Source: an uncultured Candidatus Binatia bacterium | Lineage (GTDB): Bacteria > Desulfobacterota > Binatia > UBA9968 > JAJDTQ01 | Assembly: GCA_964291295.2 (NCBI GenBank) | Contig: OZ219754.1 | Location: forward strand, 704,001 to 768,000 | Direction of reading: 5' to 3' | Length of the DNA: 64,000 nucleotides | Part shown: positions 1 to 64,000 of the stretch, piece by piece | How the letters are laid out: each line of letters opens with the position of its first letter | Position numbering within the stretch: the stretch's first letter is position 1 | Program-made: the position numbers and the translations under genes | Notes under the pieces: generated by a model | Told to the model about the DNA's origin: nothing | Database searches by the model: none | Seen by the model: the letters and a program-made list of their open reading frames with translations, nothing else

Positions 1-91
1 CGCGAACGCCTCGACGATGCGCATGGTTCGTTCAGAATCCCGCGCAATGCGGCCTTAGGCGCTCCGGGGCAGCCAAGGCGAAGACTTCATC

Positions 92-514
92 TCACTCAGT
101 TCGTCGTCGCTCAGGCTCGGCGCGCCGCCGGCTATTTCCCCTTGATTTGAAGCCGAGGCCGAAACGGCCGATTTCCGCAGTACTGCGCTTCGGCGACATG
201 TGAGAGAACATCAGCGCCTGTGCGCCGGCCTCGTCTATCGGCGCGCCGTTGTCGGCGCAGTAGAGATGGTTGCGGGTGAGGCGAATCTCAATGCTGCCGC
301 CGCTTTCGCGCTCCTTCAGGGCATCCGCGCCATTCTGGACGAGTTCGAATATCTGCCGCCTTGCGTAGCCGCCGCGCGCGGTATCGTCTTCCTGATTGGC
401 GTGTTCGATGACATCCTTGGGCTGGATGCGATAGGCCTCCAGCCTCTTGCGCGACTCGGCTTCGATATACCTGCCCAATGGGCCGCCCGGCCCGGTCCAT
501 TTCGGATTCGCCAA
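92..514 (-). pseudogene. Truncated sacsin-N/GHKL ATPase domain protein (5' end of a normally much larger protein)
   Basis: Motifs GGYARRQIFELVQNGADA, LYCADNGAP and IGRFGLGFKS; the recognisable sequence stops right after FKS and the ORF ends 16 codons later. Confidence 0.65.
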
Positions 515-1001
515 TGTTCCGTTCCCCAGTACTCTCCTTGCCCTTACCTAATCATGGCGAAGGCCGTACGGAGCATTGAAGCCCAGGAGCCTGCGCCGCA
601 GAAAATTTTCGTGAGATTGATATCCACCAGAGTCCCATTTGGTGCCCAATTCGTGTCCGACAATGGGACAAGGCTACACGTTTCTGGCATTTTGGACGAA
701 AATCTGGACGTGCTCTCCCACTCGTCACCTACCGAAGCGTCCTGCGGCGCAGGCTCCCAGGCGGCAAACAGCACCGCCTTCACGACTTGGATACTGAGTT
801 CAGTAAGCGGCCTTTCTCTCCCTGCTGCTGTCCAAGGCGCAGCCATAGCCCGATCGGAATCTGGTCGCCGCAAAGAATAAGCAATAAAGCTGGCGGAAGA
901 GGTCAAGCTGGCAGGCTGAATGGCAGACGGGAGAGGGCGAATGCCCACTGCCCGTCTGTCCAGGTAGTCGGACCCGGGATCGGGTCTATCCATGGTCGGT
1001 T

Positions 1002-2048
1002 CTATTTCTTCTTCCGCACCAGAAAGCTCAGCGCTTCCTTCGAGGCCGCGGACATGCCGAGAATCTGATCGACGTACATCTCGATGTCCTTGCCCGAGAC
1101 GAACTCGACGATGAGCTTGGCCTCCTTGGCCTCCTTCATGAAGGCGGGATCTTCCATGGTCTTCTTGAACGCGGTCCGCAACTGCTCGAGCCGGTCGGCG
1201 GGCACGCCCGGGGGAGCCGAAAACGGGCGCTGGAACTCGTACTGGTTGACCCATCCGGTGTAGGTCTCGAGTTTCTGCTTGCCGCCCCGCTTGGCTACCA
1301 GTTCCGGAATGACCAGCGCGTCCTTGAGTTCGGGATCGGCGACCCTCCGGTGCGTGAGCAGCGGCGTCAGCTTGTCGTCACCCTTGGCGTCGAGCATGGC
1401 CCGAGCCGTGACCCGCATGGACTCCCAGCCCCAGCAGGCTCCTGACACTTCCTTGCTCTGCATGGCGATCCGCGACGTGGCGGTTCCGCTATAGCCCGCC
1501 ACCACATCGAAGTTCGTGCCGATGGTCTGGTTGAGGATCTTCGGCAGATCCACGCCGGTGGATCCCGCCCGGGTGCCGCCCATCTTGATAGGCTTGGCGG
1601 GATCGGTCATGTCCTCCAGCGTCCGCACGCCGGACCAGCCCATGAACGCGCATGCCGGTATGCCCTTGACCGGAGCGCCGATCCAGCTCACCTTCTGCGA
1701 ATCGATCCGCACCTTGGGGTCGCCAAGGGCCTGGGCGGTCACGAACCCATTGTTCCAGACGCCAAGAACCGAGCCGTCGCGCTTCGCGCGCTTCTGGAGG
1801 TAGTTCGCGGCGACGAGGCTGCCGGCACCGGTCATGTTCTGCACGATGAAACTCGGGTTTCCCGGAATATGCCGGCCCAGGTGACGCACGATCTGGCGCG
1901 TGTAGGTATCGTAGCCGCCACCGGGCGAGTAGCCCACGATGACCCGGATGGTCTTGCCCTTGTAGAAATCGTCCGCGGCACCGGCGCTGCCTGCCGTCAA
2001 CGTGAAGGCCGCTGCGAGAGCCACCGCCCATGCTGTCTTCCTGATCAT
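1002..2048 (-). CDS. Tripartite tricarboxylate transporter substrate-binding protein (Bug/TctC family)
   Basis: Signal peptide, then DFYKGKTIRVIVGYSPGGGYD, VQNMTGAGS and APPGVPADR; start set at MIRKTAW. Confidence 0.9.
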   Translation of the reverse strand: MIRKTAWAVALAAAFTLTAGSAGAADDFYKGKTIRVIVGYSPGGGYDTYTRQIVRHLGRHIPGNPSFIVQNMTGAGSLVAANYLQKRAKRDGSVLGVWNNGFVTAQALGDPKVRIDSQKVSWIGAPVKGIPACAFMGWSGVRTLEDMTDPAKPIKMGGTRAGSTGVDLPKILNQTIGTNFDVVAGYSGTATSRIAMQSKEVSGACWGWESMRVTARAMLDAKGDDKLTPLLTHRRVADPELKDALVIPELVAKRGGKQKLETYTGWVNQYEFQRPFSAPPGVPADRLEQLRTAFKKTMEDPAFMKEAKEAKLIVEFVSGKDIEMYVDQILGMSAASKEALSFLVRKKK

Positions 2049-2238
2049 GTCAACCCCCTTTGTGGATTTGTCCAACGTAAAACGAGCCATTTTCGCACAT
2101 CTCTCAGACTAACGCCAATCCTTTCCCGGGTCTGGGCCCCACCGGCCGGCCGCTGTTTCGAGCCGCGGCTTTGTGATAGTGCTTTCACGCGGGTGCCACT
2201 CCTCTTCCGAACCCTATGAAGCAATCCCGGAGGTTGTC

Positions 2239-3045
2239 ATGCCCATGCTGCGCGTCGACGATGCCGACATTCACTACGAGGTCCGGGGCGACGGGCCTCC
2301 TTTCGTATTCATCTCGGAAACGGCCTGCGACGGGGATGTCTGGAACCTGTTCCAGGTGCCGGAGTTTTCGCGGGACCACCGTACCATCATCACGGATTAC
2401 CGCGGCACCGGACGCTCCACCCGGACTCCGATGCGCTACACGACCCGCATGTTCGCCGATGACATCGCCGCGGTCATGGACCACCTCGACGCCACCCGGG
2501 CGATTGTCTGCGGCCATTCCATGGGCGGCCGGGTGGCGCAGTTGCTGGCGCTGGAGCACCCCGGGCGGGTCCGGAAGCTCATCCTCGCCTCGTCCGGCGC
2601 GGCCCATCCGGGCGCCCGCGGCATTCCGCTCAGGATCGCCACGCAGATGGTAGAAATGGGTTACGAGAAGTACGTGCGGGACCACACCATCGAGGTGGGC
2701 TGGACCGACTCGTACCGGAAGGACCATCCGGAGGAGATCGAAAACTGCCTCAAGGTGCGCATGGCGAATCCGTCGTCGGTGGAGTGCTACTTCCGGCACG
2801 TCATCGCGCGCCAGGAGCACGACACCCGCCACCGGCTCAAGGACATCACCGTGCCGACGCTGGTGCTGGTGGGCGAGGACGACCACGCGGTGGTCAGCGA
2901 CATGTCACACCGGAGAGGCGCGGAGATCCTCACCGAGGGCATTCCCGACGCCAGGCTGGTGATACTTCCGGGTGAGCGGCACAGCTATTTTTTCTCGAAT
3001 CCGGAGGCTGCCCACAAGGCCATTCGGGACTTCCTCAGCGACTGA
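2239..3045 (+). CDS. Alpha/beta fold hydrolase
   Basis: GHSMGG nucleophile elbow, DYRGTGRS, LVGEDD, C-terminal His; GGAGG RBS before ATG 2239. Confidence 0.9.
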   Translation: MPMLRVDDADIHYEVRGDGPPFVFISETACDGDVWNLFQVPEFSRDHRTIITDYRGTGRSTRTPMRYTTRMFADDIAAVMDHLDATRAIVCGHSMGGRVAQLLALEHPGRVRKLILASSGAAHPGARGIPLRIATQMVEMGYEKYVRDHTIEVGWTDSYRKDHPEEIENCLKVRMANPSSVECYFRHVIARQEHDTRHRLKDITVPTLVLVGEDDHAVVSDMSHRRGAEILTEGIPDARLVILPGERHSYFFSNPEAAHKAIRDFLSD

Positions 3046-3062
3046 TCCGGGACCACGCGCAT

Positions 3063-4427
3063 TCACCCGCGGCGGGCGGTCAACGCCTCCAGGCGTCCTT
3101 CCAGCCAGCGGGTGCTGACCCGGCCGCGGATGTAGTCCGGCTCGTCCATGACCGCGCTCAGGAACGGAATGGTGGTGTCGATGCCGGCGGCGGCGAACTC
3201 GCCGAGGGCGCGCTTCATCCGCTCCACCGCCTGCGCGCGGTCGCCGGCGTGGACGATCAGCTTGGCCAGCAGCGAGTCGTAGAACGGCGGGACGCGGTAG
3301 CCCGGGAAGCACTGGGTGTCGACCCGGATACCCGGCCCGTGGGGCGGGCTCCACTCGGTCAGGACTCCGGGACAGGGCCGGAATCCCTGCCACGGGGCTT
3401 CCGCGGTGATGCGGCACTCGATGGCGTGGCCATTGAAGCGGATGTCCTCCTGGGAGAACGACAACCGTTCGCCGCCCGCCACGCGGATCTGCTCCCGCAC
3501 CAGGTCCAAGCCCGTGACCATCTCGGTGACCGGGTGCTCCACCTGGATGCGGGTGTTCATCTCAAGGAAGAAGAAGTCCTGCCGGTCCTCGTCGTAGATG
3601 AACTCCACGGTGCCGGCGTTCTCGTACTTGATCTCCCTGGCGACCTTGTGGCCGGCCTCGCGGATGCGCCCCCGCAACTCCTCCGACAGGGCGGCGGCCG
3701 GGGCTTCCTCGACGACCTTCTGGTAGCGCCGCTGCAGTGAGCAATCCCGCTCGCCCACGTGCACTACATTGCCGAATCGGTCACCGATGACCTGAACCTC
3801 GATGTGCCGGGCGTTGGGGATATAGCGCTCCATGTAGAGCGTGGGGTCGCCAAAAGCCGCCCGGGCCTCCGCCGACGCGGTCTCGAAGGCGGTCCGGAGC
3901 TCGCCCTCCTCCCGGACGATCTTGATGCCCTTCCCGCCGCCACCGGCCGCCGCTTTCAGCAGCACGGGCCAGCCGATCTCTGCGGCCACTCCCGCCGCGG
4001 CCTCGAGGGTGCGGACGTTGTCCGAGCCCGGGACCAGCGGGACTCCGAAGGCTCCGACCGTGGCTCGGGCCAGCAGCTTGTTGCCCATCTGGCGGATGCT
4101 GTCGGCGCGGGGGCCCACGAACGTGATGCCGTGCTTCGCGCAGGCCTCGGCCAGTTCGGATTTCTCCGCAAGAAAACCATAGCCCGGATGGAGGGCGTCG
4201 CAGTGAGTGCCCAAGGCCGTGGCCACCAGCGCCTCGACCTTGAGATAGCTCTCGGTGGAACGGGCCGGTCCGATGCAGACGGTGCGGTTCGCGAGGCATG
4301 CCGGCATGCTGTCCCGGTCAGCCTCCGAAACCACCGCCACCGACTCGATGCCCAAGGACTGACAGGCTCTGATGATGCGGACCGCTATCTCGCCCCGGTT
4401 GGCGACCAGGAGGCGGCTAACAGCCAT
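3063..4427 (-). CDS. accC: Biotin carboxylase subunit
   Basis: LVANRGEIA, HPGYGFLAE, GGGGKG, ERDCSLQRR, FLEMNTRIQVEHPVTE, YDSLLAKLI. Confidence 0.93.
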   Translation of the reverse strand: MAVSRLLVANRGEIAVRIIRACQSLGIESVAVVSEADRDSMPACLANRTVCIGPARSTESYLKVEALVATALGTHCDALHPGYGFLAEKSELAEACAKHGITFVGPRADSIRQMGNKLLARATVGAFGVPLVPGSDNVRTLEAAAGVAAEIGWPVLLKAAAGGGGKGIKIVREEGELRTAFETASAEARAAFGDPTLYMERYIPNARHIEVQVIGDRFGNVVHVGERDCSLQRRYQKVVEEAPAAALSEELRGRIREAGHKVAREIKYENAGTVEFIYDEDRQDFFFLEMNTRIQVEHPVTEMVTGLDLVREQIRVAGGERLSFSQEDIRFNGHAIECRITAEAPWQGFRPCPGVLTEWSPPHGPGIRVDTQCFPGYRVPPFYDSLLAKLIVHAGDRAQAVERMKRALGEFAAAGIDTTIPFLSAVMDEPDYIRGRVSTRWLEGRLEALTARRG

Positions 4428-4441
4428 GAAGAGACCCTGTC

Positions 4442-4936
4442 TCAGGCATCGGGACGGACCAGGAAGAGGGTCTGACCGTGCTCGACGAACTGTCCGCTCT
4501 CCACGCACACCTCGTCGATGACGCCGGCCGCTCCGGAGCTGACGGCGTTGAAGACCTTCATGACCTCCACGAGGCCAACCGTGGTCTCGGCGTCCACGTG
4601 GTCGCCGAGCTTGACGAACGGCGGCGCACCAGGCTCCGGCGTGGCGTAGAATGTGCCGACCATGGGTGCGGGAACGGGAACGGTTCCTTCCCTGATGGTG
4701 ACCGGTCGGGACGCGGCGGCGCTCTCGGCAGCCGGTGCGGGGGCGGGCGCGACCGCCGGTGCCGGTGCGGCCGCCGGAACTGGCGCGGCCGCCGGCGCGG
4801 CCTGGTTCACGCTGACGGCCGCGGGCACACCCGACTTGCTGACCGTGAGCTTCAGATCGCCGATCTCGAGGTCGAGGTAATCGAAGTTCGATTTCTCCAC
4901 CAGGTCCAATATCTGCAGTACTTCATCCTCGGTCAA
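4442..4936 (-). CDS. accB: Biotin carboxyl carrier protein
   Basis: Ala/Pro linker, APMVGTFY, EVMKVFN biotinylation motif; TTG start inferred from an upstream GAGAGGG. Confidence 0.88.
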   Translation of the reverse strand: MTEDEVLQILDLVEKSNFDYLDLEIGDLKLTVSKSGVPAAVSVNQAAPAAAPVPAAAPAPAVAPAPAPAAESAAASRPVTIREGTVPVPAPMVGTFYATPEPGAPPFVKLGDHVDAETTVGLVEVMKVFNAVSSGAAGVIDEVCVESGQFVEHGQTLFLVRPDA

Positions 4937-4952
4937 TTGCGTGTCCCTCTCT

Positions 4953-5022
4953 TCCTGTTCCGCAAGTCCTGTTCCGCAAGTCCTGTTCCGCAAGTCCTGT
5001 TCCGCAAGTCCTGTTCCGCAAG
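4953..5022. repeat. Perfect 14-bp tandem repeat (TCCTGTTCCGCAAG)x5
   Basis: Five exact copies counted at 4953, 4967, 4981, 4995 and 5009. Confidence 0.97.
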
Positions 5023-5042
5023 TTTTCGGACCGCCTGTGGCG

Positions 5043-5068
5043 GGCGTGAAGACGCGGCGTGAAGACGC
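5043..5068. repeat. 13-bp tandem repeat (GGCGTGAAGACGC)x2
   Basis: Two exact copies, followed by a partial GAAGAC. Confidence 0.8.
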
Positions 5069-5245
5069 GAAGACCCTTGATGCGCGCGTATTCTTATCAA
5101 GAACCCGAATCCTGCGTCAACCGCGCATCAGGCCGGCGGGAGCCGGACGCGGAGGACACTGGATTCTCGAACGGCGACGTATTATTCTGACTGCCCATCG
5201 GCCGGAGGCCGAGCACAAATACACGCATTTCCAGGAGGGACAGTC

Positions 5246-5905
5246 ATGGGAGCGACGATCAAGTTCAGGCGGCCCGACGGCAAGGAAGTATCCGGCTATT
5301 GCGCTTCGGCCGGCGACAACGCGCCTGGCATGGTGGTGGTCCAGGAGTGGTGGGGGGTAAACGACCAGATCAGGGGCGTGGCCGACCGCCTCGCGGGCCT
5401 CGGGTACACTTCCGTGGTGCCCGATCTCTACAAGGGCAAGGTGACGGTGGAGGCGGAGGAAGCCAGCCACATGATGCAGAACCTCGATTTCGGGGATGCC
5501 AACACGGACGTGTGCAGCGCCGTGGAGCACCTGAAGCGGAGTTGCCCCAAGGTGGGCGTCATCGGTTTCTGCATGGGCGGCGCCCTGACCGTGCTGGCGG
5601 CGGTGTACTCCGAGGCGGCGGACGCGGCTTGCTGCTGGTACGGCGTGCCCCCCGAGGAAGCGGCCGACACGCGCACCATCTCGATTCCTTTCCAGGGCCA
5701 TTTCGCGCTGGAGGACGGCTTCTTCACCCCGGACAAGGTGGATGCCCTGGAAGCGCGCCTCAAGGAAGGCAACGTCACCCACGAGATCTACCGCTACCAG
5801 GCGCAGCACGCGTTCGGCAACGAAACCGGAGCGGCCTACAACGCCGATGCCGCCAACCTGGCGTGGGAGCGGAGCACGGCGTTCCTGGCCAGACACCTGA
5901 AGTAG
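5246..5905 (+). CDS. Dienelactone hydrolase family protein
   Basis: QEWWGVN, GFCMGG, AQHAFGN motifs. Confidence 0.93.
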   Translation: MGATIKFRRPDGKEVSGYCASAGDNAPGMVVVQEWWGVNDQIRGVADRLAGLGYTSVVPDLYKGKVTVEAEEASHMMQNLDFGDANTDVCSAVEHLKRSCPKVGVIGFCMGGALTVLAAVYSEAADAACCWYGVPPEEAADTRTISIPFQGHFALEDGFFTPDKVDALEARLKEGNVTHEIYRYQAQHAFGNETGAAYNADAANLAWERSTAFLARHLK

Positions 5906-6210
5906 CAACCCGGGCAGCGGGCATTCGTCACCTCGCCGGCGCGGCATTTCGCGCCGGCGAGATCTGTCGCTTTCTGTCGCTTTTCCGCCGCCCATGGGGC
6001 TGGACGGAGGGTCCGTATCCCCGTCCCCGGTCTTCCAGATCCGAACCCCGGATGCAGGCCGCCCGGCGGACCGAACGGGAGACAGCCCTCGGAAGGCTCC
6101 CCGGGGTGGGCGCGGGAGTGGCCGGCTCGGGACGATGGCGCCCAGTGGCGGCTGACGAGTGGCGCTTGACGAATGGCGACCCCGCCCTTCCCCGCCAGGC
6201 ATCGGAACGT

Positions 6211-6840
6211 TCACTCCCACGGCGGCGGTTTGCCCCATTCATCGTAGTAGGTGGTCCTGGAAGCGGGCAGGCGCGCTGTCGTGCCGAACCGGCCCTTGGG
6301 ATAGCCCAACGGGATGCAGCAGTGGACCTCCGTTTCCGGCGGCAGCCGGAACAGGTGGTGGATTCGGTCGCTGACGCAGGGATGAAGGGTGGTCAGCACC
6401 GACCCGATGCCCAGGGCGCGGGCGGCCAACATCAGGTTCTGCGCCGCGGGCAGGACGGAGTTGGCCTGTCCGGGCGAGGTGGCGACCGCCAGCACCACCA
6501 CGGGCACGTCATCCATGGCCTCGGCCAGCCGCATGGGCGACAGGTGCCGGTCGCCGGGCGGTGCGGTCTCGGGGCTCCATCCCGCCGGCTGCTTGGCCCA
6601 CCAGGCCTCGGCAAAAAGCTTCGCGAACTGCCGGATCTTCTCCCGACTCCGCACCACCAGGAAGCGCCCCCGGTGCTCATTGCGCGCATTGGGCGCCTTG
6701 GAGGCGGCGTCCATCAGCGTCCGGATGTCTTCGTCGCTTACCGGGTCCGGCTTGAACCTGCGGATGGCCCGCTGGGTGAACAGGGCCTCGCCAACGCTCA
6801 TGCCAAGCCGTTCGGGCGGTTCGAGCTTCACCATGGTCAT
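6211..6840 (-). CDS. Nitroreductase family protein
   Basis: QRAIRRFKPDPV, AQNLMLAARALGIGS, IPLGYP. Confidence 0.92.
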   Translation of the reverse strand: MTMVKLEPPERLGMSVGEALFTQRAIRRFKPDPVSDEDIRTLMDAASKAPNARNEHRGRFLVVRSREKIRQFAKLFAEAWWAKQPAGWSPETAPPGDRHLSPMRLAEAMDDVPVVVLAVATSPGQANSVLPAAQNLMLAARALGIGSVLTTLHPCVSDRIHHLFRLPPETEVHCCIPLGYPKGRFGTTARLPASRTTYYDEWGKPPPWE

Positions 6841-6930
6841 TTCCGCTGCCCCTTTCCGGTTCGCGATGGCGCGCCACAGAACTGCTCGCAGTTCGTTGAT
6901 TCCCTTGATTCAGCCCCGGCGGACTCGGGG

Positions 6931-7794
6931 TTATTCAGACCTTGTCTGACGCCCGGTCAGCTCCCGCGCGCGGTCGAGCACCGCGAATGAGCGCGGCGCG
7001 CCCGGCATGAGAAAGCGGAAGCCCGCCTCCACCAGCCGCTCGATGTTGTCGGCGTCGGGATGGGGATGGCCGCAGGGGACGCCGTGTTCCTTGCAGATTT
7101 CGAGGATGCGGTTGATGTGGCCGGCCACCGCCGGGTGGTCGTAGTCCCGGGGATGGCCCAGTTCCTGGCTCAGGTCCCCTTCGCCGATGAGCACCACGCC
7201 GATGCCCGGCACCTGCTTGAGCATGGCGGGCAGATTGTCGATGGCGCGTACCTCCTCACATTGGATCACCACCAGGATCTCGCCATCGGGTGCCAGCGGC
7301 CACACGTCCGCGCGCCGGTAGTATTCCTGCTGCGTCAGCCCCCAGTAGCGGGCGGCGCGGACGGGGGCGTCGCCGCGGATGCCCGGGGGATCGCGGAGCA
7401 GCCGCGGGTAGCGGCAGGCCGACACCGCGTTGCGCGCCTCCTCCACCGAACTGACGTGCGGGAAGATGACCCCGTAAACGCCCATGTCGAGCACCTGCTT
7501 CGCCAGCCACTGGTTCATCTCGTTACCGTTGGGCGGAACTCGCACCATGGGAGTCACCGCGGGACCGAGGGTGCCGCGGTCCACCAGCTGCCTCCGGTCC
7601 AGCATGTACTGCAGCGAGTGCCGCAACCCCGGCATGTCCAGGGGCGCGTGTTCCATTTCGAAGGCCACGCCGTCGAGCTTCGACGCCGCCATGGCGATGG
7701 CGGTTTCGACATCGTTGGAGGCAAAGCTCACGAAGGCCGTCCGGCCTTTCTCCAAGGCCTGGATGACACCGTTCAGACGTGGAATCTCGGCCAT
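6931..7794 (-). CDS. HpcH/HpaI aldolase family protein
   Basis: FEMEHAP, VRVP, LDMGVYGVIFPHV, IQCE, IGEGDLS. Confidence 0.9.
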   Translation of the reverse strand: MAEIPRLNGVIQALEKGRTAFVSFASNDVETAIAMAASKLDGVAFEMEHAPLDMPGLRHSLQYMLDRRQLVDRGTLGPAVTPMVRVPPNGNEMNQWLAKQVLDMGVYGVIFPHVSSVEEARNAVSACRYPRLLRDPPGIRGDAPVRAARYWGLTQQEYYRRADVWPLAPDGEILVVIQCEEVRAIDNLPAMLKQVPGIGVVLIGEGDLSQELGHPRDYDHPAVAGHINRILEICKEHGVPCGHPHPDADNIERLVEAGFRFLMPGAPRSFAVLDRARELTGRQTRSE

Positions 7795-8069
7795 GAATCG
7801 CTCCGCCGGAGAGGCCGGGCATCGCCGGCGCCTTCCGCCATTCCATGCATGCGTAGTTCGTACCCGGCGGCCCCGCGCGTCATTCGGTAGGCCGACGCAT
7901 CATTCCCGCAGCAGCGGAAATCCGGCGGGCGGGGACCGGCGTCAGACTTGGTAACGGCCCAAGCCTATAGCCTGCCCATGCGGGCTTTGCTAGTGTAGTG
8001 TCCTGTTCCGGCAGGGCAAAGCGCTACCGCCCCGGACGGCACACGGAGTCCCCCCGGAGGTCCACGCTC

Positions 8070-9056
8070 GTGATCATCGACGCCCACGCACACTACACCA
8101 CGGCGCCAGCCAAGCTCCAATCGTTTCGCGCCCGGCAGATCGTCGAACAGGCGCGGCCGGCACCCGCCCGGCTCGACATCAGCGACGAGGAGCTGGCGCA
8201 GTCCATGCGCCCGCAGTTCCGGAGAATGGCCGATTCCGGCATCGACCGGCTGCTGTTCTCGCCTCAGGCATCAGCCATGGGCCACCACTTCGGGTCCGAA
8301 CTCATCAGCCGCTACTGGAGCGAGGCATGCAACGATCTCATCGCCCGCATCGCCAGGCTGTGGCCGGACAAGGTGTCGCCGGTGTGCCAGCTTCCCCAGT
8401 CGCCGGGAGTCGGCCCCGGCAGTTGGGTGGAAGAACTCGAGCGCCGCGTCAACGAGGACGGTTTCATCGCCTGCAACATCAACCCCGATCTGTGCAGCGG
8501 CCGGGAGCCGTGGACCCCGCCTTTGGGAGACGAGTGGTGGTATCCCCTGTGGGAGAAGATGGTGGAACTGGACATCCCGGGAACCATCCATGCCAGCGCA
8601 TCCCTGAACCCGGCTTTCCACACCACCAGTTCCTACTACATCGGGCAGCACCACAACAGCGCCGTGGAGCTGCTGCGCTCCCGCGTCTTCCAGGATTTCC
8701 CCGGGCTCAAGCTGGTCATCCCGCACGGCGGCGGGGCCGTGCCCTACCAGTGGAACCGTCACCGGGGCATGCACGTGAAGGAAGGCCTGGAACCTTTCGA
8801 GGAAGCGGCCCGGCGGGTCTACTGGGACATGGCCATCTACGACGCGGAGGCCATGGAGCTCCTGATCAAGCGTGTCGGAGCGGACCGCGTGCTGTTCGCC
8901 ACCGAGATGTTCGGCGCGGTAAACGCCACCGACCCCCGGACCGGCCGCAATTTCGAGGAGGTGGTGCCGCTCTTCGAATCCATCCAGGGCCTGGGCGGCC
9001 AGGACCATTACAACATCATGGAGGGCAACGCCAGGCGGCTCTACAAGCTGCCATGA
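8070..9056 (+). CDS. Amidohydrolase_2 family protein, 4-oxalomesaconate hydratase (LigJ)-like
   Basis: IIDAHAHYTTAP, CQLPQSPG, IPHGGGAVPYQW, FATEMFGAV; GTG start after GGAGG. Confidence 0.85.
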   Translation: MIIDAHAHYTTAPAKLQSFRARQIVEQARPAPARLDISDEELAQSMRPQFRRMADSGIDRLLFSPQASAMGHHFGSELISRYWSEACNDLIARIARLWPDKVSPVCQLPQSPGVGPGSWVEELERRVNEDGFIACNINPDLCSGREPWTPPLGDEWWYPLWEKMVELDIPGTIHASASLNPAFHTTSSYYIGQHHNSAVELLRSRVFQDFPGLKLVIPHGGGAVPYQWNRHRGMHVKEGLEPFEEAARRVYWDMAIYDAEAMELLIKRVGADRVLFATEMFGAVNATDPRTGRNFEEVVPLFESIQGLGGQDHYNIMEGNARRLYKLP

Positions 9057-9087
9057 ACCACCGTTACCACCGTTACCGGAGTCATTC

Positions 9088-10197
9088 ATGATCGATTTCC
9101 TCTTTCCCACCCATGTCATGGGTTCCCAGACCCTTCGGCTGGTGGCCGAAGCCCAGCAGGGGGGCGGCGACGTGTTCGACATCGCGCGCCTGTGCCGCAA
9201 CCTCGACCCCGGCGACAGGAAGGGATGGGAACAGGCATGGCTGGACTTGGCCCGAACGACCGAGGACAAGGCCAGGGAGGCCCTGTCCAAGGGTCACGAG
9301 CGCACGGCCTTGCAGTTCTTCTTCCACGCCAACCAGTACTACCGCATGTCCGACGTGTTCCTGACCATCGCGGAGAACGACACCCGAGCGGAGCGGTTCA
9401 AGCTGTCGCAGGCCTGCTTCCGCGAGGCCGCGGCGCTGCACAAGCCGCCCCTGGAGGTCATCAGCGTCCGCCGCGGCGACGAGGAGTACGACGGATACTT
9501 CTGCCACCCGAAGAATCCGGCGCCCGGCGCATGGCCCGCCGTCTTCCTCATCGGCGGCGCCGACGCCTTTGCCGAAGAGATATTCTTCAGCGGCCGGCAG
9601 GTGACGGAATACGGCTGGGCGCTGCTCCTGGTGGACACCCCCGGACGGGGCTCGTCCATATACGTCAAGGGAATCCCCACCCGGGCGGACTACGAAGTTC
9701 CCGTCAAGGCATGCATCGACTACCTCGTGTCCCGGCCGGAGGTGGACCCCGAGCGCATCGGACTCATCGGCATCAGCATGGCCGGCTACTACGCCCCTCG
9801 GGCCGCGGCGTTCGACCGCCGCATCAAGGCGCTGGTGGGCTGGAGCGGCTGCTACAGCGTGCTTGACGATCTCTATCTCTTCTGCGAGCACCTCCGACCG
9901 GTGGTGCAACGGCTGCTGGGCGGCGTGAGCGACGCGGTGGCCCGGGAACGGCTCAAGGACTTCACCATGGAGGGTGCCGCGGAGAACATCACCTGCCCGA
10001 CGCTCATCACCCACGGCGCCGACGACCGGCTGATGGACGTGCAGGGCGCCCGACGACTGCATGAAGCCATCGGCAGCAAAGACAAGACCCTCAGGATCTA
10101 CGAGGAGGCAGCCGCGGGCGGCGTCATCCATTGCAGCCACGATTACTGGGCCCACAACGTGCCGTACATGCTCGACTGGATGCAGGACCGGCTGTAG
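9088..10197 (+). CDS. Alpha/beta hydrolase (2,6-dihydroxypseudooxynicotine hydrolase/FrsA-like)
   Basis: GGADAFAEE, DTPGRG, GISMAGYYAPRAAA, HGADD, HCSHD. Confidence 0.85.
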   Translation: MIDFLFPTHVMGSQTLRLVAEAQQGGGDVFDIARLCRNLDPGDRKGWEQAWLDLARTTEDKAREALSKGHERTALQFFFHANQYYRMSDVFLTIAENDTRAERFKLSQACFREAAALHKPPLEVISVRRGDEEYDGYFCHPKNPAPGAWPAVFLIGGADAFAEEIFFSGRQVTEYGWALLLVDTPGRGSSIYVKGIPTRADYEVPVKACIDYLVSRPEVDPERIGLIGISMAGYYAPRAAAFDRRIKALVGWSGCYSVLDDLYLFCEHLRPVVQRLLGGVSDAVARERLKDFTMEGAAENITCPTLITHGADDRLMDVQGARRLHEAIGSKDKTLRIYEEAAAGGVIHCSHDYWAHNVPYMLDWMQDRL

Positions 10198-10568
10198 GCT
10201 GCAGACAGGAAGGTACGCCGAAGGACGCTATCGTGACGTGGTTGCTGGGGAGACAGGTCCTGATTTCCGGCCAGAATGCGGGGAAACGCCTGGTTTCCAG
10301 TACCTTGCCCGGAAGCACCCAGGCTGCCTCGATTCCTCCTCGCTCACGGGTCCCTCAATGCTCGGGACACGACTGCACCATGAGCGACGGTTCCGGTCAT
10401 CAGGGTTTCACGATGGACTGGTCTGACATGACTTCGCCCCCAAGCGCCATGCGGTCCCCCGGGCCGCCGACTCGCAGATCGGTTCCGCTGAAACGAACGG
10501 GGGTGGGGAAACACCGGTGAGGGTGGCCTGTTGCCGAGACCTCCTCCACGGAACCGGACGTGCCCGCA

Positions 10569-11216
10569 TCAGGGCATCCGGTCACCGTAAAATGCTGACT
10601 GGAAAACCGGACCTGCTGACACATACCCGACGACGCCCTTCTGTTCGGAGCCGCCGAACTGCCCGAGGCCGCTGAAGGTTCTCGACACTCGGTCTCTGTT
10701 TTCGCTCGGAACGGACAAGGTCACGCGTGGCGCAAATCTGCCATCCGTGACGGAAGCGCGGGGGAAAGATACCGAGGAGGCCATGCCTTGAATATCTATT
10801 TCGGAATAAACAAGTGTCGCAAAGACGTCGTTCCCAGCTATGGTCACGTTGATTCTTGCGCTCCCGCTGTCTTGCCTATCAAGATAGCCGTTGAGCGAAT
10901 ACCGGCCATACCAGTTCCCCGACCAGACTCCCGTAACTGTGGGCTGGTGGTTCGGTGAAGAAGCCGTGATCGTCGGATTGCCGTCTCGGTCAAACAGAAC
11001 TCTCAATGCGTATTCTGAATGTTCAAATCCTACAGCATTACCGCCTCCCGATATAACACCCCACTCTCCCAAATCGTCCATGCTGATACCGGTGCTGGGA
11101 CTGCCACCGCCACTGCCACCGCCACCGCCACCGCAACTCCCAATCATCAAGCTCATCACCAGAATGACTGAGAGCCAAGCGCGATTCTCTGCAACTGAGA
11201 ATACCGTATATGTCAT
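10569..11216 (-). CDS. Surface lipoprotein with Gly/Ser linker and a TbpB-like beta-barrel
   Basis: Lipobox IGS-C then GGGGGGSGGGSPS; beta-rich body ending GQFGG...GVVGYV...AFYGDR; visibly lower GC than flanks. Confidence 0.65.
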   Translation of the reverse strand: MTYTVFSVAENRAWLSVILVMSLMIGSCGGGGGGSGGGSPSTGISMDDLGEWGVISGGGNAVGFEHSEYALRVLFDRDGNPTITASSPNHQPTVTGVWSGNWYGRYSLNGYLDRQDSGSARINVTIAGNDVFATLVYSEIDIQGMASSVSFPRASVTDGRFAPRVTLSVPSENRDRVSRTFSGLGQFGGSEQKGVVGYVSAGPVFQSAFYGDRMP

Positions 11217-11349
11217 GGAAACTCCCTCTTGTTGTTAACGGACAAGCCGCAAGTGGAGAAAGTGAATGCGGAAGACATACGGAAATGACCACCGTCATGG
11301 CGGAGAACGGGTTCTCGCCGGGAGTCGTGTCCCGGTCGTCCGACGTGAA

Positions 11350-11430
11350 GGAGCTTCGGTCCTGAAGCAACGGTGCCCGATGGCGCCGTTGCGGCGGGGG
11401 CGTACAAGGGTCGCAAGCGCGAGGCACTCA
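11350..11430 (+). pseudogene. Possible serine recombinase (resolvase) C-terminal remnant
   Basis: GAVAAGAYKGRKR resembles the resolvase GxxxAkxxGxYkGRK motif; very degraded. Confidence 0.35.
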
Positions 11431-11669
11431 TGTTCCGGCCGAACGACCGCGGCAGACTGCGCATCGCAACTTCGCCCAGCGTCTCCGTCATGCCTTCACC
11501 CTCCCGTACCGCAGGCCCGCCGCAACGTCGATGGCAGCCCGACGACGGCAGCCGTGCCGCTGCCAGATAGTCAAATAGGCCGGACTGAAGCCGGATGCAA
11601 GCACCCGGGATGGATGGACCGATTTCCTGCTGCGGGCGGCACAGCGCCCGCACGGGCGCCCTCGCCCTT

Positions 11670-11885
11670 CAGTTTCCACCCGACCGCGGCGGCCACCGGT
11701 TGGGCGGCCTGGCCGAGAGTGGCGTCGTCGAGACCGACGTAGCGGTGGGTGTTGGAAGCCCGGCAATGCCCGATCAGGCGTCCGGCCTGTGCATGCTCTC
11801 GCCGCTCATCACCGCGTGCGCGGTGTGTGCATGGCGCAGGTCGTGGAGCCGTGCATCGGCCACGATCCCGGCGGCGGCGCGCACG
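11670..11885 (-). pseudogene. Tyrosine recombinase/integrase C-terminal remnant (frameshifted)
   Basis: DARLHDLRHAHTAHAVMSGE in one frame, GRLIGHCRASNTHRYVGLDDATLGQAA in another (HxLR...LGH...Y box II). Confidence 0.8.
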
Positions 11886-12270
11886 ACCTTTTTGGAGGCG
11901 CGTGGAACGACACCCTGGTCGCGAATCAGCGGGGGGACTCGTTCCACGGCCTTCTCTTCGGTGGCTCCGGCCGCGACACCCTGGTAGCGGGCCGGGTCGA
12001 TCCAAACCGCCGGGTGGACGACGGCACCGGCGCGATGACCGACGGGACGAAGGGCACGGGGCCGAACCACGGCATTGAGGGGGACCTCTTCCATGGCGGT
12101 GAGGGGGAAGACACCTTCGTCCTGAACCCCGGCAGTCATGTCCATATCGATGACTACGAGCGCGTCATCCAGCAGCAGGGCGGCGCATGGAGTACCCGTG
12201 ACTTCATATATGTGACCGGTCTCAGGGTGAAGATATCGATGTCGTCCACCATCTCGAATGAGGCGGGTTG
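11885..12270 (+). pseudogene. RTX/hemolysin-type calcium-binding repeat protein fragment
   Basis: LFGGAWNDTL, LFGGSGRDTL, FHGGEGEDTFV nonapeptides with no credible start. Confidence 0.6.
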
Positions 12271-12454
12271 GTGCCTGACCGGATTTCGGATTGCAGGCCA
12301 TGTTCGCTGCGGTCGTATCCCTCCCTTGCTTATGGACAGGCGGGCGGATAGCGTAGTCAAGAGTTCGGCGCCACCGTTCCGGGACACCAGCGCCACGACA
12401 GGGGAAATTCCCGTGCCCTCGTTGACCGGCCTGACCGCATGTCCCGGCGCCGCA

Positions 12455-12669
12455 AACAGTCCCCGGAACAGGGGTTCGTGACAGGCAAACAACGATCCCA
12501 GCGTGTCGAGCAGCACGCTCTTGCCGAAGCGGCGCGGACGGGACAGGAAATAGTTGTCACTCTGCTCGACCAGGTTCCGGATGAGCGGGGTCTTGTCGAC
12601 ATAGTAGCTGCCGGTCTCCCGGAGGCGCCGGAAGTTCTGGATCCCGATCGGAAGGCGGCGGCGGGTCAT
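12455..12669 (-). pseudogene. N-terminal fragment of an AAA-ATPase-like (PD-(D/E)XK nuclease-associated) protein
   Basis: RRLPIGIQNF...YYVDKT...FLSRPRRFGKS...LFRGL; the family signal is lost after about 70 aa. Confidence 0.85.
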
Positions 12670-13017
12670 CGGTCTCTCCCCTTGCGGCGCCGGCACATGC
12701 GGCCAAGCGGGATGTGCGGGACTTCTCCTTTCGTGGCTCCGAATGTCCCGGAACGGGCGCGTCGAACGCACGGCCACGCTATCCGCCTGCCTGTCCCTTC
12801 CAGTACCGGCGCGACGGCCGACCCCACGCTCTGCGGATCGATATCATCTCGATCGGGATTCAAATCCCCAATGCGTGCGGTCTCGCGCCCGGCGATGCGT
12901 TTTGCGGTTTCCTCACTCATGCACACCTCTACGGTCACGCAGGACTCTTCGGGGCTGCCCGGATGGACGGTCCAGCGTTGTCCTCCCGCATTCTCGACTG
13001 TCGCCATCCCGAACCGA

Positions 13018-13065
13018 TCCTGTTCCAGCTTCTGCATAACGTCCTGTTCCGGCCTTTGCATAACG
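13018..13065. repeat. Imperfect 24-bp tandem duplication TCCTGTTCCRGCYTYTGCATAACG
   Basis: Two adjacent copies read directly. Confidence 0.7.
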
Positions 13066-13522
13066 TAAGGCAAGGGCTCCGGAAGGGTCAATCGGAGCGT
13101 AGCATGAGACGAGAACGGGTAGACGATTCATCCCCGCGCGAGCAGGGAACCCGGCAGGCAAGGACGGAGCGCTCATCCGGGTGCCGGCATGAGTGTACGA
13201 ACATGCTCGCGTATGGCCGTGACGTCGTCCTTTCGTCCCTCTGCGATCATGTCCCGAGTGAGCACCGGAGCGGCAAACAGCGGGGCCCTTGCGACCTGAA
13301 TCCGGGTATCGGCGCCGAAGAGTTTCCGTCGGTCGAGAGCTTCGATGGCGAGTCCGACGAGGAGCGGGTTGGCGCTCCGGGCGCCGCCTGTTCCAACAAG
13401 AAGATGAGCCTGTGCAGAGTGCGGCGGCTTCCACGGGCGGGGTTCGGACCTGCCCGTGGATGTGGCCCGGTGCGGCGGCGCGTGGTAGAGTCGCCGCATC
13501 ACGCTTGAGGGAGAACCATGCC

Positions 13523-14845
13523 ATGGCCAGGACACTGAAGACCGCCCACACTTGGGAGCCGCCTGCCAGTCTTTCCAGGGACGAGCTGGTCCGGATATCC
13601 GACGAGGTCCTGTCGGAGCCCGACATCCCCTACACCGAAACCGAGGAGGTGTTCCGCATCCACGCCAACGGCATGGACTGGGACATCGGCTGCATGGTGT
13701 ACGAGCCCAGGGACGCGGCCCGGATCCCCACCGGGCCGGATGGCCACAAGCTCGGTATCTTCATGACTCACGGCGGTGCCAGCGACTGGCGCTCCATCGA
13801 GCGGCTGGCCCGGTGCTTCACCGGGAAGCGGGGCTACAAGGTGTGCAGCATGACCTACCCCGGCCGCCTCTATCTGCCGGACCCAAGCCGTGACTGGCCC
13901 GACGACACCATTCACGAAGACGGCAGCGTGCGCACCCCCATATGGCTCGACGGCGAGTTCATCGGCAGAGACGAGTACGAAGTGGTCCACGACGCCTCGT
14001 TGCGGGAAGTCTACGGCTCCCGCTCCTACGCGCGGGCAAAAACGGGCAGCAACTTCTACTACCGGATGGCGGCTTGGCCGGTGGCCTTCGAAGAAGGGAT
14101 GCTGGACATCTGCCGCCGACACCTGCCGGTGGGCGAGTACTCGGTGTTCACCCACGGCCACTCCACCGGCGGCCCCTTCAGCCACTACCTGCTGCAGCGC
14201 ATCGAGAACGGCAAGGGGCTCATGGGTATCGAAAACTCGCCCTTCGCCTTCATCTTCCGCAAGATGAGCGGCCACGACTGGCCGACCCCGTTCGACCACG
14301 TGCTGATCCGGACCTGGCGCGAACTGGCGCGCTACAAGGGCGCCGAGGTGGCGATGCAGGAAGGCGACCGCCCGCTGTACCGGCTGGCCTGGCTGATGGA
14401 GGAGATATTCGAGATGTGGGAGCAGGCCCGGCGCTTCCCGCAGTTCAAGGCCGAGAACTGGCTCCACAGCGACAGCCACCCGTGCCTCACCCAGGCCGCC
14501 AGGGTGACGGCCGAGCGCCTGAAGATGAACGCCGAGGAGACCCAGGCCCTGGTGGACCGCTATCTGGGCTACGGGCGCCCGCTTCCGGGTGCCGACGCCA
14601 GGCCCGTCCCGCCGCTCCTCTACGGCATCAACCGGTTCAGCCGGGATCACACGCCCCCGAAGTACGACAACATCGTCAAGGCCGCGTACGCCGCCATGGA
14701 CCCCGCCCCCAAGGTGCGCGTCATCGAGATCGGCACCGGCGTCCATTCCTACTGGAAGACCGAGGAAGGCCTGCCCCTGGGCGTCTGCCCTGTGGTCACC
14801 CGGATCTGGCACGACGCCGTCATGAACGGGTACTACGAGGCGTGA
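13523..14845 (+). CDS. Conserved hypothetical protein, probable alpha/beta-hydrolase fold
   Basis: HGGASD, GHSTGG nucleophile elbow, C-terminal GVHSYW; GAGGGAG upstream. Confidence 0.7.
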   Translation: MARTLKTAHTWEPPASLSRDELVRISDEVLSEPDIPYTETEEVFRIHANGMDWDIGCMVYEPRDAARIPTGPDGHKLGIFMTHGGASDWRSIERLARCFTGKRGYKVCSMTYPGRLYLPDPSRDWPDDTIHEDGSVRTPIWLDGEFIGRDEYEVVHDASLREVYGSRSYARAKTGSNFYYRMAAWPVAFEEGMLDICRRHLPVGEYSVFTHGHSTGGPFSHYLLQRIENGKGLMGIENSPFAFIFRKMSGHDWPTPFDHVLIRTWRELARYKGAEVAMQEGDRPLYRLAWLMEEIFEMWEQARRFPQFKAENWLHSDSHPCLTQAARVTAERLKMNAEETQALVDRYLGYGRPLPGADARPVPPLLYGINRFSRDHTPPKYDNIVKAAYAAMDPAPKVRVIEIGTGVHSYWKTEEGLPLGVCPVVTRIWHDAVMNGYYEA

Positions 14846-14857
14846 CGACACACCCGC

Positions 14858-17308
14858 TCATCCGAGCGGAACCCGGCCGAGGCGGAGAGCGTTTCCGATC
14901 ACCGAGATGGACGAAAGGCTCATGGCGGCGGCGGCGACCATGGGCGAGAGCAGCACGCCGAACACCGGGTAGAAGGCCCCGGCCGCGATAGCCACACCCG
15001 CCACGTTGTAGACGAAGGCGAAGAACAGGTTCTGCCGGATATTGCCCAAGGTGGCCCGGGCGAGCCGCCGGGCGCGGACGATCCCCATGAGGTCGCCGCG
15101 CACCAGCGTGACACCCGCGCTGCGGATGGCGACGTCCGCACCGGTGCCCATGGCGATGCCGGTATCGGCGGCGGCGAGCGCCGGCGCATCGTTGATGCCG
15201 TCGCCGGCCATGGCGACGTGCTGGCCGCGGCCCTGCAACTCGACGACGAGGTCCCGCTTGTGCTCCGGCGCCGTTTCCGCGCGCCAGTCTTCGATACCGA
15301 GTTCCCGGGCCACCGCCCGCGCGGTCCGCCGGCTGTCTCCCGTCATCATGACGAGGCGAAGCCCCGAGCGGCGAAGCATCTCGACGGCGTCGGGGGTGGT
15401 GGCCTTGATGGGGTCCGCCGTCGCCACCAGGCCCTGGACGATGCCGTCCACGGCAACGAACATCGTCGTCCTCCCCGCCTCCTGAAGGCCCTCGGCGGCG
15501 CCCGCGACCTTGCCGGGATCGACGTCGAGTTGCCGCATCATCGCGAGATTGCCGAGGGCGACGGCGCGGCCGGCCACACGGCCGCGGACGCCCCTGCCCG
15601 GCAGTGCCTCGAACCCGGTGACTTCCCGGAGCACCACGCCGCGCGCGTCGGCACCGGCCAGAATCGCGGCCGCCAAGGGGTGCTCCGAACCGCGTTCGAG
15701 GGAGGCGGCCAGGGCCAGGAGCTCCCCCTCGGTCATGCCGCCCTCCGCGGCGACCACGTCGGTCAGTTCGGGTCGCCCCCGGGTCAGGGTGCCGGTCTTG
15801 TCGACCACGAGCACATCCACCCGCGCCAGTCTCTCCAGCTCTCCCGCATCGCGCACCAGCACTCCCGACCGGGCACCGCGCCCGGTGGCCACCATGATCG
15901 ACATGGGCGTGGCGAGGCCGAGTGCGCACGGGCAGGCGATGACGAGCACGCTGACCGCCGCCACCACGGCGTGGGCGAGGGCCGGCTCGGGACCGAAGCT
16001 CAGCCAGGCGACGAAGGCCACCGCGGACACGGCCACCACCGCGGGGACAAACCCGTTGGCGACGCGGTCCACCAAGGCCTGGACCGGGGCGCGGCTGCGC
16101 TGGGCGGCGGCCACCATCTCGACGATGCGCGCGAGCACCGTGTCGGCGCCCACCCCCTGGGCGCGCATGACGAACGATCCCGCCTGATTGAGGGTGCCGC
16201 CGGTAACCGCGTCGCCCGCGCCCTTTTCCACCGGTACCGGCTCGCCCGTGAGCAGTCTCTCATCCACCGCCGAACGTCCCTCCAGGACGACGCCGTCCAC
16301 CGGCACGCTCTCTCCGGGCCGAACCAGCAGGCGGTCGCCGACCTGGATGGCGTCCAGCGGCACGTCCGCGTCTCCCTCATCGGTCACCCGCCGCGCCGAT
16401 TTCGGCGCCAGATCGAGAAGCGCCCGGATCGCCCCGCCGGTGCGCTCGCGTGCCATGAGCTCGAACACCTGGCCGACCAGCACCAGGATGAGGATCACCG
16501 CGGCCGCCTCGAAGTAGACGGGAGGCAGGCCATGCGGCCCGCGCACCGCTTCCGGAAAGAGGGACGGTGCCAGGACGGCCGCGACGCTGAAGACATAGGA
16601 CGCACCCGCGCCGAGGGCGATCAGCGTCCACATGTTGGGACTGCGGTTGACCACCGAAGCCCAGCCGCGCCTGAAGAACGGCAGCGCGACCCACGCCACC
16701 ACCGGGGTCGCCATCACGAACTGGAGCCAGACGTGCAGGCGCGGCCCGAGCCATTCGGCCAAGGGCAGGCCGAGATGGCTGCCCATCTCCAGGATGAGGG
16801 TTGCGAGGCCCAGCGGCGCGCCGATGCGGAGACGCCGCCGGAAGTCCACCAGCTCGGGATTGGGGCCGGCATCGGCGGCGGGCGTCATGGGTTCGAGCGC
16901 CATGCCACAGATCGGGCAGTCTGCCGGGGCATCGCGCACCACCTCCGGGTCCATCGGGCAGGTATACCGCACGCCTTCGGCCACCGGCCCGGGTTCCGGG
17001 CGCGTGCCGGCCGGATCCTGCTGCGACGCCTCGAAGCGAGCCTTGCACCCCTCGGAACAGAAGTAGAACCGCTCACCGTCGCGCCGGGCCATGTGCCGCG
17101 CGGTGGCGCGCCGGACCGTCATCCCGCACACCGGATCCCGGGCCTCGATGTAGTCGCCGGGTGCCGCCGCGAACTTGCGCAGACACGGCTCGCGACAGAA
17201 ATGGTATCGGTGTCCCCGATGTTCCAGCGAGGGCTTGCCGGCGGCGGGCGACACCTCCATCCCGCACACCGGATCTCTGGTGATGGTGTCGTCAGGCGTG
17301 TGCATCAA
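14858..17308 (-). CDS. copA: Cu(+)/Ag(+)-translocating P1B-type ATPase with two YHS/TRASH domains and a heavy-metal binding domain
   Basis: DPVCGM x2, YTCPMDPE...[41 protein letters not shown]...MSLSS. Confidence 0.92.
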
Positions 17309-17317
17309 GCATTGTCC

Positions 17318-18301
17318 TCAAGGCGTTGTCCTCAACATGGGGTCCCCGCGCGGTTTGTCAAGTGAACGCCTGGGGGCGCGAGGACCGGTACGACGGCGGC
17401 TCTCCACGCCACCGGTCGGCGGCGCCAGCAACTCCGCAAGCATGCGAAATTCGTGCCCCCGCGGCGAACTCGGCCGCCAGGCCAGACCGAGGGTGCGGCC
17501 GGGCCCGGGCTTTCGGAAGGGGCGGGTGACGATGGACGAGGGAGCGCGGCATTCCACGTCCAGGGCAAGCTGCGGCAGCAGGGTGATGCCGATGCCACCC
17601 GCCACCATCTGCACCAGCGTATTCAGGCTGCCGGCGCGGAAATCCCCCACCTCGCCGGCGCCGGCGGTCCGACACACGTCCAGGGCCTGCTCTCGCAGAC
17701 AGTGACCGTCATCCAGCAGCAACACCTGCTCTCCGGCGAGGTCGGCTTCTGTCACGCGCCGGCGGCCGGCGAAGCGGTGACCGCCGGGCACCGCCACCAC
17801 GAAGGGGTCCGCGGCCAGCGGCAGCGCCACGACGTCGCCCAGGTCCACCTCCAGGGCCAGCAACAGCAGGTCCAGCGTCCCGTCCCCCAGCCGCGCCAGC
17901 AGCCGGGAGGTGAGATCCTCGTGCAGCAGGATACGCAACTCCGGGTAGCGCGCGCGGATGGCCGGCAGCGCCCCGGGCAGCAGGTACGGCGCCACCGTGG
18001 GAATGACCCCCAGCCGCAGCACGCCGGAGAGCGGCCGGGTCAGGCTGCGGGCCGTCTCCACCAGCTCTCCCGCCTGTGCCAGGATGCCGCGAGCCAGGGG
18101 CAGCAGCCTTTCCCCCGCCGGCGTGAGCAGAACCTTGCGCCGGCCGCGTTCGAGGAGTTGCACGTCCAGCATTCTCTCCAGTTCCCTGAACTGAGCGCTC
18201 AAGCCGGGCTGGGTCACGAAGCAGGCCGCGGCCGCAGCCCGGAAGCTCAAGCGCTCGGCGGCCGCAACGAAGTATTCGAGTTGTCGCAGGGTTATGTCCA
18301 T
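17318..18301 (-). CDS. oxyR: Hydrogen peroxide-inducible LysR regulator
   Basis: LysR HTH (ACFVTQP), GVIPTVAPY, DGHCLREQALDVC with both redox cysteines; divergent from catalase. Confidence 0.92.
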   Translation of the reverse strand: MDITLRQLEYFVAAAERLSFRAAAAACFVTQPGLSAQFRELERMLDVQLLERGRRKVLLTPAGERLLPLARGILAQAGELVETARSLTRPLSGVLRLGVIPTVAPYLLPGALPAIRARYPELRILLHEDLTSRLLARLGDGTLDLLLLALEVDLGDVVALPLAADPFVVAVPGGHRFAGRRRVTEADLAGEQVLLLDDGHCLREQALDVCRTAGAGEVGDFRAGSLNTLVQMVAGGIGITLLPQLALDVECRAPSSIVTRPFRKPGPGRTLGLAWRPSSPRGHEFRMLAELLAPPTGGVESRRRTGPRAPRRSLDKPRGDPMLRTTP

Positions 18302-18372
18302 GACCTCTCCCTGGCAATCTCCATGACCGTCTTCATGGCGGTTTCCCCGGCGATCTCCATGACACCCCAATG

Positions 18373-18410
18373 ATAATTCATGGTTATGATAACGACAATT
18401 ATTTTCAAAT
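18373..18410. promoter_or_regulatory. Putative OxyR-binding site in the AT-rich oxyR-katA intergenic region
   Basis: ATAA-N7-TTAT-N7-ACAA-N7-CAAA follows the spacing of the OxyR consensus ATAG-N7-CTAT-N7-ATAG-N7-CTAT. Confidence 0.6.
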
Positions 18411-18480
18411 TTACTTATTGATTTTTTTCCTTATATTCAAAAGGAGAACAAGAGTTGATTCAGGAGAAAGGAGAGCAGCC

Positions 18481-19941
18481 ATGTCCCGCAAACAACCGTG
18501 TCCGGTGTTGACCACCAGCGCGGGCGCGCCGGTTTCGGACAACCAGAACGCCCTCACGGCCGGAGAACGCGGCCCGATCCTGCTGCAGGACCATCCGTTG
18601 ATCGAGAAGCTGGCACACCAGAACCGCGAGCGCATCCCCGAGCGGGTGGTGCACGCCAAGGGCTGGGGAGCGTACGGGAGCTTCACCGTCCACCACGACA
18701 TCTCCCGCTACACCCGGGCCAGAGTCCTCCAGCCGGAGGCCCGATGCGAGGTGCTGGTACGCTTCTCCACCGTGGCCGGAGAGCTCGGCGCGGCGGATGC
18801 GGAGCGCGACGTGCGCGGGTTCGCGGTCAAGTTCTACACCGAGGAGGGCAACTGGGATCTGGTGGGGAACAACACGCCGGTGTTCTTCATCCGCGATCCC
18901 TACAAGTTCCCGGACTTCATCCGCACCCAGAAGCGCCATCCCAGGACGAACCTGAGGAGCCCGGTGGCCATGTGGGATTTCTGGTCCCAGTCGCCGGAGT
19001 CGCTGCACCAGATCACCATCCTCATGTCCGACCGCGGCTGCCCCACGGCGCCCATGTACATGAACGGCTACGGCTCGCACACCTTCAGTTTCGTCAACGC
19101 GGAGAACCAGCGCTTCTGGGTCAAGTTCCACTTCAAGACCCGGCAGGGACACCGGCACCACACCGACGAGGAAAGCGCGGCGGTCATCGGCCGGACCCGG
19201 GAGTCCTTCCAGGAGGCCCTGTTCGGCGCCATCGAGAGGGGCGAGCACCCGCAGTGGGACCTCAAGGTACAGATCATGCCGGAAGTCGAGGCGGAAAGGA
19301 CTCCCTACAATCCGTTCGACCTCACCAAGGTTTGGCCCCACGGGGACTACCCGCTGATCCCCGTCGGCCTGCTGGAACTCGACCGCAACCCGGAGAACTA
19401 CTTCGCCGAGGTGGAACAGGCGGCCTTCTCCCCCTCGAACATCGTGCCCGGTATCGGCTTCTCGCCGGACAAGGTGCTGCAGGCGCGCATCTTCGCCTAC
19501 GCCGACGCGCACCGGTACCGGCTGGGCACGCACTACGAGGCGCTTCCCGTGAACGCGCCCCGGTGCCCGGTACGTCACTACCACAAGGACGGCCCCATGC
19601 GGTTCTTCGGGCCCCGGCACGACAACCCCGACGCCTACTACGAGCCCAACAGCTTCGACGGCCCGGTCCAGGACGAGAGCTGCGCGGAACCGCCGCTCAG
19701 GATCTCGGGCGACGCCTCCCGCTACGACCACCGGCAAGGCAACGACGACTACACCCAAGCCGGGAATCTGTTCCGGCTGTTCGACGACGACCAGAAGCGG
19801 CGCCTTTTCGGCAACATCGCCGCCGCCCTGCGCGGTGTCCCGCACCGGATCGTCGAAAAGCAGCTCGGGCACTTCGCCAAGGCCGACCCGGCCTATGCGG
19901 ACGGCGTGCGGAACGCCCTGGAGCAGCCCGGCGCGGCGTGA
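18481..19941 (+). CDS. katA: Monofunctional heme catalase
   Basis: [47 protein letters not shown]. Confidence 0.96.
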
Positions 19942-20003
19942 GGAGATCTGAAGCCCGCCGCCTGTCCTTCCCGCTCTTGCGGGGAGGACAGGCGGTACCC
20001 GTG

Positions 20004-20750
20004 TCATTGCGAGCCGCCATCCAGGGCGGCCAGCCGCGCCACCGCCTGCTCGTGATATAAACTCTCGACGGCATCCCGGGAGGGTTTCCCGACGGCACGC
20101 TGGAGCAGCCGGCGCGCCTTCTCCCGGTTACGCTCCCGGTCCAACAGCAACAATCCGAAGGCATATTCGACACAGATCGCCTTGGCGTCGGGCTGGAGTT
20201 CGAAGGCCCGTTCATAGTGGCGCCGGGCCTCCCTTGCCGCCGCTCCGTAAAGACCTCCGATCACCGCGCCCGAGGCGCCGACGATGCGCGCGTGCCAGGT
20301 TGCCATGCTCAGATGAGCGATGGCGTTGTCTGGGTCCAGCCGCAACGCCTCCTCGATGGCTTCCCGCACCTTCGCGGCATACCCGCCGGCCGCCGCCTGC
20401 AGGACGCCGATGGACTCGGCATAGCGGCCGGTGGCGTGCGCCAACTGGATGTACGCTTCCGGATTGGCTGGATCGAGCCGTACCGCCTCTTGCGCCAACG
20501 CCACGGCCCGATCGAACAACCCCTTCCTCTCGCCGGCGCCGGCGAGGAAGTAGCCTTGAATCGCCAAGGCTTGCGCCGCCAGCGCATGGCCCTCCGAGGT
20601 CTTGAGGGCCGCGCCCAGTTCGGCCGCCTCGATGAACCGCCCCTCGTCGTACACCGCCCGCACCTCCTCCACCGTCCAGGCACCGCCGGCACCCGACAGC
20701 AGCAACGCGCTGATCACCACCAAGCCACCCTGCAATGCAGCTTTCGTCAT
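20004..20750 (-). CDS. Secreted tetratricopeptide-repeat protein
   Basis: Signal peptide; TPR-like helices (EAVRLDPANPEAY, EALRLDPDNAIAH, AFELQPD); ATGA overlap with the upstream gene. Confidence 0.75.
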   Translation of the reverse strand: MTKAALQGGLVVISALLLSGAGGAWTVEEVRAVYDEGRFIEAAELGAALKTSEGHALAAQALAIQGYFLAGAGERKGLFDRAVALAQEAVRLDPANPEAYIQLAHATGRYAESIGVLQAAAGGYAAKVREAIEEALRLDPDNAIAHLSMATWHARIVGASGAVIGGLYGAAAREARRHYERAFELQPDAKAICVEYAFGLLLLDRERNREKARRLLQRAVGKPSRDAVESLYHEQAVARLAALDGGSQ

Positions 20751-21895
20751 GTATCGTTCTCCTGGCCGAGGCGGGGGCTGGTCCCGACCCGGACCCCGCT
20801 CGCCGCCGACCGTGCGATGGCATGGATGACGCGCTCGTAGCGCAGGGCGACGGCAAAATCGGGGTCGGCCGGCACGTCGTCCGCTATCGCCTTCAGCAGG
20901 TTGGCCAGCTCGATGGTCTTGAGGTCGTTGAAGCCCAGTCCGTGACCGGGAGCCGGGCAGAAACTGCCGTACGGCTCGTGCGCCGGCCCGGCCAGGATCG
21001 TCTTGAAACCCGCATCGCTGGTCGGTCCCTGGTTCCGGTAGAGCTGCAGTTCGTTCATGCGTTCCTGATTCTGGACCAGCATGCCGGCGTCGCCGTGAAG
21101 CTCCCACGCCAAGTGGTTCTTCCGCCCCCAGGCGGCCCGGGACGATGAAATCGTGCCGGACACGCCGCTTTCGAAAGAAACCAGCGCCGAGGCGACGTCC
21201 TCGTTCTCCACCACCTGCCGGCCCCGGCCGTCCGCGGCAGGACGGGTGGGGTAGTGGATACGGCAGTCGGCAAGGACGCTTTCGATGGGCCCGAGCAGCC
21301 GGTCGGCCATGCTGACCAGGTGACACAGCATGTCTCCGAGCACGCCCAGCCCGGCCTCGGCCCTGGCGGCGCGCCACGTCCACGGCCGCTCCGGGTCGGC
21401 CTGGTAGTCCTCGTCGCACACGCCGCGAAAGAAGAGCGGGCGACCGATGGCTCCCGAAAGGAGCAACTCGCGGGCATGCCGGAACAGGGGATTGCACAGA
21501 TAGCCATAGCCGACGAGGGTCTTGCCCCGGGCCCGGGCGGCGGCCGCGGCCATGCGCTCGGCCTGGTCCAGCGTCAACCCCAGCGGCTTTTCGCAGTAGA
21601 CATGTTTTCCGGCCGCCAGCGCCGCCAGCGCCATCTCGCAGTGAAACCGGTTGGGCGTCGTGATGGAAATGAGATGGACGTCGGCATCCTCCACCACCAC
21701 GCGCCAGTCATCGGTCACCCGCTCGAAACCGCATCGTGCGGCGTGGTAGGCGGCAAGGTCGGCGCGGCGGTCGCAGACGCGCACGAGACGCGGCGCGAAC
21801 GGAGCGTCCAGGACCGCTCTGACCGACCGGTAGGCCAGCGTGTGGCACTTGCCCATGAAACCCGTACCGATCAGACCGACGCCGATAGTGCGCAT
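20747..21895 (-). CDS. Gfo/Idh/MocA oxidoreductase (inositol-isomer dehydrogenase-like)
   Basis: GLIGTGFMG, ITTPNRFH, CEKP, GHGLGFNDLK. Confidence 0.9.
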   Translation of the reverse strand: MRTIGVGLIGTGFMGKCHTLAYRSVRAVLDAPFAPRLVRVCDRRADLAAYHAARCGFERVTDDWRVVVEDADVHLISITTPNRFHCEMALAALAAGKHVYCEKPLGLTLDQAERMAAAAARARGKTLVGYGYLCNPLFRHARELLLSGAIGRPLFFRGVCDEDYQADPERPWTWRAARAEAGLGVLGDMLCHLVSMADRLLGPIESVLADCRIHYPTRPAADGRGRQVVENEDVASALVSFESGVSGTISSSRAAWGRKNHLAWELHGDAGMLVQNQERMNELQLYRNQGPTSDAGFKTILAGPAHEPYGSFCPAPGHGLGFNDLKTIELANLLKAIADDVPADPDFAVALRYERVIHAIARSAASGVRVGTSPRLGQENDT

Positions 21896-22099
21896 GTTCT
21901 CCTCCGACGTGGAAGCGGCATCCGCGCCATTCCGGAGGATGGCAACGCGTCGTCCCGGCCGCAGGTTCCATTGTTTCCAATTCCGGTATTTGAGTCTATA
22001 CTCTCTCCGGGAAAAAGCAGGCCCCGTTTCGGGGGCTCGGGACAGGCCTGGCGCCGTCGTCGCCGTCGATTCGGGCGCACGGCGTGAAAGGAGGACACC

Positions 22100-23074
22100 A
22101 TGAAGTGGACCCTGCAATCGACCGTGAAGTCGCGGTTGTTCGTATTTGCGGTGGCCGCCCTGGCTGCGGCGGCGCTGGCCGGAACGCCGCATGTCGCTAC
22201 CGCCGGCGGCGAGAAATTCGTGCTGATCAGCCATGCTCCGGACAGCGACAGCTGGTGGAACACCATCAAGAACGCCATCAAGGTGGCGGGCGACCAGATG
22301 AACGTGAAGGTCGACTATCGCAATCCGCCCACCGGCGACCTGGCCGACATGGCGCGTATCGTCGAGCAGGCTTCGGCGGCCGACCCGGCCGGCATCATCG
22401 TGACCATTGCCGACTTCGACGTGCTCAAGGGGCCGATCATGGACGCGGTGGACAAGGGCATCCCGGTCATCACCATCAATTCCGGGACCCGGAAGCAGTC
22501 GGAACAGCTCGGTGCCCTGTTGCACGTGGGGCAGCCGGAATACGACGCCGGCTTCGGTGCCGGCAAGCAGGCCCGAAAAGCGGGCGTCCAACAGTTCCTG
22601 TGCGTCAACCATTACATCACCAATCCGGCTTCCGTGGAGCGGTGCCAAGGCTACGCCGACGCCCTGGGCGTGAAGCTGGGCCGCCAGATGATCGACAGCG
22701 GCCAGGATCCGGCCGAGATCAAGAACAAGGTCAAGGCCCACTTGAACAGCAACCGCAAGGCCAACGGCATCCTGACCCTGGGGCCGACCTCGGCCCACCC
22801 GACGCTGGCGGCGCTGCAGGAGATGGGGCTCAAGGGCGAGATTCATTTCTCCACCTTCGACCTTTCCGGCGAAATCGCCAACGGCATCAAGGACGGCACC
22901 ATCGCCTTCGCCATCGACCAGCAGCCTTACCTCCAGGGCTACATGCCCGTGGTCATCCTCACGAACCTGGCGCGTTACGGCGTGTTGCCGTCGGGTCACA
23001 TGAACTCGGGTCCCGGGTTCGTGACCCGGAAGAACATCGCCCTGGTGGAGAAATACGCAGGCGAGTTCCGCTGA
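22100..23074 (+). CDS. Sugar (myo-inositol) ABC transporter substrate-binding protein
   Basis: Signal peptide, SHAPDSDSWW, IDQQPYLQGY; first gene of the iol operon. Confidence 0.88.
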   Translation: MKWTLQSTVKSRLFVFAVAALAAAALAGTPHVATAGGEKFVLISHAPDSDSWWNTIKNAIKVAGDQMNVKVDYRNPPTGDLADMARIVEQASAADPAGIIVTIADFDVLKGPIMDAVDKGIPVITINSGTRKQSEQLGALLHVGQPEYDAGFGAGKQARKAGVQQFLCVNHYITNPASVERCQGYADALGVKLGRQMIDSGQDPAEIKNKVKAHLNSNRKANGILTLGPTSAHPTLAALQEMGLKGEIHFSTFDLSGEIANGIKDGTIAFAIDQQPYLQGYMPVVILTNLARYGVLPSGHMNSGPGFVTRKNIALVEKYAGEFR

Positions 23075-23218
23075 TCCGGCTCCGGCGTTTTCCCTTGTCG
23101 GTGCGGCCGCGCGCCGTCGCGGCCGCACCGCGGTCCGACCGCGAGCCGGGACGGGTCCGGAACCCGCCGCGTCCGGCCTGACGGCGGCGTGCGGCTCGCC
23201 GTGCACGGGGAGGAAATC

Positions 23219-24316
23219 ATGGCCGACGAACGGCTGAAGGAAATGTCATCGTTCCGCCGCGCGATGATACGGCCCGAACTGGGCGCCATCTGCGGAACGA
23301 TCCTCGTCTTTGTCTTCTTTCTCCTGGTGGCCGCCGACTCCGGCATGTTCAGTCCGGAAGGCGTGATGAACTGGGGTGTCGTCTCGGCTCAGTTCGCCAT
23401 CATCGCGGTAGGCGCGTGCCTGTTGATGATCGCGGGGGAGTTCGATCTGTCGGTGGGCTCGATGATCGGGTTCGCCGGCGTCGTCATTGCCATCGTTTCG
23501 GTTCAGTGGGGCTATCCGGTATGGCTTGGCATCGGTCTGGCCTTTGCCATCGCCATGGCGCTGGGGGCGCTGAACGGCTGGTTGGTCATCCGAACCGGCC
23601 TTCCGAGCTTCATCGTCTCCCTGGCCTTTCTCTACATCCTGCGCGGCCTGACGATCTTCGTGTCCATCGCCACCACCCGCAAGACCATCATCGGCGGTGT
23701 CAAGGAGGCCGCACAGGGAGACTGGCTGGCACCGCTGTTCGGCGGCAAGATCCTTGACGGCCTGTTCGTCCAGCTCGCCGACATGGGGCTGATCGAGACC
23801 TTTACCCGCGGCCGGCGTGCGGGCGAACCCATCGTTGACGGCATTCCCATGCTGATGGTCTGGGCGGTGGTGCTGGTCGTCGCCGGCCACTGGGTGCTCA
23901 CCCGCACGAAGTTCGGCAACTGGATCTATGCCTCGGGCGGGGACGCCCAGGCTGCGCGCTACACCGGCGTTCCGGTAAACCGCGTGAAAATCCTGATGTT
24001 CATGCTGACGGCGTTCTGCGCCACCGTTTTCGCTACCTGCCAGGTGATGGAGTTCGGTTCCGCCGCGGCCGACCGCGGTCTGCTCAAGGAGTTCGAGGCC
24101 ATCATCTGTGTCGTCATCGGCGGCGCCCTGCTGACCGGCGGATACGGCTCGGTGGTGGGCGCGGCCCTGGGCGCGCTGATCTTCGGGGTCGTCCAGCAGG
24201 GCCTGTTCTTCACGGGCGTGGACAGCAGTCTGTTCCGGGTCTTCCTCGGCCTCATCCTGCTGTTGGCGGTGATCCTCAACACCTACATCCGCCGCATGAT
24301 CACGGGAGAACGATGA
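23219..24316 (+). CDS. Sugar ABC transporter permease
   Basis: GEFDLSVGS, multiple TM helices, [13 protein letters not shown]. Confidence 0.9.
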
Positions 24317-25134
24317 TGAGCGAACCGCTTTACGAAATGCGCGACGTCGGCACCGGCGAGGCCTCGCTGATCGAGTTGCAGGAGATCGAGAAGCACTTCG
24401 GCCCGGTCATCGCCCTGGCGGGCGTCTCGGTGGCAGTGTACGCGGGCGAGTGCCATTGTCTGCTGGGCGACAACGGCGCCGGCAAGTCCACCTTCATCAA
24501 GACCATGTCGGGGGTGCACAAGCCCACCCGCGGGCAGATCCTCATGGGCGGCCAGCCGGTGAATTTCGAAAGCCCGCGCGACGCCATGCATGCCGGCATC
24601 GCCACCGTGTACCAGGACCTGGCGATGATCCCGCTGATGTCGGTGACGCGCAACTTCTGGATGGGCCGCGAGCCTACCCGGGGGTGGGGGCCGTTCCGGT
24701 TCATCGACTTCAGGAAGGCCAACGAGGTCACCATGACCCGCATGGCCGACATGGGCATTCGCCTGCGCGAGCCCACCCAGGCTGTGGGAACCCTGTCCGG
24801 CGGCGAGCGCCAGACCGTCGCCATCGCCCGCGCCGTCTACTTCGGTGCCAGGATCCTGATCCTGGACGAACCCACGTCCGCGTTGGGAGTGCGGCAGACC
24901 TCCAACGTGCTGGCCACCATCGACCGTGTGCGCAGGACCGGCATCGGCGTGGTCTTCATCACCCACAACGTCCGCCATGCCATGGCGGTCGGAGACCGCT
25001 ACACGGTCTTGAACCGCGGCACGACCCTGGGCACGGCCCGGCGCGGCGAGATCCAGGCCGACGAGCTTCAGGACATGATGGCGGGCGGCCAGGAACTGGC
25101 CGAACTCGAAGGCTCGCTGGGCGGCACCGTGTGA
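24313..25134 (+). CDS. Sugar ABC transporter ATP-binding protein
   Basis: [22 protein letters not shown]. Confidence 0.92.
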
Positions 25135-27026
25135 AACGGACCCTGGACATCATCTCCATCGGCCGCTCGTCGGTGGATCTCTACGGCGGCCAGGTGGGCG
25201 GGCGGCTGGAAGACATGCGGTCGTTCCGCAAGTATGTCGGCGGCTCGCCCACCAATGCCGCCGCCGGCGCCGCCCGGCTCGGCCTCAAGGCCGCGGTCCT
25301 CACGCGTGTGGGCGACGAGCCCATGGGCCGCTTCATCCGCGAACAACTGCGCGCCGAAGGGGTCGACGTCCGCGGCGTGCTCACGGATCCGGAGCGCCTG
25401 ACCGCCCTGGTGCTGCTGGGCATCCGCGACCAGGAGCGGTTTCCGCTTGTCTTCTACCGCGAAAACTGTGCCGACATGGCGTTGTCGCCGGACGACATCG
25501 ACCCGGACTTCATCGCCCAGGCGCGCTGCCTGCTTGCCTCGGGCACCCACCTGTCGCATCCCCGCACCGAGGCGACCACGATGCGGGCGCTGGAGCTGGC
25601 GCGGGAATCGGGCGCGCGCACGATCCTGGATATCGACTACCGGCCGAACCTGTGGGGCCTCGCCGGCCACGGGGACGGCGAAAGCCGCTTCATCGAGTCG
25701 GCGGCCGTGACCGCCAGGCTGCAGCGCACCTTGGCACGTTTCGACGTGATCGTGGGCACCGAAGAGGAGTTTCACATCGCCGGCGGCGTCTCGGATACCA
25801 TCGCGGCGCTGGCCCGGGTCCGCGACCTCTCCGCCGCCACGCTGGTGTGCAAGCGCGGCGCCGCGGGTGCCACCGCCTTCGAGACCACCATCCCCGCGAG
25901 CCTGGAGGACGGCGTCAGCGGACCGTCCTTCACGGTCGAAGTGTACAACGTCCTGGGAGCGGGAGACGGCTTCATGGCCGGCCTGCTCAAGGGCTGGCTT
26001 TCGGGGGAGGACTGGGCCGAGACCCTGCGCATCGCCAACGCCTGCGGCGCGCTGGCGGTGTCGCGCCACGGCTGCACGCCGGCGTATCCCAGTGCCGTGG
26101 AGTTGCGCGACTTTCTGGAGAACGGGTCGTCGACGCCGGCCGTGCGGCACGATGCGCGCCTGGAGCAGCTCCACTGGGCCACCAACCGGACCCGGGCGTG
26201 GCCCCGCATGCGCGTCTTCGCCTTCGACCACCGCGCCTGGTTCGAGGCTGCCGCCAGGAACACGGCGCGCATCGGCGCATTCAAGCGCCTGTGCCTGGAG
26301 GCGGCGCTTCGCGTCGCCGACGGCCGCGACGGATACGGGATCCTGTGCGACGGCCGCCTGGGCCGCGACGCCCTCTACGCCGCGGCGGGCACGGGCCTGT
26401 GGATCGGGCGTCCGGTGGAGCGGCCCGGGACCCGGCCGCTGCGGCTGGAGATCGGTGACGACTGCGGCTCGGCGCTGGCGGAATGGCCCAGCGAACATGT
26501 GGTGAAGGTTCTCTGCTTCTACCGCCCGGACGACCCGGAGACATTGCGCGCCGACCAGGAGGCAACGGTCCGGCGGCTGGCACGGGCCGCACGGGCCAAC
26601 GGACTGGACCTTCTCGTGGAGATCGTGCCGTCGAAGTTCGGACCGGTGGACGACGCCACCACGGCCGCCGTCATCAAGCGATTCTACGCCATCGGGGTTT
26701 TTCCCGACTGGTGGAAGCTGGAGCCGATGGCCTCCGGGGCCGCCTGGGGCAAGGCCTGTGGTGCCATCGACGCTCACGATCCGCACTGCCGGGGCATCGT
26801 GGTGCTGGGCCTGGACGCTCCCTTTGAAGAGCTGCGGGAGAGCTTCCAGGCCGCCGCCAGCCACGAGCGCGTGAAAGGATTCGCCGTCGGGCGCACGATC
26901 TTCGGGGTGGCCGCGCAGGCATGGCTGGCCGGGGAGATGACCGACGGCGAAGCCGTGGCACTCATGGCCGGGAACTTCTCCAGGCTCTGCACAGCCTGGG
27001 ACGAAGCACGGAACAGGGGCGGATGA
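25131..27026 (+). CDS. iolC: 5-dehydro-2-deoxygluconokinase with C-terminal aldolase (DUF2090) domain
   Basis: [16 protein letters not shown] PfkB motif, [23 protein letters not shown]; GTG start overlaps the upstream stop. Confidence 0.92.
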
Positions 27027-27029
27027 TCC

Positions 27030-28844
27030 ATGAAAACCATCCGACTGACCGCGGCCCAGGCGCTGGTGCGTTTTCTCGGCGCACAGGCGAACGAAGACGG
27101 CGAGCGCTTCGTGGCCGGGGTCTGGGCCATCTTCGGGCACGGCAATGTCGCCGGCCTGGGCGAGGCCCTGTATCAGGCCGGTGACGCGCTGCCCACCTGG
27201 CGCGGCCACAACGAACAGGGCATGGCCCACGCGGCCATCGCCTACGCCAAGGCCCACAACCGCAAACGGGCCATGGCGGTGACCTCGTCCATCGGCCCGG
27301 GGGCCACCAACATGGTCACGGCGGCGGCGCTGGCGCATGTGAACCGCCTGCCGGTGCTGTTCCTGCCCGGCGACGTGTTCGCCAACCGGCTTCCCGACCC
27401 GGTGCTGCAACAGGTGGAGGACTTCGCCGACGGCACCGTGAGCGCCAACGACTGCTTCCGCCCCGCAAGCCGGTACTTCGACCGCATCACCCGCCCGGAG
27501 CAACTGCTGGCGGCGCTGCCGCGCGCCATGGCGACGCTCGTCGATCCGGCCGGATGCGGCCCGGTCACCCTCGCCCTGTGTCAGGACGTCCAGGCCGAGG
27601 CTTGCGACTACCCCGAAACCTTCTTCCGGCCGCGCACCTGGGTCATGCGCCGACAACGGCCCGACGCGGGCGAACTGGCGCGCGCGGCCCGGTCCCTGCG
27701 CGCGGCGCGGACACCTCTGATCGTCGCCGGCGGCGGCGTCCACTATTCCGACGCCTGCGAAACGCTGGCCGCGTTCGCGCAACGGCGCGGCATCCCCGTC
27801 GCCGAAACCCAGGCCGGGAAGGCGGCGCTGCCGTGGAGCCACCCGTGCTCGGTGGGCGCCATCGGCGTCACCGGCACCGAAAGCGCCAACACCTTGGCCC
27901 GCACCGCGGACCGGATCCTTGCGGTGGGAACCCGCTTGCAGGACTTCACCACCGGATCCCGGAGCCTGTTTCAGAATCCGGATGTCCGGCTGCTGGCCAT
28001 CAACGCGGCCGCCTTCGACGCCGCCAGGCACGACGCCCTGGCGGTGGTGGGCGACGCCCGCACGACCCTGGAGGAGCTGGATGCCGTCCTGGGCGACTGC
28101 GTCTTCGCGTTGCCGGACAAAGCACTCAAGGCCGATTGGGACCGGGCCGCCGACGCCGCCACCCGTGCGGCCGGCACCGTGCCGTCGGACGCCCAGGTGA
28201 TCGGCGCCGTCCAGCGGACCATGGCCGACAACGGCATCGTCGTGTGCGCGGCCGGCGGCCTGCCGGGCGAACTGCACAAGCTGTGGCGCTCGCCCCGGCG
28301 CGGCGACTATCACCTGGAATACGGCTACTCGTGCATGGGCTACGAGATCGCCGGCGGACTGGGCGTCAAGATGGCATGCCCCGAAGCCGACGTGGTGGTG
28401 GTGGTGGGCGACGGCTCCTACATGATGATGAACTCGGAGCTGGCCACCAGCGTCATGCTGGGCCTGAAGCTGACCGTCGTGGTTCTCGACAACCGCGGCT
28501 TCGGATGCATCGACCGGCTGCAACGCGCCACCGGCGGAGCCAGCTTCAACAACCTGCTGGACACCGCCCGGCACCAGACGCCCTCGGCCATCGATTTCGC
28601 TGCCCATGCCGCCTCCATGGGGACCCTCGCGAGCCATGTCGATGACATCCGGGGGCTGGAGGCCGCCCTGGTGGAAGCGCGCTCGGCGGACCGGACTTCG
28701 GTCATCGTCATCGACACCGATCCGCTGGCCGCCACCGCAGCCGGCGGCCACTGGTGGGACGTGGCCGTGCCCGAGGTTTCGGAGCGGGCGGAAGTGGCGG
28801 CGGCGCGCGAATCCTATGACGCCGCGCTGAGAAGACGCCCGTGA
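27030..28844 (+). CDS. iolD: 3D-(3,5/4)-trihydroxycyclohexane-1,2-dione acylhydrolase
   Basis: AIFGHGNVAG, HNEQGMAH, HLEYGYSCMGYE, GDGSY TPP motif. Confidence 0.95.
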   Translation: MKTIRLTAAQALVRFLGAQANEDGERFVAGVWAIFGHGNVAGLGEALYQAGDALPTWRGHNEQGMAHAAIAYAKAHNRKRAMAVTSSIGPGATNMVTAAALAHVNRLPVLFLPGDVFANRLPDPVLQQVEDFADGTVSANDCFRPASRYFDRITRPEQLLAALPRAMATLVDPAGCGPVTLALCQDVQAEACDYPETFFRPRTWVMRRQRPDAGELARAARSLRAARTPLIVAGGGVHYSDACETLAAFAQRRGIPVAETQAGKAALPWSHPCSVGAIGVTGTESANTLARTADRILAVGTRLQDFTTGSRSLFQNPDVRLLAINAAAFDAARHDALAVVGDARTTLEELDAVLGDCVFALPDKALKADWDRAADAATRAAGTVPSDAQVIGAVQRTMADNGIVVCAAGGLPGELHKLWRSPRRGDYHLEYGYSCMGYEIAGGLGVKMACPEADVVVVVGDGSYMMMNSELATSVMLGLKLTVVVLDNRGFGCIDRLQRATGGASFNNLLDTARHQTPSAIDFAAHAASMGTLASHVDDIRGLEAALVEARSADRTSVIVIDTDPLAATAAGGHWWDVAVPEVSERAEVAAARESYDAALRRRP

Positions 28845-29749
28845 TCCGCTACGGCACCAATCCGGTCGCCTGGTCCAACGACGACGACCCCAGCCTGGGG
28901 GGCGACATCCCGCTGGAGCGGTGTTTGAGCGACGCCAGCCGGATCGGCTTCGAGGGGATCGAGAAAGGCCGCAAGTTTCCTTCCGATGCCACGACCCTGG
29001 CAGCGACCCTCCAGCCCTACGGCCTGGCCTGCGTGTCCGGGTGGCATTCGCTGAGGCTGCTCGAACGATCCGTGGAGGAGGAAAGGGCCGCGATCCAGCC
29101 GCACCTGGATGTGCTGGCAGCGCTGGGATGCCCGGTCTGCATCGTGTGCGAGACCACCGGCGCGGTCCACCGCGATATCGACGCGCCCCTGAGCCATCGA
29201 CCGAAGCTCGCGCCATCCGGCTGGGACCGCTTCTGCGCCAACGTCGAGGCCATCGCCGCACACTGCCTCGCCCGAGGCGTGCGCCTGGCGTATCATCACC
29301 ACATGGGGACGGTGGTGGAGAGCATGGAAGAGATCGAGGCGTTCATGGCGCGCGCCGGTCCCCGCACCGGGCTGCTGCTGGACACTGGCCATGCGACCTT
29401 CGCGGGCGCCGATCCGGCAGTCCTGGCCCAGCGCTACATGGACCGCATCGTCCACATCCACGCCAAGAACGTTCGCCCCGCCATCCGGCAAAGAGCGCTC
29501 GCGGAAGGGTTGTCGTTCCTGCAGGCGGTCCGGCTCGGCGTGTTCACGGTTCCGGGGGACCGCGAGGGCGGCGTCGATTTCCCGGCGGTGCTGCGCATCG
29601 CCGCCCGCCATCACTATTCGGGCTGGCTGGTCGCCGAGGCCGAGCAGGATCCGGCGCAACGCGATCCGGTGGTCTACCAGACACTGGCGTTGAAGACACT
29701 CCGCGCCATGGCGCGGGAAGTCGGCCTGGACCAGGAGGAAGTCCATTGA
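28841..29749 (+). CDS. iolE: myo-inosose-2 dehydratase
   Basis: NPVAWSNDD, YHHHMGT, LLDTGH, VAEAEQDP. Confidence 0.94.
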   Translation: MIRYGTNPVAWSNDDDPSLGGDIPLERCLSDASRIGFEGIEKGRKFPSDATTLAATLQPYGLACVSGWHSLRLLERSVEEERAAIQPHLDVLAALGCPVCIVCETTGAVHRDIDAPLSHRPKLAPSGWDRFCANVEAIAAHCLARGVRLAYHHHMGTVVESMEEIEAFMARAGPRTGLLLDTGHATFAGADPAVLAQRYMDRIVHIHAKNVRPAIRQRALAEGLSFLQAVRLGVFTVPGDREGGVDFPAVLRIAARHHYSGWLVAEAEQDPAQRDPVVYQTLALKTLRAMAREVGLDQEEVH

Positions 29750-30555
29750 GCAGCCTGTTGCGCAAGCCGTCGGGGACGACTGGCAAGGTCATCGACATCA
29801 CGCCCGAGAACGCCGGGTGGAGGTACGTCGGTTTCGCCGTTTACGCTTTGCGGCCCGGGGAAACGGCCGGCGAAGCCACCGGGAACCGCGAGGTCATCCT
29901 GGTCATGATCGACGGAAAGGCCCGGCTGTCCTGCCCCGATGCCGACTTCGGCGTCCAGGGCCGGCGCATGAGCGTGTTCGAACAGACCCGGCCGCACGCC
30001 GTCTACATTCCCGACGGCACCTCCTGGTCCGCCCGGGCGGAGACCGACTGCACCCTCGCGGTGTGCTCGGCGCCCGGCTTCGGCGGGCACGCGGCCGGGG
30101 CCATCGATCCGGAGCGCATCCCCGTCCTGAAACGCGGCAAGGGCGCGAATACGCGCTACGTGCACCCCATCGCCATGGACGACGCCGACATCGCCGACAG
30201 CCTGCTGATCACCGAGGTGTTCACGCCCCAGGGCAACTGGTCGAGCTACCCGCCGCACCGTCATGACAGTGACCAGGGCGAGGAGATGACCTGTCTCGAA
30301 GAGACCTACTACCACCGGATCCATCCGCCCCAGGGCTTCGGCTTTCAGCGCGTCTTCACCGAAGACGGCGAACTGGACGAAACCATGGCGGTGGCCGACG
30401 GCGACACCGTGCTGGTGCCGCGCGGGCATCATCCGTGCGGTGCACCCTACGGTTACGACATGTACTATCTGAACGTCATGGCGGGTCCGAGGCGCAAGTG
30501 GCGCTTCAGGAACCACCCCGACCACGACTGGATCTTCCAGCGGGACTCGAAGTGA
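29746..30555 (+). CDS. iolB: 5-deoxy-glucuronate isomerase
   Basis: GNWSSYPPHRHD, LEETYYH, YYLNVMAGP; TTG start overlaps the iolE stop. Confidence 0.94.
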   Translation: MSSLLRKPSGTTGKVIDITPENAGWRYVGFAVYALRPGETAGEATGNREVILVMIDGKARLSCPDADFGVQGRRMSVFEQTRPHAVYIPDGTSWSARAETDCTLAVCSAPGFGGHAAGAIDPERIPVLKRGKGANTRYVHPIAMDDADIADSLLITEVFTPQGNWSSYPPHRHDSDQGEEMTCLEETYYHRIHPPQGFGFQRVFTEDGELDETMAVADGDTVLVPRGHHPCGAPYGYDMYYLNVMAGPRRKWRFRNHPDHDWIFQRDSK

Positions 30556-31571
30556 CGGACGAGCCTGTCCGGCTGGCGCTCCTGGGCGCCGGCCGTATCG
30601 GACAGATCCACGCCCGGTCCATCGCGGGCTGCGAGGGGGCAGCCCTGATTGCCGTGGCCGATCCGGTGGAGGCGGCGGCCGCCGCGGCAGCCCGGCTTGC
30701 GGACGCGCGCACCGCAACGGTCGAGGCCGTGCTGGACGATCCCGCCATCGAAGGCGTCCTCATCGCCGCTCCCACCGACCTGCACACCGAACTCATCGAA
30801 AAGGCCGCCGCGGCGGGCAAGGCGATCTTCTGCGAGAAGCCCGTCGACCTCGACCTGTCCCGCGCGCGGCGGGGCGTGGCCGCCGCGGACCGGCGCGGCG
30901 TCGCCTTGATGACCGGGTTCCATCGCCGCTTCGACCCCTCGTTCCGGCGCCTGCGCGACGACATCGACCAGGGCCGCATCGGCAGCGTCGAACTCGTGCA
31001 GATCACCTCCCGGGACCCCGCGCCGCCCCCGACCGCCTACATCGCGCGCTCCGGCGGACTGTTCCGGGACATGATGATCCACGACTTCGACATGGCGCGC
31101 TTCCTCATGGGCGAACCCATCGTCCAGGTCGGCGCCACCGGCTCGGCCATCATCGACGCGGCCAGGGCCGGCGACGTGGACACCGCGGTGGCCATGCTGC
31201 GTTCGACGAGCGGCCGCTTGTGCGTCATTTCCAACTCGCGCCGCACCACCTACGGCTACGACCAGCGCATCGAAGTCCACGGCTCCGCCGGCATGGTCTG
31301 CGCCGGCAATCCCACAGCCACCACCGTCACCCGCGCCGGCCCGTCGGGATTCGTCACCGAGCCCCTCCAGCGCTTCTTCACGGACCGTTACGCCGCCGCC
31401 TACCGGGAAGAGATCGCCACCTTCTGCGCCGTCGTCCGGGGCGCCGGCATCGACTACCCGAACGGCCTGGACGGCCTGGCCGCTCTCGCCCTCGCCGACG
31501 CCGCCACCGAGTCGGCGGCCACCGGCCGCACCGTCACGGTGGAGCGTGCGGAGACGAAGAATCCCGCGTGA
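30552..31571 (+). CDS. iolG: Inositol 2-dehydrogenase
   Basis: GAGRIG, CEKP, GFHRRFDP, SGGLFRDMMIHDFD, YGYDQRIE. Confidence 0.92.
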   Translation: MTDEPVRLALLGAGRIGQIHARSIAGCEGAALIAVADPVEAAAAAAARLADARTATVEAVLDDPAIEGVLIAAPTDLHTELIEKAAAAGKAIFCEKPVDLDLSRARRGVAAADRRGVALMTGFHRRFDPSFRRLRDDIDQGRIGSVELVQITSRDPAPPPTAYIARSGGLFRDMMIHDFDMARFLMGEPIVQVGATGSAIIDAARAGDVDTAVAMLRSTSGRLCVISNSRRTTYGYDQRIEVHGSAGMVCAGNPTATTVTRAGPSGFVTEPLQRFFTDRYAAAYREEIATFCAVVRGAGIDYPNGLDGLAALALADAATESAATGRTVTVERAETKNPA

Positions 31572-31751
31572 GGACCGCCGCTCCGTCGTCCGGTTTCCGC
31601 ATGCGGCGGCGGAGGGGTCCGGACTTGGCCCGTCTTGACCCGCGGGTAAAACCCGGCGGCTGCCGCGGTTCCAGTATCTCCGGGGACCGTCGATCAGGTT
31701 CTGATCCCGGTTGTCACGGCAAGGCCACGAAACCCGGCCCGTCGCCCAGGT

Positions 31752-34700
31752 TCATCGCTCCGAAGATGCGTCCGTTTCGGGAAATACCTCGTCGGCGTAC
31801 TGGTTGTAGCCCAGATCCCGGACGTGGGGTTCGTTATGAAGCAGTTCACGCAAACGGGAAAGTTCCCGGGGGTCCCAGCCCATGGCGTCGGCCACTGATT
31901 CATCCCAGAGTCGGCGTACCGGGCATTCTCCGTCCCGGTACTGAGGCACCTCCATGTCCCTGGTGCGCTCCCAGCAGTCGCCCAGGATTTCCCGAATGCG
32001 GCGGTCGTTGACGTCCGGGATCTTGATGTTCCCGGCTTCCGCTGCACTGTAGGATGGAAAAATGAGCTTTTTCCCCGGAGTTCGCATGAGTTGCAGCCGT
32101 CCGGGCGTTGCGTTCAAGAATACCGATACCGCTTTTGCTTCCTGTGGGAACAGCCCGGTGACCGGCATCCAGCCGTTGCCGACGTACCGCTCGTCATCCG
32201 CGGTAGCCGCGAGACGGGCGGTACTCGTGCTCTGTCCGGCGGTAATCAGCAAGTATCCTGCTTTTTTCAGGATTTGTTCCGTTTCGGCGAAGATGCCGCC
32301 GTTACGTTCACCGGCCTCCTGGTCCCGTTTCTTTGGGATCCAGTACTCATCCGGGGCACTCCGTATGGCCCTTTGACCCTCTCCGCCCTTTGATTTGAGT
32401 ATTGGCAACCCTCCCCCAGCGCCGTCTGCTGCCGGCTCGAAAGAGCCGCGCAGCAGACGGCCGGTCGCATGAACCGACCGGCCAGCTGCCCCGAGGGGAT
32501 GCAAATCCGGATGGTTGGCGTATGTGTTGGCTGCTTCCGCCAGTTCGGGAGAACGCCAGACGGCCGGAGTCCAGTCGCCGGCCTTGATCCGCTCCTCCGG
32601 CCATTGGGAGATGCAGCCCCATCCATTTGGGATCGGCCCCAAGCCGCAACCAGTCAGGCATTGGTGCAAGTCTGCTACCTCGGCTTCGTCAACGGGGAGC
32701 CTGTCCAGATTGATGAACCGTGTGGGTGGCCTGGGGCCGCTGTGTCGCTTGGCTACGATGATGCTTTCGTTGATGCTGGTGTTCTGGCTCAGGTTGATAT
32801 TTCCCGGCTGATGGCAGGTCAGCACAGTGTGTATGTGGAACCGTTGAGCGAGGATCCGGCGTTCCTTCTGACCTGCGGTACTTGACAGGGCGATGGTGGG
32901 GTTGATCATCGTGATGATGCCGCCGGGGCGTCTTGTCATGTGTTCCGCCAGAGCAACGAAAAGCGGGCTTATGGAATTCTTGTTGCCAAGGTCTGCCAGC
33001 GGATCGTCATGGGGCATCATCCGCTCCATGGAATCGACCCGCGACCTCAGTGCTTTCTGGATTTTCTCGGAGAACTTCTCGCCCATCCTGGCCCGGTTGG
33101 TAAAGGGCGGGTTCATGATGACGATGCGGACGTTCTTAACCGCATCAATGGCGTCTTCCAGCTCGGCGTCGACGGTTTGCCATATGCTCTGCGATTCGAT
33201 GGGCGGCTCGTCGGACAAACCCAGTTGGTCACTTCTGGGAACTATCGCCTCCTGCCTCAGGAGTTCCAGAGTTCCCGCAAAGACATGGGCCGGGTTGCCG
33301 GATCGTGGGGGGGGGGGGGGGGGGGACAGACCGGGGACCATAGGGCATCAGGTGCAGACCCATTCGGCGGTAGCTGATCTCGTGGTTGCCCGCGGTCAAC
33401 TGAGCTGCCGCCAGTTGCAGTGAGACGGGGTTGATGTCCAACCCCTTGATGGTCTGTTCTACCGCCAGCTTTTGCAGGCCGGTTATCTGGCTTTCACCGG
33501 CACCCTGCTCCCGGGCCCGGCGTTTCATGTCGGCCAGTATCGCTGTCAGCAGAGTTCCGCTTCCGCAAGCCAAGTCGATGGTCTTGTGGTCTTCCCAAGT
33601 CTCGGGGTTGGTCCAGTCCTGTTCGCCGCAAGCGTCCAGGGTGAGGCGGGACGCAATGGATGCAGCCACCGGCCTGGTGAAGAAAGCCCCGTCGCTGGCC
33701 TGGTTGCCCATGACGCGATTGAAAAGCGGGCCGGCATGGTCCGCACCCATGTCGGCATAGGTTTCGGCGATACGTTCCGCTTCTGCCGTGAGGTGACGCA
33801 GCGTGCGTTCCAAGCCGATCAGCTTGCCGGTGTCTTCGATGGTTTCGATGACCTTGACTGCCGGCTCCAGCACCGGACGAAAATCGTGGCGCATGATCTG
33901 GTTCCATTCCCTGCTGATCCGCCGCACCACGTTGACATCGTTCTTGATCGTCTCCAGGTCGCTGACGTCGGAGAGCCAGCTGCCGTTGGCGATACGCTGG
34001 TGCAGCATGGCAGCGTTCATCATCATCAGGGCGGCGATGGTGCAGCCATCGGCTTGGCTCTTGCGCTTGTCTTCCTTCAAATTGTCCAGGCCGAAATGCC
34101 GATCCAGGGCGGGCTGCAAATCGTCCATCTTCAACTGATGGGCCGCCTCCTGGATGCTGGATTCCAGGATATTCAGATCCCGGACAATCCGGTTGCTGAC
34201 CAATCCGGACTTGGACAAAAGGTTCATCTTGATGGCGTTGCAATGCTCTTCCAGTCCGCTCAGCGACAACAATCGCCCGGCGTAGCGCTCGCCCTTGAGG
34301 GTTCGGCGAGCCTTGATGCGGATTCCAGCGCCCTCGTTGATCATTTTCCTGGCTTTGACCTTGGACTCCTTGATGTCCACCGCGCCCCGGGGTTCAGCCG
34401 GCTTCGGCTTGGTTCGGACGACGGTGGCCCCACGCACCTCTATGCTGCCGTCCTCGTTCTTTTTGCCGGTGATGATCTGCGCAGGCTCGAAAATCGGAGG
34501 CGGCTCCCTGACTGTTACATTTTCGGGTTCATCGTACTCGGACGGGCTTTCCGCACAGATGGTGGGCTGATCCCCATACTGTGGCTTGTTCCCGTTCCCG
34601 TATTCCGAGATCGGATAAAACTTCTTCTCGAAAAGGCTCTTTCCATTCAATACTTGCGTCACGGCTCCCTCGGCTCCCCCTGGCTGGCCCTTGTGTCCTC

Positions 34701-36876
34701 CGTACCGAATCCGTTTGTCCTCGCCGCTGGCAATGGCTACCAGAGTCTCCTGCACTTCCGGTGCCTTGGGCAGGTACAGCGTCAGGAGACTCTCCAGTTT
34801 GTCTTCGATCCGCTGGTCGTGGGCCCGCAGAGCCAAAAGGATCTGTCCCAGTTCCTTCCATCCCTCGTCCATGTTGCTGGTGCTCAGCCACTCCTCCGGG
34901 TCGGTATTCGGTGGAATCAGGATGGGGCAGATGATGTAGCCCATCTTTTTGTCCGGGGCGGTGCGCATGACCCGCCCGACGGCTTGAATTACGTCCAAGG
35001 GGCTCTTGCGAGGTTCCAGGAAGGCCACCGCATTCAATGATGGCGAGTCGGTGCCTTCGCCGAATATGCCTACGTTGATGACACCGTGGGGTTTCTCTTC
35101 GTTGGCTTCGGCCAGGCGGCGCTTGGCGTTGTCCCGGGCATTCACGTTGCTGGTGGCATCCAGATGTTCCAGGGTGTAATCAGCAGGGAACTGCCCCTCC
35201 CGATTGTTGCGCAGCCATTTAGCGAGATACTCCCTTGCGGGAGCGGACTGGAGCGCCTCGGCCATGATTTTGGACTTGTCCACCCGGTTCATGAAGGCAA
35301 TGCAGGACTCTATCGGCACACTGCCGCTGCCGTGACCCTGTGTGGCTCCGCCCATGGCCAGGACAAAGGCGGCCCCTCTCAAACCGTCGACCGCAGTCAA
35401 GGGCTTGCGACCCTTGCTGTCGGGGTTGTCGGCCAGCTGGTCGGCCAGTTTGTAGGAATCAGGGTCGTTGATGCCCAAGGCGATGATGCGGTAATCGGCC
35501 AGCCAGCCGTTCCGGACCGCCTCGACATAGCTCTTCCGATAAAGTTCGACGCCGAATGTAGTTTCATCATCCATGCTGCGGACAATCCAGTCGCTGTCTT
35601 GCTCCCGAGTGACCTTGCTGGTGTCGTAGATGCGAGGCGTCGCGGTCTGATAAACGCGGTAGATCGCTGGAAAGGCCTTGCTGTCATGGCAGAGAGTGAA
35701 ATCGCGAACCCGCTTCTCCTTCTCAGTCAAGGGGTTATGTCCGGCATTCCGCTTCCGACGCAGCCCGGCCGTGCGGTGCGCCTCATCGGCAATGAGCACC
35801 CGCGGGACGGCTCCGGCACAGCGCAGCGCCTCGGCGACACGGTGTCCGCTCTGGTAGGTTCCGAAGATGACGTTGATCCGGTGAGTGTTGCAGCCTTCCC
35901 GGATCCAGTCGGCTATTTCTTCCGGGCTGGTGGTCACCTTCCCCTTCAATTCGCTCGCGCTGACGTTGCTGTTATCAAGGGTGGGGTCATCAGCAGTGTT
36001 TCTGAAACCTTCCTTCGTGGGGTCGTAGCCGGCGGTTTCGTCTGAGCATACGGCCAGCGCCCGGAGCGGATTTTCCGCATACTGGAGATATTCCCGCCGT
36101 ATCTGGGCTACCAGCGCAATGGAGGGGCAGAGGACGATGGAAAGCTGTCCGGGTGCGGTGAGTTCTTCGACAATCCGCAGGGAGATTCGGGTCTTGCCGG
36201 TACCGCAGGGCAGGATGATCTTCCCCCGAGCCTCTCCTGCCGACTGGCCGCCCCTGCACGACGCTTCATGTTCCCTGAGTATTTGCACGCTTTGGGCGAT
36301 GGCTTCCCGTTGCATGCAGGTTTTGGTTTGCCGACGTTCTTCGTCAGCCGAGTCGAGATCGCAGTGGGGACAGTCTTCGTCGCCGGGGTTTTGCCGCTGC
36401 TGTTGCAGGTCAGCGGTGATGTTGACGATCTTGACCGGATTGTCGGTCATGGACCAGGCATTCTTGATATTGTCGCTGACCTGATTGTTTCCATTGGTAA
36501 TCAGCCAGCGTTCGGCCCAGAACGGGCCTGCGGAGGTGCTGGTGAATTTGTCGACTTCGCTCTTGTTGATCGGGTCGCCCTTTCCGCTGTCGTCAAGCTG
36601 CCGGGCTTTGCACTGGATGGCGATATGGGCGCCGTCGCTGCCGCGCCGCGCAACGGCGTCTATGCCAATGTCCTGCCTGGTGCTGTTCGGGAATCGAGAT
36701 TCCCGCTCCGGCCATTCGGACCAGCCCCAGCATTCCGAGATATCCCATTCTCTGATATGAGGTGCCGTCTCGACGGTCAACTCTTCCAACCACTTCCCGT
36801 CGGTATGTGTTAGGTTCAACTTGGCTGCGGTTCGGATAGCGGCTTCAATGATCTCTGGTGCGTTGGCGGATTGCAC
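31752..36876 (-). pseudogene. Type ISP-like restriction-modification enzyme (Mrr-like nuclease + SF2 helicase + N6-methyltransferase + putative specificity domain), frameshifted at a homopolymer
   Basis: ORF 33229..36888: DIGIDAV..AIQCK, CGTGKT, DEAH, TATP, QAVGRVMR, GAFFTR, DLACGSG. ORF 31752..33341: NPPF. The frames change within C19. Confidence 0.85.
33307..33325. repeat. G19 homopolymer (C19 on the coding strand)
   Basis: 19 consecutive G counted. Confidence 0.97.
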
Positions 36877-36889
36877 ACTCCCCTCCAAA

Positions 36890-37009
36890 CTTCATGCTTG
36901 TGAGTTCCATGGTTGTCCAGGATGATGTGCAGGGTCCGGTCGCGCGGGAAGGCACGGTGGAGGCGCCGCAGGAACTTCAGGAACTCCTGATGCCGATACG
37001 GACCGATGA
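36890..37009 (-). mobile_element. IS630-family transposase internal fragment (inverted copy of 38320-38439)
   Basis: Translates to IGPYRHQEFLKFLRRLHRAFPRDRTLHIILDNHGTHKHE. Confidence 0.85.
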
Positions 37010-37074
37010 AGGCGCTTCGTCCAGGTACGACCGACCCCGACCGTACAGCAGCCGGCCCGCTGGCGGCTACGGTC

Positions 37075-37398
37075 TCAGCGCCCGGGCGTGGCGGCCAGCA
37101 CCTCGTCGAGGCTCGTTGCCACCAGCACGGCCTCCGCCCAAGCCTCCAGTTCGGAGGCCGACGCACGGCGAACCCGCTCGCCCACCGCATCCGGCACATC
37201 ACCGAAGCGCAACGCCAGTTGACGAAGAAGAAGTTCCGCCAAGGCCTGTATCCGGCCTCGTTCGATTCCCTTCTCCATTCCCTCGGCCCTTCCTTCAGCC
37301 CTTCCCTCGGCTCTTCCCTCAGCTCTTCCCTTTTCGATTCCCTTTTCGATTCCCTTTTCGATTCCCTGTTCGATCCAGGCTTGCGCGACTGTGCCCAT
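37075..37398 (-). CDS. Putative in-frame internal small protein (RpnS-type antitoxin), 107 aa
   Basis: GGGAGG-CACTG-ATG inside rpn directly before MGTVAQAWIEQG and the repeat tract. Confidence 0.6.
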   Translation of the reverse strand: MGTVAQAWIEQGIEKGIEKGIEKGRAEGRAEGRAEGRAEGMEKGIERGRIQALAELLLRQLALRFGDVPDAVGERVRRASASELEAWAEAVLVATSLDEVLAATPGR

Positions 37399-38124
37399 CA
37401 GTGCCTCCCAACGGTCCGGCTTTGTCCGGCGCAGCGACGCCTCCAGCAATGGCGGCGTCAGGTTCATGCACTCGGCCATGTAACGCACAATATGACGCTC
37501 GAACGCGCTCCCTGCAACCGGCCCGCCCGTCATCTGGTCCAGAAGATCCGTCGGTATGTCCTCGGCATATACCACCTTGAGTGCCAGAAGCCCGGCCCGC
37601 ACTTCGGGCGAGACCGACAACCGCCCTGACGCAATCTCGCCAAGGTCATGCAGCACATAGGCGAACTCCCTGACGAAAGGCTCCAACTCCCCGGGCGCGT
37701 CGATCATCCCCGGCACCGAGGGCGCCGCGGTCCAGCGGCCCCGACCGTGGTAGAAAACCAGCGGAATGATCGCCGGCAGCCGGTCCCCGCCAGCGCCATT
37801 CTCGACCTCGCGGCGCCAGATGTTGACCATGTATTTCAGGAGTTGGAGCGGCGTGTCCGCGTCGACGCGGCTCTTGTGTTCGAGCAGCACATAGAGCCGC
37901 GCATCGTGGCCGCTCCTCAGTCTCACCCGGAACAGCGCATCGCACTGGGTCCGCGCGGCGTCCTCGTCCACGAAGTGGCCATCCACCGCCTCGGGCGGGG
38001 CCTCGGGGTCGAGGAGAGCGGCGACTTCTTGCGGCAGGTATTGCGCCAGCAGCGCGGCGGCGCGGGCCGGCTCGGAGACCAGTGCCCGGAACAGCGCATC
38101 GTGCGGCGTCGTCGGAAGGCTCAC
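37075..38124 (-). CDS. Rpn family recombination-promoting nuclease / YhgA-like putative transposase (RpnL)
   Basis: PHDALFR, CDALFRV, YVLLEHKS, IIPLVFYHG, GIEK/GRAE repeats, DUF4351-like tail LLRQLALRFG. Confidence 0.9.
   Translation of the reverse strand: MSLPTTPHDALFRALVSEPARAAALLAQYLPQEVAALLDPEAPPEAVDGHFVDEDAARTQCDALFRVRLRSGHDARLYVLLEHKSRVDADTPLQLLKYMVNIWRREVENGAGGDRLPAIIPLVFYHGRGRWTAAPSVPGMIDAPGELEPFVREFAYVLHDLGEIASGRLSVSPEVRAGLLALKVVYAEDIPTDLLDQMTGGPVAGSAFERHIVRYMAECMNLTPPLLEASLRRTKPDRWEALMGTVAQAWIEQGIEKGIEKGIEKGRAEGRAEGRAEGRAEGMEKGIERGRIQALAELLLRQLALRFGDVPDAVGERVRRASASELEAWAEAVLVATSLDEVLAATPGR
37260..37376. repeat. 12-bp coding tandem repeats (GIEK x3, GRAE x4, GMEK, GIER)
   Basis: TTTTCGATTCCC copies and related 12-mers read directly. 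Confidence 0.9.
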
Positions 38125-38269
38125 CGGGCAGGTTCCCCGGCGTCTTCGGGAGGTTTCCGACGGACATCCCGCTCGCGGGCCGGAAGAAGAAGGGCGTTGG
38201 ACATGGCGGCACCCGACGCCGGATAACATCGGCTCCGCAACGGCTGGCGCCTGCCCCGGGGATAGGCCG

Positions 38270-38714
38270 GAGCCGTCATGAGACGTTGTTCGCCGCCTTG
38301 GACGTGCTCACGGGCAAGGTCATCGGTCCGTATCGGCATCAGTAGTTCCTGAAGTTCCTGCGGCGCCTCCACCGTGCCTTCCCGCGCGACCGGACCCCGC
38401 ACATCATTCTGGACAACTACGAAACCCACAAGCATGAAGCGGTGCGCGGGTGGCTGGCGCTCACCCGCGATTCCGGCTCCATTTCACCCCTACCCGTACC
38501 TCCTGGCTCAATCTCGTCGAAAGTTGGGTTGCCAAGCTGACTCGCCAACGTCTTCGCCACGGTGTCTTTCGCAGCGTCCCGAAACTGATTGCCGCCATCA
38601 AGCACTACTTGGCTTGCCACAGTACGAATCCCAAGCCTTTCGTCTGGACCACCCCGTCAATGCCATCCTCCTAAAATCTCAAAATGCAAGGCCATTCATG
38701 AGACGTACTGCTAG
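38270..38714 (+). mobile_element. IS630-family remnant: 3' part of the transposase (stop plus frameshift) with a probable right end
   Basis: TLFAALDVLTGKVIG, ILDNYETHK, RFRLHFTPTRTSWLNLVESW, NPKPFVWT; ends ...ATGAGACGTACTGCTAG, consistent with a TA target. Confidence 0.85.
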
Positions 38715-39001
38715 TGGAGGGTCCTGTTGCGGTGACCCGGGAGGCGGGGGTTGCGTGTCCGGGTCTTCCGGAGTTCGAACATCAACACCCGCTTCTTGAG
38801 CGGGTCGAAACGGATTCTCAGGGTGCGGCCGCCGACCTCCACGTCGGCCTCGCCTTCCTCGCCCTGGTCCAGATTCTGAAGGGCGGAAACCACCGAGAGC
38901 CCCACCAGGGAGGCGTCCACCTCGGCCCATTTCTTGGTCACGTTCCTGGTCTCGCGGCCTCCGGTCACCGATTTCAGATGTCTCTTCGTCTCGCTCGCCA
39001 T
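38711..39001 (-). CDS. Small hypothetical protein divergent from the CI/LexA-like repressor
   Basis: 96-aa ORF with AAGGAAAG RBS and host-like codon usage; its stop overlaps the IS630 end. Confidence 0.6.
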   Translation of the reverse strand: MASETKRHLKSVTGGRETRNVTKKWAEVDASLVGLSVVSALQNLDQGEEGEADVEVGGRTLRIRFDPLKKRVLMFELRKTRTRNPRLPGHRNRTLH

Positions 39002-39024
39002 TGCTTTCCTTTCCGGTCGTCAGG

Positions 39025-39181
39025 TGTCACGGCATGACAATGGTCACGGTACGGCGGTGAAGTCACGGCGGTCACGGCAACGCCTGACGACAAGTTGTGG
39101 ATTGAAGTCCGTTGAACACGGTTGATTATTTATCAATCGGATACTATGATGTCAAGACTTTTCTCATTTGAGAACTATAAT
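39025..39181. promoter_or_regulatory. Back-to-back promoter/operator region
   Basis: Minus strand TTGACA (39155-39150)-17-TAAATA; plus strand TATAAT (39176-39181); palindromes TTGAT-N5-ATCAA (39122-39136) and TTCTCA-TT-TGAGAA (39161-39174); four GTCACGG heptamers (39026, 39043, 39062, 39071). Confidence 0.65.
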
Positions 39182-39188
39182 ATATCCG

Positions 39189-39824
39189 ATGCCGAGGACA
39201 AAAACAAGGCTTCCGAAGACCGCGCTCGCCCGCCGCATCACCCTGGCTCTGGGGGACCGGGACCCCAAGAAGGTCGCGGCCCGTGCGGGCATCTCCAGGA
39301 CCGCGGTCTACAACTACATGGCGGGCGACCGCGCACCCCGGTCCGCCATCCTCCATCGACTGGCCTCGGTGTGCGGGGTCTCGCTGGAGTGGCTGCTGGC
39401 CACCAGCGATCAGGTCCGCGACGTGTCGGGCCATGTGCCGGACGACCTTCCGGTGGTGGGGCGCGCGGGGGCGGGGCGCGGCGAGTTCTCGGAAGACGGC
39501 TTCCCCGTGGGCGAGGGGTGGAGCCGGGTATCGCGTCCCTACGACCTCAAGGATGCCAACGCCTTCGGCGTCGAGGTGCGCGGCGACTCCATGAGCCCGC
39601 GCTATGAGAACAAGGAGATCGTCGTCTGCTCGCCCGACAGGGAATGGCACTCCGGCGACTACTGCGTGGTCAAGACCGTGGACGGTGAATACCTCGTCAA
39701 GCGGGTCAAGCGGCAGGACAACCATCTGGTCCTCATCAGCATCGCGCACGGCCACGACCCCATCATCATGCCGCTTTCCGAGATCGCGGGGATCTACCGC
39801 ATCGTCTGGAAGAAGGAGCGGTAG
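39189..39824 (+). CDS. XRE-type HTH + S24 peptidase repressor (CI/LexA-like)
   Basis: HTH (VAARAGISRTAVYNY...VSLEWL), AGAG cleavage region, VRGDSM catalytic Ser, LVKRV catalytic Lys. Confidence 0.9.
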   Translation: MPRTKTRLPKTALARRITLALGDRDPKKVAARAGISRTAVYNYMAGDRAPRSAILHRLASVCGVSLEWLLATSDQVRDVSGHVPDDLPVVGRAGAGRGEFSEDGFPVGEGWSRVSRPYDLKDANAFGVEVRGDSMSPRYENKEIVVCSPDREWHSGDYCVVKTVDGEYLVKRVKRQDNHLVLISIAHGHDPIIMPLSEIAGIYRIVWKKER

Positions 39825-39955
39825 GTTCCGGGAGCGGCAGGTTCCGCGGCGGCTTTCCGGGCGCGGTCGCGCGGCGCGGCCCGATCTGTTACTGTCCTGC
39901 GTCCGCAAGCGTCCTGTCCAAATTCCTGTCCACACCCCCGGAGAGAGGAAACCCC

Positions 39956-40834
39956 ATGGCAGACTACACCGAAATCCTTTACGAGAAGCGCGGCGCGGGC
40001 GGTCTGATCACGCTGAACCGACCACAGGTGATGAACGCCATCAGCCCCACGGTGCAGCGGGAGATGTCGGCAGCATTGGACGAGGCCGTGGCCGATCCCG
40101 AGATCCGCGCCATCATCATCACGGGAGCCGGGCGCGCCTTCTCCGCCGGCATGGACCAGGGCCCCAAGCCAGGACGGCGACGCGACCTCGCCTGGCCCTA
40201 CGGCGTCCCCGCGGGCCAGGCCGCGTCGGACTGGATCGATTCCTGGCGCGGCCGGGAGGGCAACGAGCTCCTGCGCCTGTGGGAGCTGGACAAGCCGGTC
40301 ATCGGCGCCATCAACGGCTGGGCCATGGGTGCCGGCTCGTGGCTGGCGCTGTGCACCCACATCACCATCGCGTCCGAACAGGCCGTCTTTGCTCAACCGG
40401 AAGTGCGCCACGGCTCCAACACGAGCTTCCTCTGGACCCTGCTCGCGGGGGTCAAGAACTCGCTGCGCTACGGCTTGGTGGGCGACCATATCGACGCCCG
40501 GGAAGCCCTGCGCATCGGCCTGGTCATCAAGGTGGTGCCGCACGACCGGTTGCTGGACGAGTGCTTCGAACTGGTGGAGCGCATCGCGCTGGTGCCGCCG
40601 GAGACCGTGAAGATCAACCTCGCCATCGCCACCCTGGGGATGGAGATGATGGGCCTGCGCGACGCCCTGATGCTGGACTCGCAACTCTCGGCACCAGCCC
40701 ACGTGATGTTGCGCGAGGAGTACCGCCGCCCGCTGAACGAGGCCCGGGAGAAGAACATTCGGGAGTACCTGCAACTGCGCGACGGCCCGTTCCAGCCCGA
40801 GCCCTTCGGACCGCGGTCGAAGCCCCGGGAGTAG
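39956..40834 (+). CDS. Enoyl-CoA hydratase/isomerase family protein
   Basis: ITLNRP, GRAFSAGMD, KPVIGAING, QPEVRHG. Confidence 0.9.
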   Translation: MADYTEILYEKRGAGGLITLNRPQVMNAISPTVQREMSAALDEAVADPEIRAIIITGAGRAFSAGMDQGPKPGRRRDLAWPYGVPAGQAASDWIDSWRGREGNELLRLWELDKPVIGAINGWAMGAGSWLALCTHITIASEQAVFAQPEVRHGSNTSFLWTLLAGVKNSLRYGLVGDHIDAREALRIGLVIKVVPHDRLLDECFELVERIALVPPETVKINLAIATLGMEMMGLRDALMLDSQLSAPAHVMLREEYRRPLNEAREKNIREYLQLRDGPFQPEPFGPRSKPRE

Positions 40835-40902
40835 CGGCGCCCGCCGAAGCCCGGCGGCACCCGAAAACGAACATTCCGCGGAACAGTCCGCCAGGAGATC
40901 CC

Positions 40903-41787
40903 ATGTCCAGCTACCAGAACCTTCTCTACGAGAAACGGCGGTGCGGCGCGCTCATCACCCTGAACCGGCCGGAACGGCGCAACGCCCTGAGCGAAGCTCT
41001 GCTGGCGGAGCTCGACGCGGCCCTGGCGGAGGCCAGGACCGATGCCGATGTACGGGGCGTGATCCTCACGGGCGCCGGCGACTGCTTCTCCACCGGCGAG
41101 GATCTGTCCGGGGACGGCGCCCCCGAGACCGTCTGGCCCCAGGCCCTGCCGGAGGGGGTGCCGCTCTACAAGGCGTTCGACGAGGCCCGGGACAAGGAGC
41201 GCGAGGAGATCCTGCACCGGCGGCTCTACCGCTGGGAGTATCCCAAACCCATCATCGGCGCGGTCAACGGCTGGTGCCTGGGCACCGCCTCCTGGCTCGC
41301 CCTCACCTGCCACCTGACGGTTGCCGCGGACGACGCCGTCTTCGGCCAGCCTCAGGTGCGGCAGGCCGGCGGCACCGACTTTGTCTGGGTGCTGCTGGCC
41401 GGCCCCAAGAACGCCCTGCGCTATGCCCTCACCGGCGACCACGTGGACGCACAGGAGGCGCTCCGCATCGGGCTGGTGAACCAGGTGGTACCCCGGGACG
41501 CGTTGCTGGAGGAGTGCTTCCGCATGGTCGAGCGCGTGGCGCTGGTGCCGCCGGAGACGGTCAAGATCAATCTTGCCATCGCCACCCAGGGACTGGAGAT
41601 GATGGGGCTTCACAAGGCATGGCTGCTCAATGCCGAACTGAGCGCCATGGCCCGGCTCACCCGGCGCGAAGAGTTCAACCGGCGGCTGGAGGACGCCCGC
41701 AGGCAGGGCGGCCTGCGGGCCTTCTTCGAAGCCCGTGACAGACCGTTCCGGCCGGAACCGTTCGGGCCTTTCTCCAGCAAGGAATGA
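40903..41787 (+). CDS. Enoyl-CoA hydratase/isomerase family protein (divergent paralog)
   Basis: ITLNRP, CFSTGED, KPIIGAVNG, QPQVRQ; clearly similar to the upstream gene. Confidence 0.88.
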   Translation: MSSYQNLLYEKRRCGALITLNRPERRNALSEALLAELDAALAEARTDADVRGVILTGAGDCFSTGEDLSGDGAPETVWPQALPEGVPLYKAFDEARDKEREEILHRRLYRWEYPKPIIGAVNGWCLGTASWLALTCHLTVAADDAVFGQPQVRQAGGTDFVWVLLAGPKNALRYALTGDHVDAQEALRIGLVNQVVPRDALLEECFRMVERVALVPPETVKINLAIATQGLEMMGLHKAWLLNAELSAMARLTRREEFNRRLEDARRQGGLRAFFEARDRPFRPEPFGPFSSKE

Positions 41788-41803
41788 CGCGGGGCGGAGC
41801 AGG

Positions 41804-44212
41804 TTACCTGACCGCTTCCGCTTCCTCCAAAGCGGCGATCTCCTCTTCGCTCAGGCCCAGTACGCCGCCCAGCACGTAGGCGTTGTGGGCGCCGATCCAG
41901 GGTGGCGGCAGCGCGGCGCTGGCCGCGGAGCGGGACGGGATGCCGGGCAGGCCGTGATGGGCGACACGGCCCCAGGGCGGTTCGTCCATCTCGACGATGT
42001 GGCCGCGCTCGCGCAGGTGGATGTCGTGGTAGAGCTCCTCGCCGGACATGGGAATGCCCGCCGCCACCCCCGCCTCCTGAAGACGGTGAAAGGCCTGCCG
42101 CGCGGTCCGGGTGCGGGTCCACCCGGCCACCAGGAGATCCAGTTCGTCACGGTTCCGCCGCCGGCCCCGCCGGTTGGCGAAGCGCGCGTCCCCGGCCCGT
42201 GAGCCCGCGCCGAGGAGCGCGGCCATGGCCCGCCACTCCTCGTCGGTCTCGCAGGCGATGATGACCCAGGCGTCGTTCCCGGCACAGGGGTAGCAGCCGT
42301 AGGGGGCGTAGGGCTCCCCGAGAATCTCCCGGTATCCCAGCGTCTCCCATTCGTTGCCGTTGACCGTGTAGTCGAGGATGGCGGGGCCCATCATGGCGCC
42401 CTGGGCCTCGAGCATCGCGGCCTCGATGAACTGCCCTTCCCCCGTGCGCTCCTGGTGCTCCACGGCCGCCACCACTCCCAGCGCCATGGTGATGGCGCCC
42501 ACGCGGTCCGGCCAAGCGATCTTGCAGCGGGCGCGCATGGGCGACTCCGGATAGCCCCACAGGCGCATGAGACCGGTGTAGGCCAGGAGTTGCCAACCCC
42601 ACGCCACCCACGAGCGCAGCGGCCCTTCGCGGCCCCAGCCGGGCATGGACACCTGAATGATGCCGGGGTTCACCTGGCAAAGCGACTCGTAGTCGAAGCC
42701 GAGCCGCTCCATCACCCCCACGCTGAAGTTCTCCACCACCACCTGGGAGCGTGCCACCAGGCGCCGGAACAGTTCCTTGCCCTGGTCGTGCCGCAGGTTC
42801 AGCGTGCAGCCCAGCTTGGCGCGGTTCATGTCGGCGTGGGTGGCGGCCCCGCGGCCCCGAGCCGCCACCGTGGCGGACTCGATCTTGAGCACCTCCGCGC
42901 CGTAGTAACCGAGGATCTCCGTGCCCAGGGGACCGGCGAACTGCTGCGTCAGGTCGGCCATGCGGAGCCCCGACAGCATGCCGCCGCCAGGGTCCGCCGC
43001 GGGCCGCGCCGGTGCCGGACCGGGTTCCCTGCCCTGATCGAGCTCGGCCAGCACCTCGCGCCGGTGCTGGTCCAGCAACGGCGCCGGACGGCGCACCCGC
43101 ATGGGAGTCCGGGACAGCCGCATGGGGAAGCCCGGCGCCCGGTAGCGCCCGATGACCGGGTGTTCGATCTCCTGGAGCCAGCGGCGTGCGGCCAGTTGCC
43201 CGCTCTCCACGAACTCTCCCACGGTGTTGAGGGGAGCGGCGGAGAGGTGCCGGCGCTGAGCCTCGGCCACGAACTCGTCGGCGTCGAAGCCGCCGATGAA
43301 TGCCGCCGCCACCGCGGAGGCCTGGTCGCTGCGGGCGTCGCGGTAGGTCACGTCCTCCCATTGCGGCTCGGACAGGATCGTCCCCGTCATCCAGTTCCGG
43401 GTGAACTCGCGCCACATGTGGGGCAGGTTGGCGGTGAAGTGGACGTAGCGGCCGTCCTTGCAGCGGTAGATGTTGGTCACCGCGCCGCCGTAGGTCCTGG
43501 CCCCGGGCCGGCGCCCGGTGCGGTTCTCCAGCACATGGCGTGCAATGGAGCTGCTGTTGGTGAAGGTCAAGGCCTCCTGCAGCGAGACGTCCAGGCGCTG
43601 GCCCGTGCCGCTGCGCCGCCGGTGCCGCACCCCCGCCACCGCCAGCGTCGCGGCCACGCAGCCGGCCACTTGGTAGGCCGCGTGCGACGGCGCCGTGCAC
43701 GGCCCGCGCTGGTCGTCTCCCTGGCCGTAGAGAAAGCCGCCGGCGCCGTTGGCGATGGCGTCGCTGCCCTTGTAGTGCCGGTACGGGCCGGTGCGGCCGA
43801 AGGGCGTCATGGACACCGTCACCAGCGCGGGGCAGGTCTCATCCAGCCACGCATCGGTGAACCCCCAAGCCTCCCGGCGGCCCGGCGGCGTGGCCTCGAT
43901 GAAAACGTCCGCGGACCGCAGCAGCTTCGTGAAGGTGTCCCTGTCCCGGGTCGTCGAAAGGTCCAGGACGATGCCGCGCTTGTTGGTGTTGGCGTGGATG
44001 TGGGGCAGGCCGCGCTCCAGGTCCTCGACGCCTCCGGCAAAGGGCGGAAGCGCGCGCTCGGGAGCACCGCCCGGCGGCTCCACCTTGATGACGTCGGCGC
44101 CCAGATCGGCCAGCAGCCGGCCCGCATAGGCCGCGGGCACGTCGCCGAGTTCCACCGCCCGGAGATGGCCCAGCGCGGCGGGCGGCCCGGCAACTTTCTC
44201 CGCATCGGCCAT
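41804..44212 (-). CDS. Double-domain family III CoA transferase (CaiB/BaiF)
   Basis: Two repeats: LADLGADVIKVEP/NTNKR and YGAEVLKIE/NRAK; RRPAPLLDQH. Confidence 0.9.
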   Translation of the reverse strand: MADAEKVAGPPAALGHLRAVELGDVPAAYAGRLLADLGADVIKVEPPGGAPERALPPFAGGVEDLERGLPHIHANTNKRGIVLDLSTTRDRDTFTKLLRSADVFIEATPPGRREAWGFTDAWLDETCPALVTVSMTPFGRTGPYRHYKGSDAIANGAGGFLYGQGDDQRGPCTAPSHAAYQVAGCVAATLAVAGVRHRRRSGTGQRLDVSLQEALTFTNSSSIARHVLENRTGRRPGARTYGGAVTNIYRCKDGRYVHFTANLPHMWREFTRNWMTGTILSEPQWEDVTYRDARSDQASAVAAAFIGGFDADEFVAEAQRRHLSAAPLNTVGEFVESGQLAARRWLQEIEHPVIGRYRAPGFPMRLSRTPMRVRRPAPLLDQHRREVLAELDQGREPGPAPARPAADPGGGMLSGLRMADLTQQFAGPLGTEILGYYGAEVLKIESATVAARGRGAATHADMNRAKLGCTLNLRHDQGKELFRRLVARSQVVVENFSVGVMERLGFDYESLCQVNPGIIQVSMPGWGREGPLRSWVAWGWQLLAYTGLMRLWGYPESPMRARCKIAWPDRVGAITMALGVVAAVEHQERTGEGQFIEAAMLEAQGAMMGPAILDYTVNGNEWETLGYREILGEPYAPYGCYPCAGNDAWVIIACETDEEWRAMAALLGAGSRAGDARFANRRGRRRNRDELDLLVAGWTRTRTARQAFHRLQEAGVAAGIPMSGEELYHDIHLRERGHIVEMDEPPWGRVAHHGLPGIPSRSAASAALPPPWIGAHNAYVLGGVLGLSEEEIAALEEAEAVR

Positions 44213-44236
44213 TCGGTGATTCCCCTGCGCCCCGCG

Positions 44237-45358
44237 CTAGACCTGGGGCTCGAGAATCTCCAGCCCGTCGAGCCGGTCGACGAGGTAGAGCATGCCGTTC
44301 TCGTCGTGGAACACGTCGTTGCTCTGGACGGTGCTCTGCCCCTTGCCGGGCTCGGGGATGTAGTAGCCCACCTCCCTCGGCTGATACGGATTGGACACGT
44401 CCACCGCACGCAGACCGCCGCTGAACCAGGTGACATAAAGCACGTTGCCGTACACCTGCTCCGCCGGCTGGTGCGCGCCGTACCGGTGGGCGGGCTCGCC
44501 GTCCAGGTCCGGGAAAAACGTGGAGATGGGAACCGGGTGTTTTTCGTCCGTGATGTCCACCACCCACATGAAGGCGTAGGGCAGGGGCGCCGCCTTCTGG
44601 GCCTCCTCGTCGGTCACCACCAGGATCTCGCGGTCCATGAGCTTCTCCGGCATGGGCAGGGTGGTGTGCGTGGGCGACGGGTAGGGCGGGCTCGTGTCGA
44701 GATGGCTCACCAGCGTCGGGCGGCTCATGTCGGAGATGTCGAGGATCACGAAGCCGCCGTGCCAGTAGCTCACGTAGAGCCGGTCGCCCCGGCGGATGGG
44801 ATGATGACAGCGGTGCATGGTGCCCGGCCAGGTCGGTTCCTCGCCGCCGGCCACCCACTGCCCCGGCATCCACCAGCGGCCTGTCTCCCGGGGGTTGGCC
44901 GGGTCGGCGAGATCCAGGATCATGCAGATGTTGCCTACGTAGCCTTCCGGAACAGGCGAGAAGTAGGCGTAGCGTCCGTCGAAGGTGAACCGGTGGACGC
45001 CCTTGGCCGACGCCTTGAAGAACGACACCTCCCGGGGTCTGGACGGATTCGCGACGTCGAACACCTTGAGGCCGCCCTGGGCCTCGCCGTTGTCCCCGTA
45101 GCGCTCGTAGTTGACGATCAACACGCCGTCACGGACCGCGGCCTTGTGGGAGTGGATCCCCGGAGGCACATCGAGACGGGCCACCACCCTGGGATGGACG
45201 GGATCGCGCACGTCGATGACGGAGGTGCCGTGGGGCGGGTCCATGTGGCCGACATAGGCGAAACCCTTGTCCACCTCGATCTTGCCGCCGCCGGGCAGGT
45301 CCATGCGCCCCACCTGCCTGATCCCGTTCGCGGTGCCGAACCGGTTGTCCGTTGCCAT
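44237..45358 (-). CDS. LVIVD-repeat beta-propeller protein
   Basis: Repeats VIDVRDP, VFDVANP, ILDLADP, ILDISDM, VVDITDE, AVDVSNP. Confidence 0.85.
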   Translation of the reverse strand: MATDNRFGTANGIRQVGRMDLPGGGKIEVDKGFAYVGHMDPPHGTSVIDVRDPVHPRVVARLDVPPGIHSHKAAVRDGVLIVNYERYGDNGEAQGGLKVFDVANPSRPREVSFFKASAKGVHRFTFDGRYAYFSPVPEGYVGNICMILDLADPANPRETGRWWMPGQWVAGGEEPTWPGTMHRCHHPIRRGDRLYVSYWHGGFVILDISDMSRPTLVSHLDTSPPYPSPTHTTLPMPEKLMDREILVVTDEEAQKAAPLPYAFMWVVDITDEKHPVPISTFFPDLDGEPAHRYGAHQPAEQVYGNVLYVTWFSGGLRAVDVSNPYQPREVGYYIPEPGKGQSTVQSNDVFHDENGMLYLVDRLDGLEILEPQV

Positions 45359-45615
45359 CGCGTCTCTCCTTTCCCTCGTGTCGGATCAGGTTCTGAATGC
45401 ACGATTCGCACGGGAATGGCAATGCGAAATGACAATGATGCGGCGGTTTGCAATGATGCGGTGGTTCAGACCCGGAGGGTCATGCGGGCTTGATCCGGGT
45501 TTCGCGAGAGGAGCGGTCGAAAGGAGCGGGCAAGAGAAACGGGAAGAAAAGCGAAAGGCGGTCGGAAAAGGCAATCCGGAAAGACGCGGCGTGCGGCCTT
45601 TCACGTTGCGAGAGT

Positions 45616-45647
45616 GACCCGGGGGCGTGTCTCCACGCTCCCGGGTC
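45616..45647. terminator. GC-rich hairpin downstream of the RRM gene (possible terminator or RNA stability element)
   Basis: GACCCGGGGGCGTG-TCTC-CACGCTCCCGGGTC; no immediate U-tract. Confidence 0.4.
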
Positions 45648-45720
45648 GGAAGAGCGCCCGCGCGTCCGTCACGACGGTCCGAATCGAACCGGCGACGACA
45701 GAACGGGCATGTCAGCGGCG

Positions 45721-45996
45721 CTAGCGGCGGCCACCGAAGTCGCGGCGCTGGGGCCGGGCTTCGTTCACGGTGATGGTGCGTCCTCCGAGGTCGGTCTCGT
45801 TGAGGGCGTTGACCGCGGCCGCGGCCTCGTCCGAGGTGCCCATTTCAACGAATCCGAAGCCCCGGGAGCGGCCCGTGAACTTGTCGATGATCACCTGGGC
45901 GGATTCAACCGTGCCGTGGGCCGAAAAGATCTCCTCAAGCTGCATGTCGGTTGTGGAGTACGGCAATCCGCCGATATAGAGTCTCCTGCCTTCCAT
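45721..45996 (-). CDS. RNA-recognition-motif (RRM) RNA-binding protein
   Basis: RNP2 LYIGGL, RNP1 RGFGFVEM, ITVNEARP; CAGGAGGAG RBS. Confidence 0.94.
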   Translation of the reverse strand: MEGRRLYIGGLPYSTTDMQLEEIFSAHGTVESAQVIIDKFTGRSRGFGFVEMGTSDEAAAAVNALNETDLGGRTITVNEARPQRRDFGGRR

Positions 45997-46255
45997 CTGT
46001 TCTCCTCCTGAAAAGTTATGGCCATACACCCTGGGCGCGAACTTCAAAAGGAGTCGAACACGGTGGGATTCTCTTTCGAACCACTGTCTCGGTCGGTGTT
46101 CCTTCGAGTAGGCTTCGCAAGGTGAGACTTACGATGGTCTGTCCACGATGGGCTGTGCCAATGGGATCTGCTCATGGTAGCCAATCGGTCCGGGAACGTC
46201 AAGCGGCGGAAGGAGTGTCCCGCTTCCGCCGCTTCCGCCTCGGATCCTGTGGAAC

Positions 46256-47287
46256 TCAGATCTTGTAGAAGTTCCGGGCGTTGTCTCCGAGGATGGCCTG
46301 CTTCTGCTCGTCCGTGAGCTCTTCGCGGTCGCGGATCTCGTCGATCTCCTCCATGCAGTTGTCCATGGTGATCTCGTGCGGAAAGTCGGAGCAGAACATG
46401 AACACCTGGTGTCCCACGCGATTCACGCAGTAGACCAGCACGTCCTCGTTGCCCTCGCATCCGATGAAGACCTTTCCGCTCCTGAAGTAGTCGAGGGGTG
46501 CCCGTTCGAGCTGCAGGCCGCCATACTCCACCTCGCGGTTCAGTCGATCGAGCACCAGCGGAATCCAGGACGTGCCGCCCTCGAGAAAGCCCACCCGCAA
46601 CCCGGGAAACCGGTCGAAGACCCCCTCCGACATCATGCCGGTCATGTGGATGGCGAGGGGGAACGGCATGCCCAGCGCGCGCGTGGCCGGAAATACCTTG
46701 AACGAGTTGAAGCCCAAGTCGCCGTAGCAGCCGCCATGCACCGCCAGTGCGCAGTCGAGCTTTTCCGCCTCCTCGTAGAGAGGCCAGAACTGATCGGAGC
46801 CGTAGTGGCGGTCGAGGCCGTTGGACGGCAGCATGGCGCACACCATGCCCAGGTCCTTGACCGCCCGGCGCAGTTCCTTCACCGAGGACGGCACGTCCTG
46901 CACCGGTATCAGCGCAACTCCCTTGAAACGGTCGCTTGCCTTGAGATACTTCTCGGACAGCCAGTCATTGTAGGCCCGCGCGTAGGCCTCCGCCCACCGG
47001 GGAAAATGCACCTGCCCGTAGGAAAGGCCGGCCGTGGGATAGAGTACCGAGGCCTCGATCCCGGTCTTCTCGAGAAATTCCATCCAGCGTTCGGGCCCCA
47101 CGGAGGCGTCGAAGATCCCCTCCGGCTCGATATGGCGGCTCCTGGGCGTGTGAAACTTGTCCAGGCTCGGCAGCATCTGGCGGAAGCTCAGATTGCCCCG
47201 ACCCAAGTATTCCGCATCGATGTATTCGTTGATCTCGTTCTCCCGCTCCATGATATGCCCGTCGGCATCGATGAATGACTGGCCCAT
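46256..47287 (-). CDS. Amidohydrolase_2 family protein
   Basis: IDADGHIME, LYPT, VHGG, FLEGG, CSDFPH. Confidence 0.9.
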   Translation of the reverse strand: MGQSFIDADGHIMERENEINEYIDAEYLGRGNLSFRQMLPSLDKFHTPRSRHIEPEGIFDASVGPERWMEFLEKTGIEASVLYPTAGLSYGQVHFPRWAEAYARAYNDWLSEKYLKASDRFKGVALIPVQDVPSSVKELRRAVKDLGMVCAMLPSNGLDRHYGSDQFWPLYEEAEKLDCALAVHGGCYGDLGFNSFKVFPATRALGMPFPLAIHMTGMMSEGVFDRFPGLRVGFLEGGTSWIPLVLDRLNREVEYGGLQLERAPLDYFRSGKVFIGCEGNEDVLVYCVNRVGHQVFMFCSDFPHEITMDNCMEEIDEIRDREELTDEQKQAILGDNARNFYKI

Positions 47288-47465
47288 GGCTCTCCTCCTT
47301 TCGGATTTCCGGAACCCGGACATGACGCTCCGAACCGCCCTCCTGCGAGCCCGGATGCGTGAACGGGCGCCTTGGGGGACCTCAGACTAGTCGTTCGCTC
47401 ATCTTGCTGTCAATGGATACATGGGTCCGGATACCCGGGTCCGGCGGGACGGCCGGCGCCGCGCG

Positions 47466-47494
47466 TTGACGCCCGCGCCCGAGAGCCGTAGACT
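47466..47494 (+). promoter_or_regulatory. Sigma70-type promoter of lnt (leaderless or very short leader)
   Basis: TTGACG-17 nt-TAGACT, 9 nt before ATG 47504. Confidence 0.55.
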
Positions 47495-47503
47495 TCCAGC
47501 CTC

Positions 47504-49024
47504 ATGACCGGGTTCACCTCGCTGTCCGGGTTGTCGCTGCTCAGCGCCGGGCTCATCGCCTCCCCTTTCCTCTGGCCGATCCTCTTTCCTCTGACCTGGC
47601 TCGCACTCGTCCCTTTCCTGACGGCGGTCGAGGACGCCCGCCGCTGGCCTCAGGCGCTCTGCGCCGGCGCGCTCACCGGGGTCGCCACCATCACGGTGGG
47701 GTTCCACTGGCTGGTCCATACCATCCACGTGTTCGGCGGCGTCAACCACCTCCTGGCGGGACTGGCCTTTGCCCTCTTCGTCGTCTGGTCGGCGATACCG
47801 TTCGTGGTCTTCGCCGGCCTGGTGCGCGGGTGCGGGGTCGGCCCGCTGGGACTTTTCCCGCCGGCTTTCTGGGTCACCGCAGAGTTCTGGTTCCCCAACC
47901 TCTTCCCCTGGTATCTCGCCACCAGCCAGACCCTTTTCACGTCGCTGAACCAGTCGGCGGACCTTGTGGGCCACTACGGCACCACCTTCGTGCTGCTGTG
48001 GTGCGGCACCGCCCTTTACCGGCTCCTGCGCGCCCGCCGGGGCAGGGACAACACGCGGCCGGCGGCATGGTCGGCGGGCGCCGCGTGCGCCCTGCTGGCC
48101 GCCTGCGTGATTTACGGGCAGGCGCGGCTGGCGCAGATCGACAGCGCCATGAAGGCGGCCACGACGCTGGACGTCGCGGTCGTTCAGGGGAACATCTCCA
48201 TCGAGCGAAAGGGCAAAGCCGCCCATCTGAAGGCCAACCACAAGACCTACAGGGACCTGTCGGCGAGAAACACCGGAGCCGACCTTGTCATCTGGCCCGA
48301 GTCCGCATTGGAGCAATGGCTGCCGGAGGGGGCCCGGCGGGTTCCCCGGGAACTGCTTCCGGCACGCCACCCGCACATGATCCTGGGCGCCGTCAGCTAC
48401 CGGCGCCTATCCGGGAACCGCTACCGCAAGTACAACAGCGCCATCGCCACCGACCCCGCCGGAACCGTGCTGGGGCGCTACCACAAGCGGGTCCTGCTGG
48501 CTTTCGGTGAATATATTCCCCTGGCATCGCTTGCCGGCGGACTTCCCGGCATGCCGCCCATGGGCACGGGCTTCACGCCGGGCCGGGTCGAGCGCGCCTT
48601 CGTCCTGCCGCAAGGTGCGCGTGCGGCGCCGCTCATCTGCTACGAGGATCTGATGCCGGAACTGTCGCGCCGCTTCGTGCGGAACGAGCGCGCCAACCTG
48701 CTGGTCAACCTGACCAACGACGCTTGGTACGGCCGCACCGCGGCGCCCTGGCAACACGCGCGGCTGGCGCGATGGCGCACCCTCGAGACCCGCCGCGCGC
48801 TGGTGCGCGCCACCAACACGGGAGTGACCACGGTGATCGATCCCGCGGGCCGCATGGCCACGCCGCTGCCGCTGTTCGCGGAAGGGGTGCTGAGGGCGAA
48901 GGTGCCGCTGCTGGAACTGGAAACGGCATACGTGCGCTACGGCGACTGGTTTGCCTGGCTCATGACGCTTGTCACGGCAGCGGCGGCGGTGGTGCGCAGG
49001 CGGTTCATCCGCGCCCGGGGGTGA
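47504..49024 (+). CDS. lnt: Apolipoprotein N-acyltransferase
   Basis: TM N-terminus, VQGNI, IWPES, YHKRVLLAFGEYIP, LICYE, TNDAWY, RATNTG. Confidence 0.94.
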   Translation: MTGFTSLSGLSLLSAGLIASPFLWPILFPLTWLALVPFLTAVEDARRWPQALCAGALTGVATITVGFHWLVHTIHVFGGVNHLLAGLAFALFVVWSAIPFVVFAGLVRGCGVGPLGLFPPAFWVTAEFWFPNLFPWYLATSQTLFTSLNQSADLVGHYGTTFVLLWCGTALYRLLRARRGRDNTRPAAWSAGAACALLAACVIYGQARLAQIDSAMKAATTLDVAVVQGNISIERKGKAAHLKANHKTYRDLSARNTGADLVIWPESALEQWLPEGARRVPRELLPARHPHMILGAVSYRRLSGNRYRKYNSAIATDPAGTVLGRYHKRVLLAFGEYIPLASLAGGLPGMPPMGTGFTPGRVERAFVLPQGARAAPLICYEDLMPELSRRFVRNERANLLVNLTNDAWYGRTAAPWQHARLARWRTLETRRALVRATNTGVTTVIDPAGRMATPLPLFAEGVLRAKVPLLELETAYVRYGDWFAWLMTLVTAAAAVVRRRFIRARG

Positions 49025-49041
49025 GTCGGAGGGCGGCTCCG

Positions 49042-49590
49042 TCAAGGCAGGCGGAAGCCCGCCAGCGCGTTCAGCACTTCGTCCACGGTTTCGGCGATGA
49101 GCAGCTTGTTCCGGTGCTTCTGCTTCAGGAACCCCTGTGCCACCGCATGGTCCAGGAAGCGAATCAGGTGGGCGTAGTAGTCCCGGACATTCAGAACCCC
49201 GCAGGGCTTCGAATGGATCCTGAGCTGCACCCAGGTGATCATTTCCACCAGTTCCTCCAGCGTGCCGTAGCCCCCCGGAAGCGCGATGAAACCGTCCGAC
49301 AGCCGCGCCATCAGGGCCTTGCGCTCGTGCATCGAGGCCACCACCTTGAGCTCGGTGAGGCCGGTGTGCACCACGTCGTCCAGCACCAATGCCTCGGGGA
49401 TGATGCCGATGACCTCACCGCCCTCCTCGAGCGCCGCGTCGGCCACGCACCCCATCAGCCCGATGGAGGCGGCGCCGTAGACCACGCCGATGCCGCGTCG
49501 GGCGAGCGCGCGGCCCAGTGCCGCGGCCGTACGGGCGTACTCGTCCAACGCACCCCTGCTGGATCCCGAAAAGACACAAACCCGTCTCAT
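49042..49590 (-). CDS. LOG family nucleotide phosphoribohydrolase (TIGR00730)
   Basis: MHERK, PGGYGTLEE. Confidence 0.93.
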   Translation of the reverse strand: MRRVCVFSGSSRGALDEYARTAAALGRALARRGIGVVYGAASIGLMGCVADAALEEGGEVIGIIPEALVLDDVVHTGLTELKVVASMHERKALMARLSDGFIALPGGYGTLEELVEMITWVQLRIHSKPCGVLNVRDYYAHLIRFLDHAVAQGFLKQKHRNKLLIAETVDEVLNALAGFRLP

Positions 49591-49614
49591 GCACGCACCC
49601 GGGAATGACCGCTT

Positions 49615-49938
49615 TCAGCCATTGTCGGAGACCATCCTGAGACCGATGAGGCCGGCCATGATGAGGCCGATGCACAGGAGCCGCGGCATGTCTCTCGATT
49701 CCCCGAACAGGATCATGCCGCATGCCACCGCGCCCACGGCGCCGATGCCGGTCCAGACCGCGTAGGCCGTTCCCACCGGCAGGGTCTTCACCGCCTGCGC
49801 CAGGAAGTAGATGCTCACGCCCATGGCCAGGAGCGTCCCCGCACTGGGCAACGGCCTGGAGAAACCGGCGGTGTACCTGAGGCCGATCACCCAGACCACT
49901 TCGAATACGCCGGCAATGCACAGCCAGGTCCAGCCCAT
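49615..49938 (-). CDS. sugE: SMR transporter, Gdx/SugE subtype (guanidinium exporter-like)
   Basis: [23 protein letters not shown]. Confidence 0.88.
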
Positions 49939-50078
49939 CTGTTTCCCCCGATCCCGACCCGCCTGCCCTCCTGGCATCCCGCTTTCATGGGAGCGACGGG
50001 CACGGAACCCCCGCCGCGCACGCCTCCCACGTCGAAGCGGGGATTGCGTCTCGCACGGACGACCCCGATAATAGGCGG

Positions 50079-50672
50079 GTGGTTTCCCATTCCGGCAGTC
50101 ATGCCGAGCACTGCGGCGACTGCAAGACACGTCTGCACGAGATCCTCACCGCGCTTTATCCGGGCGCGTGTCACAAGGATCCGGCGTTTCCCTGGCCCAG
50201 CAACCCGGACGCCTACCGCGGCACCCGCGTCGGCGAAGCCCTGCAACGCATCTTCGATGCACTGCGGGCCCACCGCGGCTACGGAGACTTCATACGAACG
50301 CCGCGCATGCCGCCGTGCGACTACCATATAGCAGACCCCGGATTCATTCTGGAGTTCGACGAGCGCCAGCATTTCACCCGGCCCCGGGCCATCGCCCTCG
50401 GCCTCTATCCCGCCCATCTGCGCATGGGCTTCTCCGTCCGGAAATGGCGCCGCCTGTGCGAGGTCCTGGACGCCCGGGACCCGGACCCGCCCGACCGGGA
50501 CGAGCGCCGGGCCTGGTACGACTGCCTCAGGGATCTGCTGCCGGCGGTTCACGGACTCGGACCCACCGTCCGCCTCTACGAGGGCGCCCTGCGCTGGTGC
50601 GCGTTGCGGCCGGATTCGCCCGCGGACCTCGACACCTTCAAGTCTTTCCTGGGTGGAACCGGCATAGTATAG
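50079..50672 (+). CDS. Hypothetical protein with CxxC and a PD-(D/E)XK-like segment
   Basis: [38 protein letters not shown]. Confidence 0.6.
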
Positions 50673-50732
50673 AGGTCGGCATTGGCGGCCGCCGACAGGA
50701 CGCGGCGGCGGAAACTTGACAAGGAGTGGCGC

Positions 50733-51260
50733 GTGGCCGGAGACAACGACGCCGACAGGATCAAGGCGCGGGATCTGATCAGGGAGATCAAGCGGGCGGG
50801 CATCCGGTTCGTCGTGGCGTTGCCTGACCGCACTACCAGCGAGCACATGCTGAAGACCATGCTCAACGACCCCGACTTCCAGGTGGTGCAGGTGTGCAAG
50901 GAGGACGAGGGGGTGTCCATCTGCAGCGGGCTCTACGCGGCCGGGCACCGGTCGCTGCTGCTCATGCAGTACACCGGCCTTCTGGACTCCGTCAACGCAC
51001 TCCGCGGCGTGGCCGTGCAGGGCCGGAACCCGGTCTGCATGATGGTGGGGATGCTGCAGAAGGAGCCCGGGGTCCCGCCCACCCGGTCGAAGCGTTACGG
51101 CCTGCGCATCGTCGAGCCGATCCTGGACGCCATGGGGATCGAACACCACAACATCGAAGCGCCCGGCACGGCGGACAAGGTAGTCCCCTCGGTGGAAGCG
51201 GCCTATGCGGAGTCGAGGCCCGTGGCGCTGTTGATCGGACGGGAGCCTTTCGGACCATGA
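50733..51260 (+). CDS. TPP-dependent decarboxylase alpha subunit (sulfopyruvate decarboxylase ComD-like)
   Basis: VVALPD, KEDEGVSICSG, LMQYTG; GTG after AAGGAG. Confidence 0.8.
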   Translation: MAGDNDADRIKARDLIREIKRAGIRFVVALPDRTTSEHMLKTMLNDPDFQVVQVCKEDEGVSICSGLYAAGHRSLLLMQYTGLLDSVNALRGVAVQGRNPVCMMVGMLQKEPGVPPTRSKRYGLRIVEPILDAMGIEHHNIEAPGTADKVVPSVEAAYAESRPVALLIGREPFGP

Positions 51261-51823
51261 TGAAGCGGGACGAATGCCTCAGGATTCTGGCGCGCCACAG
51301 GACCGACGAGATCGTGGTGGCGGTGTACAAGGCGGCCCAGGACTGGATCCACATCGCTCCGTCGGACCTCAACTACACCTTCACGGGCGCCATGGGACAG
51401 GGTTCGTCCCACGCCCTGGGGCTGGCCCTGGGGCGGCCCGACAAGCGCGTGGTGGTGCTGGACGGCGACGGCAGCCTGCTCATGAACCTGGGAAGCCTGG
51501 TCACCATCGCCAACGCCGCGCCGAAGAACTTCGTACACTGCGTTTGCGGGAACGGCACCTACGAGACCAACGGCGCCGTCCCCATCCCGACCCACCGCGG
51601 CTTCACCTTCACCGGCGTCGCCCGGGAGGCCGGCTATGCCAGGACCTGCACCTTCGACAACCTCGATGACTGGGACCGGAACCTGGACACCCTCCTGAAG
51701 GAGGATGGTCCCATCCTGGTGGACCTCAGGATGGAGCCGGGGGAAGACTACCCGGAGAACTTTCCCCGCCTCTACAGCACCGAGCACCGGGACCGCTTCC
51801 GCAAGGCGCTGGCGGCGTCGTGA
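51257..51823 (+). CDS. TPP-dependent decarboxylase beta subunit (ComE-like)
   Basis: GAMGQGSSHALG, GDGSLLMNLG, NGTYE; ATGA overlap. Confidence 0.85.
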   Translation: MMKRDECLRILARHRTDEIVVAVYKAAQDWIHIAPSDLNYTFTGAMGQGSSHALGLALGRPDKRVVVLDGDGSLLMNLGSLVTIANAAPKNFVHCVCGNGTYETNGAVPIPTHRGFTFTGVAREAGYARTCTFDNLDDWDRNLDTLLKEDGPILVDLRMEPGEDYPENFPRLYSTEHRDRFRKALAAS

Positions 51824-51889
51824 CGGCTTCACCCTCCCGCAGCCGTCCTTCCACCGTCTTCGTCCCGCGCTCCGTCGCCTCGCCTTCCG

Positions 51890-52903
51890 TCATACCGCGC
51901 CCGGGCCGCGAGGTCGGGGCGGTGAAGGGGATGCGTCCGGATGGATCACCTCCACCGGGGCGCCCTTGATGAACCGGATGACATTGGTGAAGGCGCTCTG
52001 GTAACGCTGGTGGAGTATCCGGTCCACGGCATAACCGCGATGCGAAGTCAGGATGACGTTGTCGAAACCGCGCAAGGGGTGGTACGGCGGCAGCGGCTCC
52101 TGGTCGTAGACATCGAGGCCGACGCCGCCCGGATGGCCCCGCTTCAGTGATTCCACCAGTGCTTCCTCGGAAAGAATCGGGCCGCGTGCCGTGTTGATGA
52201 GCAGCGCCCCGGGCTTCATGCGCCGGAGCTCCCGGCGGCCGATGAGGCCAGTGGTCTCGGCGTTGAGCCGGCAGTGGACGGAGACGACATCCGACTCGTC
52301 CAGCAACGTATCGAGGGAAACCCGCCGCGCCGCCGCCTCCGCGGCCCTCCGGTCGGTGAGGGTCTTGCCCGCGGCCAGGATGTCCATGTCGAAAGCCCGT
52401 CCGATGCGGGCCACCCGGGTGCCGATGCGGCCGAGGCCGATGACGCCCAGGGTCCGTCCCTCCAGCAGCATGCCCACCGCCGGCGGCCAGCCCCCTTCGC
52501 GCATGCCCTGGCTCACCGACGGAATCTGTCTGGCCAGCGCCGTCAGCAGGGCGAAAGTGAGTTCCACCGTGGCGGTGCCGGAATCGTTGGGCGTGCACGA
52601 CACCACGATGCCCCGTCGGGTTGCCTCCGCCAGGTCCAGGTGCGGGATGCCGCGGCCGATCTGCGAGATGAACCGCAGCGACGGCGCCAGCGCGAACTCC
52701 CGCTCACGGAACGGCGAGCGCTCGCGCATGAGCACCACCGCATGGGCGCCGCCCACCGCCGCCGACCACTCCTCGTCGCTGGCGAGCCGGTGCTCCACCA
52801 CCCTGACGTCGGCCAACTTCGCGGCTTCGCGGTAGGCCGGCACCCTGGTGCAGAATTTCTCGTAGTCGTCCAGCACCACCACGCGAATGCGGTCATCCGG
52901 CAT
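51890..52903 (-). CDS. D-2-hydroxyacid dehydrogenase family protein
   Basis: MRERSP, GLGRIG, INTARG, DVYDQEP, SHRGY. Confidence 0.9.
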   Translation of the reverse strand: MPDDRIRVVVLDDYEKFCTRVPAYREAAKLADVRVVEHRLASDEEWSAAVGGAHAVVLMRERSPFREREFALAPSLRFISQIGRGIPHLDLAEATRRGIVVSCTPNDSGTATVELTFALLTALARQIPSVSQGMREGGWPPAVGMLLEGRTLGVIGLGRIGTRVARIGRAFDMDILAAGKTLTDRRAAEAAARRVSLDTLLDESDVVSVHCRLNAETTGLIGRRELRRMKPGALLINTARGPILSEEALVESLKRGHPGGVGLDVYDQEPLPPYHPLRGFDNVILTSHRGYAVDRILHQRYQSAFTNVIRFIKGAPVEVIHPDASPSPPRPRGPGAV

Positions 52904-52932
52904 GGGGTGGAGGGAGCGCGGCAGTTTGATGC

Positions 52933-52980
52933 ATCAGGTTGTCCCTGGGATTCTTGTCCTCGGGATTCATCAGATTGTCC
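52933..52980. repeat. Nested direct repeats in a divergent intergenic region
   Basis: TTGTCCCTGGGATTC / TTGTCCTCGGGATTC (52939-52968) and ATCAGRTTGTCC x2. Confidence 0.6.
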
Positions 52981-53192
52981 ATGAACATGGAAACTCCGGT
53001 GAACATACGCCACCAAGCGGAATTTCACCAATCGGAACGTGACCCGCGCCGGGCTCCGCTTTCGGGCGGGAAACCGCCGGCCCGCCGCCGTTTTCCTCGC
53101 TCCGGTTTCCTTGCCGCGTTTTCCTCCCGCCGATATTCCCGATAAGCTCACCTGCGACTCCAGACCCGTTACCCGATCCCCGGAGGAATGCC

Positions 53193-53540
53193 ATGACCCT
53201 GTTGACCGAAGAGAGCTGCGTGGCGTGCCGGGCGGATGCCCCGGTGGTGACCGACGAGGAAGCGCGCAACCTCCAGAAGCAGACGCCGGACTGGGCCATG
53301 ATCGAGGAAGACGGCATTCCCAAGCTGGACCGGGTCTTCAGATTCGGGAACTTCGCCCGGGCGCTGGCCTTCACCACCGCGGTGGGCGACCTCGCCGAGG
53401 CCCAGGGCCATCACCCCAGGATCGTCACCGAATGGGGCCGCGTCCGCGTCACCTGGTGGACCCACAAGATCCGCAACCTCCACCGCAATGACTTCATCAT
53501 GGCGGCCAGTACCGACCGGGTCTACGGCGAGAACGGATGA
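53193..53540 (+). CDS. phhB: Pterin-4-alpha-carbinolamine dehydratase
   Basis: [22 protein letters not shown]. Confidence 0.9.
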
Positions 53541-53620
53541 CCCACCCCATCGTGATTGACACGCGGCAACGTCTGCCGTATTCACGTGGCTGACAACACC
53601 TGTCCTGGAGGTATGCCGCC

Positions 53621-54634
53621 ATGGCCGACTATCCCGTGCTGGATTCCGACTCGCACATCCGTGAAACCGCCGGCGACTACCGCTCGCGCATACCGGAGAA
53701 GTTCCGGCGCATCCGCCAGGGGCTGTTTCCCAGCGACACTTGGGACCGCTTCCTGGGGCGCATGGGCAAGCAGACCATCGGCACCGACGGCTACGTGGAG
53801 GATATGGACGTCGAGGGCATCCAGCTCACCGTAACCTATCCGACCATGGGGCTGAATCTGAGCCTCGTGCCCCAGAGCGACCTCCAGCAGGCGCTGGCGC
53901 GGGCATGGAACGATTACATCGGCGAGATACAGCAGCAGCACCCGCGCATGAAGGGGGTCGCCACCGTATCGTTGAGGGACATCCCCGGGGCCGTGGAGGA
54001 GCTCAACCGCGCCGTCAACAAGTGGCACCACCCGGGCGTGATGATCCACACCCACGGCCACAGGAAGAACCTCGGCGCCGAAGAGTTCTGGCCCATCTAC
54101 GCCGAGGCCGAGCGACTGGGCATACCCGTCTGCTTTCACGGCAACTCCTGGGGCGCCGAGGGACAGGACCGCTGGGAGGAATTTCTCCAGGCCCACACGG
54201 TGAGCTTTTCCTTCGAGATCATGCAGGCCTTCCTCGGCATCGTCACCTGCGGCGTGCTGGAGCGCCACCCCCGCCTGAAGGTGGGGTTCTTCGAGGCCGG
54301 GTGCGGCTGGCTCCCCTACTGGCTCGACCGCATCGACGAGCACTACGAACGGCGCAGCGAGGAAGCGCCGCTGCTCAAGGGGAAACCCAGCGAGTACGTC
54401 AAGGACGGCCGGGTGTACGTGAGCTTCGATCCGGATGACGCCATGCTGCCCTACTGCATGGAGCGCTACGGCGACGACATGTGGCTGTTCGCCGCCGACT
54501 ACCCCCACTGGGACACCATCTGGCCCAACGCCACCAGGGAAGTCCGTGAACGGACCGACATTTCCGAAGAGCAGAAACGGAAGGTCTTTTTCGACAACGC
54601 CAACCGTTTCTACGCGCTGGGCCTTGAGGCATGA
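53621..54634 (+). CDS. Amidohydrolase_2 family protein
   Basis: DSDSH, YPT, FHG, EAGCGW, ADYPHWD. Confidence 0.9.
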   Translation: MADYPVLDSDSHIRETAGDYRSRIPEKFRRIRQGLFPSDTWDRFLGRMGKQTIGTDGYVEDMDVEGIQLTVTYPTMGLNLSLVPQSDLQQALARAWNDYIGEIQQQHPRMKGVATVSLRDIPGAVEELNRAVNKWHHPGVMIHTHGHRKNLGAEEFWPIYAEAERLGIPVCFHGNSWGAEGQDRWEEFLQAHTVSFSFEIMQAFLGIVTCGVLERHPRLKVGFFEAGCGWLPYWLDRIDEHYERRSEEAPLLKGKPSEYVKDGRVYVSFDPDDAMLPYCMERYGDDMWLFAADYPHWDTIWPNATREVRERTDISEEQKRKVFFDNANRFYALGLEA

Positions 54635-54689
54635 CGGCGCCGGAAGCCGGCCAGGGACCCTGCCCGGACACGCCACCAGGAACACCACC

Positions 54690-55148
54690 ATGAACGCCAC
54701 CACGACGAAATGGCTCGCAGCCGCCCTGCTCCTGCTGCTGGGCGGCTGCGCCACCGCCCGGGGACCGGCCTTCGACGGCTGGCGGAAGCCGGGGGCGGGT
54801 GCCGGCGTCGTCTACCTGTATCGACCGTGGTCCTTCGTGGGCAGTCTTCTTCCGGTGCGGGTCTATGTGGACGGCGAGCGGCGGGCGGATCTGGAAAACG
54901 GCGGCCACCAGGCTCACGAACTGCCCCCGGGCGTGCACACCATCGTCACGGAAATGGGCGGCCTCCCGATCACGACCGACAGGATCAGCCTTGACCTCAA
55001 GGTCGAGACGGGCTCGATCCTCTACGCGCGGTTCAAGGCCAACAGGAGGGACACCGGGAGCGGCACCCCGGTGCGCCTCGCCGAGCTTACGGTGGTGAAC
55101 CGGGAAACCGCCCGCCGCGAGATCCCGGACACCCGGGGCTCCATGTAG
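54690..55148 (+). CDS. DUF2846-like lipoprotein
   Basis: Lipobox LGG-C, VVYLYRP, VYVDG, LPPGVH. Confidence 0.75.
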   Translation: MNATTTKWLAAALLLLLGGCATARGPAFDGWRKPGAGAGVVYLYRPWSFVGSLLPVRVYVDGERRADLENGGHQAHELPPGVHTIVTEMGGLPITTDRISLDLKVETGSILYARFKANRRDTGSGTPVRLAELTVVNRETARREIPDTRGSM

Positions 55149-55202
55149 AAGCCGCCGGCGGCCACCTCGGCGCCACGGGACCGCGTCACGCCCGGGCGCC
55201 GC

Positions 55203-56636
55203 TCACGGGCCCAACTCATCGGCCACGGCCTGCTCCACCACCGTTCCCTTGAAGAAATCCGGGTTGTTGCGGGTGTGCAGGCGGGCGGCGTTGGTGAAGG
55301 TGAACTCCCGGAAATCCTGCTCCGTCACGAAACCCTTCTCCACCATTTCATGGGCTTCCGGCAGCACGTCCCTGAAGTCGGGCACGTCGAAATGGGTGAA
55401 GTCGGAACTGAACACCGGCTGAAGCCGCACGCCCATGCGGGAGTCGAAGGCCCACATGGTGGCGCGGTCATCCGCCTCGCAGCCGAAGAAGAAGCTGCCC
55501 GAGAACACGGCCCGGACGTCGTCCTCCGAGTCGATGCCCGCGGCCTCGAAATCGTCCACCACGTGCTCGGGTTTCGCCAGCTCCGCAAGGCTGCAGTCGG
55601 GCCGGAAGGCGTCGAGGTTGTCCATGACGGCGCCGGCGTTGGCCTTGAGCCGCTCATCGCCGTAGCGCTCGATGAGCCGCTTCAGTTCCGCGACGTTCGT
55701 CGTGTCCGGATACTGCAGCCCGGCGCGCCGGCGCTTCTCCCAGTGCTCGATCAGATCGAAGCACATCTGGCAGGCCCAGCTTATGCCGCCCTCCATGAAC
55801 CCGAAGTTGAGGCTCGGATAGCGCCGCACCAGGCCGCCCAGAAAGACGCCCCGGGCGAAGGCGTGGTTCGATTCGGCGAAGTGGCCGACGTGGTTGTAGG
55901 TGAAGTTGGTGATGGAGGCGCGGTCCGGCCAGCGGCCGCTGCCCGAGTGCTGGGTCACGGCTACCCCCAGCTCGACGCACCGCTGCCAGACGGGCTCGTA
56001 GTCATGTGGACTGTCCAGGGCGATATTGTCGCAGTACCAGGCGGCCTTGCGCGGGTCGATGCCCTCGGCCGCGGCCGGTATCGTCCGCTCCTGGTTGCCC
56101 CGCAGCATGATGGCCCGGTAACCGCGCCGCACCACCGCGTACTCCAGCTCCTCCAGGGCTTCCCCTGGGTCGTGCGCGGGGATGATGGCCACCGGCGCGA
56201 ACCGCGCGGCATACGGCCCGAACATGTCGGCCGTCATCATGTTGTAGGCCCGGACTCCGGCCCGGTGCAGGTCGTCGTCCTGGATGCCGTTGACGCTCAG
56301 CCCGAAGCTCGGATAGATCATCGCGAAGTCAATGCCCAGCTCCGGCAGCCGCTCGTTCAGCAGGGCGGGCAGGAGTCCGGTGGCTTTGTCCCGCGTGTCC
56401 GCGGTCACGCCCCACCAGATGGTGCGACGCATGCGGTGGTGCCGGCGTTCCGCCGCGGTGGCCCGGTACCAGCTCTGGTTTCGCTGCCACAGGGCGCGGA
56501 TCTGGTCCACCGCTGCCGCACCGCCCACCTCGCCCAGGTATTCGAGAAAGACCGGAACCGGCTCTATCCAGTGGCCGTCGCCGTCGATCACCGGGTGCTT
56601 GAGCCCGTCATGAATCTCTGCCGCTCGGTTTCCCAT
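55203..56636 (-). CDS. Amidohydrolase_2 family protein (long subtype)
   Basis: IDGDGHWIE, IYPS, FMEGG, GCEADD, SSDFTHFD. Confidence 0.88.
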   Translation of the reverse strand: MGNRAAEIHDGLKHPVIDGDGHWIEPVPVFLEYLGEVGGAAAVDQIRALWQRNQSWYRATAAERRHHRMRRTIWWGVTADTRDKATGLLPALLNERLPELGIDFAMIYPSFGLSVNGIQDDDLHRAGVRAYNMMTADMFGPYAARFAPVAIIPAHDPGEALEELEYAVVRRGYRAIMLRGNQERTIPAAAEGIDPRKAAWYCDNIALDSPHDYEPVWQRCVELGVAVTQHSGSGRWPDRASITNFTYNHVGHFAESNHAFARGVFLGGLVRRYPSLNFGFMEGGISWACQMCFDLIEHWEKRRRAGLQYPDTTNVAELKRLIERYGDERLKANAGAVMDNLDAFRPDCSLAELAKPEHVVDDFEAAGIDSEDDVRAVFSGSFFFGCEADDRATMWAFDSRMGVRLQPVFSSDFTHFDVPDFRDVLPEAHEMVEKGFVTEQDFREFTFTNAARLHTRNNPDFFKGTVVEQAVADELGP

Positions 56637-56734
56637 GGTCACCGCTCCTTCCGCAGATGTGTACGGGTCGGCCCCGTCCTCCGGTCCAACCCCCTCGACC
56701 CATGGCACAGCCGCGTCCGGGGAAGGCCTCGGGC

Positions 56735-57901
56735 TCAGTCTGCCGGCTCTTCCCCGGACGCGGCAAACGCCCTTTCCAGCGCAGGTCGGACCAGCTCCGC
56801 CTGCCAGCGCAACAGCCCGGCGCCCTCCATGACTTCGTCCGGAGTCCGGCAACGCTGTTGGACAATGGCCTCCAGTGCCGCCCGGGGCGCCAGCGTCGAC
56901 GGGGCGATCTCCAGTTGTCCGGCAATCCTGGCGCACTCGCCGCGCAGCGCGTCGAACTCCCGCGGGTCCACGGGAAGCGGTTTCACGCCCGCGGTCCCGC
57001 GGCGCGGCGGCCACTCCGCCGGAGTCAACGAAGCCGCCCTGGCAATGGCCCGCTCGAGGGTCCGCCGCCACGAGCCCACGAAGTTGCGGGGCAGCTTCGG
57101 ACCCTTGTCCAGGGACTCGTCCGGATGCTCCTCCGTCCACTGCGCCAGTTCCAGCAGTTGCCGATTGCCAAGGACCTTGAAGGCCGGTCGGTCGGAGTGC
57201 CGTGCGCGCATGTCGCGCCAGGCCCAGAGCTCCCGAAGGTAGGCCAGTTGCCGGTGCGTCAGACGGCCGGCTCCCTTGATGCGCCAGGCGTCGTCCGGTT
57301 CGTCCGGGCGGTCCCGCCCGGCGGCCTCCACCATGGCCCGGCAGCTTTCCCGGTGCCATTCCACCCGGCCGCGCTCGCGCAGTTCGCCGTGCAGGCACGC
57401 CGCCAGCGCCTCCAGATAGCGGGTGTCGTTGACCGCGTAGCGCAACTGCTTTTCACTGAGGGGCCGGCGCGACCAGTCCGACTTCTGCGAGTCCTTGGTC
57501 ATGGCGATGTCGAAGAACCTCGCCACCAGCGCCGCCAGGCCGATCTGCTCGATGCCCAGCAACATGGCGGCGATCATGGTGTCGAAGACCTCGCCCCCCG
57601 CCCTGAAGCCCTTCCACGCCCGCAGCATGCGCAGATCGTAGTGGCCACCGTGCACGATCAGTCGCTTCCCGGCCAAGGCCTCCACAAGGCCGTCGAAGTC
57701 CAGCCCGGAAAAGGGATCGACGACGAAATGCTCCTCGCCGACGGAAAGCTGGATCAGGCAGACCTTCTCGAAGTAGCTGTGGAGGCTGTCGGCCTCCATG
57801 TCCAGCGCCACCGATGGCGCCTCCCGAATGCTCCGGATCAAGCTGTCCAGGGTAGCGGCGTTGCAGACGTAGATGTAGGTGTCGGGATACGGATTGCCCA
57901 A
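56735..57901 (-). CDS. rnd: Ribonuclease D (DEDDy exonuclease + HRDC)
   Basis: LDMEADS, CLIQL, FDTMIAA, SDWSRRPL, YAVND; start codon uncertain. Confidence 0.88.
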   Translation of the reverse strand: MGNPYPDTYIYVCNAATLDSLIRSIREAPSVALDMEADSLHSYFEKVCLIQLSVGEEHFVVDPFSGLDFDGLVEALAGKRLIVHGGHYDLRMLRAWKGFRAGGEVFDTMIAAMLLGIEQIGLAALVARFFDIAMTKDSQKSDWSRRPLSEKQLRYAVNDTRYLEALAACLHGELRERGRVEWHRESCRAMVEAAGRDRPDEPDDAWRIKGAGRLTHRQLAYLRELWAWRDMRARHSDRPAFKVLGNRQLLELAQWTEEHPDESLDKGPKLPRNFVGSWRRTLERAIARAASLTPAEWPPRRGTAGVKPLPVDPREFDALRGECARIAGQLEIAPSTLAPRAALEAIVQQRCRTPDEVMEGAGLLRWQAELVRPALERAFAASGEEPAD

Positions 57902-58037
57902 GGACTCGATGTCTCCCCTCAAGCCTCCAGAGTGAACGCTCGAACAAAGGAACTCAAAGCCATGGTAACACCCAACCGCCCCCTTGCCGAACGGCAGCTT
58001 CGCCGTACTCACCGACCGCCCGGCGCGCGCCGGCCAT

Positions 58038-58556
58038 TCACCGGAACAGGTTCAGAATCGGGTCCGTCAGGTAGGAGTCGAAGGAGTAGAGGCCGAGAGA
58101 GTGGGCGATGCGGCCGGGGGGCAGCGGGAACGACAGGGCCTCCTCCAGGCCGCCCTTGAAGAAGAGGTACACGCCCAGACCGTAAAGGAGGCTGGTGCGC
58201 CAGAGTTCGCGGGCCTGAAAGCGGAGGAAGAGCACCGGCATGACCAGCCCGCCGACCTTGAAACCCAGGAGCCAAAGGCCCACGGCGAAGGCCACGGCCC
58301 AGAAGGAGATCTCCAGCGTGCGGCGGCGCACCACGGCCGGATCAAGAGGGGCTGCGGCCTCCACCGCCGGCTCCGGCGACCGCAGTCCGAGCCAGAGGCT
58401 GCAGGCCAGGTGCACCCCCGCCATGACCAGCACCGGATAGCCGACGGCCAGGGGAAAGAACCGCGTGCGGGCCGGCCAGTCCTGCGCCTCCCACACGGCC
58501 CACAGGAGCAGCGCCACCAGCAACACGCCGATCACGATGTCAGTGCGGTTCCGCAC
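58038..58556 (-). CDS. tctB: Tripartite tricarboxylate transporter small permease TctB
   Basis: Small multi-TM protein downstream of tctA; FFP and LSFPLPPG motifs. Confidence 0.82.
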   Translation of the reverse strand: MRNRTDIVIGVLLVALLLWAVWEAQDWPARTRFFPLAVGYPVLVMAGVHLACSLWLGLRSPEPAVEAAAPLDPAVVRRRTLEISFWAVAFAVGLWLLGFKVGGLVMPVLFLRFQARELWRTSLLYGLGVYLFFKGGLEEALSFPLPPGRIAHSLGLYSFDSYLTDPILNLFR

Positions 58557-60045
58557 CCGGCCCCTCCTCCGGCCTGGAGCGCTTCGCCATCCAGTCCTGC
58601 AACCCCGGCAGGAAGATCACCACGAGGGCGATCCCGAAAGTCACCATGACGATGGGGCGCAGCAGGAACCCGAGTCCGTAGATCTCGTAGGAGATGAACA
58701 GGTTCCGCTCCACCAGGGGACCGAGCACCAGCCCCAGCACCAGCGGCGGCCGCGGCCAGCCATGGTTCACCATGACCACGCCGGCGACCCCGAACACCAG
58801 GGTGGTGGTCATGGCGAACCAGGAATTGGTGTTGGCGAAGCCCGCCAGGTAGATCAACATGAACAGCGCGGGAATCAGCAGCGACCCGCGGATCCGGGTG
58901 ATCTTCGCCAACTGGTTCAGGAACAGCAGGCAGAACGCCACCGTGACGATGTTCGAGATGACGATCAGCCAGACGAACGAGAAGGTCAGGGACAGGTGCT
59001 CGGTCAACATCTTGGGCCCGGGTTGCAGCCCCTGGATGATGAAGGCGCCCAGCAGGATGGCGGTGGTGGCGCTGCCGGGCACGCCGAAGGCCACGGTGGG
59101 GATCATGGCCGCGCCGATGCCCGAGTTGTTGGCCGCACCCGGTCCCAGGACGCCGCGAACGTCGCCCTTGCCGAAGCCGCTGCGATCCCTGGTGCTCTGC
59201 ACCGCGTGGGCGTAGGACACCCACTGGGACAACGCCGCGCTCACCCCCGGCACCAGACCGAAGAAGGTGCCGATCATGCTGCAGCGGACGGTGATGCCGA
59301 TATGGGTGAAGGTGTCCCGGACCCCCTGCCAGACGCCGCCCAGCTTGCCGACCCTGGCCTCGGCGATGCTGGACCCCTTGACCCACAACTCGACGATCTC
59401 CGGCACCGCGAACAACCCCACGGCCGCGGCGATGAGGCCGAGTCCTTCCCAGAGGTTCACCAGGCCGAAGGTATAGCGCTCGATGTTCTCCTGGTAGTCC
59501 AGACCGACGGTGGAAAGCACCAGCCCCAGTCCCCCGGCCAGCACGCCCTTGAGCTTGTTGTCGCCGCTCAGCGCTGCCAGGAAGCAGATCCCGAGGATCG
59601 CCAGGGAGAAGAACTCCGGCGACTTGAAAGACAGCACCAGCGGCGTGACGATGGGAATGGCGGCGGCCAGGGAGAACGCGCCGACGATGGCGCCCACCAG
59701 GGAACTCATGAGCGCCGCCCCCAGTGCGCGGCCGGCCTGACCCTGTTTCGCCATGGGATGGCCGTCGATGATGGTGGCGGTGGACACCACCTCCCCGGGC
59801 ACGCCGAACAGGATCGAGGTGATGTCGCCGGTGGTGCCGGTGACCGCGTACATCCCGAGCAGGAAGGCGAACGCCTGCACCGGGTCCATGCTGAAGATGA
59901 ACGGCAGCATGAGGGCCACCGCGCCCGGACTGCCGATGCCCGGCAGGATCCCGACGATGAACCCCAGGACGATGCCGATGGACATCAGCAGGAATGTGGT
60001 CTGATCGAATACCTGGATGAGACCTGCGACAAAGGCGTCCAACAT
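58540..60045 (-). CDS. tctA: Tripartite tricarboxylate transporter large permease TctA
   Basis: VGILPGIG, ILFGVPG, DGHPMA, AANNS, FGVPGS, GLQPGP. Confidence 0.93.
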   Translation of the reverse strand: MLDAFVAGLIQVFDQTTFLLMSIGIVLGFIVGILPGIGSPGAVALMLPFIFSMDPVQAFAFLLGMYAVTGTTGDITSILFGVPGEVVSTATIIDGHPMAKQGQAGRALGAALMSSLVGAIVGAFSLAAAIPIVTPLVLSFKSPEFFSLAILGICFLAALSGDNKLKGVLAGGLGLVLSTVGLDYQENIERYTFGLVNLWEGLGLIAAAVGLFAVPEIVELWVKGSSIAEARVGKLGGVWQGVRDTFTHIGITVRCSMIGTFFGLVPGVSAALSQWVSYAHAVQSTRDRSGFGKGDVRGVLGPGAANNSGIGAAMIPTVAFGVPGSATTAILLGAFIIQGLQPGPKMLTEHLSLTFSFVWLIVISNIVTVAFCLLFLNQLAKITRIRGSLLIPALFMLIYLAGFANTNSWFAMTTTLVFGVAGVVMVNHGWPRPPLVLGLVLGPLVERNLFISYEIYGLGFLLRPIVMVTFGIALVVIFLPGLQDWMAKRSRPEEGPGAEPH

Positions 60046-60185
60046 GCGGTCACGGGAAAGGTCGGGTTCGAGTCCTCAGGCCCGAATGCCGGTGTTGCGG
60101 CACCGGTTCGCCCCCGCCCGGCGGCGGGCGCGAACCGGTGCCCGGTACCTCTCGCTCACATCGATCCGGCACACGCCGCCGGTCT

Positions 60186-61232
60186 TCAGCCCTTGGCGAT
60201 GAGCGCCTTGATCCTGTCCATGATGGGCGCGGGAGTGTTGAGCAGCTGTCCGACGATTTCGGCCACGTTGTCGCCCCGCCGGGGCTGCAGGTCGCGTTTC
60301 TGCTTCTCGGCCAGCGCCCTGACCTGCGGATCGTTGTACGCCTTGGCGAACGCATCGCGCATGGCCTCGACACGCTCCGCCGGCACTCCGGGCGGGAGCG
60401 TGTGGACGATGCTGATCTGGTTGGTGGCGTTCATCGCCCTCAGCATGGCCAGCTCATCCTCGCTCTTGCCCTGCTCCCGGGCCAGCGCCTCGGCCGCCGG
60501 CACGCCCTGCAGCAGGCGGTGGTCTTCCTTCCGGTCGCCGGCGATGATCAGGACCCGGCAGCACTTCGCGGCGCCCTCGAACATGGCGATCTCGGTGCTC
60601 TTCATGGTCTGGAAGGTCGTGCAGAAGCCATTGACCTCGCCGTTCTTCACCGCCAGACGCTGCGCGCCGCCGCTGGGGAAACCGGTGACGGCCTTGAAGT
60701 TGCTGCCGAAGACCGCGTTGAAGATGATCGGCTCAAGGTGGGAGAGGCCGCCCGTGTCGAAGCTCGACACGATGAGCTGCTTCCGGGTCTTCACCGCGTC
60801 GGCGAAGCTCGTCACGCCGGCGTCCGTCCGCACCGCGCAGGCCGAGTTGGCCCGGAACGCGCTCGCGACCCAATTGAAATCCCTGCCATCGAACTGGATC
60901 CCCGGCACGCCGCGGGCCTGCTTCAACACCAGGCTGCTGCTGATGGCCGCCATCACGGTGCCGTCCCTGCGTTCGTTGTTGAACACCGTGTTGGCCGCCA
61001 GCATGCTGCCGCCGCCCGACTTGTTCTGGACCACGATCCGCGGCCCCCCGGGAATGTACTTGTGCAGAACCGGCGCGATGAGCCGGGTGGTGAGGTCGGT
61101 GGTGCCGCCCGGACCATAACCCACGACGATACGGATGGTCTTGCCCTTGTAGAAATCCGCCACCGCGTCGCCCCACGCGGGGCTCGCCAGGAGCAGCAAG
61201 CCTGCCATCGGAATGAGCATTCGACTGAACAT
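60186..61232 (-). CDS. tctC: Tripartite tricarboxylate transporter receptor TctC/Bug
   Basis: Signal peptide, DFYKGKTIRIVVGYGPGGTTD, LPPGVPAER. Confidence 0.9.
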   Translation of the reverse strand: MFSRMLIPMAGLLLLASPAWGDAVADFYKGKTIRIVVGYGPGGTTDLTTRLIAPVLHKYIPGGPRIVVQNKSGGGSMLAANTVFNNERRDGTVMAAISSSLVLKQARGVPGIQFDGRDFNWVASAFRANSACAVRTDAGVTSFADAVKTRKQLIVSSFDTGGLSHLEPIIFNAVFGSNFKAVTGFPSGGAQRLAVKNGEVNGFCTTFQTMKSTEIAMFEGAAKCCRVLIIAGDRKEDHRLLQGVPAAEALAREQGKSEDELAMLRAMNATNQISIVHTLPPGVPAERVEAMRDAFAKAYNDPQVRALAEKQKRDLQPRRGDNVAEIVGQLLNTPAPIMDRIKALIAKG

Positions 61233-61649
61233 GCGTACCTCCTATCGGATTGGATGGTGCGATTAACCGACTTTGGGGAACCCCTGTCAACCCCGGATCA
61301 GGACAATCTCAGGCTGTGGAGAGGCGGATGAAGCAGGCTGGTTCGCTTTCAGGACAGTTCGAACAGGGTCGGGGTCAGGGGCGCGGCGACCGGACTGGCG
61401 TGCGGATGGATCCGGATTCGGGCGGGAGCCTGCGGTGACGGGGGTTTAGGTCAGCGCGGATGTGCGAGATCCGGCGAAGCGCTGGACGTGCGGCGTCGAC
61501 TTCGAGACCGCTGCGCTTCGGGTTCTTCCAGGCACCGCCGCCCCGACCGGGCGCTTCCCGTTTCCGCCGCGTGAGCCTGCCCGCATCATGGACCGCGCCG
61601 CCGAATGGCGGCGGTCTGCCGGAACGGCGGATGGGCGGCGGACCGTTCG

Positions 61650-62525
61650 CTACCCGGCCGCCTCCAGCTTGTCCTGCGTTCGCAACTCGAAGTCCGACGC
61701 GTCGTGGCGCTCCCGGAGCTGCTGATCGAGCGGGCCGCTGGTCTTGTTGACGATCCGTCCCCGGACCACCGCCTCACGGGCCGCCATCTCGGCGTACCAG
61801 CGCAGGACGTGGGTGCAGGACCGGGTGTCGAGGAACTCGGCGGCACCGTAGAGGCTGCCGGTGGTGAGCACGCCGTACCAGGGCCAGATGGCCATGTCGG
61901 CGATGGTGTAGACGTCGCCCAGGAGATAGCGGTTGCCGGACAGCCGCTTGTCGAGAACGTCGAGCTGGCGCTTCACCTCCATGGTGAAACGGTCGATGGG
62001 GTACTGCATCTTGCACGGCGCGTAGGCATAGAAATGGCCGAAGCCGCCGCCCAGGTAGGGGGCCGAGCCCATCTGCCAGAACAGCCATGACAGGCACTCG
62101 GCGCGGTCCGACGGGTCTTCCGGAACAAAGGCGCGAAACTTGTCGGCCAGGTAGAGCAGGATCGAGCCCGATTCGAACACCCTTGTCGGCGCCGGCATCG
62201 AGTAGTCCACCAGCGCCGGGATCTTCGAGTTCGGGTTGATGGCAACGAACCCGGAGCCGAACTGATCGCCCTCGCGGATGTTGATGATCCAGGCGTCGTA
62301 CTCCGCGCCGCCGTGTCCGGCGGCCAGCAGTTCCTCCAGCAGGATCGTCACCTTGACGCCGTTGGGCGTTCCCAGCGAATAGAGCTGGAGCGGATGCCTG
62401 CCCCGGGGCAGCTCCTTCCGGTGCGTGGCGCCGGAAACCGGACGGTTGATGTTGGCGAACCGGCCGCCGCTCTCGCGTTCCCATTTCCAGACCCTGGGCG
62501 GTTCGTAATCGGTGTGATCGGCCAT
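61650..62525 (-). CDS. yghU: Glutathione-dependent disulfide-bond oxidoreductase (Nu-class GST)
   Basis: YSLGTPNGVKV, INPNSKIP, FESGSIL, GGGFGHFY, LRERHDASDF. Confidence 0.93.
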   Translation of the reverse strand: MADHTDYEPPRVWKWERESGGRFANINRPVSGATHRKELPRGRHPLQLYSLGTPNGVKVTILLEELLAAGHGGAEYDAWIINIREGDQFGSGFVAINPNSKIPALVDYSMPAPTRVFESGSILLYLADKFRAFVPEDPSDRAECLSWLFWQMGSAPYLGGGFGHFYAYAPCKMQYPIDRFTMEVKRQLDVLDKRLSGNRYLLGDVYTIADMAIWPWYGVLTTGSLYGAAEFLDTRSCTHVLRWYAEMAAREAVVRGRIVNKTSGPLDQQLRERHDASDFELRTQDKLEAAG

Positions 62526-62710
62526 GGCGTCTCCTTCGATGGGATGCGCGACAGGTCCGCACCCACGTGGTGCGGAAGTTCTGCATAACACAATGGCTCC
62601 GCGAGTACACCGGCGGCGTGCCCCGGCCCGGCTCGAACGGTGGACAAGAGCACCGAAAAAGACATAAGAAAGCAGCTGGACAAAAGGAAAAAGAACAAAA
62701 GGAGGAATCC

Positions 62711-63787
62711 ATGGCGAGCGCAAGCGAATCGACCGCAGAGAACACCGTCGCGAACACCGTCACGGAGTTGGCTGGCGAGATCATCGTATCCGCCGACTCC
62801 CATATAATGGAGCCCACGGACCTGTGGGTGGACAACCTGCCGGCAAGCTTCAAGGGCCGGTATCCCGAGTTTCCGCCGCGGAACGCCATTGGCGAAAAGC
62901 CCGGCGGCCACGACCCCCGGGCACGGGTCGAGGAGATGGCGGTGGACGGGGTGTCCGCCGAGGTGCTGTACCCCACCTTGGGTCTGCGCCTGTTCGCCCT
63001 CGAGGACGCAGAGCTTCAGGAGGCCTGCTTCGAGATCGCCAACGACTGGCTCATCGATTACTGCAAGGTGCACCCCGACAAGCTCGTGGGCGTGCCGTCG
63101 GTGTCGCTCTACAACATCGACCACGCCATCCGGGAGATGGAGCGCTGCAAGAAAGCCGGGCTGGTGGGCTGTCTGATCTGGCAGGTGCCGCCGGATCACC
63201 TGCCCTTCACCAGTGACCACTACAACCCGTTCTGGGAGGCGGCCCAGGATCTCCGGATGCCGGTGAACCTCCACATCCTCACGGGGTTCAACTACAGCCG
63301 CTTCGAGCGGCACGGGCTGGACATCTACCGCATGACCGTCAACCAGAAGCTGGCGGACGCCGCCAACACGCTGTTCGACCTGGTCTTCGGCGGCCCCATG
63401 GCCAACTATCCCGACCTCCGGTTCGTCTACGTGGAGAACGAGATATCCTGGGTGCCCTTCTACCTCCACGAGTGGGACAAGTACTTCAAGCGCCACGCCA
63501 CCCGGGCACCGCTGCCGCACATGAAGAAGCTCCCCAGCGAGTACTGCAACGAGCAGTTCTACGCCACCTTCTTCAGCGACCCCACGGGCGGGCGGCTGCT
63601 GGACTGGTGGGGCAGCGATACCTGCATGTGGTCCAACGACTATCCTCACGCGGCGTCCACCTGGCCGCACTCCCGCCAGGTCATCGCCGACGAGCTGGGC
63701 CACCTGCCCGCGGACATCTTCCGCAAGGTCGTGCGCGAGAACGTGCTGCGGCTCTATGACCTCAAGCTGAACGGCATCAACGCCTGA
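62711..63787 (+). CDS. Amidohydrolase_2 family protein
   Basis: SADSHIME, LYPT, LHI, VENE, SNDYPH; GGAGG RBS. Confidence 0.9.
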   Translation: MASASESTAENTVANTVTELAGEIIVSADSHIMEPTDLWVDNLPASFKGRYPEFPPRNAIGEKPGGHDPRARVEEMAVDGVSAEVLYPTLGLRLFALEDAELQEACFEIANDWLIDYCKVHPDKLVGVPSVSLYNIDHAIREMERCKKAGLVGCLIWQVPPDHLPFTSDHYNPFWEAAQDLRMPVNLHILTGFNYSRFERHGLDIYRMTVNQKLADAANTLFDLVFGGPMANYPDLRFVYVENEISWVPFYLHEWDKYFKRHATRAPLPHMKKLPSEYCNEQFYATFFSDPTGGRLLDWWGSDTCMWSNDYPHAASTWPHSRQVIADELGHLPADIFRKVVRENVLRLYDLKLNGINA

Positions 63788-63865
63788 GCGGCGGGCGCCG
63801 CGGCCCGCGCACACGGGCCATCGTCATCGACGGAAAGAACGGAAACGTTCGGAAAGGAGTTCGCC

Positions 63866-64000
63866 ATGGAAGCAGTCGCCGAGAAGCAGGAGATCCGAGA
63901 ACAGCCCAGGGCCTACAAGTACTCGCTGAAGACCCCCTACATGCAGCAGGGCCGGGTCACGCAACTGGTGGCCAAGACCGACAACATGTGGATTCACACC
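63866..64000 (+). CDS. 5' end of a gene running off the window (possibly cupin-domain)
   Basis: AAGGAG RBS, MEAVAEKQEIREQPRAYKYSLKTPYMQQGRVTQLVAKTDNMWIHT. Confidence 0.55.
   Translation, partial: MEAVAEKQEIREQPRAYKYSLKTPYMQQGRVTQLVAKTDNMWIHT

Follow-up and report, generated by a model that had tools for sequence, protein, structure and literature searches.

The split gene and its homopolymer tract

The window, that is, the whole stretch of 64,000 bases analysed here, carries on its minus strand a split Type ISP-like nuclease-helicase-methyltransferase gene (31752..36888), delimited from the list of open reading frames (ORFs) and by tblastn with an intact homolog. Two minus-strand ORFs make up this gene: an upstream ORF of 1219 aa (33229..36888), which holds the nuclease, the helicase, a middle region and the N-terminal half of the methyltransferase (MTase) with motifs X and I, and a downstream ORF of 529 aa (31752..33341), which holds MTase motif IV (NPPF) and a C-terminal DNA-recognition-like region and shows 47–66% identity over its full length to 44 loci. 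The two overlap at a homopolymer (33307..33325), the frameshift point and putative slippage switch, which is assembled as an unbroken G19 on the plus strand, or C19 on the minus (coding) strand, and is bordered on the plus strand by t at 33306 and a at 33326. In the run census, no G/C run of the window other than this tract reaches 7; the longest others measure 6 (five G runs and five C runs) and none has a length of 7–18, and the tract is therefore far off the window's own run-length distribution. An intragenic repeat so far above background (C19 against a maximum of 6 in 64 kb) is a trait of contingency loci.

When the intact homolog P0010 is aligned by tblastn, its residues 1–1169 fall in one frame and 1173–1678 in the next; the two frames part at the C19 tract, and there is no second break across the split gene. 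The tract is thus confirmed as the sole lesion in an otherwise intact gene of ~1,707 aa, with both flanking frames intact, as had been claimed when the sequence was first read by itself. Codon reading also bears out the rule proposed at that time, that any run length divisible by 3 fuses both frames: at C18 they join, and the product would read ...MPYGP-RSV-PPPPPP-RSGNPAHVFA-GTLELL.... As assembled, the upstream ORF stops 25 codons past the six prolines coded by the tract. The C18 fusion would measure 1711 aa from TTG at 36888 or 1707 aa from GTG at 36876, and the latter is likely the true start, because homolog N-termini match from residue 5.

Domain architecture of the encoded enzyme

The features described here all lie on the minus strand. 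At the N-terminus, an Mrr-type PD-(D/E)xK nuclease domain (36400..36759; Pfam Mrr_cat_2, E 3e-14) aligns with the nuclease of LlaBIII, including the GIDAV and IQCK positions (phmmer against 4xqk_A, from residue 53). It is followed by an SF2 helicase-like ATPase (34939..36315), recognized by Pfam ResIII and Helicase_C and by the motifs GTGKT, DEAH, TATP and QAVGRVMR. The upstream ORF matches LlaBIII (4xqk) with E 1.8e-49 and LlaGI with E 1.2e-47, over residues 53/219–708, and the PADLOC profile REase_MTase_IIG PDLC03597 is matched at positions 43–650 (E 7e-98), its positions 650–1646 remaining unmatched. Judged by sequence, the Type ISP traits of an N-terminal Mrr-like nuclease and an SF2 motor homologous to those of LlaBIII and LlaGI are thus present.

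Between helicase and MTase lies a middle region (33739..34764, ~residues 709–1050), which sits where the coupler of a Type ISP enzyme would. It has no match in Pfam or in PDB sequences. A model of residues 640–1100 reached only middling confidence (pLDDT 70, pTM 0.43), and a PDB fold search with it returned no match at E<=0.001 and none to 4xqk.

The MTase begins with motifs X and I (33556..33690; GAFFTR at 33673–33690 and DLACGSG at 33556–33576), whose residues are invariant among 42 homologs, and continues past the tract with the catalytic motif IV (33102..33113), identified from the downstream ORF translation, whose residues N221 P222 P223 F224 do not vary in alignment A1; the three motifs follow one another as X, I, IV. 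The sequence-only reading had assigned an Mrr-like nuclease, an SF2 helicase and motifs X and I to the upstream ORF and NPPF to the downstream one, and all of these were recovered.

A model of the MTase with its C-terminal module, built from a 66%-identical relative (pLDDT 81, pTM 0.84), matches MTase plus recognition-domain proteins along its whole length, the best being CamA and M.BseCI (PDB 7lni, 7qw6; E 3e-18, TMq 0.56, TMt 0.67, ~660 columns). Because of these fold matches, the C-terminal half looks like a gamma-class adenine MTase with its own DNA-recognition domain, and the model indicates that a gamma-class N6-adenine MTase and a recognition domain are present in one chain. LlaBIII comes only at rank 47 of this fold search (E 1.2e-10, TMq 0.40), after CamA, BpuSI, BrxX/PglX and M.BseCI, and neither phmmer nor the PADLOC profile found sequence similarity to LlaBIII or LlaGI past residue 708. 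An MTase and target recognition domain (TRD) of the LlaGI/LlaBIII type specifically therefore seem to be absent, in agreement with the earlier impression that the C-terminal region is unlike the TRD of those enzymes. The best explanation of these sequence features is that the gene product would be a single-polypeptide ATP-dependent restriction-modification (R-M) enzyme, composed of nuclease, translocase, long linker, MTase and C-terminal recognition module.

The loop that carries the tract

Homolog alignment places the C19 tract in a loop between the conserved MPYGP and GTLELL (33258..33348, minus strand), which in the predicted model of a relative forms a beta-hairpin turn. This loop measures 58 nt in the window; in the 49 related loci from which it was recovered it measures 30 nt in 44, 21 nt in four and 24 nt in one, and its longest G/C run is 5. 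All 10 loop residues of the homologs are kept in the window and 9 are additional, and the flanks of the tract are coding and colinear with homologs.

No long run was found at this loop in any of the 49 loci (0/49), and a pattern scan of 185,579 species-representative genomes for a run at this position gave no hits. The sole homolog support for a tract at the window's own position comes from P0004, an intact protein that has PPPPP at the same loop, seen at the protein level only and not sister to the window gene in the tree. The check proposed earlier, to look for a C tract in homologs at this position, thus turned up none in related loci, but elsewhere in the gene long G/C runs occupy many positions across the family.

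G/C runs across the gene family

Across 58 family loci, 12 G/C runs of 10–19 nt occur in 287 kb of gene sequence and 4 in the flanks (binomial p=1.7e-4), although the flanks, at 712 kb, comprise 2.5 times as much DNA; run density in the gene is ~7 times that of the flanks. The intragenic runs occupy 8 loop positions in 10 genomes of 5 phyla, the reading frame shifts precisely where the run lies in 9 of these 10 run-bearing loci, and in six of them (L024, L046, L051, L052, L055 and L060) the run or runs are the sole lesion. A survey of N-terminal fragments at the protein level added six more alleles that are truncated at a run of Gly or Pro, new sites included. Several family hosts carry sponge-symbiont genus names in their records.

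Several sites are shared between species with different run lengths. L024 has G16, out of frame, where L041 has G19, in frame and read as a GGGGGG loop; L052 has C10 where L055 has C14; and L050 has G14 where L055 has G12. L051 and L060 share a site with G16 in both. At the position of G12 in L055, its sister L052 shows GGAGAGGGG. Run-less relatives at five sites mostly have a single loop length per site (27, 30, 33, 54 or 39 nt), and no G/C run in these loops exceeds 2–5 nt; L044 has an intermediate, G7. In-frame cases are the PPPPP of P0004, L041 and the G11 of L051. Ten run-bearing alleles are out of frame and 3 in frame, a ratio compatible with random lengths and with plain inactivation alike.

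The runs were found in 10 of 37 long-read-looking assemblies and in none of 21 short-read-looking ones (Fisher p=0.0095), the class having been judged from name and contig size, and the family's runs rest on one class of sequencing technology. This one-sidedness speaks in favour of a sequencing or assembly artefact, either the poly-G of two-colour chemistry or a false join, a possibility already raised when the sequence was first read. Short-read assemblies may, however, simply break where such a run occurs, which could explain their absence from that class; the gene is cut by a contig end in 8 of the 21 short-read-looking assemblies. Both flanks of the window tract follow the homologs residue for residue and lack nothing, runs recur at identical protein positions in assemblies of different species, a run stands in for a G-rich seed in sister alleles, and runs always lie in variable loops, the in-frame ones coding Gly or Pro loops. 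An artefact of either kind is hardly credible.

A subtler error concerns length. In long-read consensus sequences, homopolymer length is the main leftover error, and the window's 3.65 Mb contig hints at a long-read assembly; 19 and 18 differ by a single base. The true length could be 18 and the gene intact; on this account, the tract is really C18 or C21, the frameshift is a consensus error and the run codes a tolerated poly-proline loop, of which P0004 offers an existing in-frame version. However, nine of the ten run-bearing relatives, from separate assemblies, are out of frame too, which would demand an implausible miscall rate of 90%. From loop lengths, 5 of 8 runs need a correction of -1 and 3 need +1, and these opposite directions disfavour a one-directional length-calling error. 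A simple miscall is thus distinctly unlikely, and even C18 would stay hypermutable, so that such an error would affect the current state, not the mechanism.

The runs might instead mark a dead or dying gene, in which an unneeded R-M gene under weak indel repair underwent accidental runaway expansion with no adaptive switching. Some form of breakage affects about 14 of the 58 loci, in part through lesions unrelated to runs: L037 has three run-less frameshifts, in-frame stops interrupt L013 and L010, and a further, second lesion is present in L050 and in L005. N- and C-terminal fragments number in the hundreds (403 and 374 in two surveys), and most of the N-terminal fragments listed end without a run (7 of 120 flagged for a terminal run, 113 unflagged); the excess of out-of-frame alleles (10 of 13) points the same way. 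Against this, neutral expansion would not give the enrichment of runs over flanks, the run is the sole lesion in the window as well as in the six loci named above, in-frame runs exist, and shared-site runs persist between species at dS ~1.1–1.4. The dN/dS of broken-allele pairs (0.09–0.23) resembles that of intact pairs (0.11–0.29), so that purifying selection has acted on the broken alleles too through most of their past. Homopolymers of 10–19 nt are physically unstable through slippage, which makes a permanent off state unlikely whatever the origin of the run. Simple decay is accordingly an unlikely account.

A putative slippage switch

The reading that we favour, and regard as probable, is that the locus encodes a slippage-driven, phase-variable single-chain R-M enzyme in a family that repeatedly evolves such switches. 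The C19 tract, an insertion into a beta-hairpin loop at the MTase surface, would act as a hypermutable switch, whose run length would be altered by slipped-strand mispairing at replication. A length divisible by 3 would yield the full enzyme of ~1,707 aa with a poly-proline loop; other lengths, the assembled 19 included, would end translation soon after the run-encoded prolines. In this off state the catalytic NPPF and the recognition module would be missing, and it is therefore proposed that methylation and targeted restriction would both be lost. Slippage in vivo, its reversibility, the loss of both activities when off and any benefit are what we infer here.

The locus is read as one case of a habit shared across the family, since G/C runs of 10–19 nt have arisen in many loops of this gene among relatives from at least five phyla. 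Within the family, species can differ in run length at a shared site, with one in frame and the other out of frame, which is another trait of contingency loci; together with the many sites and the enrichment in genes, this forms a pattern that fits such loci. The idea of a phase-variable R-M system, put forward from the window's letters, gains support from this comparison.

Expression by slippage deserves separate consideration, since transcriptional slippage on homopolymers is documented in the portions of the literature at hand (PMC6260861, PMC4256274, PMC5009743). Polymerase stutter or a +1 shift on CCC codons could provide constitutive low-level enzyme with no DNA switching, and the downstream frame is indeed +1 relative to the upstream one, with a run of CCC codons as the shift site. 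However, the relatives require both shift directions, at G and at C runs, and therefore no single programmed mechanism fits. We give this account little credence, and slippage in expression would add to slippage in DNA rather than replace it.

A broader claim falls just short of what we would call probable, namely that a mobile Type ISP-like family in at least five phyla of uncultured bacteria has gained G/C switches at a dozen loop positions by repeated, independent origins. Run-bearing alleles may also have spread by horizontal transfer. If the broader claim is true, whole communities in host-associated environmental consortia would use random on/off switching of motor-driven restriction and of genome-wide adenine methylation as a strategy, and such switching would be no speciality of small-genome pathogens.

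Comparison with known systems

That repeats drive phase variation of R-M systems is well established. Surveys of it, as far as the accessible parts of these sources go, concern Type I and Type III systems and a single Type IIG one, for the most part from cultured pathogens. A search of open-access papers and preprints found no report of repeat phase variation in a helicase-bearing single-chain enzyme, of phase variation of LlaGI or LlaBIII, or of repeat phase variation of R-M in sponge-associated or other uncultured symbionts. If confirmed, the phase-variable reading would add new lineages and a new enzyme architecture to the known range of contingency loci, and would offer a natural case of restriction and modification switching together in one polypeptide; one would then have to ask how a cell lives through switch-on while its chromosome is still unmethylated. 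Annotators would also have reason for caution, in that a "pseudogene" broken at a long G/C run in a metagenome assembled from long reads may be a working switch. The family comparison names the sites and genomes at which reads could be examined for this.

One of the closest known systems is Cj0031c of Campylobacter jejuni NCTC11168, whose switch is reportedly an intragenic poly-G run. Like the present gene, in which phase variation is putative, it joins endonuclease and methyltransferase in one gene, and it is described, in the part of the source available, as a phase-variable Type IIG R-M system whose switching changes site-specific adenine methylation and phage restriction (PMC4889913). It lacks a helicase or translocase and belongs to a cultured host-adapted pathogen, whereas the window family has a Type ISP-type motor, occurs in uncultured bacteria of at least five phyla and carries runs at many positions. 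In phasevarions, according to the sections consulted, simple-sequence repeats in Type III mod and Type I hsd genes switch the methyltransferase on and off (PMC5909438, PMC7383803); those systems are multi-subunit and have been surveyed mainly in pathogens, whereas here one tract would switch restriction and modification in one chain.

Among single-chain enzymes, LlaGI and LlaBIII (PDB 5ffj, 4xqk) share the order of nuclease, SF2 ATPase, methyltransferase and recognition module. Homology to them is, however, confined to residues 53–708, the middle region is without a fold match, and the MTase and C-terminal module described here lie nearer to CamA, M.BseCI, BpuSI and BrxX. In Helicobacter pylori, the Type ISP gene of the cluster HP0667-HP0669 / JHP0612-0613 is split by frameshifts stated, in the passages available, not to be due to sequence repeats, and its C-terminal methyltransferase and specificity part can work alone when expressed (PMC3936762). 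The break here, unlike the one described there, is a 19-nt homopolymer inside the methyltransferase, and therefore neither fragment holds a complete catalytic domain. CamA of Clostridioides difficile and M.BseCI resemble the MTase and C-terminal module in fold, at only 11–13% sequence identity, and unlike the window enzyme they are stand-alone methyltransferases without nuclease or motor.

A homopolymeric run as the single lesion of the gene

On the plus strand, positions 33307-33325 are all G, flanked by t and a; read on the minus strand, which carries the gene, this is C19. Tandem Repeats Finder likewise lists it, with period 1 and 19 copies, and the 64,000-base window holds no second G or C run of at least 7, only five G6 and five C6 and none of length 7-18. 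At the run, two minus-strand ORFs overlap, an upstream one of 1219 aa (33229..36888) and a downstream one of 529 aa (31752..33341). Residues 1-1169 of an intact homolog align in the first frame and residues 1173-1678 in the next, with no further break. By codon reading, the frames are joined at any run length divisible by 3; with C18, the protein would have 1711 aa if it starts at the TTG at 36888 and 1707 aa if it starts at the GTG at 36876, the position at which homolog N-termini begin. The run is genuine, its length is far greater than chance would give, and nothing else disrupts a gene that is otherwise conserved. The sequence-only reading, which had described the ORFs, their motifs and domains, the run as single lesion and the divisible-by-3 rule, proved right in every detail of sequence.

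The encoded enzyme

Pfam places Mrr_cat_2 at residues 44-163 of the upstream ORF, ResIII at 192-418 and Helicase_C at 556-643, and the helicase motifs GTGKT, DEAH, TATP and QAVGRVMR are seen. The best matches among solved structures are LlaBIII (4xqk; E 1.8e-49, residues 53-708) and LlaGI (5ffj; E 1.2e-47), to our knowledge the two characterised enzymes of Type ISP, in which nuclease, motor and methyltransferase share one chain. The PADLOC single-chain restriction-methyltransferase profile was matched at positions 43-650 of 1646 (E 7e-98), with nothing beyond. Of the methyltransferase motifs, X (GAFFTR) and I (DLACGSG) precede the run and IV (NPPF) follows it. The downstream ORF has no sequence match in the PDB and, against Pfam, gives only Eco57I, below threshold.

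The methyltransferase and C-terminal module was modelled for a relative, L052, in which this part is intact and shares 66% identity with the window, from an alignment of 42 homologs (pLDDT 81, pTM 0.84). Its best PDB fold match is CamA (E 3e-18, TMq 0.56, TMt 0.67, ~660 columns), followed among the top matches by BpuSI, BrxX/PglX and M.BseCI. Because the model matches these proteins best, and LlaBIII only at rank 47 (E 1.2e-10, TMq 0.40), the C-terminal half is predicted to combine a gamma-class adenine methyltransferase with a recognition domain of its own and to represent a subtype different from that of LlaBIII and LlaGI; the fold ranking agrees with the earlier suspicion that this region is unlike theirs. 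The ~350 residues between helicase and methyltransferase yielded a model of middling confidence (pLDDT 70, pTM 0.43), with which a fold search found no significant match. Overall, the enzyme is Type ISP-like, with a methyltransferase module that is not of the LlaGI kind. In alignment A1, two C-terminal length classes are present in the family, and about half of the relatives (the 1,780-1,815 aa forms) carry an additional conserved C-terminal domain of ~100 aa, which is absent from the window's gene.

Distribution of the family

A search with residues 700-1219 recovered 1571 proteins at E<=0.001 among 7998 scored candidates, and the best 120 of the 1571 are 62-69% identical and mostly 1,700-1,815 aa long. 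Scanning one genome per species gave 68 loci, 58 of them in the family (L001-L057 and L060), in metagenome-assembled genomes labelled Chloroflexota, Pseudomonadota, Actinomycetota, Latescibacterota, Gemmatimonadota, Rhodothermota, Thermodesulfobacteriota, Verrucomicrobiota and others, several of which bear the names of sponge-symbiont genera such as the acidimicrobial Candidatus Poriferisodalis. Gene G+C follows flank G+C (r=0.82, 43 full-length loci), and a tblastn search of plasmids with the downstream ORF found no family member, only three weak matches of 23-28% identity. One genome holds two diverged copies of the gene, L040 and L044, on contig OZ251484.1.

The loop at the run

Homologs have 10 residues between the conserved MPYGP and GTLELL, and among 49 recovered loci, 44 have a loop of 30 nt, four one of 21 nt and the last one of 24 nt. 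The window's loop is 58 nt long and keeps all ten usual residues (RSGNPAHVFA), placed after RSV and six prolines. The loop forms a beta-hairpin turn in the model of a relative, and the intact related protein P0004 (1,719 aa) has PPPPP in the same loop, in a similar 8-residue insertion. A scan with a pattern that by eye fits the window's sequence (MPYGP codons, a C run of at least 9, GTLE codons) gave 0 matches in 185,579 species genomes, all other than the window's own. Alignment of homologs, which the sequence-only reading had proposed as a check, did not bear out a conserved tract at this site, where the longest G or C run among the 49 loci is 5. Long runs do lie elsewhere in the gene, at 10 of the 58 family loci.

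Runs at other sites in related genes

Within the gene, these loci have a total of 12 runs of G or C that are 10-19 nt long; positions are given here in the numbering of the intact homolog P0010. Out of frame are C15 at ~175 in L046, G16 at ~331 in both L051 and L060, C10 in L052 and C14 in L055 at ~380, G14 in L050 and G12 in L055 at ~565, G12 at ~1295 in L005, C11 at ~1362 in L047 and G16 at ~1390 in L024, whereas G11 at ~240 in L051 and G19 at ~1390 in L041 are in frame. Runs of at least 10 number 12 in 287 kb of gene versus 4 in 712 kb of flanks (58 loci, binomial p=1.7e-4). In 9 of the 10 run-bearing loci, a run marks the exact point at which the frame shifts; a run is the sole lesion in L024, L046, L051, L052 and L060, and two runs are in L055. 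For the eight runs in which the needed correction was worked out, it is -1 in five and +1 in three.

Run-free relatives mostly show one loop length per site at five of the sites (27, 30, 33, 54 or 39 nt), and their longest stretch of G or C is 2-5 nt; the remaining run sites behave in the same way. At the 1390 site, L044 has G7 and L040 has G5, as against G16 in L024, which is one base out of frame, and G19 in L041, which is in frame with a GGGGGG loop. L052 carries GGAGAGGGG at the site of G12 in its sister L055, a pair that illustrates the growth of a run out of a G-rich seed.

Several further features accompany these loci. In L047, the C11 lies inside an insertion of ~103 nt (~12215-12322), at a loop that is 36 nt long in 32 of 38 recovered loci. 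L046 also has an inverted pair, C15 at 13108-13122 and G15 at 13186-13200, 63 nt apart and intergenic between the end of the restriction-modification (R-M) gene and a convergent 161-aa ORF. A G22 (14593-14614) is found ~1.3 kb downstream of the R-M gene in L024, in a 288-aa minus-strand ORF with no Pfam match. In L040, the neighbour immediately upstream of the R-M gene is a minus-strand SBP_bac_5 gene, encoding an extracellular solute-binding protein, with a C14 (7290-7303; G14 on the coding strand) ~100 codons into it; it is a possible second contingency gene of that genome.

Phylogeny, selection and decay

In a tree of a run-free segment, the run-bearing genes are scattered, and in its acidimicrobial clade four of five members have runs, which occupy three different sites. 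The window clusters with L052 and L055 at an SH-aLRT of 92, short of the tool's star threshold, within a 17-row clade of support 98, which also includes P0004, though not as the window's sister. The comparative evidence shows the window to be one case of a family-wide, multi-phylum pattern.

Nei-Gojobori dN/dS for broken pairs is 0.094 for L052-L055 (dS 1.36), 0.17 for L046-L047 and 0.23 for L051-L060, and 0.11-0.29 for five intact pairs; dS is near saturation in several pairs, which makes the values rough, and none approaches 1. Broken alleles have therefore stayed functional for most of the time since they diverged, a pattern that fits reversible or recent switching rather than old pseudogenes. 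Decay of another kind is also present: L037 has three frameshifts without runs, L013 and L010 have in-frame stops, and L005 and L050 have extra lesions; the homopolymer-free breaks in L037, L013 and L010 could be real decay or assembly errors. Ten alleles are out of frame (nine loci and the window) and three in frame (L041, the G11 of L051, and P0004), a ratio near the 2:1 expected for random lengths, which alone does not separate switching from inactivation.

Assembly class and fragment proteins

Run-bearing loci make up 10 of 37 long-read-looking assemblies and 0 of 21 short-read-looking ones (Fisher p=0.0095), as classed from record names and contig sizes. An ascertainment effect is a plausible source of this bias, and a contig end cuts the gene in 8 of the 21 short-read-looking loci. 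These ends were considered as evidence for runs and rejected: none is a homopolymer, and they lie in conserved stretches. L018 ends (11527) 5 codons before the MPYGP loop, inside such a stretch, and the ends of L019 and L022, both in the conserved ADMGADHAGPLF region, are no more than ~20 nt apart; the three are probably assembly breaks at sequence common to several community members. As to the window's own run, the assembled 19 could truly be 18.

Fragment proteins add further alleles. Among the best 120 of 374 N-terminal fragments, a script flagged 7 with a run of at least 4 Gly or Pro where homology ends, and P0347 was added by eye; P0335, P0295 and the unflagged P0274 were counted as the same alleles as L051, L055 and L052, respectively. 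Additional run-end alleles lie at ~331 (P0331, P0347, P0353), ~419 (P0346) and ~489 (P0330), and P0324 has poly-Pro at ~565. The C-terminal fragment P0211 starts with PPPP at ~775, the only such N-terminus among 120 C-terminal fragments, whose starts are uninformative because gene callers begin after the run. The other 113 of the best 120 N-terminal fragments have no Gly or Pro run at their end; contig ends probably truncate many of them, and in many the tail is out of frame, which means that breakage of other kinds also affects the family.

A candidate switch and its precedents

Slipped-strand mispairing at the C19 run would change its length, with in-frame lengths yielding the full enzyme and other lengths ending translation 25 codons after six run-encoded prolines. 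The truncated product would retain nuclease, motor and the half of the methyltransferase that binds AdoMet, and would lose the catalytic NPPF motif and the recognition module. Because motor loading in Type ISP enzymes (LlaGI, LlaBIII) needs target recognition by the methyltransferase-TRD part, both restriction and methylation would presumably be lost in the off state. In addition, transcriptional stuttering or a +1 ribosomal shift on CCC codons could let some full-length product leak. Phase variation is defined by length variation within a population; on the comparative evidence, a slippage switch is probably the best explanation of the run.

The closest precedent is Cj0031c of Campylobacter jejuni, a phase-variable Type IIG enzyme encoded by a single gene, whose switching alters both phage restriction and methylation (PMC4889913). 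Surveys of phase variation in Type III and Type I systems are extensive (PMC5909438, PMC7383803). The Type ISP cluster HP0667-0669 of H. pylori is split by frameshifts which, according to its authors, do not stem from repeats (PMC3936762), and the relevant sections of two reviews mention Type ISP without a link to phase variation (PMC12707154, PMC10073500). Searches of open-access papers and preprints turned up no account of repeat-driven switching, either for a Type ISP-like enzyme or for symbionts of sponges.

Genomic surroundings

G+C is 0.59-0.61 across the gene's stretch and 0.69 at lower coordinates; on the other side it is 0.62-0.64 as far as 40 kb and 0.69 past that point. Directly upstream, adjoining the start of the R-M gene, lies a minus-strand YhgA-like Transposase_31 / DUF4351 gene (37075-38229), which carries 12-nt tandem repeats at 37256-37374, ~4 copies each of two units. 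Over 32-38 kb, G+C is ~0.59-0.62, compared with 0.69 on either side (below 32 kb, above 40 kb), and on this basis the pair could be a small acquired island. The window's R-M gene is accompanied by neither a separate methyltransferase nor a partner gene, and Rfam has no match in the window. A conserved neighbour or partner was rejected, as the YhgA-like gene has no counterpart beside any related locus and neither flank of the window resembles any of these loci. On the other side of the R-M gene are GFO/IDH/MocA and KduI/IolB metabolic genes. A 1397-aa minus-strand ORF without Pfam match (25068-29261) overlaps plus-strand ORFs there, one of which has a KduI/IolB domain (28921-30555), and most likely reflects high-G+C DNA rather than a real gene.
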